A stretch of 63,370 nucleotides of DNA, the filler included, from Bipalium vagum (lineage: Eukaryota), in NCBI GenBank assembly GCA_037834085.1. It is 3 parts of 3 records of this genome, joined end to end, with 100 filler letters (N's around TTAATTAATTAA, not from the genome) between each part and the next. Parts side by side here need not be neighbours in the genome. Positions count along the whole stretch, not along the records: positions 41,401 to 63,370 come from JBBMKC010228423.1; 2 more parts are not named here. The stretch is one strand, 5' to 3'. The notes beneath the pieces are model-generated. The model was not told where the DNA came from. It saw only the letters and a program-made list of their open reading frames with translations, and did not search any database. Of the stretch, positions 1 to 63,370 are shown piece by piece. Numbering within the stretch: position 1 is the stretch's first letter; every line of letters starts with the position of its first letter. The position numbers were made by a program, and so were the translations under genes.

Positions 1-1112
1 AATTTATTTAATTAATTTTAAATTAATAATTAATAATTAAAATGCATAATTTTAAATTGGCCAGCGTATTAATTAAAGCTTATTTTTTGCCAAAAGTTTA
101 TTTATAAAGATTACAAGATTGAAGTCGAATCTCAACATAATTAATAATAATATTTTTTACATTTAATATAATTTATTTTTATATTTATTATTTTATTTGA
201 TAAATATTTTAACATAAGAAAGAAGGATAAAAAAATTTGGTTCTCCACGAGCTCTAACTTATACAATAAAACGATAAATAAAGCTTCACAAAATTATATT
301 TTTCATACATAATAAAAATTTTTTATCAAAGGATCATTGTTAAATGCTTTTTGTCATGAAGAAATTGATTATTTTGATGGTAGGAGTCTTCACACATAGT
401 GGAAGCAAGATTAACGTTTCCATGTGCGCCAGTTCTAAAAATATATGTTTAAATTAGAAATAAAGCAGCTGCGATCTAAAATGTACAATATTTGATTTAC
501 CGTAAACTTAATTTAACTTAAAGCAACTAAGTCTTAATTTAAGAAAGTCCTAACCTAAGGAACGAGATAATTTTTAAGATGTAATCAATCTGTAGAACTG
601 AGAATCACAGAAACTTAAAAACTGTAAAGTGTAAAAATTAAAATAAATTAAGAATAAAAGCTTGTTAAATTTCTATTTTGGCATCAGTCGGATGATCTTA
701 AGAATCTCTTAAGATCTTTTTGGCATCAATATGGTATCTTGGGGAACGGATCTCTCTTTAATTATTTTGTAGCTTCAATAGAAAAATTTTTCGAATGCAA
801 ATTAAGAGCCAATCTATGTAATTTTTTATATGATGTATTTTTATTTAAAATAAACAGAAAAAAACAGGTAATATTTAAATGCATTTCTTTATTTTTTATA
901 TTTTTTTTATTACTATTAAGTTATGAGTTAATTAAAAATGTCTATTAATCGTAATATTTAAAAATTTCATTAGGCCTCTGGATTTTAAATGACATTTTTC
1001 AATTTTATACACAAAACTTTATAAACGTGACAATTGTTTAAGTAAATCAATTTATAATTTTTATATATTTTTATTTAAAAATAATTAAAATGCTTTTAAA
1101 AGCTTACTGCAA

Positions 1113-1944
1113 ATGACATTTTTAATTCAAAATTGTCGTAACATATTTAGGACTTTCAGTACTTTTCTAAACTTTGATAATAGAGAACTCTCATCAGTAA
1201 CATTTTGTCAAAAATTTTCGATTCAGACTGCAGTATTTGGTTACGATCATAAAAACACCCAATACAAGACGAAAATCAATCCCAAATGGGTCTATGGAGA
1301 TGATGCTTGTTTTGTAACAAAAAATACCGATTCATTTGTTATTGGTAAATAAAGTGAAATTATTATGATCATCATATTTCATGATCCAGGAGTTGCAGAC
1401 GGGGTTGGCGGTTGGCGTTCATATGGAATTAATCCAAGTTTGTTTTCCCGAAGCTTTATGAAAATGTGCCAACGGACTGTGGAAAAAGAAGTCGTTAGTC
1501 CAGACAATCCGCTCTATTTAGCGAAAATGGCCTATTACGATGTTTTGCATTTAAAAACTCCAATTTTAGGTATGATAAACAAAATCACGTCACAGATGAT
1601 GATCGTCTTTTTCAATAGGAAGTGCAACATTTTGCATTTTGTCAATGTGCAGAAATACCGGAATGTTGTACTCAGCCAATCTCGGCGACAGTGGATATTT
1701 GATTATCAGAAATAGTCAGTTGGTGGCTAAATCGATGAATCAGAAGCACGCTTTCAATACTCCTTTTCAAATCGCCCTTTTACCTTCCACACAGCAACCG
1801 CAATTCCACAAAGACAAGTATTTCGTTTTTATTGCTTGACAATAAAAAATTATAATTATTGTTTTGAAATAATCAAATATTTTTAGGATAATTTATATGT
1901 TTTTAAAATTTTGAATTTTAAATATATTTTCATACTATTATTTA

Positions 1945-1984
<40 letters not shown>

Positions 1985-4900
1985 TTATTATTATTATTAT
2001 TAGTATCATTAATTATAATCATAATTAAAAATTGTAATTTAATTATTATTCTCTTAGTTTTAAAAATATTATTAAGTCAGATAGGTCTTGGTTATAAGTA
2101 TCTCCAAGTTTTTGTCTATCAATAAATTACACTTTTGCTCAAATCTCTTTTAAAACTTTGATTGATGGATGGAAGATGAGACATTATCATCAGCCAACGT
2201 GGAAAAAAATCAGAGAAATCAGCTAATAAATTTTATATAAAAATTTTGTTTGTTCTCAAGCGCACACCAACTAAGATTTTTTGTCATTTTTTCTCGCCTA
2301 ATCACTAAAAATAGAAAATAAATGTATTAATGTAATCCATTTATTTTATTTCCGATAAATCATGAAAATTAATTTTTTCCACCTCTGATAAAAATTTCTC
2401 AACATAGATATTTAATTTTATCGATTTCTGAAAATATTGATTTATTTTATTTGTAGAAAACAAATATTATTAAAGATAAAATAAAAGTAACATTGAAATT
2501 TAATTTTACTCAACATTATTATGGTAAATCTTATATAAAAATAATAATTAAATTAAAAGGGGAATAATTATTATTATTTATGTAATTGTGTTGGGTCTTG
2601 TGTGAAAAATTTTAAAAGCTCAAAATAGAATGTTCAAAATGAGACCAATGTATTTTAGTAAAAATATATTCATAAAAATATCAAAATTAATAACTGCATT
2701 ATTGTTGAAAAGTTATCATCAAAAGTTTTGAGAAAAGAATTTTCTTTATTACTGGAGTAAAATGAAATTTTACTTTTTTAGTTTTGTCTGAAAATTAGAA
2801 AGTAATTTTTAATAAATGTATTTCACTCAATCATTACAGAAATAATTTTAGGCAATACTTTAATTTTTTTATTGACTATTTTATTCAAAGTGCCGCCGAT
2901 TCAGATAAAATATGAAAACACAAAATTTAATATAACTAATTTTGGATCATCAATATTATAAATTCAATTAATTAATTAATCCATATTATTTTAATAGAGT
3001 AAATTTAATAAAGAAATTGATTATTATTTTTTCTATATTATTATCATTATCATTTTATTTATTATTGTTGTGGGTGTGAAAAAATAAATTTTTAATAATA
3101 TTCTAATTTGTCTGAACTCAATTCTTGTGGTCAACAAACTCGCTCTTTATTCTTTAAATCAATATCACATCTTCTAAAGCCTCTAAACCATTCGCGACAT
3201 GAGGTCATGGTTATTTTTCCATCACCAATTTTTTGAAAATGAATCGGGTTGTTTCGAAAAATGTTTTTGTATTGATTGGAAAGGAACGATATACAGAGAG
3301 GAATATGCATTTTATCAACTTCCATAATTATTGATTGAAAAAGTCTGTTAATTTGAATAAATTTTGAAGTCATGTATATAATATAATCAATAATATGTTT
3401 TAATATTTTATTATTATAATTATAATTTTTATTTATATTTTTTGATTGATTTGTTTCAGTAAATTTTGGTTTCAGACGTTTATTAAAAAGGTTAATAAAA
3501 AATTTATCTTCGATTTGATAATTATCCCTTGTTTTTCATTCAGTTAAAAGCAATTTTAAAAACTATATTCATATTTTTCAAATAAAACAATTTTTTAAAT
3601 ATTGATTTTTTAAAATATTTTCATATTTTATTTTTTTTGCATAGTTTTTTTTTTGAAGTGGAAATAGGTTTGTTTTGGAAACAGATGATCTGAAAAAATT
3701 GATTAATAAAATTTATAGAAATGAAATTTAATTATTCATAAAAAAATCAGTGCTATTTTCAAATTAATTGAGAGAAAAATAAATATTTTTGAAAGTGACC
3801 GATATCAGAAAATAATATAATTTTTTGGTTTTGACGAAAACCTCTGTATTAATAATATATAATACAAAGTTAAAATAATAAATCTTTTTGACCAAGATTT
3901 ATATGATGATGGTAATGAGAAAATTCAGCTCAAAAATCTGTCGCATGCATTCATCTTTTTTTACGCATTCTGTACACTGAACTTAATAAAAAATAATACA
4001 AAACGTGACGTCAATAAAAATGTATTGTTTATTTTATCGATTTTTATTTAATAAATTTTAAATTAAAAAAATTAGGATTATAAATATGTAATAAAATTGT
4101 GAAATTGACTTTTATGTGATTAGTTAAGAAATTTTTATAAATAATAATAATAGTTATAATAGTAATAATTGTTAACTGAATATGATAATTTTAAAAAAAG
4201 CAATAAAATATATTTTTTTTAAAATTAAATTTTACAATGGATTTTTAAAGTTTATATATAGATTTTGTTAATATTATCATTTGCAATTTTTTAATTTGAT
4301 ATTTTCGAATTTCTTTTTATGAGTTTTCAAACATCAGATTTTTAAAAGTTTTTATATAAATCAATCATGTTAACCAATCGGAAAAATATTTTCATTATTT
4401 AGCTTGAAATTAATTATTCATTAAATATTGATTAAAAATTGCTTGGAATGAGATGTTATAAATTAAACAATGTTTTTTCAAGTATATTTTTGAGTTTTTA
4501 AATGTATCTGTAAATTTTTACTCAAATGAAAAAATCAATTTTAAACGAAATTAATTGTACTGACAAGTCTTTGACAAAAGAAAAAATAATTTTCCTAATA
4601 ATAATTCTTTTCTATTCACACTGAAATGTTTTTTCCAGTTCTGATCACATCTAATAATCTGATATTTTTAATATTGATTTGCAACGAATTCTCTTATTAT
4701 CTTTGTGTAAAAAGTTTTTTTTCCAATCTAATATTCACTCTTCCCTTAAATATTTCTTGTGTTTCATTTATCACTTTATTCTTCAGCGTTCTTTTATTAA
4801 TATTTCCTTTATATTTTATTTTTATCTATTTATGTATTTTATTGGTTTACATTATTTATTTATTTCATTAAATTATTTTATTTTTAAATTTTACTTAATT

Positions 4901-7900
4901 TATTCTTTATTTTAATATATTTTTAAACTATACTTTAATATATATAATATAACTTTAAATATACTTTAGAAAGTTCCAGAGAAAAGGACAACTAATGTAT
5001 TGTAAAAATATAATTTTAGGTTTTTAATTGCATGAAATTTAATTTTGTTCAATAAATATATTAATAATTTTCAAAAATCAATAGAGTGAAAATAAATTTA
5101 AAATCAATTAAAATCTTATTTAATATAATTAATGTTAGCATGTTTATCAGTTTTTTCAATTATTCTTAAGCTCATTAATAGCATGCTGTTTTTATAATTT
5201 TAAGTTTAAGCAGCACACATTGTTCTGAAGGAGTGAATAATTGTAATTAATCAATCGATGTATATAATCGATTACAGAGTGGCACAAAAGTAATTTACTG
5301 ATTTTAAACAATGATATAACAAAATGTTCAAGAAAATTATTTATTTCAAATAGGATACACAAATAATAAGTGATAGAGATTTGTTAAGCTATTTCTTGAA
5401 CATTACGTTAGTTAAATGACCACCACTTTGTGCTTCACAAAGTTGTGCTCTTTTTACAGAGTTCTTCATGGCATCAGCTAAAACTTTCGGATTTATGGCA
5501 TTAATTTCATCACGAATATTGTTTTTTTTAATTATTGAATGGACTTCGGATATTAACAAACTTTCTCCTTCAGATTTCCCACAAGAAAATAATACGGAGC
5601 TGATAAATGTAGCGAACACAAAGGCCAATTGAATGTCAAGTTTCTTGAAATTATCCGTTTACCGAAAATCTCACGTAAGAATTTTTATCAAGAAAATATA
5701 ATTCTACTATTTTCGTTCTCAGACAACTTGGATATCTGTTTGACATTAATTTCCTGTATTCCATTTTTATGTCTAAAATAATTTAAAATTGATTTTTTAT
5801 GAACTTTTGAAATAAATAAGTTACTTTTGCGCCACCTTGTATTATAATTAAATCTATTCAAATCCACAAAATTTGGTTCTAATCATCTCAAAATCAAATT
5901 TAAATGAACATGATCTTCCATAATATTTAGGTCATTTTTAAAAATTTTGCTAAATTGATAATTTGTGCACTCGTAGAATAGGTTTTAAAAATCTTAAAAA
6001 GAGAAGAAATAAAAGATGAATCTTAAAATATTATGATTGATATTATGATTGATTTACATCTCATATTTATTAGAAACCTCTCAAACATTAGACATTTAAA
6101 TAATTCAATGATATATTTCTTAAGTAAAATACAAAAAAAAATAAATGGATAAGTTAATAAATAATAAAATAAAAGAAAATATAAATAATTTTGAATTTTT
6201 ATAAAAAATCACTCAAAACATTCTACGATATATTTCTTAGGTAAAATAAATCGATAAAATTATAATTAGAAAAATAATAAAAATCAAATAAAATTAATTT
6301 AAAAAAATAATAAAAAGTTTTAAAATTCTAACTTTAATATCACGACTGTAAATTTCTCGATATATTATAATTCAGCTTGGTTTCCTTTTATCAGATCATT
6401 ATAAAAAATTAATCTTGACAAAAACGTTAATTAATCAATAATATTATCATCAAAAAGATAATTTTGTTTAAACGCTGCTTACCGGATTATTGGCAGTCGA
6501 ATGAAAATTTATTTTAATGTGAACTAATTTGAGAAAATGGAGAAAATTCATTATTTTAGTTCTTATTTTTATCGTTAATTATTAATGCTATTAATAATGG
6601 TATTATAAGCACTATATTATTTTTATTTATATTATTACCATTATTATAACATTATTATAATTATTTATATTTTTATTATTATTTATATTAAATTTTTGAA
6701 AAATTCTGAAATGTGGAGTATCATTTAAACATAAATTGATTATTGTTAATTGTTAACCTTAATTAATATTGATCGAAAGTATGCACAAATGATTGATCTT
6801 TAAATCACATTAAAACAATCATCCATCAAATAATATTGGTCATGTTTAACTTAAAATTAATCGGTTTGCTCGTCAACAGAAATTTGTTTACGCAAATCAA
6901 ATAATATTTTCGACCGTAATTGTTCATAGTGTCAAAGTCGTAATAGCTGTAGTTCTAGAGCGTCTTTTGATAATTGGCAAATTAATTATCATAATACAGT
7001 CAGGAAATCGATCTTTACATCTTTTACTTGGGATATTTTAGTTCCGATTTGTTTGTAAAGAGAGAGAAAAATATTAATCAATATACATAAATTTCCTATC
7101 TGTGTTTTGTTCCTTTATATTTCTTTTTCGGTCTCATTTTTCAGTTTTCAATCAATAATTCTTTTCTGGCTTGGAAGAATTTGTATCCGTAAAGAAAATA
7201 TTTAAATTTATGTTTACAGCTAAATTAATTTGATTGGAAAAGTAATGATCAATAATGTGAAAATCAATATTCCAGTAACATTCATCATATCGAAATTTAG
7301 CAGCCTCTGGAATAAAGAAAATCAAGTATGGTTCAAAGAGTCAAATGTGCTTAGTAATTGGAATCAAAAAAATTTTTTGATGAACTGAAAACCAAAGCTA
7401 ATAAGATAAGAAAAAATAAAGCAGAAGGAAGACCAAAAAGGATAAGGAAAACCCAGAATGACAGAGGCCATTGAATAAGAGGTTGAATGAAATTTCAGAA
7501 CCTCCTCAAAAGAACAGAATAAAAAACGATCTCTTAGAAAATTTGTTGGAGGAAAGAAAGTCATTTTATAAGTCACAGAATGAGAAGTTTTAGAACACAT
7601 TCAAAGAAAGAGTATACAGAATAATAAACAATGAACAAAAAGAACTTTTCAACTTTGTAACCAGGTTTTTAATTTGCTATAAATTGAGAATAACGAATCT
7701 CATTGATTTTACCGTTTTAAAGAATATTTTTGATCTTTTTTATCAGTCCATCCCTGTTGTTTTGTTAGAGAGAGCTGAGGATAAACAGTTCATTAGTATT
7801 TTCTCTGAAAATTGATTTTTATTCCTTTTTAAACTATTTGAGTTTGGAAAAGAAAGTGATAGAGATGAAAGGGCACTGAATGAGTGAAACATGTTTTACA

Positions 7901-8397
7901 GACTTTCATAGATCAAATGTTGTGAGTATTGGTAGTTTAAGAGGAAATGACACGCGATGAAAGTCAATAAGTTGATTTTTAACATTTTTATGGGTTTTCA
8001 AATTGACTAAGCTTAATCAATATTTTATGGATCTTAGTAATAATTCGTTATTGATTTTTAATGTTTTTAATCATAAATCGATTGTTTTCGTGGTAGGTTC
8101 GTTTTTTAGACTTGTTAAAAAATAGTTTTTTAATGATTTAAAACTTATTTAAATTTATTTCCGAAATATTATTTTATTCAGTTATCATTGTGTATTGATT
8201 GAAAAATCATTTTAAAGATTTAGTTGTTCATTGTTGTTTTCAATGTTGCATATTGCACTCTAATTCAATGATGAAATTGAAATTTATTATAGACTATTAT
8301 TTATGTAGGATTACATATTATTATTATTATTATTATTATTATACCAATAAGGTAATAATCATAAAAAGGAATAATAAAAAATTAACACTAATAGGCG

Positions 8398-8441
<44 letters not shown>

Positions 8442-10924
8442 TTTAATTATTATTACAAATAAATAAACAACTCATTAATATTATGGTCAATTGATATAAA
8501 AGAAAAAAATGAATTAATTTTAAACTTAGGTAATTACTTTCATTAAAATAATTTTAATAATAGTGAAAAATTTATTGATCAACAGTGTCAAGTCTTTATT
8601 TTTGAATTTAAAAATTTTTCAACATACATTGTAAAATAGAAAATAATAGATAATATTTTTTAACAGTCCAGACGAGGCTTATCAAAATCAATTTAAAGTT
8701 CAGCAAGGTGACATTGTTGTAGTTGGTACTGATGGGTTATTCGATAATTTACCGGTATCGATGATTATCCAAGAGGTGTCCATGGTCAAGGTTGTTTTTT
8801 TTAGTAAAGGTGACTTATTATATCATCGAATCAGGATCACAAACATGAATCATTAACTGCTTGTGCTCAACGCTTAGTTGATCGTGCTCAAAAATGTTCC
8901 TTGACTTCTGATTTCCTGTCACCGTTTGCTTGTGAAGCACGATCTCATGGTATCGATTTTAAAGGTAGTTATTTTTCTGAATGTATTTCTGCAAAAAGCG
9001 AAATATTTTTTATATAAGTGAAAGATAAAAAAGTTTTAACGTTATATATTAATTAATGGTGAAAGAATTTAATAATATGCAGAGCTTCAACTGAAATGAT
9101 AAGTTTGTCTGTCTTTTTAAAAATGTTCGTAATATGAATTGTAAAAATCATTACTCATCAACATTACATCGATTGAATTAGTATGAAGAAATTTAGTATT
9201 GGTCGGGTTTATTCAAAATTTTAGATTCTTGAAATCCAGATGATGGTAAATATTTTATTTCTTTAATTCAAATAATTTATAAGACTGTTTATTATTATTA
9301 AACAATACAAAAAATTGAAATGTTAATTTTTATCCTAAGATAGATATTTCGTAATCTTGTGGCGTTTCTGCGATGTCATAAAACGGAAGCATCAAGAAAA
9401 ATCTCCTTCAAAGTCGTTAATTTGTCTTATCTAAGTCATTAATATAAAATGCGCCTTTTTTATTTTAAAATCAATTTTTAAAATATAATTTTAGCGTTTA
9501 TATACATAAGCGTTTATATGTATAAGGTGCACTGTTAAATTTTTAGCATAATTAAGGATTTTATGTAAGTCATTGTGAAATCTGTGGAAAAGCTCGTAGT
9601 AAAAATAGTCAAAATCAATTGGTTATGAATTAGAATATTAAAAAAAGATGCGGTAGACTTCAAAAACCTCTGAAGGTATGGTCTGAAAATCCAAAACACT
9701 GCTTTATTTATTATTAGGCGTACAAGTTAATTTCAACGTTTTTTAAAGTTTTATTTCATTTCGATAAATTAATATTTTTGTTTAATTAACTTTATTTTTT
9801 TCTCCGTATTATCAGCTTTTTATACATATATAATAGTTTTCATATAATTGTATATAACACCTTAATTTTCGCTTTAAGTCAACTTTTGTCCCGGTAAAAT
9901 GTCATTTGCGGGAAGCTCTTCATTTTTCTTTTTTCATTTCAAGAAAAAGGCTACTGACGCGCATTAAATGGTTGCCATAGCTTACAGCGATGGTGCTCCA
10001 TTCATAAGAATCTACCAAAAATGGTTTCAGCATTGCAAATCGGGTGTTTTTTACGTCAACAACAAAGGTCTAGGACAACTAAAAAGGTTACACGACGACG
10101 AACTTTAAACTCTCTTGGAAACGACGAAGCCCAACACAAAAATAATTAGCAGTTTCTTTTAACGTCCCACAAAAAACTGTTTCATCTTGTTTACACACCA
10201 TGGGAAAGATCCACAAGGTAGGAAAATGGATGCCTCATAAATTTACGGAAAGGAACATGGAGCAGCGAAAAACAACCGCTAAAATCTTGTTGGAAAGATT
10301 TTAAAGGAAGCCGTTTTTTTCACCGTATTATCACTAGTGACCAAAAATTGGTATATTATGATAATTTAGAGAGCTAAATATCATGGGTAAGTCCGGTGAA
10401 CTGGCAAAATCGACCTCAAAGTCGAACAGGTCTTACTCTGCATCTTGTAGGATCAGCGTGTCTACGAGCTTTTTCAACCTGCCGAAACGATCACTGCCAA
10501 TTGCTACTGCCAGCAACTAGTACGGTTACGCAATGAACTCGGAGTAAAGAGACCAGAATTAATGTTACATGGGATTAAATTAGTCTTAAGAAAAAAACAA
10601 CATGCTGCAGCTATTTCAAATAAGATTATTGTGATTATTATTTGAGAATTTCAGTGATTTTTAATTTTGGCTCCCATTTGTCTTATGTAATTTTAATGAA
10701 TCGGTCATGAAAATAACAATTTGAATATTAGATTATTGATTCTAACGTCTCAAATTTTTAAATTTTTAAAATTTTTTTTATAGAATTAAATAATTTGTAT
10801 TCAATTTTTTGCAGGTGGTAATCCGGGAGATATCACTGTTATTTTAGGTCAAATATTTTTAGAAAATGTTCACACTGAAGAGGAAATGAAACCAGAATTC
10901 TTGATAGCAAACGTGGCAAGATAG
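1113..10924 (+). CDS. PPTC7: Protein phosphatase PTC7 homolog (mitochondrial PP2C/PPM family), 6 exons, 324 aa
   Basis: Exons 1113-1344, 1390-1569, 1619-1817, 8667-8790, 8835-8964, 10815-10924. All introns are GT-AG with consistent phases; 975 nt total, ending TAG. Motifs YGDDACF, IGVADGVGGW, GSATFC, ANLGDSG, QKHAFNTPFQI, GDIVVVGTDGLFDNL, SPFA, GGNPGDITV. The N-terminus MTFLIQNCRNIFRTFS resembles a mitochondrial presequence (Arg-rich, no acidic residues). Confidence 0.93.
1936..2002. repeat. (TTA)n microsatellite
   Basis: Directly visible. Confidence 0.9.
3115..3330 (-). mobile_element. mariner transposase N-terminal relic (PTC7 intron 3)
   Basis: MEVDKMHIPLCI..GDGKITMTSCREWFRGFRRCDIDLKNKER matches the mariner HTH region (WF.RF..GD.DL.D.R). 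Confidence 0.7.
5389..5700 (-). mobile_element. Tc1/mariner DD41D/DD37D-like transposase C-terminal relic
   Basis: NWPLCSLHLSAPYYFL.GNLKEKV (WPPRSPDL..D.FLWG.LK.KV) followed, after a frameshift, by IRDEINAINPKVLADAMKNSVKRAQLCEAQSGGHL. Confidence 0.7.
8316..8440. repeat. Facing (TTA)n and (AAT)n microsatellites
   Basis: Directly visible; source of the spurious poly-Y/poly-N ORF at 8199-8462. Confidence 0.9.
9714..10570 (+). mobile_element. mariner relic resembling the Mos1/mauritiana subfamily (PTC7 intron 5), 3' truncated
   Basis: TA-TTAGGCGTACAAG TIR. Translation STFVPVKCHLREAL..FHFKKKATDAH..KWFQHCKSG..MGKIHKVGKWMPHKFTERNMEQRKTTAKILL..HRIITSDQK closely parallels Mos1; stops and frameshifts present. 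Confidence 0.85.
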
Positions 10925-13024
10925 CGATTTTGTTTATTTTTCAATTAGATTTATTTAATTAAATATATTAAATTTTTTTACTTAAAGCATTAAATTTCAG
11001 AATATTTGATTGTAGTAAAAATTTAGTCTTGTCCTAATTTTCCGGAACCAGTTAATGTTTAACATTAAAAGTAACTTTTACATAAAAGTAAAAAGGTAAA
11101 ATAAGAATAGAGAATAAAAGCCTTTTAGACAAAACAAAAGTAAATCAAAAACTTAATTTTATTTATGAAAGAAATACAAAAATTTCACAAAGATTCTGAG
11201 CAAGGAGTTAATTTTATTTTCATTCCTTTGCAAATAAATTAGATCTTGAAATTTTCATTAGGTATAAATAAATATCTTTAAATAATATCAAAAATAAATA
11301 ATTTATGAAACAAATCTTTGAAATCAAAGGTTAGATTTGCGTTAAATAAATCATTAGCATTTTAATTACAGAATTTTAGTAAAATTAATAACAATTGGTT
11401 ACGCATATAATAAGAAATGGAAAGTGTTATTACGTAAATCACTCACATAGCCAGAAGTGAATTTTTAAGAAAAGATATATGGAAAGGTATATAAAGTTAT
11501 GGAAATCATGAGAAAATTTTAAAATTAAGGTCAATTTATAGAGTAACACAATCGACAGAAATTCAAAACAGTGAACCAGGAACAATAAAACAAGTTCAGT
11601 TTTAAAAATTCACATCTTTAGATTATCGATCTTGCCTTAATACAAAAACTGAGAAAATTAGATATTCAATTCATAGTGATTGCAACCAAACGACAACATT
11701 ATTTTACAAACTAACATGTAGAAGAAAAAGAAAACTAACAAAGAACTTTGTCCCATGTATCGCAGTATAGATCAAATTGATTAATAATTTCATTAATATA
11801 ATGAAAACCGACGATGGAATTTTCACTAATGAAGACTTCGAACTTCATTAATAAACTGAACCGAATTTAATTATATATATGTGCCAAACTTGCTAAAAAT
11901 AATATTATTTAAATATCAATTTTGTTACAAGGTTATTTCATTTTGTTGGTCGATACATTGAGAAGTATTATTTCGTATTATAATTTTGAGGGTTTTGTGT
12001 ATTAATTGTTGAAGAAATTTTGAAAGATTTACATAATGTAATTGAGATGCAAATGGTTTCTTTAGTTTTAGAAGATGAATGGAGATTATTGTAGCTCCAG
12101 GGATTTCAAGGGTGCTAATTTTTAGTACTTTTAGGCTTTTTGACAAATTAAAAATCAATCCTGGTATTTTAATAGACATCAGCATTTTGGACTATGTTCA
12201 CAGTCATTGTATTTGCGGATTGACTATATTCGCTTATTATTGTTATTGCTATTTTATAAATAAATGATTAAAATTGATATAATTTTGAGTCCGATTGAGA
12301 CCAAAAATGTTTGGTAAATATTTTTCTTAATAATAATAAAAATAGTTGACAGTTATAACGTTCAACGAATACATTCATAGGTAAAGATTCAGAAAATAAG
12401 AGAAGGATATGTCAATATTTTATGCCTAGCAAAAACAGTCTTTGATAGAAAAAACTTTGAATCATATTCGTGCGATAGAATATATTTGTTGTAGTACAGT
12501 TAAAAAATAATATTATGCATCTGGTTGCCAGATAGAAAGTTAAAGAAGACATCATATTTAAGAAGTTTCATGATAGAAACGATGCTTCAGATCAGGTTGG
12601 TGCTGATGTCTGGATATTTTGTCATTAATTCTTTGAAATATAAATGAAAATCATACCCAATACCATTATGAAAAAAATGGAATGACAAATTTTTAATTGA
12701 CTTATCATTTATAATACTTTTATTGTGAGCTGCTCATCTATATTTTCCATTTAAATGACTAACCTAATCACCTCGTAAATTTTTTTACAATAAATGCATA
12801 TTTTAAAATGTTGATAATTAATTTTCTCTTCTTCAGATAAAATTATTGGAATGTTTGTATTTTTTAATGTTTGTTAGATGATTATTTATTTCCTTTATGG
12901 TTTTCATAAATAAAAAAGAAAATAAAAACTATTTTCTGTATAAAATTTAAAATATCTTGATTCATATAATTCAGGATTTTTTGGATTAATATAAATTGCT
13001 ATTGATAATGATTTTTGATTTACA

Positions 13025-13135
13025 AGCGTTAGCCCAATTGAACCAAATCCGTGTAAAGAAGGCATGTATGCACTTCATGTGAAGAATCTTGAAGGTCAAA
13101 GAAGCAGAAGGTGGTTATATCGAGCAATAGAAGAA
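13025..13135 (+). mobile_element. Tc1/mariner (maT/DD37D-like) extreme C-terminal fragment
   Basis: KKACMHFM*RILKVKEAEGGYIEQ* matches the typical C-terminus (RL.A.V.A.GG.IE). Confidence 0.5.
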
Positions 13136-13731
13136 CCGAACATATTTTAATCCAAAAATATAACTATTGCTTAAATAATTATGATATTATTTAGTATATC
13201 TTTGTTTGTTTAAAGTTTATCCTGAATATCAGAATTTTCCTCAAAAAAATTCCAAGTTTCAAAATCACTATAATACATAATAATATTTTAAAGTAATAAT
13301 TATTAAATTGACAATATTCATTTTTATGAAGTGTTGCTTTTGATTCTTTAAATTTTTGGCAAATACTTATATGTTCTTTTAATAAATTTTCTGATCTGTA
13401 TGAATTAAAACAGTTTAAGGAAAGTTAATTGCTAGGTATTTTTGTATAAGAAAAGATAATCTAATTTTTCATAATACATAATGGATATTATATATTAAGG
13501 TATTACATTTTCTTTCATCTATAGTTAGATGAGCTATAAAATATTCTATATGAATTGGTGTTATTATTTATTTTCATTAATTTCAAACACATTTACTGAA
13601 ATATTATTAATTTATTGAAATTCATAAAATTGATAAATTTGTAAAATTAAAAATTTATAAAATTTAGGAAATTCATAAAATTGAAAATTGAAAATTGTAA
13701 AATCAATGAAAAAAAAATTTGAAAAGGTTAC

Positions 13732-14000
13732 AAGTAGTGGGGAAATGGCTAATTGCGACCAAAAACTTAATTCAATATTTGTATTTGATATTGTAGTATT
13801 GCAGTATTTGGTATTCAACATTCAGTTTCGGTATTCAGTATTCAAAAGTGGGAAAGAATCAAAACCAAATTAGGTTTATTCGATATTCGACATTGAGAAA
13901 TTCGTTTGCAAAGTTGGGAGGGTGGAGGGACACTGAAAAAATCAAAACCAAAGTAATGGGGTTTGGGTGTTGATCGCAATTAGCCATTCTCCCACTACTT
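13732..14000. mobile_element. MITE-like element (about 270 bp) with about 30-bp imperfect terminal inverted repeats
   Basis: Left AAGTAGTGGGGAAATGGCTAATTGCGACCAA vs reverse complement of right AAGTAGTGGGAGAATGGCTAATTGCGATCAA; internal GTATT(C/G) sub-repeats. Confidence 0.75.
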
Positions 14001-14074
14001 CTATTATTCATCCACTGAATCAGGTAGTGATTCGTGCGTTTAAGATTCAATATCCACAAAAATCGTTCGCAAAA

Positions 14075-14400
14075 AGCTGATGGTTTTGGAATTATCCCAG
14101 TTTGGAATTGAAAAAGATAATTTTCAGATCTTTGTCAATTGTGTTAACAATTTTGAATGCTAAGAGAAGATATTCACTGAAGAAATACTGCAGAAAATTT
14201 GTCAAACAAGAAATCTTGAAAGAGAAGAACAAGAAGATCACAAAGATAATGAAGTCGTAGCACTATTAAATCGCAAAGATGCTCTAGAAGACTTTAAATC
14301 TATTTCAAACCTATTTCAATTGGGAAAAGCAAAAACAAGAATATTATAAGAAATTGAAACCCGATTTCTTTCATTAGATCAAGTAAAAGTTATACCAAGT
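14075..14400 (+). mobile_element. pogo/Tigger-like transposase acidic C-terminal relic
   Basis: FQIFVNCVNNFEC*EKIFTEEILQKI..EEQEDHKDNEV..NRKDALEDFKSISNLF resembles pogo C-termini (FV..D......TDEEI...EDE..EAL). Confidence 0.4.
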
Positions 14401-15097
14401 GTTTTTCAAAATATTCGAATGTTATTAAGTACATTATGTTGTGAAAATCTGTATATTTTGCTATTATTACTTAACTGTTGTCTAAACGAGTGTAACAAAA
14501 GAACCCAGATAAGCTCACAAGCCGTTTATGTACACATTATAATATATATTCTATAAAAATAATTATAAAAAGAAAATTAAAAATAAATATTCAAATATAC
14601 ACCTTACTTTACTTTTCAAATTAACTAATACTTTTAAATATAATCAATTTAAGCACTTTTTATTTTGTTAAAAATTGAGTTTTAGATAAATTTAGACTTG
14701 CTACAAAATATTATAACATATTGGTGATCAGCAAGAAAAAGTGATTCAGAAAGTATTATCAGGAATAAAAAAAGCATAATTTAGAGTTCGGATATAAATT
14801 GGCAATCATATTAAAATTTACTCTGAGAAAAAATAATTTTTCGAAAAAATCAATTCTCTTATTTAATCAATTTTTCACAGAAAATAAAAATTATTTTTTT
14901 TTATTCAAATTTAAAATTTTAAGTATAAATAAAATATTTTAATCATGGAATATTACTTATTATTTTCTTAATTTAATGTTAAGGAACAAAACAATTTATA
15001 TATGTTTTGACCTTAACTAATTCTTAAGTTTTGTTTTAAATAATCAATAAAATGACCTGCATCATTATATATTTTTAAATACTAAAATTTTCTTAAA

Positions 15098-17624
<2,527 letters not shown>

Positions 17625-18271
17625 TAAGCAACAATGGTCCAATGGGTTTTGTTTAAATTTTATATAAAATTAAAAAAATAATTGCACTTTAGAACTGATA
17701 GACATTGGTCATTTTATTGTTTATTTTAACTTTGATAATATTAAGGTTTATGGACTTTCTTGTATCCCTCTGAGAATTAATTATCAATTATCTTTGTGTC
17801 TGTCGAAGAAGCTGACGCTGGGAACGACAGACAATTCGAATGAAATATGAAACCAATTATCAAATAATATTATAATGTTTTATATAATATTTTGGCTTAT
17901 GAACATCAAATAAAAATTCATAACCCTTATAATCTTTCGTTGTCTACATTTTAACGACAAGCCATTATTTTGACTTCACTTCAATCATGCAATCCAAAGT
18001 CTACCAATACGACCCAGTTTTTTCGTATTTAAGGGCATAATTTTCCAAATGCATTATATTTTATTATCTCGCTTTTAATTTCCTATTTAAAATCTTATCC
18101 TTTAAATCTCTTCTGTATTTTATTTCATTTATTTATCTTTATTTATATTCCTAAACGTTAAAAAATAGAAAATCAAAATTACGGATACTATTTTCGTATT
18201 AATGTCATTCATTTCTAACACTTTATGACCGGTATTTGAGATAAGTTATTCAAAAAATATTAAATAATATA

Positions 18272-19502
18272 CCAGGTTAAAGAATAGGTAATTGTGTATT
18301 TTAATATCATATTTATAGATTTGTTTAATAAATATATTTGCAATCGGCAATTATTTGAATTTATTTACGAATTTATGAAATTATTGATTTTTAAAAATTT
18401 ATTAAATTTATTTTAATAACTTAAAAATTTCTAGTTTAAAATTATAGATTTCAGAAAGGTGCATATTTGGCACTGTATGCTCTTCCAGTTTAAGAATGGT
18501 TTCAACACAACGGTTGCGACTATGAGCATTTGCTCAGTACATTCAGATGCCATTAGTGGGCGTAAGTGATTGAAATGGTTTAAAAAGTTTGCAAAAGGTT
18601 ATTTTGATTTGGAGGACGATGATATGCTGCCAGCAGACATTGAGTCAAATAATCGTCAAACCATGTATTATTTGGTCGAGGCCTATGGCTGCTTTCAGAA
18701 AGACATTTCGAATAATTTATAAAGCATTGGGAAGATCATCAAATTGAGTGCTTGGGTCCCGTAAAAATTGACAAACGAAAATAGAATTCAACGAACTACT
18801 AATTGTACTGCTCTTTTCTCTAATTACAAACTGATCAATTTCTTGATCGATTGATAACTGGAGGTAACTGGATAATAGATTCTCTAAATCAACAACAATA
18901 AAGATAAACAATTATTAAATCATAACAAAGCACTATTCCAAACTTCAAAATCTGGTGCGCATCATAAAAGATCTTCTTGTTCATCTGGTGGGATATCCAC
19001 GGTATTGATTATTGGGAACTGTTGGAAAACGGTTAGAACACACTATAAATGTTGAACTCTATTTTCAACAATAAGAGGGACTAAATAAAATATCAGGTAT
19101 ATTTAAAAAAACAGAAAGGTGTGATCCTGCAACAGGACAATGCGATATCACACACTGCTCAATTAAATCAGGAAAAGATACAGATACTTGGATGGATCTT
19201 ACCACATCTAACGTATTGTCATGACATTTGTTCATCTGATTATTACTACTTTCGAATTCTTCAAAATTATTTGAATGGACAGAAATTTCAAAATGAAAAA
19301 CACCATGAAAGAAGCTCTCTCAACTTTTTTGACTCAAAGAAACCAGATTTTTTTCGCAATGCATTGGGGCACTATCACAAAAATGGCTACAAGATGTCCA
19401 ATCCGATGGAGAATATCTCACTGATTGACATTCAAAAAGCATATTTTCTGTGTTAATATAAACATATTACCAAAATACGAGATTACTTACTCCTTGACCC
19501 AA
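18272..19502 (+). mobile_element. Near full-length decayed mariner with degenerate TIR pair and TA target sites
   Basis: TA-CCAGGTTAAAGAATAGGTAATTGTGTATTTT at the left and AAAATACGAGATTACTTACTCCTTGACCCAA-TA at the right; protein relics HIWHCMLFQF, KWFKKF, WVP, LQQDNA, SDYYYFRILQNYL. Confidence 0.85.
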
Positions 19503-20599
19503 TAATAACGTAGTAAGTTATTAATGGAATCAATAAGTTAACAAATAAAATTAGTTCGAAAAATGTTTTTAAAATAAAAAATTTTGTCAATCGATTTGTA
19601 AGCTTCCATTTTTGAGCATAACTTAATTAAAAAGAACTCTTCCGTCGACATTTGGATTAATTACTCCAGTCAGGAACTCTCTTCAACTTCACAATGGTCT
19701 GATGATTTCGAAAATAAATCGTTTGTGGCAAATAAATGTTGCTTTGACATAAAATTCCATTTTAACTTGGAAATATAAAATATTATATTATTTATTTTTT
19801 CGCCATTGTTTATTAAGTGGTTTTTATTTCTCAATTTCCGTTATTGTGATTTTTGATAAAAATCTTCAACAGTCTCATATGTCAGTGATCTGATCCACTA
19901 CAGAGTGTATTTATCATATAGTGATCATCAGAACAAACAGAGTACATAAATATTGATCAAATATATATTAAGCTTATTTTTAAATCAATCATGTGATGCC
20001 ATTAAGCAATTATATTTCACTTGACTCAATTTGAATTGTTACCGATATCTTGAGGGGTAGGGACATTTCTCCCTCCTCTTTAAACAAAGAGGAAAGCACT
20101 TGGAATATTTGTTGAGGCTTGTGCTTAAAAACGTAAAGAATTATTATTAGGCGTGTTAGCATGAATCCGGCTTTTTTTTAAATAAAAAAGACATTTTTAA
20201 AAAGTTTTATTTAATAATGTTCACTATTTAGTGCATCAAACTTTAACTCTGACTCCTACTCTTAGGTGGTTCAAAAATAACAACAATCAGTAAGGCAATA
20301 ATTTGTATTTATACCATAAAACTCACACGGAATCTCTATGATAACAACAACACAAAAATCGCCAAACTCAATACAAAGTTCTGCTGACCATACAGCATCG
20401 TGCTAATTAATGTGAACGCACAGTAATTTTTAAACTATTAAATTTTTTCACAGTTAAGTCAAAATAGCTGCCATTTTGTTCCACTGTTCTGTTATTTAAT
20501 GAGTAACAACGTATTGCTGGTTATAGATTTATTGTTTTCGGCAAATTTTTGAGGTGTTTTATCAAGGGTGTATCTTGACAGTTCTAACTTTTGTTTTTT

Positions 20600-21190
20600 T
20601 ATTCTGGAAGATAGATGTTCATCCAGAGAGGCCCACAAAGATTAGTACTTTAGGTGAGCTTACATAAATGACTCTAAGAGCTTTTGATAAAGAATGTAGT
20701 ATGAGTTTAGGAGCTGTAAACACGATTTTAAAGACTAAAAGGGACAGTGGAACGATTGAGGTGAACAGAAAAGGAAAATAATCAGAAGAAATGAAGCTTT
20801 GTTCATCAGGAAAATTAAATTAAGTTCCAGGAAGCAACTCAAGAATTTCAGCAGGACTTAGTCTATACTGGAGTTAACAACTGCACCTTGTGAAAAATTT
20901 TTCGAAGGTGGAGGAAAAAACTATTATTGACTGCTACCATGATGAGAAAAAGATGTATTTGGGCCAAAAAGATGTGGAGATTGGACTGTAAAGATTGAAG
21001 AAACGTGTTGTTCTCTGATGAAAGCCATTTTTGGTAAGAGGAGAGTGATCTGGTTTTGTTAGGAAAAGTGAAAACGAAAAGCTTGCGGTAGCTCATATTG
21101 ATCGTAAAGCAATGTACCCGTTGAAGAAGATGTTTTGAAGCTGCTTTTCTTATAAAGGTACCGGGTTGTTTGTGTTGATAGGAGGCATTC
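20600..21190 (+). mobile_element. Tc1-like transposase relic
   Basis: SLGAVNTILKTKRDSGTIEVNRKG..LLTATMMRKRCIWAKK..NVLFSDESHF..HIDRKAMYPLKKMF*SCFSYKGTG. Confidence 0.8.
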
Positions 21191-21926
21191 TTTGTATTGG
21201 TAACTCCTAATTCAAATGTTTGCCTGTTTAAACAAATTCACCAATTTAAATTGTTTAAATGTACCAGCTAAATTTTAGATTTTTGTCTAAAATCGAGGTG
21301 AATTCTAAAATTCCTTAATTTATTTCCAAACCTTTTTTCTCTAAAGTTTGATAAAATTGGAAAACTTTTATAAAGACCGTTCATTTTATTCAAATACACT
21401 TTTAAATTAACCGCATTGAAATATTATATTTTGTTTTTTTTATGTTTATAATTTGAAAAATGTATTATTATTTTAAGAATAATCACCAGGAAAATAATTG
21501 ATTTGAAGCAGGATATTAATTCCTCGAGTCATTCATTTCCATCAGAGAATATCTTAAAAATTGTTTTAATAATTATACTATAAAATATTTTATATTCTAC
21601 AAATTATTTCTAGATTAAAAGAAATGAATGTTCTTTAGATTTCCAGAAATATATACACATAAAAATCAATAATAATATGATTAATTATTGATATTTTTGT
21701 TTTAATTTGATGAATATATTATAAAACAGAAAATTACTATTTTTGTTTTAATTCGATGCACATATTTTTTATCATAACTTAAACTGGAATTATTTCTGGA
21801 AATTAATAAATAATGTAATGTACTTTAAAATAAAAATAATAAAATTATTAATTTATTTTATAAAAATATATTATTATCAATAAAATAAAATTCGTATGTA
21901 TAACAACGTTTAAGTATAACAATATA

Positions 21927-22096
21927 TTAGGTTGTCCCATATGAAATGTCCGATTACGTAATATACAATAAAAGCAATAAAAGTCCAATAAATTTGGACT
22001 TTTATTGCTTTGCAATAAATTTGCAATTTTTGGTGATTACGCAATAAATGCGGAACCCATTGGTCCATCTTTTTCTTCTTGCCAATGTCTTTCAAA
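21927..22096 (-). mobile_element. Internally deleted mariner fragment cut by the spacer
   Basis: TIR TA-TTAGGTTGTCCCATATGAAATGTCCGATT; IGKKKKMDQWVPHLL. Confidence 0.75.
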
Positions 22097-22196
22097 NNNN
22101 NNNNNNNNNNNNNNNNNNNNNNNNNNNNNNNNNNNNNNNNTTAATTAATTAANNNNNNNNNNNNNNNNNNNNNNNNNNNNNNNNNNNNNNNNNNNN
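22097..22196. other. Artificial contig spacer 44N-TTAATTAATTAA-44N
   Basis: Exactly 100 nt; the 12-mer puts stop codons in all six frames; identical structure at 41301-41400. Confidence 0.95.
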
Positions 22197-22419
22197 ATCA
22201 TTATTCAAATGCCTACAAAATTATAGATATTAATTATTTATTAAATTTTTTTGTTGAAATACCTTTTTTAAAAATTATGCTTCAATATGAAAACGAATTT
22301 ATATTAATAAAACAAATTTTGCTTTATTAATTCATACTTCAAAAATTAAGTTTCATAAACCGCCATTAATTTCTTTACAACCTAATATAAGAAACCGAGA
22401 TTAAATGCGCATGAGTAAG

Positions 22420-23060
22420 GTTCGGAACGTAAAGTTCAAAAGCAATGGGATACCTTTAGTAAACCGCTATTGGTGTCGCTTTGTTTCTACAGATGAAAAA
22501 TATATCTATGTCATTAATTAAGGGAAAATTAATTATTAAAAGTTACATGATCAACCTCCTGCAACATAAGAATCGATTTCGAAAGAAAGTAATGATCATT
22601 GTTTGATGGAATTATGAAGGTGTAATTCATTTTGAGTTTGTATTACTAGTTGTGCTGTGAATGTTGAGTTTTACTATGAACAGTTTGACAGAGTCAATAA
22701 AATTTTCAAAAGAAAATATCCAAGCTTAATGAAAAGAAAGCGACTGGTTTATCAGCATGACAATGAGCCAGTTCACCGATAATGTTTGACGCAAGATATA
22801 TTTACTACACGCGATGGGATTGAACTTTTGTCTTATATTCCAGGCCTGACACCTCCAGATTTTACAATTTTCAGATCGATGGAACAATTTTTAAGAGGAC
22901 AGCGGTTTCTTGAAGAAGTAGGAAAAATTTGCAGGACGTTCTTTGTTCCAAAGTCTAAAGAATGGTCTAAAGAAAAAAACCTTGCCGAAATGTTACAAAA
23001 TGTTGTACAAAATAACAGTTCTCATTTCCAAAAATGCTAAATTATATTTTGATGGGTTTT
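22420..23060 (+). mobile_element. mariner catalytic-domain relic
   Basis: TDEKYIY, KVMIIV*WNYEGVIHFE, YQHDNEPVH, PPDFTIFRSMEQFLRGQRF. A separate mariner TIR (..TACAACCTAA-TA) lies just upstream at about 22357-22387. Confidence 0.8.
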
Positions 23061-24338
23061 TTTTCTCGCAATTGCATTAAAGTTTGTGTGAATTTTGAAT
23101 TCATGGAACCCACTGGTACACGATACGTGAAATTAATATTTAAATGAAGGAATTAAGTTTAAAAAGACATAATAATAAGAATTAATAATATAATTATAAT
23201 AATAATTAACGATATGCTTAGAAATGCAAATAATATCAAAAAAGGAAACATTTACCACCAAAACATCTTGGAAAGGATAGGAAGAAAATTTAAGAAAAAA
23301 AATCCTATCAGAACTTATTGCCTTAGATCAAAAAATAGGGACCATTGTAACGACAAGAGCCTCAATCAAAATAGTCAGGAGACTGCAGTGAGGTCATAGG
23401 CCGAAGTGCAGAAATTACTTTCAGATCTCAAAGTTCTCATGCTTGAGAAAGGCCATACAATTGTCTTCGCCTAATTACTGAACGCTGAACGAGAGCTGAA
23501 CACTGTTGCAAACCAGTCTATTTTGGAACAATTTTTCTTTCAATAAATAACTTTGAAACCACTTTATTTTGATTATTTTTTTATGTAACCATAGATGGAT
23601 TGTGCCTAATGAATAAATTAAAGAATCAGTATTTTTCAGTATGTGTTACCATAGTATCTAATATCATAATATTAGTATTTAAATAATAATTATGTAATCA
23701 TAATTCATTTAGGCGGACACTTCCCAATAACGGACAATCGAGCCCAGTGTCAAGGGTGACAGTAAAACGAGGTCTAGTTTTGAGCCCTTTTCTTTTTTTA
23801 TCAAGTCAAATGGCGACTTCGTTTCCGTGGCACCAAAAGAACACAAAAAGTATTAAATAGTTAAAGAACTGTAACATGACCTCAATTTTATTGAATACAG
23901 ATTTAAAATCATTTAATTAATAATATTGATTTTAACAAAAAACGAAGGTGAAATATTCCGTTCTTTTATTTTCGAAATCTGCATACAACCATACTATAGT
24001 TACAGAGAACATTTCCCCAGCAGATATACCATTTCATTATATACTTTGTCCAATTAATATTTAATATTTGTTTTAATGTACACCTGGTTCTAAGTTAACA
24101 ACAAAAGCCAGTGAGAATATTAAATAAAGGCGCTTAAGGGATTAGGAGAAAATAAATTGCTGGGGAAAATACTTTTTTAATTTTTTCTTTATTTATTATT
24201 TATGATAAAGAAAATATTTTCCACTTAAGCAATTGCTGACTGCTGGAACCCTGAAAACGACAGAAAATCATTAATCAATTTCTGGTAAATATTCCCCGAC
24301 TTGTTTTATTATAAAATATTCTTTTTATCATATATATA

Positions 24339-24590
24339 CGAGGGTGGGTTGGTGGGTAAGTTACCTAAGTAGGAAAAACACAATTTATTTGAAAAAATAT
24401 TTTTATTTCTCAACATAATCTCCCTTTAAACTGATGCACTTTTTTCAACGGCTTCATGATGACATTTTTAAGGTGGGTTTATCAAAGCCTCAATTTATTC
24501 ATTTGTTTGAGCTATAACGTCCTCGTTTGACGCAAATCTCTTTCCTCTGAGTCATTTTTTCAAATCTGCAAATTTGAATTTCCCGGTTAT
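24339..24590 (-). mobile_element. mariner 3' end, irritans/Himar1-like
   Basis: TA-CGAGGGTG terminus; FADLKK*LRGKRFASNEDVIAQTNE parallels Himar1 FSDLKRMLAGKKF..NEEVIAETEA. Confidence 0.7.
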
Positions 24591-25644
24591 TTTTTTTATA
24601 AATACAAACAAATTATTTTCAAAATCATTTTTTAGACATTTGATTAAAACAAAAAAATTTTTGGAGAGATTTCATTTTATTTTGATGAAGAATGAAATTT
24701 ACGTTTTCCTAATGGCATCTCAACAATGTAAAATTGAGACTGCTTTGTAAAAATAATTGGGACAAAAAATTTTTGTTTTAGATTTTTTTTTATTTTAATA
24801 TTTTATTGGTTTTTTTCCAGAAAAAATTTTGATATATTTTTTATTTAAAAACATCAAAAATTAATTTTTAAAAATAATTAATCTTTATTAAATTAAAACA
24901 ACATTAAAAATCAATTTAATATTTTTAGGAGAAAAATTAATTTTAAATTTAATGGAAAATTTAATTAAAATTATTTTTTTTTGGAAAAAATCAATTTAAT
25001 TTTGCTGTTAATTAATTTGAAAATCTTCAGCGAAATTCTCGCTGGAAACCCATTTGGCATTTCCGAACTTTTTATCAGATTACATTACCCATTGTAAATG
25101 GGATTTTATTAAAATTATTCTGTTCCGAAGGAAGAAATACTGCTAGGCTGAGCACCAGTGTTGGCTCCGGCCCTCCTTCCCTTCCAATTAAAGTCAAATT
25201 TTCAACCTATAATATCCGTTTCACGGCTCAATTTATGATCACTTATTTCAATTTTATCTCAGGCATTCCCATTTCGCTACGAAGCTCAATAAAATCTATT
25301 GAAAAATTTTAATCAAATAATTAATCGAAAACATTTTTTTCTCAATATTCACAAAATATTCAGAGAAGAATTGGGACTGCTTTTGTCAAATATAATTTTA
25401 TTGATTTAAAAAATAAATACGTTTCCCGTCAATATTTAATATTTAATATAATATTTAATTGTTTAAATAATGCAAATATTCATTATTTTCAGTTATTTTT
25501 TTTAATTTATAAAAATTTTAATTAAAATAATAATAATAATAATAAAATTTTATTATTCATTGATATTTTATTAATTATTAATTTAATTTATTAATTTATT
25601 AATTAATCTCCTTTTAATTAATGACATATTTCCTTTTGTTTTCT

Positions 25645-26160
25645 AGGGAATTGCAGTGTTACCATCTCTTAGAGATTTTTCATATAACTAAATCGCTGTA
25701 TTGAGCCTTTCTCTAACCGAAGCGCAGATGTATGTGATTAAATTGGCTGCAACCCTCATTTAATACGATGAATATTGCTGATAAATGCACTCCCTCAGCA
25801 GCACTGATCATTGATCCCCCAGAATCATAAAGGAATTCGATTTCTGTTGCGTTATCCCCGACAGATGATATCTTTTACAGATCTGTACGAAATGACATCA
25901 CATCCTCTCTTTCGACAGACACTTTGATAATATGATTTATACACTGCGGGTCACATTTTGCCCAAATCCCCAAAATCTGGTCGCAGTATATGAAAATATT
26001 TACGATTTTCCGAGAAATCCCATTGAACCCCGAGACAGGTTTTGATTTAGAACCCTGATTGATGTATGATGTGCATAAACAACGATCAGATGCTGATGGA
26101 AATAGTAGAAGCCATCACCACAACCCAATGGGATATATAGATCAAACTATTTATATGCTA
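25645..26160 (+). mobile_element. Possible Mutator-like (MULE) transposase relic
   Basis: GC-richer island with frame-shifted pieces IGCNPHL (GC.FH), VALSPTDDIF (ALAF.P.DD) and PKIWSQY/ENIYDFPR (W..Y....PRTNN). Confidence 0.35.
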
Positions 26161-26257
26161 CAATCAAAACCACCCCCAAATATATTTCCAAAAATATCTT
26201 GCTTTTGGGCGTTATTATTTATTTTTGGAAAAAATATTTATTTTTTATAATAATATT

Positions 26258-27037
26258 CGAGCGTTGTTCGAAAAGTAATAAGAGCACACCTCGCATCGCT
26301 TATGTTTTCATAAATCAATAGTGCATAATTATTATTCTGATTACGCATGATTTAGTTATAGTTTTGAGATATTATGGAAGGACTATCCAACAAAATGTCA
26401 TTAAAAATCCTTCATCTATCATCCGCGATATTGAAGAAATAACTGGAATTGGAATTACAATCATCCATGAATTATTGCACAATCAGTTACGACTAAGAAA
26501 GGATTGTTTTGATGGGTACCGCGTTTGTTCACTGAGTCACAAAAGGATAAAGAAATGAAAACCTGTCGATCATTGCTCAGTGGTTTCCGACGAATGAGCA
26601 AAACTTCATTTCGCATCGTTAAGGGTGATAAATTTTTATACAGTATTTTGAATCCAAAAGAAACTAGCGTATGGTCTGGATTACTGAAGGGAACCATCCC
26701 CGTCAATTGACAAACATTGGTTAATGGAATGTATTCAATTTTTTAAAACTATGATGGTACCCTGGCACAAATTCACGGAAACAGTTACTGACAATTATTC
26801 TTGCAATACTGTTCTGCCAAATGTGAAAGATATTTATACTGACAAGTACCCAAGCAATCAGCTTTGCTTTCATCATAATAACGTGCTGACTCATAAATCA
26901 CGCGTTTTTCTATATTTCTAGAACACCAGAAATAATTTGGATCCCGCACCTCCACCTTTTGGTCTTAAACTAGTTCCATGTGATTTTTATTAAATTTTGG
27001 CAAGTGTATTCCCATTACTTTTCCTACAACCCTCTCG
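26258..27037 (+). mobile_element. Internally deleted mariner with TIR pair
   Basis: CGAGCGTTGTTCGAAAAGTAAT at the left, ATTACTTTTCCTACAACCCTCTCG at the right; IRDIEEITGIG..LHNQLRLRK..WVPR, IVKGDK, FHHNNVLTH. Confidence 0.8.
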
Positions 27038-27531
27038 TGTATGTCAATTTTAAACCCGTAAGATTTCAGAAATCCAACATAAATAATGAAAATAATAATT
27101 ATTACACAAATATTAAAAAAAATTGTAACTATAAAAAAGAAAAAATTAATATATGACCGGAAAAAAAATTGTTTTAATTACGTCTTCATTTTAATAAACA
27201 GAACTTGGAATATGTTTTGATGAAGAATTGAAACAATGAAATTCTATTTACATTGTGATAGACATAAATGACTGCTTTCACAATTATAAAACAAGTCCTA
27301 TTACCATCTCTTCTTATTTCCGGCGATTATAACATGAATTTCCTTTATTCTATACTTTCTTAGATAATAATAATAATAATATAAATAATAATATAAATAA
27401 ATAAATAAATAAATAGATAATAATAAATAAATGAATAATAAAATTAAAATAATACTAATAGTAATGATAATAATAATATTAATATTAATAATAAAATTAA
27501 AAATAATAGTAATAATTAACAAATAAATATT

Positions 27532-27692
27532 NNNNNNNNNNNNNNNNNNNNNNNNNNNNNNNNNNNNNNNNNNNNNNNNNNNNNNNNNNNNNNNNNNNNN
27601 NNNNNNNNNNNNNNNNNNNNNNNNNNNNNNNNNNNNNNNNNNNNNNNNNNNNNNNNNNNNNNNNNNNNNNNNNNNNNNNNNNNNNNNNNNNN
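27532..27692. other. Assembly gap (161 N) inside AAT-rich low-complexity DNA
   Basis: N run flanked by (AAT)n-type tracts on both sides. Confidence 0.95.
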
Positions 27693-27741
27693 ATATTTTT
27701 ATTAATAAAATAAAAATAATTAAATTTAAAAAAAAATTATT

Positions 27742-27743
<2 letters not shown>

Positions 27744-27805
<62 letters not shown>

Positions 27806-27853
27806 TTAAAATATATTAATTATTAATATTAAAATATATTAATTATTAATATT
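27744..27853. repeat. (AAT)n microsatellite plus short AT-rich tandem duplication
   Basis: Directly visible next to the gap. Confidence 0.9.
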
Positions 27854-28441
27854 GTAGATTGTGGTTATCACTAACATCAGTGATATTTATTATTATTAAT
27901 AGCATTTCTGGAATAGCTTTCATTAGCAATCATTGATTAAAGAGTTAAAGTACTTTTATTATACGTATATAAAATAATAAATAAATAAATGTCAAGGAAA
28001 TCAATCGCCAAACCCTCTCAATTTTTCGAAAGTAATAATTTATTCACTGAAGAATTTAATGATATAAATAATTTTAATGGTCAAATTTTATTTATTTATA
28101 ATATAAATATATTTTTCTCGGTCGCATATCGCGTGGGGTACACCATTGTTCAGTGACATCATTCCTGCTGTAATGAAGACGTAAATGTGTACCGTACCAA
28201 AATGCAACATTATTTTTATGAGTTCTTTCATTGAAGCAGAAAATAATAATAGAGATAACAATGTCTGTGCAGCAGTGGTCCTTATCTCTCTTTCAGCTTG
28301 TATCGATGTTAGTATTTCTAAAATTATTAATATATTTCCAGCAAAAATCGTTAATAAAAAATATCAATAAACAGCGAACCCGGTGTATTTTTAAAATATT
28401 TAAAAATATTCATTATTTATATTTTAAATAAATTAAACTCA

Positions 28442-28534
<93 letters not shown>

Positions 28535-28599
28535 TTATAATCTCTGTTATTATTATTATTTTTTTTTTAATTATTATTATTTATTATTTTTAATGTTAT

Positions 28600-28900
28600 G
28601 GTAAAGCCGTATGAACTTTACTGAAGATTTATCTAATACTTTTGTTTCATCGGCCAAATGAGAGCCAGGTAATTCTGACAAAAAGGTAAATTCATCATTA
28701 TCATGATGTTCTTTTATAAATTTCAAAAGTTTTGGCAGACATTTTATGGTGCCTTTTCTTTGTCAGAAGAATGAAAACTGGTATTTCCAGGCAGAAAGCA
28801 GTTGGAAAAGTAAAATAGTTTTCGTTGCCCGATCAATCGTTATCTTAAGGTTTAATTTTTTAAACTGAAACATGTTCCTGCACATAAACACTTTCTAAAT
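28600..28900 (-). mobile_element. Tc1/mariner-superfamily (DD37E-like) transposase relic
   Basis: IKCLPKLLKFIKEHHDNDEFTFLSELPGSHLADETK resembles ECL.KLL.FI..HH....FWPDLA.SHYA. Confidence 0.55.
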
Positions 28901-29643
28901 CAATATTGTTTTAATAGTGATGCATAATTAATTTATGTTAATAAATTCTGCCAACAGAAAAATTAACATTCGAACTTGACATAATCATTCCCCAAAGCCG
29001 AACAACATTTGCCAATTATTTTTGTTGATATTTAAAATTTGATAAATTATCAAAAAAAAATTTCACTTGGTTTTTTTCCAATTTTAAAAAGTAAATGATC
29101 AAAAGGTACGGAGGCTTTTTCGAGCATAACGAAGTAATGTTACCAGGACAGGGGTATTAATTTAAAATACAAAAATGTGATAATAAATAATAATTAAAGA
29201 CTAATTCAAAATTGGAATAGAATAATGAAAGAGATCAAATTTTTTCAGCAGATATTTTCGTTGAGATATAATCAAAAATAGGACAAGTTCAAATGGACTT
29301 AAAGAAAAAATGAAAGAGAAATGGAAAAAAATAATTAAAACAGAAAACCAGGCTCACATATTCCCCAATTCCGATGACGAGAATATTACGGCCTTCCTGA
29401 ACCGAGGTTGAAAGGGTTTTGTTGAAAATTGATTTCACTCGTCCCTTTTGAAACATATCAAAAGAAGGAAATATAAAATTCAGATTAATTTTTTTGGATT
29501 ATTTTGTTTTAAAAAATTATTTTTTCAATTCAAGTTTTGATTAATTAATGTATTTTATTCAATTATAATAATTTCCATTAAATAATAATAAATAATTTAT
29601 TAATGATTAATAAATAATAGATTAATATTAATAAATAATAATT

Positions 29644-29686
<43 letters not shown>

Positions 29687-31033
29687 TAATAATATTTCTA
29701 TAAATAATAATATTTTTTATTTATAATTATTATTAAAGTTAAATAAAAACCAAATAAATCGAATAATAATGTAAATATTCTATAAATATAAAGAGAAAAA
29801 ATCAATACTTAATGAAAGAAAATCGGATAATTCAAAAATTACATGCTTTAAAAATAAATAAAAATATTTTAGAAATATTTAGAAAATAAAATTTTTAAAA
29901 ACACATAAAATTAAGAACAAATAATACATGAATATTAAAACAAGAGCAAAATTCAGAATTGCCCTCATCTGTTCGATGAAAATAACTGTGTCAGGCCATC
30001 TTTTAATCCATTTTAATTAACTTTGCCTTTTTACGAAATGGGGCTTACAAAAGAACATTTTATCAGTGGTTCTTAGCACAAATTACTTGGTTCACGAAAA
30101 CACATCAAACCTTTCATATAAATGTTGCAAATTCAAAATAATATTAAAAAGGACTGAAATTCCGAAAAATTCGCCCTAATGAAAATAATTAATTTAAAAA
30201 TTCAACATAAAAGCGACTGTAGCCTTAAGCGATCTTTTATTTTTCACGCAATTAAAACAACTAAATTCAATTAAGGATGAAATGAGAAATTAAAACAAAC
30301 TCAAAGTTTTCAAAGCAATTTGACTTAATTCCGAATCAGTGAAAGAAGAAGATTATTATTTAAACAACATACTTTTATAAAATATATATATAAATAAATA
30401 AAAGAAATAATTATATTGAACCGCAGTGTGGAAAAATAATTAATATTTGTGAGATTTTTCATCATGTCTTGTTTTGGGAGTTTTAATTAGAATCCCCTCT
30501 ATTTTCTGCGCGATCTGATTACTTTTAATACGAAATAAAATGAAAAACAATTCACAAAATTACAAAAATTGACTTCATTTAACGACCTGCCAAAGAGAAA
30601 TATCATTAAATATAATTGATTATTTTGATAGAAAACTTATCAATAGGAAATATATTTTTATAATTAACTGATCGGATCCAAATTCTTCGATTTTATTCAT
30701 CATTTTAATAAAAACAGATTTTCCTAATATATATTATTATAAATATTAAAAATTATCTTAAGAGGAAATGAATATTATTGTTTAAATGAACTAATTCCTG
30801 AAATCACTTTTTATATTTTAAAAAAGACAAAAATTGATTGGTAAATTTTTCAAATTCACAGAAATGTAAAATAAAAAATTATGATGATGAGAAATTTCCC
30901 CACAACATCAAAGGAAAAAATATTAATAATAAATGAACAAGAAAATCAATAAATAGAAACATTAAAAGTTAATAAATAATGTTTTTCGTTAAATAAATAA
31001 TTTTAAATAAATAATTCTATTCAATTTTCAATA

Positions 31034-31416
31034 TTAGGCTGTCCCAAAAGTTCTGCAACGGTTAAATACACTATATTTCTCTGTGAAATAGGATTATAAC
31101 AAGTCTCAAGATTTATTTCCCAATTGACTATCAATAAATCGATAATTTATATTTCTTTGTTAACCAGGATCATAACCAATCTCGATTGGCTGTCATTTAA
31201 TTTGTACTTCGGGCTTTAATCAATTATTGTTGGAAGCATGGACATTCCACAAGAGACGCTGCATAGGAAATTTATGATGCAGAAAGCGAAGAAATTTTCA
31301 GTAACAGTCGTTTCATGATGGTACAAGATAATGATGGATTGTATTATTGATTTTAAATAAATTTTTTATAAAAAAAAAATTTCCTTAACTATTGCAGAAC
31401 TTTTGGGACAACATAA
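31034..31416. mobile_element. Short non-autonomous mariner derivative (383 bp) with well-preserved TIRs
   Basis: TA-TTAGGCTGTCCCAAAAGTTCTGCAACGGTTAA at the left, TTAACTATTGCAGAACTTTTGGGACAACATAA-TA at the right. Confidence 0.8.
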
Positions 31417-31418
31417 TA

Positions 31419-44706: not shown

Positions 44707-45170
44707 TGTAAGGGTTTGGTTCGACGCTTACTGCGAGATCTAATCTCGAAAATATGAAAATGCTAACATTATTAATATAGGTTAGAACTGTCGCCTAGAG
44801 CGAAGCAGAATCGAATTGTCAAGAAAACAAATAAAAGAAATAAGAAGATTAATAAAAAGAACGCATTGCAGAGTATTTGCTCTGAACACGTTAATGATTA
44901 ATTACTTATTTAGAATTCCCTCAAAAGAGATCGATGAACAATTTAAATAGCTGAAGCGTATTTATTACCTTTTACCAGCTTAACTTGTCGGAGCGAAGTT
45001 AATTGCGAATTAAATGAGAAAACCAAGAGCTTTTATACTCCTGATTTTCACATTTCTGATCTCTTGATTGGTGAAAAATAAAACTTTCCTTTAATAGAAC
45101 AATATGGGGTTTTTGCTATTTTAGGAAAGTTTTTATGTTATAGAACTTACTAAATATAGCCTCCCTCATA
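44707..45170 (-). mobile_element. Probable solo LTR (about 465 bp)
   Basis: Ends TGTAAGGG and CCCTCATA (near-inverted); flanks TAAAT/TTAAT (4/5 match, candidate TSD). On the minus strand CCAAT (45071), TATAAAAG (45037) and AATAAA (44966) occur in U3-R-U5 order. Confidence 0.45.
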
Positions 45171-48100
45171 TTAATATTTTTTCATATTAACGTATTTTTA
45201 GTAAGTTTTATTTTCTAATTTATTATTATTCATTATTACTCATTATAATTATTCTTATCAATTTTGTGGGTTAAGTTTTAATTAACTTCAACCCACAATT
45301 TATATTATTATTATTTTATTTATTTATATTAATTAAAACGAATATATATTATTATTTTTTTATAAAATATAATATAGAATATAAAATGACATGAAAATAG
45401 TCAAAATATAAAAGAAAGTAAGCCTAACAAGGCGTTTTCATGCAAATATTTAAAATCAAAATGTAATCAAAGTGTTTATTAATTGTCAATAATGAGCTTT
45501 GGAGAATCCTCCTCATCTAGCAGTAGCTGTTCCGGCTTTAAATTTGAGTTGATTGATGCTGGGACCTTTTTTTCTATGGATCCCAACACAATTAATATTT
45601 TAAAAAAACTAATTTAGAACACTTTTTAAAAAATATTTGTTCCATACACAATTTTTACAAAAGATAAAATAATAAAACTCGATGAAAATGACAAAATTAT
45701 TTTTATTTAGTCTTAGATCAAAATGATAACTATTTAATTATAAGAAGAACTCATCTACAATAGGAAGGGTGTAGATACCCTGAAGGAAAAATAACCAGTT
45801 GGATGACTAATTCACAAGACCGTAGATGCCAGAATATGAAAAAAGAAGAAACTGGAAATATTAATTGAACAAAAACAGAAGCGGGAAATGATATTCACGT
45901 TCTGCGTAATAAGATTAATTAGAATTTGTGAAATTGATAATTCACTTACACTTTTCATTTTTGCTAAACGAGTTAGACGAGTTATGATAAACTCAATATT
46001 CTTTCTGAGTTCTAATAAACCAATTAGTTTCAAATTTATCTATTAGTTACTATAAACTAATTTCTAAGATTTTTGAAAAGACAATATTGTGAATTTCAGT
46101 GGCCTATTTAAACTATTTTTTTGAACCTATTTATTCTTATTAATGTCATGTATAATTTTATTATATGACTTTATTTCACCTATTTTTAATGATGTCATTT
46201 ATAATATTATATTATATTGCACTAAACGAATTTTCAAGTTTCCCTAGTGACTCTCGATTTGTGCTGATTTTTGATTGAAATTTGATTAATTATTTTGCTT
46301 GTTTTGTTCAATTAATAACATTTTTCGTTTTTTTAAGGATTAAGAACAAAGGGATATTACGGTCTAAGGGTTAAGGACTTGTGAAAGTTAGAAAAAGAGC
46401 ACCATAGACCTAAACAACTTCAAGTGATCCTAGTCATACTTTAATGCTTATTCTTTATTTTAAAATGTAATCTCAACCTTTCATACTTTTAACATTTTAA
46501 TTTCAAGTACCATTGACCAAATCATTCATCACTTTAAAAGAACATTAAACGTAAGTACTCACTTGAATTGTTATGAGAACTTCAGTGACACTGATTTATG
46601 TTAATAACAAAATAATATTTAATAAAAGCAAAATTAATTAAGATAGAAAAGAACTTTGTGAAAATTATATTTTTCAGTTCTTATCTTGTTATACCTGAAG
46701 CCAATATATCAAAGCTAATTCGTTGGGAATAAGGTTGTAAAATATTGTAAAAATATATAAAAATCAATGAATTTAATATCAATATTTATTTATTTATTTA
46801 TTTAATGGTGCTAAGACTGGAGTATTTATTCTATTTTTTGTTAAAATAATATTACAGAACTAAGACATTTTTCTTTTATAACTATTGCGTAATTTTTCTT
46901 TATTGTAATATTTTTATGCTCAATTTTTTTCTTTTTAGAAAACATATTTTATTTTATTTTATTTTATTGTTTCGTCATGGAATGATTTATTGTTAATGCC
47001 ATTTGTACTTTTATCATATATTTTCAAATTAAATCATTTCAAATAATATTTTACGAGTCTTAAAGTTTCCTATTATTTTATTATTTATATTTTTTTCATT
47101 TTCGCTGAAGACGTCATCTATTTTAAACGTTATTTTGAGTGTGAATTATAAGTAGTATATATAAGAAATATATATTATATGAAAACGTTATCAATTTTTC
47201 CAAACAATCTCAATACTTATTCAAAATTGCTGAAAGCGAAAAATGTACAGATATGATAAGATAAAATAAAGTTTACCAAAGTGCAGATTGCGCTTTGTGC
47301 TTTGATTAATGGTATGGTAAAAGGTATGTCAAAAACGACTTTACTATTGAATACAATGTAAAAATTTTAAATGCAATTTTAACACTTATCTTAGCAAAGG
47401 TCCCTTAATATAGTAATAGATTACGTCTAAGCTCGGCATTTATTAATGAAACGACATGTAAACTGAAAACCAGCGAGGAACCCTGTGAAATGGGTTTCAT
47501 TTTACCAATAATGTTATTTGTCTTTATTAAAATACATTTGAGGACTTATTGAGACCATTCCCTATCAACACTAAACAAGTTCACCAGGAAAAACATCTAA
47601 AGAACGATAATAATAAAAGATATTATTAATAATATAAACATTATTTTAAAAAATTTTAAAAAATAATATAAAATATTAATAATAATAATGGGTCTCATTT
47701 CTGAACAAGGATCGATTATCATTATATTCCGTATAAATGTGTGTGTCCTCTTTGTTCAATACGGAATGGATCAGGTAGGACAGGATGAGATTATTTATTA
47801 TTATTTTTTTCAAAGGGAAATTGAAAATTTTTAAATAAAAATTAAAGAAAGAGGTTTCAGTTTTTTTTTCAAACCATTGTTTAAGCTTTGGTTTCTTTCA
47901 TTAGTTTAGTAAAAGACATTTGTTTATTATTATTTAACTCAACCTTTGAATTTGATCTATTTTCTATGAAAAAGTTCCATTTCCATTTTTAACTCAGTGT
48001 TAATAGGAGAATCCTCCATGGATTTGAGATTGTATTCATTACATCCATACGTAATACTGGGCAGCCTCGTGTGGATAACGAATGTATTTTTAAATACCTA

Positions 48101-49494
48101 TTTTCTTTAAATCCGAGAAAGAATTGATTATGTTCTTTTGATCTTATTTTTATTGCAAATGAATTCACAAATTCGATAACTTAAAAGTTGTTCTTATGAT
48201 CTCAGTTTCGTAGTTTTTTTCCTTTTATCGCTTCGGTTGAGTAAATTTAAGATAACTTCGTGAATTTCGATCTTATTTATGATGAACCAGATCTCTTATC
48301 TTTTTCTTCACTCTATCAATTAACCCTATACCAATATTGATTTGTAGAAATGAGATATGAGGTCCACAGAGTTTCTTGAAAAAAATATTCTTTGCAAAGA
48401 GAAAATATAATGAATCTTCATTACAGGATGGGATATCCCAACATTTAAATCAAATATTAAACCCGTGAGGTTTTCATACGGACATATCGTAACGATTATT
48501 TTTTATAAAAAAATTACTAAATATAAAATAATATTTTATACAATTTTAATTTTTTTATAATTAATATTTTAAAATTTAATAAATACGAATTCTTTAACTG
48601 AGAACAATTATTTGAGCATTATAAAATTTTCTAAATTTTCATAAAAAATTAAATAATATTAACCAATAATAAATTATGATTAAAATAAAACAAATTAATA
48701 CAATCATAAAAATCATTATTGATTTTAACGATAATTATTGATAAATCAATGCAATTATATTTATTATAATTCAATATTAATAATAATTTTAAAAAATATA
48801 AAATATGTAGAAATGGAGAAAAAGAACCAGATAAAAATAATATTAATTTCACAAATAAAATAAAATAAAATATAATAATATTATAAAAAATAGTTTCAAG
48901 AACAAAGGGAGTTAATAATTTGAAGACATTTAAAGTTATTTTCATATGATATATAAGATGTGGAGACCCGTTAGATATTTGATAACATTTACTATACTGT
49001 AATGTGAAAATATAAATAAAAAATGTATCGATATTTTATTGTTATTATAGTGTGAAAATAAAAATAGTGTGAAAACCGGTTGAAAATTGTATGAATTCAT
49101 AAAAAAGAATATATTTGGTGAAAAATAATAAAAGTGAAATAAAAAAAATAGCTTAAATTTTAAAAATGTGGGAGTAGACTGTGATTGATTAGGACCACCT
49201 CACAAGTCACGACTTACAGACAAATATCTTTACTTCGAATATGAATCGTACCTTCTTTTGCGGAATAGGGTAGATTAAGTCTGGCTTTAATAAATTAACC
49301 TTTAAACTGTTTTATAATGTCTACTAAATATAATGTAGCAACTAGCATGACTGGTAGGAGTATCATGTTTTTTCCTCCGATCAATTACACATTATCCCAG
49401 ACGCTATTCCACACCCTGCCCGTAATAATCATTAACTTTACCTAATTTGTTTCTTATTGAATTTATAAAGTTAAAATTAACAATATGTAAACAT

Positions 49495-50588
49495 ATGAGG
49501 GCGAATCAAAAACTTCCCAGAAAAATAATACAAATCAAAGCAAGACATAATAAAAAATATTTTTCGAAAATATTTTTTTTTTGAACCATTTAACTCAAAA
49601 CATTTTTCCATATCGTGTCATCAACGTTCTAAATCATTTCTAAAACAATTTTGAACCTTTGATTTGAACCATATCAAAAAAACTATTTTAAAAAATGACA
49701 TACAATATTGAATTTTGTCGTGTAATCAAATTCCACCAAACAAGTAGCCAAGACATTACTACTGTTTACAGGTGTTGGTATCTTTTGACGAAGTTGTTCT
49801 TGCATTTCGTCAATTTCGGAACAGTATTTATCCCTTGTTATTGTTTCACCACTTTCACAAGGAAGCTGTAGTAGATTACGCCCGTACAACACCACCAGAC
49901 TGTAAACAGTACCTTTTTTGAAAACAAATTTGGTTGGGCACTTGTTTCGCTAATTCATTTTTATTTAACCATTACGCACTTCTTTTACGGTTATCATATA
50001 ATATCCATTTTTCATCGCATGTAATGATCGTGATAAAAATGGTTCAAATTTATTTCTTAGAATTAATGAAAAGCAAGTTTGATATCTCTGAATTTTTTGA
50101 ATTTCATTAAGGTGATGAGGCGTTTTTCCATTTTTTAACTTTTTCAATTGCTTTCAGATTACGTGAAACAGTGGCTATGGATATATAACTCTTCTGCAGC
50201 CTCCCTAACTGTAATTTGAGTATGTGATTCAATCAACTGCTTCAATTGATCATTGGAAAATCTTTGGAACCAAAAACAAGTAGTGCGTTCCGAAACCGAA
50301 CCTTCTCCCCAAGCTTGGTTAATAATTCGCGTTTCTTCTGTTGCATTATGGCCACGTTTAAATTTGTAAAGCATAATTTCTTCGAAATACATGTCACGAT
50401 TACTTAATTTCACCTCCTGAGATTCAAAAATCTTAAAGTATTAATAGACAGTTATAATTATATGATAGAGAAATCTAAAATCTTCGATTTAATATATTAA
50501 ATTAGACAATTCAAACTATTTTTTAAATAAAAAAATGCATTAAAAAATAGTTGATAAAAAATCGGCAATTTCATATGTAAGAACCTAA
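49495..50588 (-). mobile_element. Composite mariner relic: cecropia-like 5' part joined to a differently ended 3' terminus
   Basis: 5' TIR TA-TTAGGTTCTTACATATGAAATTGCCGATT; IMLYKFKRGHNATEETRIINQAWGEG, GETITRDKYCSEIDEM. The left end has a TA-TGAGGGCGAATCAAAAACT terminus and EKCFELNG. Confidence 0.85.
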
Positions 50589-50599
50589 TATTAATCAAC

Positions 50600-51480
50600 T
50601 GCAGGATGGTTACAAGAGTGAGTGCTCTTGTAAATCAGCAATTTATAATTGGATTAGCGAATTCAAAAGTGGCTGTACTAGTGTTTTAATTCGGAGAAGT
50701 CGGGCAGACATGTTGAATTTGGAGATGAGAAGAAAGAAATCATACAGCAAATCATCATTACAGACTGTCATATTGTCACGAGAGACCTTCGCAACGTCTA
50801 AACATTTCATAAGTGACATTGCATATGTTGCTGCATGAAATGGGCTTTAGGAAGCTGGGTTCACGATTTGTGCCATGATCTTTCACAGGTGATATGTAGC
50901 AACTCCGACTAAAGTGTTGTCAGAAAAATTTGGAGATCTACCAGGAAATAATTCTAAAATACTAGAAAATAATAACATAATCACGGAAGATGAGACACCT
51001 TTGGACTTGTATATACCGGAAAGTGAAAGCGAATCTGAGGAATGGAAGATACCAGATGAGAAACCAAAATTAAAAAATAGAACACGAACCTCTCATAAAA
51101 ATGTCTGATGTTGAAAATCTTTTTGGATATGAAAGGCATTCTAAGTGTCGATTTTGTTGCATCTTATGTCAAAATCAATTCAGAATATTATTTAGAATTT
51201 ATAAAGAAAGTAAGAGGAAAATGGAAAAAAGAGAAAAGACTGAACTGTAGCTCTTTCATGATAATGCCCCAATCCACACATCCCATCTGACAAAAGCAAC
51301 AATTGATTCATGACAATTATCACTCGTTCCTCACCCACCACAAAGTCCTGATCTCACTCCTAGTGACTTTCACTTCTTCCGACAACTGAGGAAGGATTTG
51401 CGAGGAAATTGATTTGATTGCGCCTTTGATTTGCAGTACTGTCACGGATTTGCTCAAATCGTACACCAAATTTTTTTATG
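50600..51480 (+). mobile_element. Decayed mariner (irritans/vertumnana-like)
   Basis: IYNWISEFKSG, MGFRKLGSRFVP, IITEDET, HDNAPIHTS, VPHPPQSPDLTPSDFHFFRQLRKDLRG. Confidence 0.88.
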
Positions 51481-52799
51481 AAAAAGATATATAAATATAT
51501 TTTAAAATTTCTATTTGTTCATTTGTTAAAATGTCACCATCAATCTCACAACAGACCTAGTAAAGTGTGGAAAATATAAAAAATAGCAAATATAAATAAA
51601 AGATATTAACCCTTAATTAAACTTGATATAAGATTTAATTTTATTAGAAAAGAAAAGGATTTGATTTAAAAACATTTTTAATAGTTTCCCTTTAAATCAA
51701 ATTTACTAAAATTCCGGAAGCCAGAAATCATCCTACACTGTCGGAACACGTCATAGTGAAGTGGAATAATAAAATATTCAGAAAGTTGGCTGTAAAAAAA
51801 TAAAGGTTTTAATAGATAGCCCTTTCTTAACATAATGCAATAATAAGAAAAATTAATAAAATCATAACGGAGGCTGGTTTGTCACGGGCAACTTGGAATA
51901 CTTAGTTTCCCAGACAAACCTCACAAGACTATTTTGATTACTTATTTTTATTCCCAAATTAGATATTTTCTCATATAAATGTACAGATAGATTTAATGAT
52001 TGATCTTCACTCTAATATTGTGGTGGTACCCTGAAATTTTCCTTTTATTCCACTTTTGTTCATTTTCACCTTCCAGTATATTGACTCCCTTTTATTACCT
52101 ATCCATTCTTTTAGCTGGCATAAGACCAACCGAGTTTATCACTGTTCTCTCCACAAATCACTCATTATAATTAAAATCTCTACTAATCATTTTGCTTCTC
52201 TATAAGATATTCTAATATTTCTTTTAATTTAAACTCTTTTCTCTTAATCCATTATTTCTAAAACCTTCCTTTTTTGATTCCTAGACAAGGTAATAGTTAA
52301 TTACATAATTTGTATATTAAATTTAAACGTAAAAGTTTCCCAGAATGATTAATATCAAAAACTGTTTTAGAGAATTTATGGTCATTTCACAGGATCACTG
52401 TGGAGAAATCGAATCAAAGTTGAATTATTCGATACAAAGATTATATTTGAAATGTTTCATAATCAAAGTCAGAATTTGTCATAGGTGAAGTAGATTATTC
52501 GTTCGTAGCCAGACACTATCACACTTCAGTCACGACAGCTGATCCGTTTACACACTGAATGGGGGAAATTAGACAAAATGTTTTGAAACGTTATGTGCAT
52601 TTACCAAATATATTTGTCTACATTAACCACACCTCTTTCTTTCTTCGCACCGTATCAATTATGTTTATTACCGATCTTCCAGGAATCTTTGTATTTTCTA
52701 TGTTAAATCGACATTACGTACTCTCATAGATTGACGAATATGGTTTTCGATAACAAAGTTCGTAAGTTAAATCCAGAAGTTTTAGAATATTTTTATAGA

Positions 52800-53120
52800 A
52801 GCATTAGATCTGGGTTAAACTTGTAACAAAATAGGTCCATGTATATTTCACGATTACACAAACTGTTTCTTGATATTTGGATGAATTTTGTCAATATAGT
52901 ATCAATAGGTATGCGAAGTTTTGGCTTCACCAGTTGGCAGGTACAAGTAATCAATAATAACTCGAACATCCATTCAAGCTGATTTCTTTGAAAGAGAAGA
53001 ATGATTTGGAACACATTAGGGGATTAACTTTTGTCAACCCATTGGTGGGATATTTTGTGATTTTCGTAGGTTTATTTTTCATCACACGTTACCATTTCGT
53101 CAAGGACTCGATCTAATTTG
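52800..53120 (-). mobile_element. mariner fragment
   Basis: LDEMVTCDEK*TYENHKISHQWVD. Confidence 0.65.
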
Positions 53121-53189
53121 TTCATATATCGTAACTATTTATTTTTATTTAATTTTAATGTTTTTAAATCTATCTTCTGTCTATGAATG

Positions 53190-53520
53190 AAACCATTGGC
53201 AATGTTCAGCACACTTTTCAACCAGACGAACTAAAATCGCGGTCTCTAAAAGATGAATTGATAATCGCAAGCCTAACATAACACTGAATGTATAACAAAA
53301 AGTTTCAGAATTTTGATGGCATGTCTTCAGTCACCTTGTATTATCTTCTGATATTTCTCTTCCAGATTATCATCTTTTTCGTTTCTTACATAATGGTTCA
53401 GTATCAAAATTATTTCAATTCAGGACACTCAAAAGAAATTTTTAAAAGTTGAAACTGTCCATGAAAGATAATATTTTTTCAGAGTCCAGATGTAAACAGT
53501 ATAAATTTATTGACTCAAAA
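53190..53520 (+). mobile_element. mariner C-terminal fragment
   Basis: WHVFSHLVLSSDISLPDYHLFRFLHNG (WEVLPHPPYSPDLAPSDYHLFRSL). Confidence 0.6.
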
Positions 53521-55219
53521 GAATTCCAATTTACCATTATGCAATAATAATTAAAAAAAAACAATTCTCGTGAATATAGAGATATTAATGAGAATATAAA
53601 ATACCCTTGAAGGTATTTTCATTATTAGTGTAGTGACAGAGGTTTTTACATTTCATAATATTTTCAAATTTGTGACTGTTTTATCCTTGATGTTTAATAT
53701 TAAATACATTATTTTTACTTGTATTTATTTATTATTTTTATGTTATATTATATAAATATTGATAAGTAATATATAATTATTTCCGTCTAACAGAAATACA
53801 CAATATTTCAAAATATTGCACTAGAATGAAGTAGATACAAAATTTTATATGATATCTTAAAACAAACTATAATAGTTTTAAATTATATTTGACTCAGAGA
53901 TAAGCAAAAGCATAGTTCCAATTTAAACAAAATGTTATCTTAGTCCTTCGACACAAATTCCATCTTTGACTTTCGCCAAAGATTTCCGAATTCACCGCAA
54001 AGTCCATCCGTGTAGGTCGAAATGTTAAGATAATTTCTAATGGGAAGCACTTAACTTTGCAACCTACAATATTTTTTTCAACCAGAATGTGATTGATATA
54101 AAATATTAAGATCTCCATCATAATTTTAATTAAATCATGTACTTTCAGTTCATATTCCAATCCTTTTATTTAGATAACCACTGATGAATATTATTTATTG
54201 AGGTAATAAATATGCCAATTGAAAAGACTATCAGCCTATTATGGAAATATTAAAAGGAATTGATTTTATAACGGCACCCCATGACCTGTTATAAAATCAT
54301 CATAAAAATATGTTCTAAATTTTTACTTGAAAATATTAAGTATATCAAATTGGAAAAATAATCCATACTTTTCCAATTCGTTCATTAAAAATAATAAAAT
54401 ATATAGATTTCAGATTCCAAATATCATTATTGATAAGTCGATTAATCAATTTAATAAAAGAAAATAATTGTCTTATTTTTAGTTTACGAAAGGAATTTCT
54501 AATTTTTTTTGAAGGCAGCAGTTTTGTTTGACAAAAGCAAAACATCAAACAAACAAATTGCAATCAATGCTTATTTGATATCTTAAAAGCCAGTATATAA
54601 CTGAGTCGACCCCCTTAATAACATCACTTAAGTCTTCTCAATCACACTATAGAATTTGTTCTATTTGAAACCATGTTGACATGTCAACATTTCAATTAGT
54701 ATGAAGAGAGTTTAGTCGCTAAAATGAGTATTATGTCGGAGAGATGGTGGTTGGAGAGCTACCAAAAGAAAGATGAAAATCCCATTCGACTCAAAGCGCT
54801 GTTTTATAAAAACTGAAAGTTCACTGCAAACTCCAATCAATTAGAATAAATGATAAAAATAATAATCACACGGTTTTACACAAGTGAAATTCAAATAGAT
54901 TCTATGTCAATATCCTCTTCAATGATAATGTTTTCTTTTCCATTAGGATCTGGAGAGTTCATAGTTCCTCTGTTCGATGTACAAAGACCAGGCCTGGTTT
55001 TCTTGATAGAGTGTTGTTTCTGGAAAACATTACACGTTATACTTTATATAAATAATGTAACAATTTAATTTATTATTATTATTAATAATAATATTATTAT
55101 TTTATTAAAAATATCGATTTAATTTATAGAAAAATATGATAAAACATTTAGGAAATTAGAAATTAACTTAACAAATTAAGTATTTCTTTGGAGTAAAATA
55201 AAAATATGAAAAATTCCAT

Positions 55220-56293
55220 TTACATTAATTCTCTTACTTTGTAAGTTTTCTCTGGATATAAAGATTTCTGTTGTTTGGTGGACACTTGTAAGTCTCTATG
55301 TAAAACAGTGCCCAAAACTAACGGATCAACGCCTTCGTGAGTCTTTTTATGCTTAGCTAAGTGATCACTTCTCATGAAACGTTTAAAGCACAATGGACAA
55401 ACAAAACGTTTTTCTCCCGTATGCGTTCTCATGTGTCTTTGAAGCTCATCAGATCTGGTGAAAGATTTGGAACATAAATGATAAGTACAGACAAATGGAC
55501 GGTCATTATTGTGCCATCTGATATGAGCTTTTAAATGACTAGTTTTCCCATAGGTTTTGTGACAAATGTAACATATGTGAACCTTTTTCGCTCCGTTAAG
55601 ATTGGATCGAGAATTTAGGCCTTGGTGACAATTTGGACATGTACACTTTTGACATTTTCGTTGGCCGATTTGTGGAATGTTTGTTCTGCTCGAAGAAATG
55701 GGTATTTTGTTTTGACTAGTTAATAAAGCAGATATGTTTGGTGGAGGACTGTTGTTTTTCATATTATCAATTGAAGAATAATCTAAGCTAAAATCTTTAC
55801 AGGCTAATAGATTCGGGAGTGTATATGGAGAAGGAAAGCAATTTACAGATCTGCGGAAAAAGTGATCAACACAATCTTCAACGTTTTGAGATGAGAGAGA
55901 ATTTAGTAATTGGATTTGATTTTTAGAGTCCATTGAGGTGAGCTCAATGCAAGGCTTTCTGGCTATAGGTCTGATCGGAGTATTCTGACAAGGATTGGAT
56001 ATTATTGAATTTACTGGAGCCGATTGTTGACTATTGGTGATCAGACTTTGATTGACGAAAAACTTTTCCGTTGTCCTTTGAAGTGCCGCCATTTCAGGAC
56101 TTTGCCAGAAATCGTTGGAATTGATGACAAATCTGTTGGAGCAATTTGTTTGAGACTGCAAATAGCTCATATCGATGGACGGAGGGATTGGACCTGGCAC
56201 AATATGAGATGATTTGTTGGGAAAGAATCCTTGGGAATTTGGCAATATTTGAAAAGCCGTTGGAATGTTAATGATAGCTGGTCCAGAATTCAT
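55220..56293 (-). CDS. Sp5: Sp5/buttonhead-like transcription factor (Btd box + three C2H2 fingers), about 357 aa, single coding exon
   Basis: Long ORF with Btd box [11 protein letters not shown] and fingers ..[14 protein letters not shown], ..[41 protein letters not shown] (LAKH and the R-rich Btd box favour Sp5). A strong acceptor ttttttgcag sits just before acaATG (56293), and a candidate donor GTAAGT at 56640 suggests a non-coding first exon. Confidence 0.9.
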
Positions 56294-56894
56294 TGTCTGC
56301 AAAAAACGAAACACGATTATTTTTTAATTATAAACTAAAGAAATGTTGAAATTCGTCTCAAACAGATTTATGGGTTTGGGCGCCAACTCTGAGATTCCTT
56401 ATTATGTTGAGTAGTTGGAATGTCAATTTCTTGACAATTTACACTTGTCATTTCCTGCTCTCGTCAATAATCGACTTGCAGTTTTTCTTCATACATATTG
56501 CCATTGTTGTTATGTGGAAATTATTTCATCAGAAACTGTGAACCGTTAAAACAAGAAAAGATTCACACATTTATTTTTCAATGAATTTTATTAAAGAAAA
56601 AAGTAAAAGTTTCCCACTTAAAAGAACAAAAAGGACTTACTTCAAAATGAAAAACGTTGATTTGATTGATTGACTAATTGATTAATGAACTGTTTGCTTG
56701 GATTGATATAATTGTTTCCGAACAAAATAAACAAAAACCCCGTTAAACTTTGTCGCTGTTTTAAAATAATATTAATAATAATAGGCCAAAAGACAAGATT
56801 TCAAAACAAGAACATGAAATCATAATACTAAACAAGCTATATATGGATCATTTATATATGGTCGCTGTTAATTTGAACGATTTTGTAAATTAAA

Positions 56895-56910
56895 ACGACC
56901 AATCACAGAG
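56895..56910. promoter_or_regulatory. CCAAT box (NF-Y type) in the putative Sp5 proximal promoter
   Basis: GACCAATCACAG with CCAAT at 56899-56903, about 260 nt beyond the candidate first-exon donor at 56640. Confidence 0.35.
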
Positions 56911-57297
56911 CAGCAAACGCAAGATGAGGCCTTATTATTATTCCAGCTGTGGAAAGTACAGCATGGCTAACAGGCATTTTATTGCTAATATAGACGAATA
57001 CATACGTCGTAAATATTCACACATACCTACACGAACCGACAAAAATGCACGCATGTATTCAAAACTACATGCACACATGTGAAAATATATTTCAACATAC
57101 AATCAAAATCATTGACACACACAGTCCAACAGACCCATCCAAAAATTTTCGTGTACGTGTGCATTTCTGTCAATGTCTACATGTATAACTGTGTGGTTTG
57201 AGTTGTTTCATGAATGTGTATATGTGTGTTCAATCGTGTATGTATGTGATAGAGATCATGCAAAACTATGAAATTTTCTAATCATAACTTTATCATT

Positions 57298-57490
57298 CAG
57301 ATCAAAGTAGGCGTACCGCTCCAGAGACATAAAAACCGGCTGCAGAGAGGCGGGACCGGCATCAAAGACCGATTGAGAGAGAGCGGGTTATTATTTGTAT
57401 GCCGGTATCTAGCTAACCAATTAAATCAGGTGGTTACGATGGCGGCGTCATCAAAGTGACTCTTTGATCTCTTGATATGCACCGCCGATC
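57298..57490. promoter_or_regulatory. Candidate Wnt-responsive element: 4 TCF/LEF HMG sites plus GC-rich Helper-like sites upstream of Sp5
   Basis: ATCAAAG at 57301, 57361 and 57450; CTTTGAT at 57462. TGGCGGC (=GCCGCCA) at 57440, ACCGCCG at 57481, and further RCCG/CGGY words at 57315, 57335, 57355, 57368, 57401 in an otherwise CpG-poor sequence. Confidence 0.7.
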
Positions 57491-58367
57491 TAATTACAGG
57501 AGGTACACACTCTGCACACACAATTAATTGAAAAGTTTTTTTTTGTTTTTTTGGTTCTTTTTCTCAATGACTACATTTTGATTGAAGACAGTGGAGCTTG
57601 GTTGTTTGAAAAAATCACTGGTTTTGAGCATATTATTCTACTGTATGTGAATTAAGCTGAACACCAACGATTAGAATTTTATATTTACGTAATTTTTTAT
57701 ATTTTTATTTTTACGGAATTTATTATTTTGGAAAAAATATCTCCATGAATAATTTTTCAATTTGTTCAAATAACTGATTCCAAAATTTAATATTGACTAT
57801 ATACTTTGTCAAAATAAAAATTATTATCGAAAAAAAATCGATGTTATCTTGAAAATTTTTATGACAAACAAATTCCTCTTATAAAAACGAGAAACATTTA
57901 TACGAAATTTTTCCATTCGATAATTATTATATTAAATTATCAAATTATAAAATAAATTAATCAACATTTTTTTTTCAGTCTTTCCGTAAAACTTTCTCTA
58001 AGCTTTCTCCAAGATAGATCTTCTGGAAAAACGTGTGGAAAACGCTGAAGAAAAAAAAATTGTCAAAATTTTGAGTCTTTGGTTCTTGGTAAAAATTTTT
58101 GACATTTTTTTTTCATCTTTAAAAGTTGCAATTAAAAATCCAAATAATTTTATTAATTTAAACATTTACTTATAAATTATTTTGTCCGGAATTTTGTTTT
58201 ACTATGCAATAGAGTCCATAGCGTGAGACAGTCGTATTTAATTATCTGCCATTAATGAAGAACATAAACAGCCTTTTCTATTTCCGATAGACAGGCAGAT
58301 AGTGTTGGAGAATTGGGTTGTATAATTGCCATCAATCAATAATGTTATTCACATTGGCTACATTATA

Positions 58368-58470
58368 ATGGGCGGTACACGCTTACAAAATAGCGGCCTC
58401 TTTGATCATACCGACACTTAGAAGAAGTACAAGAGAGGTAGAGCGATTTGGAGATAGAGAGCGGGATTAG
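58368..58470. promoter_or_regulatory. Second candidate TCF/Helper module
   Basis: GGGCGGT 58370, GCGGCC 58393 directly before CTTTGAT 58400, ACCG 58410, GAGAGCGGG about 58457 (same word as at about 57379). Confidence 0.5.
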
Positions 58471-60689
58471 AGGATTATTTGATTGTTGGTCTCATGTGCC
58501 GTGGAAGAGGTCTGATTTAATAATTGTGCTATTTTCTTCCTATCTCTATCTCGCTCTCTCATGTTAATTCTTTTGTGCTTCTTGTTCTAGTTTTTTTTCA
58601 TGCCATCTGGGTTCCACGCTTTCATTTTTGTTTGTTTTTCTATTATTTTGTCAATTGCTTGAAATGGTTTCTCGGAATTGTTTTGGAATCCCGATTTCAA
58701 CCAAATCCCTTCACAATCTGTTCCTCCACGTGGCACACAATTGAAATAAAATTATTTTTAAAAAAATACAATATATAAATAATAGTAAAAAATAATCATT
58801 CCATTTAAGAATGTGTGTACTTAAGTTTGTGTGTGTGTGCCCTTTGGGTGGGGTGAATTTACAGAAGAGATCTCAACAATTCTAGTTGACCTCTTTATTG
58901 GAGCCGTCTTGAATTTAACTAAAATTCAAGATCAATATTAGTAAATATGGACATTCAAATAATTGCTTATGTCTATAAATTTAAAGATTTCCATTTGGAA
59001 TGAAATTATTCTCTAAAAAATCATTGAACAATGGAAAAAATTTCAGATCAAAGTCATCATAAAGATTGGTGATGATTAATTTTTCTCGTTTACTAAAATA
59101 AAATTTGAACTGGAGATCCTAATGGATAGTGGGAATACTCTAAAAATAGTTTCATATTAATAATGCAAAAGAAAATCAAACCGATTTTACATATGGAATT
59201 GAATTATTTAAAAAAATGATCACCGTGTACAGTTTGGATTTTGATGAAGACTTTGATTTTATCAATTTCATAAAATATTAAGCTCAAAATTCAAAAGCTG
59301 ATGTTAAGGTTTCGCAGTGATCGAACAAATATGAATATTATCATGGTAATTGTTGGCTTATAGGGATCATCTAGTAGATGAACCATGAAAAATGAGAACA
59401 TTCATTTCTGAATCTTGGATATAAAATGCAAAATATTGAAAAATAATATAAATAAATGATAATTATTTTTTTAATATTTGTTTTATTTTGTTTTAATTTG
59501 GAAATTTACTGTCCAATCGGATTTGTTATTTTTAATTTTTAAAAATTATAATATTTATGTTTTTTATAATATTTATATTATATTTTAATATTTAATAGTT
59601 AAAATTAAAAAATAATTATTTAATTAATTAAAAAAAATAATTAAAATTTTATAAACTGTTGGAAAAGGAGTATAATGGAAATATTTACACATGGAAAGTA
59701 ATTAACACATTTTAATTCATACACAGTAAAATACACATATAATTATTGTAAATAAAAATATTCATTAATGTTTAAACAAAAAATATTTCCATAAATGCAC
59801 AGTTTTTTTAGCTTGACATTTTTAAATTTTAGACAAGTTTTGAATAAAAAAGTAATGCATTTTTTTTGTTTTTAAAATAAATTTGAAATTAAAATAGTAA
59901 AGTTGTTACAGTTGTGATAAGCGATAAGGAGAAACAAAGCACAAAAAATAACAGGAAAAATTATATATATAATGTTTATAAAAAAAATATATAATATTTT
60001 AGGCATTACTAAGCAGACAACTTTCAGGGAAAGGAAAATTGAGGGACAAATATCAAAATTTAACTGCTGAGTAAATAATAGCAAGGAAAGTGGATTAATG
60101 GCAAACATGGGATTTAGATAATTAACTAAACAGTAAGTTTGTTCTTAATTATCAGAGATTTTCTTTTAAGATACTTTGATTTCCTTTTAATTTTAATAGG
60201 AGACTTCGATTTTTTAATTTCTTTTTTCGTACTTCTCGCTTATATCACCTCATCAATTTTAAATAAGTTCGCCGAATTATATTTTTCAGAATTGTAAAAA
60301 TTGTAAATTATTTGCATTATTTTTCGTCTTAGATTTGTCTTAGAATAAATTTCTTCCAACGCAAATATGTTATTTAACCATAAATCATCAAATCTTTCCT
60401 TTTCGTTTTTGATAATATTTCCTTATGATCTAAAAATTATTGAAGGTACCGTAATTTATCTCATTTCCACTTTTATTTATTTATTCCTCTCTGTAACGTG
60501 CTTATAATTTCTTCTTCCAGCACAGTTTTGTTGAATTTCAACAAATTTTCTTTGAAATATTTTTTTTCAAAAAAACGTCACAATGTTCCCAACAACCTAA
60601 TATTTCTGATATTTTTAGGTTTCAAAATCACCAATCATTCTCACTTTGGATAAGTACCTTACATAATTTTCAGTATTATTATTCGAATA

Positions 60690-61838
60690 TTATGTTTATA
60701 ATTTAGAAATGCGCGTTTTACTGATGAACATTTTATATAGCATAAACTATTATATTATATTTAAAATATTTTTTTAATATTATCTTTCATTTCATTCACT
60801 TTTAGTTAGAAAATAAACTCAGAAATGTGGAAGATCAAAAATACAAAATTAACATTTGTGTGTGATATGATTTCAAACAAGAAAAGACCGCCAAAGAATT
60901 ATAACAAACAATATTCTTTGTTTGGTAATATTGTTATTAGTAATAGTCAATGCAGGAGATGATTTCAACGATATTAATATGGAGATATAGATCTCAAAGA
61001 TAGTCAGCATTGACGTTGTCTTTTAACAATAAATGATGACTTAAAAGAAATCATTGAGACAAATTGTAGAAAAACTATTCGAGAACTTACTGAGAGGTTG
61101 AAATTCACTTACTTGACCGTAGCAAATCATTTACATTTAATTTGGAAAATAATTAGTTGGAGTAAATGTATCCCACATCAACTTATTCTTCAAAACATAG
61201 AAGTACGTTTTGCCTAAATTCAAGAATATTAATTTGGTTGGAAAAATCCTTGTCAGATGAGAAATGGAAACATTTTGAAAATCCATGGAGAAAATGGCAA
61301 TGATTAAACTCTGATGTAAGGCCAATTCCGACTCCAAAATCAAAAATAGTTGTTTACAAGTAAAAGCGATGCTCTGAGTGTGATGAAACATGAATGTTTT
61401 ACATTTACTTTTAAACACTGAATCCTGGTCCGGCGATTACAGATGCTCTGTGTGCAGAACATGTAGATCGCGTATTTCAATTACAGAGTGTAGATGAGAC
61501 AAAAATAAATTTTACACCGAAAAAAGTTCTACCTCTCGAGATAAAAATAATTCAGGGAAAAATAAAAGAAATTGATTGGAAATTTCTGCTTCATTCGCTA
61601 TCTAGTCCTGATTTAGCTATATCGGACTTCCACTTATTCAAGTCAATGGAGCGATCTTTGGCTGGAAAAAATTTCAAAATATTCAAGAATCGGACTTAGG
61701 GTGACCGTAACCTTACTAACTGAGAAAAGCGAATTCTTCTAGAATGGTGTTCGTTCTATTTGTGAACGAAGAATAGCAGATTAATATAAATATTTGTTGT
61801 TTCGGCATAAGAATTCGGTTTTCTAAATTAACCTTATA
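60690..61838 (+). mobile_element. Near full-length decayed mariner
   Basis: YDFKQEKTA, GDIDLKD, IIETNCRKTIRELTE, CIPHQL, HSLSSPDLAISDFHLFKSMERSLAGKNF; degenerate termini (..TAATTTAGAAA..). Confidence 0.8.
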
Positions 61839-61949
61839 TCTTTTCACAATAAACATTTATTCCTATTTCGCTAGATATTCTGAAATTATTTCTACAATAT
61901 TTTACTCGTTGATTATCATTTTCCCAATTTCAAACTCTCTTCTTGCTAT

Positions 61950-62350
61950 TTAAATCGCTTCAACTTTTAAATTGATGTAAAATATTCAACACCCTTCTGG
62001 ATCATTAATGATATTTCCTTTAAAAAATGAGAGAACTGAATTTTTTATAAAAATATTTGTTAAAGAAATTTCTGGGTTATGTGGTGGATATGACAGAGCG
62101 AGTCAACCAAATTTTATTAATCTATCTCGGTTTGATATTGTAGAATTATCATGTTGTAGTACTCTTCCTGAAGTAAGTACTGGACCTGTACCTATGACCA
62201 TTTGATTTGAAAAGAACAAATGAGCAAAATAGATATTAGTGTTAATAGTTTCTATTTTAGAAAGTAACTCATAATAACTGAACTTTATTCGTCTCAAAAA
62301 CAATTACACTATTCATTTATTCACAATAATACTGAGCTCTGAAACATACT
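61950..62350 (-). mobile_element. mariner catalytic fragment
   Basis: VLQHDNSTIS..LIKFG*LALSYPPHNPEIS. Confidence 0.55.
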
Positions 62351-63321
62351 GTTGCACCTGATCCTGTACATAATCCATTTCTTATCTCTACTTATCAGTC
62401 TATCTAGAAAAGTTTCGTGCTATTGCCTACCGAATAGAGCAAACCTAACATCTATCTTAATTTTAGATGATCATTAAGAAGAATCCATTTTTAAAATGTT
62501 TCAAAATCTTTTTTGATAACTTATATCGTCAATGATATTCTCGGTTGTAATGTTTCTCAAAAGCAGAAAGTTCTTAAGTGTTACAAATGCTAGTGCAATC
62601 CTTAGCTCAACTAATTACCTAGAGGTTGCTATGCGCAAAGTCTCTTAAGCTCGTGATCTATTAAAATCAAAAGTATAATGTTTCTCTTGATGGATAGGAT
62701 TTACAATAATCATAGGAGTAAACCAAAATAACGTATAACAACACTAAGATTTATTAAATCGGCAATTCAAATCACTAAGCGAAATATCAATATCAATACC
62801 GCAATACTTCTCAGAAGCGCATATTTCCAACCCCAATCGATTTAAGACCAGTATGACTAACTAATGATGAAATATGTTGAATTGCGTAGAATAAAATAAT
62901 AATAGGAAAATATGACTAATTCAAATATAACATCGAATAAAATCAAGTGAAAAGAAAAGTAGAAGACACGTATCATGGAACTAGAGGACTGTGACTACGT
63001 TTCTGCATCAACCATGTAATCGGTCAAGGTCCAAGATCACTGGAAGGCATGAGAAAAATGGGAAAACACACTTACACCATGGTCAAAATTTCCTCTTTTT
63101 GATATCACCCAAATTTCTTTCTAATTTTTCAGTTATCACAATTTATTATCATGACAATTTCGTTTTGATTTTGCCTGCTCAGTAAGCTCTTTATTTGGTA
63201 GTAGAGGAAGATTTTTTAAAGAACTAATTTTTATTATTTTATTTATTATTTATATAGGTGTTGGGTTTACCCAAGACACCCCCGGGGAAAAACAAGTAAG
63301 AAAAACCGTAAATAGAGTATA

Positions 63322-63370
<49 letters not shown>
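63322..63370. repeat. (AAT)n microsatellite at the window end
   Basis: Directly visible; similar tracts at about 29650, 35635 and 38209. Confidence 0.9.

What the first reader, a model, noticed from the sequence alone, without database searches (positions are those of the whole stretch)
57298..57490. Dense TCF HMG + C-clamp Helper site cluster upstream of Sp5: candidate Wnt-response enhancer
Seen: four exact ATCAAAG/CTTTGAT sites within 168 bp (57301, 57361, 57450, 57462). The last two form an inverted pair with a 5-nt spacer, flanked by a perfect GCCGCCA (57440, minus) and ACCGCCG (57481), with several further RCCG words. This sits about 0.7 kb beyond the candidate first exon, in a CpG-poor genome where this 7-mer should occur roughly once per few kb (rough estimate assuming about 25% GC). 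Established: CTTTGAT is the TCF/LEF HMG site, GCCGCCR/RCCG is the Helper site read by the C-clamp of invertebrate TCFs, and Sp5 is a conserved Wnt/beta-catenin target in vertebrates, Hydra and planarians. Inference: this is the cis-element wiring the Wnt-Sp5 axial circuit in this animal, with its bipartite grammar readable from raw DNA.
Basis: partly seen in the sequence, partly recalled or inferred. Interest (0 to 1): 0.75.

Follow-up and report, generated by a model that had tools for sequence, protein, structure and literature searches.

The report
TCF site cluster upstream of planarian sp5
Four binding sites for the Wnt-pathway factor TCF, two of them next to GC-rich 'Helper' motifs, sit about half a kilobase upstream of a flatworm sp5 gene and are probably the switch by which Wnt signalling turns this tail gene on, an expected arrangement that has not been tested here.

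Summary
Four exact CTTTGAT sites lie at 57301, 57361, 57450 and 57462. A perfect GCCGCCA lies at 57440 on the minus strand and ACCGCCG at 57481.

The cluster is far denser than chance: 0 of 3000 order-3 and 2 of 3000 order-5 Markov simulations of the 22-kb piece reach four sites in 168 bp. It is also the most GC- and CpG-dense 200 bp of the piece.

The gene below it is a planarian sp5 orthologue, about 80% identical to Dugesia japonica Sp5. A related planarian's mRNA places a non-coding first exon at about 56828-56641, behind a TATA and a CCAAT box. The cluster therefore lies about 470-660 bp upstream of the inferred start.

Most likely it is a promoter-proximal Wnt/beta-catenin/TCF response element. 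One HMG-Helper pair has the 'FF0' arrangement that is optimal in Drosophila.

The genome is GC-poor but not CpG-poor. Wnt control of planarian sp5, and a TCF motif in its regulatory element, are already published. This scan had already noted the same architecture on another piece of this genome (s1-734033).

Verdict: a new member of a known kind, of moderate interest.

The parts
57301..57307 (-). HMG/TCF site A. CTTTGATC; 11-mer ACTTTGATCTG. A degenerate reverse Helper-like word (ACCGCT on the + strand, 57315-57320) lies 6 bp upstream of the 11-mer, which is the AK6 geometry.
   Evidence: geometry read using the definitions in PMC4154663
57361..57367 (-). HMG/TCF site B. CTTTGATG; 11-mer TCTTTGATGCC. 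It is followed after 3 bp by CCCGCC.
57347..57356 (+). GC box GAGGCGGGAC. It matches 9 of 10 positions of the Sp1-type consensus, which is recalled and not taken from a call. It is a candidate Sp5 autoregulatory site or a degenerate Helper for site B.
   Evidence: CCGCC on the minus strand at 57349-57353; Sp5 binding to its own promoter in Hydra: PMC6338789
57450..57456 (-). HMG/TCF site C. CTTTGATG; 11-mer ACTTTGATGAC (57457-57447).
57440..57446 (-). Perfect Helper site GCCGCCA. It directly abuts the 11-mer of site C on its 3' side in the same orientation, which is an FF0 pair.
   Evidence: 1 of only 2 GCCGCCR in the piece; geometry; FF0 definition
57462..57468 (+). HMG/TCF site D. CTTTGATC; 11-mer TCTTTGATCTC (57461-57471). 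It is inverted relative to site C with a 5-nt spacer.
   Evidence: inverted repeats I3, I7
57481..57487 (+). Helper-like ACCGCCG. It fits RCCGCCR but not GCCGCCR. It lies 9 bp 3' of the 11-mer of site D in the same orientation, which is an FF9 pair.
   Evidence: RCCGCCR consensus from PMC4267635
57314..57368 (.). Three copies of a 14-nt direct repeat (ACCGGCTGCAGAGA type) spaced 21 and 20 bp apart. The third copy contains site B.
   Evidence: family D1 (71-100% identity to the reference copy)
56899..56903 (+). CCAAT box, about 71-75 bp upstream of the inferred transcription start.
   Evidence: read; position relative to the start is inferred
56851..56858 (-). TATA box TATATAAA. It begins 30 bp upstream of the base that aligns with the 5' end of the related transcript L001.
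56641..56828 (-). Inferred non-coding exon 1 (5' UTR) of sp5. It ends at a GTAAGT donor; the intron 56640-56297 ends in AG.
   Evidence: The 5' UTR of L001 (an sp5 mRNA of a related planarian) has its best match in the whole piece at 56800-56672 on the minus strand, E 3.8e-6; alignment A2; splice signals read. No RNA of this species was seen.
55238..56296 (-). sp5 exon 2. ATG at 56293-56291. It encodes the N-terminal region, the Btd box (CxCPxC) and three C2H2 fingers, and ends at a GTAAGAG donor.
54891..55019 (-). sp5 exon 3, the C-terminal tail up to the TGA stop.
   Evidence: tblastn of P0001, P0002 and P0004; the L001 3' UTR matches 54883-54820, E 3e-10
58371..58407. Possible second, distal module about 1.55 kb upstream of the inferred start: CTTTGATC (58400-58407, + strand), with CCGCC on the minus strand at 58371-58375 (CCGCCC read) 24 bp away.

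Best explanation
The 190-bp GC-rich island at 57298-57490 is a promoter-proximal Wnt-response element of a planarian sp5 gene.

Proposed mechanism:
- TCF/LEF proteins bind the four CTTTGATS sites through their HMG box.
- When Wnt signalling is high, as in the posterior of the animal, beta-catenin-1 joins them and activates the TATA/CCAAT promoter about 0.5-0.65 kb downstream. Without beta-catenin the same sites may hold the gene off.
- If a planarian TCF carries a C-clamp, it would also read GCCGCCA (FF0 pair with site C) and ACCGCCG (FF9 pair with site D). That would raise affinity and give a symmetric Helper-HMG-HMG-Helper module for two TCF molecules.
- The GC box beside site B may let Sp5 feed back on its own gene.

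Shown here: the motifs, their geometry, their statistical rarity, the identity of the gene and the approximate gene model. Inferred: TCF occupancy, Wnt responsiveness, use of the Helper motifs, autoregulation and the exact transcription start. I give the Helper/C-clamp sub-claim alone about 0.4.
For: Motifs and places.

Rarity: 0 of 3000 order-3 and 2 of 3000 order-5 simulations give at least 4 sites in 168 bp, and 0 of 3000 in either give at least 4 CTTTGATS. Only 2 of about 1296 two-GC 7-mers cluster this way in the piece.

The island is the top 200-bp window of the piece for CpG (13) and for GC (48%, against 28% for the piece). A GC-richer background makes this A/T-rich 7-mer less likely, not more.

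Helper-type words co-locate with HMG sites: CCGCC for 3 of 7 copies within 15 bp (P 0.0014), RCCGCC for 2 of 6 (P 0.018), GCSGS for 7 of 17 (P 1e-6).

The FF0 geometry with a perfect GCCGCCR is one of the two arrangements bound best by Drosophila TCF (PMC4154663). Human TCF1E tolerates FF0-11, and the human SP5 promoter is C-clamp- and Helper-dependent (PMC4154663, PMC4267635).

Gene identity: about 80% identity to D. japonica Sp5, and the N-terminus is shared by four planarian orthologues.

Position: upstream of a TATA/CCAAT promoter whose first exon is supported by a related species' mRNA.

The cluster is not a local repeat, tRNA or Rfam RNA, and the one ORF scanned there, the longest, has no Pfam hit.

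Biology from papers: planarian sp5 falls after beta-catenin-1 or wnt1 RNAi, and its regulatory element in S. mediterranea holds a TCF motif (PMC6821139; PMC9849279). The Hydra Sp5 promoter has five putative TCF sites and responds to Wnt/beta-catenin (PMC6338789).
Against: - No experimental or comparative evidence for this sequence was obtained: no reads, no accessibility data and no orthologous upstream DNA.
- CTTTGAT is over-represented throughout the piece. There are 15 sites outside the cluster, against about 5-7 expected from low-order models and 12.6 from an order-5 model. Single sites therefore mean little here.
- The co-location of GC words with HMG sites is not independent of the island being GC-rich.
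- No site has the 5' S of the fly 11-mer. Only one Helper is a perfect GCCGCCR, and the words beside sites A and B are degenerate.
- ATCAAAG also fits the general Sox consensus WWCAAWG, which is recalled and not from a call.
- In S. mediterranea the illustrated putative sp5 enhancer lies about 3 kb upstream, not 0.5 kb (PMC11410931). I could not tell where the published TCF motif sits because Supplementary Data 4 of PMC9849279 is closed.
- The paper on the three planarian TCFs describes HMG, beta-catenin and Groucho regions but mentions no C-clamp (PMC5643146, passages).
- The only orthologous 5' sequence seen (L001) has a CCTTTGATC in its 5' UTR at a place where this window has none, so positions of sites are not obviously conserved.
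Confidence: 0.62

Rival explanations
1. The TCF sites are real Wnt-response sites, but the GC-rich words are not C-clamp Helper sites. They would be Sp/KLF-type GC boxes (Sp5 autoregulation or a general Sp factor) or simply the GC-rich context of a regulatory island. This overlaps with the best explanation and competes only with its Helper sub-claim.
For: GAGGCGGGAC at 57347-57356 and CCGCCC near 58371-58375 read as GC boxes. Hydra and mouse Sp5 bind their own promoters (PMC6338789). No paper found links a C-clamp or Helper sites with planarians, and the planarian TCF paper names no C-clamp.
Against: The best Helper is a perfect 7-mer GCCGCCA, 1 of only 2 in 22 kb against 0.12 expected. It sits at zero spacing in the FF orientation, the geometry preferred by fly TCF. 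Its mirror partner fits RCCGCCR. Neither of these two words is a canonical GGGCGG box.
Confidence: 0.3
2. It is a functional regulatory element that is not a beta-catenin-activated one. The ATCAAAG words would be read by another HMG-box protein (a Sox factor, possibly as a dimer on the inverted pair), or by a TCF paralogue that acts only as a repressor.
For: ATCAAAG fits the broad HMG consensus WWCAAWG (recalled). The inverted pair with a 5-nt spacer resembles dimer sites. Planarians have three TCFs, one lacking the beta-catenin-binding domain (PMC5643146).
Against: All four sites carry the TCF-preferred T before CAAAG and the S after GAT, that is CTTTGATS. A canonical Helper abuts one of them. 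sp5 is a documented beta-catenin-dependent gene in planarians.
Confidence: 0.12
3. It is a chance cluster or neutral sequence with no regulatory role.
For: The 7-mer is common in this piece, 19 copies. A genome of this kind contains tens of thousands of 22-kb stretches, so a few such clusters are expected somewhere. No functional data exist.
Against: Per-piece probability is at most about 7e-4. The cluster lies in the pre-specified place, within 0.7 kb upstream of a known Wnt target. It coincides with the most GC/CpG-dense 200 bp of the piece and carries Helper motifs in a preferred geometry.
Confidence: 0.12
4. It is a fragment of a transposable element or other dispersed repeat that happens to carry these words, for example a small inverted-repeat element.
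For: The Helper-HMG-HMG-Helper stretch is an imperfect palindrome, and there is an internal 14-nt triplication. Mariner remnants lie in the same piece. This scan noted the same architecture on another piece of the genome (s1-734033), which could be a second copy.
Against: No other copy was found in the 18.1 kb examined. The other note also places its copy upstream of an sp5 gene, which suggests an allelic or duplicated locus rather than a dispersed family. Genome-wide copy number could not be tested.
Confidence: 0.06

Closest known systems
Human SP5 promoter Wnt-response element (dependent on the C-clamp of TCF1E)
   Same: It sits upstream of the orthologous gene and has multiple HMG sites with nearby Helper motifs. 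Three functional HMG-Helper pairs (AK7, RW1, FF1) are reported for it, and SP5 is a C-clamp-preferred target (PMC4154663; PMC4267635). Here there is an FF0 pair, an FF9 pair and degenerate AK6/FF3 pairs.
   Different: There is no sequence homology, only shared grammar. The human element is experimentally validated and this one is not. It is not known whether the planarian TCFs have a C-clamp.
TCF motif in the sp5 regulatory element of Schmidtea mediterranea, and the annotated sp5 promoter and enhancer there
   Same: Same gene family in a related planarian. sp5 falls after wnt1 RNAi and was listed among genes with a TCF site in an ATAC/ChIPmentation-defined element (PMC9849279). The sp5 locus is illustrated with a promoter at the start site and a putative enhancer about 3 kb upstream (PMC11410931).
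   Different: The species is probably different. No identical protein is in the database, and only one run holds the DNA. The published coordinates are in closed supplements, so I cannot say whether the published motif corresponds to this cluster. Neither paper's passages mention Helper sites or a four-site cluster.
Hydra Sp5 promoter
   Same: It is a 2,992-bp upstream region with five putative TCF sites. It is activated by Wnt3, LRP6 or stabilised beta-catenin in reporter assays, and Sp5 binds its own promoter (PMC6338789). Here there are four TCF sites plus a GC box.
   Different: The Hydra sites are spread over about 3 kb and are conserved among Hydra species. Here four sites are packed into 168 bp and conservation is untested.
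Drosophila bipartite HMG-Helper Wnt modules (for example nkd-IntE)
   Same: They share HMG sites paired with GCCGCCR within a few bp, with AK6 and FF0 as the optimal arrangements (PMC4154663). Site C with GCCGCCA is an exact FF0.
   Different: The fly HMG consensus begins with S, whereas the four sites here begin with A or T. The back-to-back inverted arrangement of two FF pairs was not described in the passages I read.

Membership tests
Sp5 orthologue (Sp/KLF family, Sp5/Btd group) | Btd box (CxCPxC) followed by three C2H2 zinc fingers | tested here: met
   CTCPNC followed by three fingers. Pfam zf-C2H2 E 3e-13. This region is invariant across five planarian sequences.
Sp5 orthologue (Sp/KLF family, Sp5/Btd group) | Closest named relatives are Sp5 proteins | tested here: met
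   The best named hit is D. japonica Sp5 (E 1.6e-187; about 77-80% identity depending on the call: 10, 12, 54). Vertebrate Sp5/Sp5a and Hofstenia sp5 dominate the finger-region hits, although one Macrostomum hit is named Sp9. No tree was built.
Sp5 orthologue (Sp/KLF family, Sp5/Btd group) | N-terminal Sp box | tested here: not met
   No SPLALLA-type motif (recalled consensus) is seen in exon 2 or in the four planarian orthologues, which all start [11 protein letters not shown] or [11 protein letters not shown]. This appears to be a lineage feature rather than evidence against orthology.
TCF/LEF Wnt-response element | Multiple consensus HMG sites (CTTTGWWS) clustered near a Wnt target gene | tested here: met
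   4 of 4 sites match CTTTGWWS within 168 bp. They are 4 of the 13 such 8-mers in the piece.
TCF/LEF Wnt-response element | Occupancy by TCF/beta-catenin and transcriptional response to Wnt | not testable with these tools
   No ChIP, ATAC or RNA data for this species were reachable.
TCF/LEF Wnt-response element | Conservation of the sites in related species | not tested
Only an mRNA of a relative (L001) was obtained, and it does not reach the upstream region.
Bipartite HMG-Helper element read by a C-clamp TCF | Helper motif GCCGCCR (or RCCGCC) within about 0-11 bp of an HMG site | tested here: met
   GCCGCCA at spacing 0 (FF0) from site C. ACCGCCG at spacing 9 (FF9) from site D. Sites A and B have only degenerate words.
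Bipartite HMG-Helper element read by a C-clamp TCF | The organism's TCF carries a C-clamp domain | not testable with these tools
   No TCF gene lies in this piece, and no tool gave me a planarian TCF sequence. The passages of PMC5643146 name no C-clamp. Literature searches found nothing on flatworm C-clamps.
Bipartite HMG-Helper element read by a C-clamp TCF | Helper mutations reduce TCF binding or activation | not testable with these tools
   This requires an experiment.

The most novel reading that the evidence does not exclude
The bipartite HMG + Helper code, and its use at the Sp5 promoter in particular, is an ancient bilaterian feature retained in flatworms. A planarian C-clamp TCF would read a symmetric Helper-HMG-5 bp-HMG-Helper module, with two TCFs back to back and each in the optimal or permitted FF geometry. 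[quoted passage not shown] The palindromic double-FF module would be a compact, high-affinity Wnt switch design not described in the fly or human passages I read.
Probability: 0.25. Interest if true: 0.6.

Novelty: new member of a known kind. Interest (0 to 1): 0.42.

Why it matters
Sp5 is one of the few Wnt targets shared across animals, and it helps set the head-tail axis in planarians. A compact, sequence-defined candidate response element gives a concrete 190-bp fragment to test in reporters, gel shifts and footprinting. It also offers a way to ask whether flatworm TCFs use the Helper/C-clamp mode of DNA recognition, on which I found nothing in print. The general conclusion, that planarian sp5 is a direct TCF target, is already proposed in the literature. 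The gain is therefore in resolution and grammar, not a new principle.

Tried and rejected
Leads that went nowhere or were rejected:
- Cross-species conservation. A metagenome scan with the N-terminal part of exon 2 gave one locus, L001. It is an mRNA, useful for the gene model but not for the upstream region.
- Local repeat or TE origin. No repeat family overlaps the cluster in 18.1 kb, and no tandem array covers it.
- RNA gene or coding exon. There were no Rfam hits at gathering score and no tRNA. The only ORF there that I scanned, the longest at 63 aa, has no Pfam hit.
- A coding first exon with an Sp box. Three-frame translation upstream of exon 2 shows none, and the orthologues start at the exon-2 ATG.
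- CDX/CAG-site grammar (PMC8421206). A TTTATG word and CTGCAG/CAGAGA words occur between sites A and B, but no position matrix was available to me and I make no claim.
- Organism identity. Five planarian Sp5 proteins are 76-83% identical to each other in a star-like pattern. No name was obtained for the unnamed ones, so the species is left open.
- Spliced model. Only exon 2 was used for searches, and exon 3 was located by tblastn.
- Supplements were not opened because they were announced as closed. Supplementary Data 4 of PMC9849279 may hold the coordinates of the published sp5 element and its TCF motif.
Full report
**Observation.** The finding's piece (41401-63370) is 28.0% GC with CpG observed/expected 0.89. 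CTTTGAT or its complement occurs at 57301(-), 57361(-), 57450(-) and 57462(+), exactly as stated. The last two sites are inverted with the 5-nt spacer TGACT. GCCGCCA lies on the minus strand at 57440-57446 and is one of only two GCCGCCR in the piece, against 0.12 expected from shuffles. ACCGCCG lies at 57481-57487. All four sites extend to CTTTGATS, 4 of the 7 such 8-mers in the piece. They also fit the vertebrate consensus CTTTGWWS, 4 of 13 such sites in the piece. Against the 11-bp fly consensus they match 8-9 of 11 positions, and none has the 5' S (my reading).

**Is it more than chance?** Composition predicts 5.2 copies of the 7-mer in the piece and dinucleotide shuffles predict 6.85. The observed number is 19, in the top 0.23% of 7-mers with two G/C.
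- Part of that excess reflects a general abundance of TTTGA/TTTGAT words: an order-5 expectation is 12.6. Isolated sites carry little weight here.
- The cluster is different. Randomly placing 5 or 19 sites gives at least 4 in 168 bp with probability 1e-5 or 0.0064.
- Markov-simulated pieces give it in 0 of 3000 runs (order 3) and 2 of 3000 runs (order 5). Four CTTTGATS together occur in 0 of 3000 runs in both.
- As a look-elsewhere control, only 30 of 5516 canonical 7-mers reach four copies in 168 bp. Of these, 27 are pure A/T and only two have two G/C, this motif and GTGAAAA.
- The island is also the most CpG-dense (13) and GC-rich (48%) 200-bp window of the piece.
- Helper-type words lie within 15 bp of a CTTTGAT more often than their numbers predict: CCGCC 3 of 7 (P 0.0014), RCCGCC 2 of 6 (P 0.018), GCSGS 7 of 17 (P 1e-6), RCCG 9 of 66 (P 5e-4). 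This last test is not independent of the island being GC-rich.

**The gene.**
- The 364-codon minus-strand ORF at 55220-56314 carries a Btd box and three C2H2 fingers.
- Its best relatives are four planarian proteins at about 74-81% identity. One of them is named Sp5 of Dugesia japonica. Vertebrate Sp5/Sp5a and acoel sp5 follow over the finger region.
- All four planarian orthologues begin at the internal [11 protein letters not shown] or [11 protein letters not shown], so the start codon is at 56293-56291, three bases after a tttttgcag acceptor.
- The ORF reads through a GTAAGAG donor after ...KTYK. The C-terminal exon is at 55019-54891.

**The first exon and promoter.**
- A metagenome scan with the N-terminal part of exon 2 returned one locus, L001, a 1,422-nt spliced sp5 mRNA of a related planarian.
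- Its 187-nt 5' UTR has its best match in the whole piece at 56800-56672 on the minus strand (E 3.8e-6; the next hits are A/T-rich low-complexity matches, the best at E 2e-4).
- Its 3' UTR matches 54883-54820, just past the stop (E 3e-10).
- In the global alignment, the first base of L001 falls on 56828. That is 30 bp downstream of the start of a TATATAAA box (56858-56851) and about 71-75 bp downstream of a CCAAT box (56899-56903). The homologous stretch ends at a GTAAGT donor at 56640.
- I therefore infer a non-coding exon 1 at about 56828-56641. No RNA of this species was available, so the transcription start is inferred and not shown.
- On this model the four sites lie at about -473 to -640 and the outer Helper at about -659.

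**Grammar.** I used the definitions in Archbold et al. 2014 (PMC4154663; passages read). They define an 11-bp HMG site and a 7-bp Helper GCCGCCR. FF means a Helper downstream in the same orientation, and AK means a reversed Helper upstream. AK6 and FF0 are bound best and are the most active.
- Site C with GCCGCCA is an exact FF0 pair.
- Site D with ACCGCCG is FF9. That word fits the RCCGCCR form of Hoverter et al. 2014 (PMC4267635) and lies within the FF0-11 range reported for human TCF1E.
- Site B is followed after 3 bp by CCCGCC. On the other strand this reads GAGGCGGGAC, a near-consensus Sp-type GC box (consensus recalled).
- Site A has only a degenerate reversed word (ACCGCT) at AK6.
- Sites C and D with their Helpers form an imperfect palindrome: Helper-HMG-5 bp-HMG-Helper.
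- Between sites A and B, a 14-nt unit recurs three times with 21- and 20-bp spacing, the last copy containing site B. I have no explanation for this beyond a possible local duplication.

**What it is not.** No repeat family overlaps it in 18.1 kb and no tandem array covers it. There is no Rfam family at gathering score and no tRNA. The longest ORF across it (63 aa), the only one scanned, has no Pfam hit. Whether copies exist elsewhere in the genome could not be tested.

**Literature.**
- In Schmidtea mediterranea, sp5 is a posterior, beta-catenin-dependent gene (PMC6821139; passages). That paper's passages mention no binding-site analysis.
- Pascual-Carreras et al. 2023 (PMC9849279; passages) found sp5 down-regulated after wnt1 RNAi. 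They list it among genes with a TCF binding site in an ATAC/ChIPmentation-defined putative enhancer and conclude it is a direct target.
- Ivankovic et al. 2024 (PMC11410931; passages) illustrate the S. mediterranea sp5 locus with a promoter at the start site and a putative enhancer about 3 kb upstream.
- The Hydra Sp5 promoter (2,992 bp, five putative TCF sites) responds to Wnt/beta-catenin and is bound by Sp5 itself (PMC6338789; passages).
- The human SP5 promoter is a C-clamp- and Helper-dependent TCF1E target with AK7, RW1 and FF1 pairs.
- Searches for 'C-clamp' with 'planarian' or 'flatworm', and for 'Helper site' with 'planarian', returned 4, 2 and 2 papers. In the one I opened (PMC9133022) 'planarian' occurs only in the reference list. 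The others I judged from titles and abstracts only, and none is about flatworm TCFs.
- The paper describing three planarian TCFs names HMG, beta-catenin-binding and Groucho-binding regions but no C-clamp (PMC5643146; passages).

**Which species?** No identical protein is in the 5.8-billion-protein collection. Only one run (2024) holds the DNA at 0.99 of sampled words. Runs of three other coded organisms hold 0.05-0.20, and no holder is on record as RNA. This argues against the heavily sequenced S. mediterranea, but it does not name the species. The five planarian Sp5 sequences are mutually 76-83% identical.

**Earlier notes of this scan.**
- Note s1-734033 describes the same arrangement on another piece of this genome: four TCF sites, two with Helper motifs, a near-symmetric Helper-HMG-HMG-Helper module, 0.5-0.7 kb upstream of a planarian sp5. 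It is an unchecked AI note. It agrees with what I found independently on this piece, and it means the scan has found this before. Whether it is an allelic copy, a duplicate locus or the same DNA in another tile I cannot tell.
- Note s1-747372 records a TCF/LEF locus elsewhere in the genome. I did not see it.

**Verdict.** The most likely reading (0.62) is a promoter-proximal TCF/beta-catenin response element of sp5. The Helper/C-clamp part is plausible (about 0.4) but rests on geometry alone. The main rivals are:
- the GC words are Sp-type boxes rather than Helpers;
- another HMG-box factor, or a repressor-only TCF, reads the sites;
- the cluster is due to chance;
- the cluster derives from a repeat.

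A Wnt-to-sp5 link, and a TCF motif in the planarian sp5 element, are already in print. This is therefore a new member of a known kind. Its added value is a base-resolution, testable module and the first hint I could find of Helper-type grammar in a flatworm.

Noticed in passing
window 41401-63370 (whole piece): CTTTGAT is over-represented across the whole sp5 locus, not only in the cluster. There are 15 sites outside the cluster, against about 5-7 expected from composition or shuffles (12.6 from an order-5 model). Eight of the 19 sites lie in the 3 kb upstream of the inferred sp5 start.
   Followed up: partly
window 58371-58407: A further CTTTGATC has CCGCC on the minus strand (CCGCCC read from the sequence) 24 bp away, about 1.55 kb upstream of the inferred start. 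Two more CTTTGAT sites lie at 59047 and 59251. Together they may form a distal module, comparable to the roughly 3-kb upstream enhancer drawn for S. mediterranea sp5.
   Followed up: no
window 57314-57368: A 14-nt unit (ACCGGCTGCAGAGA type) occurs three times with 21- and 20-bp spacing, about two helical turns. The last copy contains TCF site B. In gene sense the other two copies look like degenerate HMG+GCCGG units.
   Followed up: no
L001 18-26: The related planarian's sp5 mRNA carries a perfect CCTTTGATC about 18 nt from its 5' end. The aligned place in this window has no such site.
   Followed up: partly
window 49683-50413 (minus strand): A degraded mariner/Mos1-type transposase lies downstream of sp5, with HTH_48 at E 5e-15 and a partial DDE domain at E 6e-4.
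   Followed up: partly
window 49004-49118: GTGAAAA occurs four times on the + strand within 115 bp. It is the only other two-GC 7-mer in the piece that clusters like the TCF motif.
   Followed up: no
window 56046-56091 (inside sp5 exon 2, + strand): A CTTTGAT and the piece's only other GCCGCCA lie 32 bp apart, antisense within conserved coding sequence (the ...[20 protein letters not shown] region). This is probably a coding coincidence.
   Followed up: no
window 41401-41461: A perfect 22-nt tandem repeat (2.8 copies) lies at the very edge of the piece.
   Followed up: no
window 57000-57290: A CA/TG-rich low-complexity stretch (acacata/tgtgtat type) lies between the inferred promoter and the TCF cluster.
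   Followed up: no
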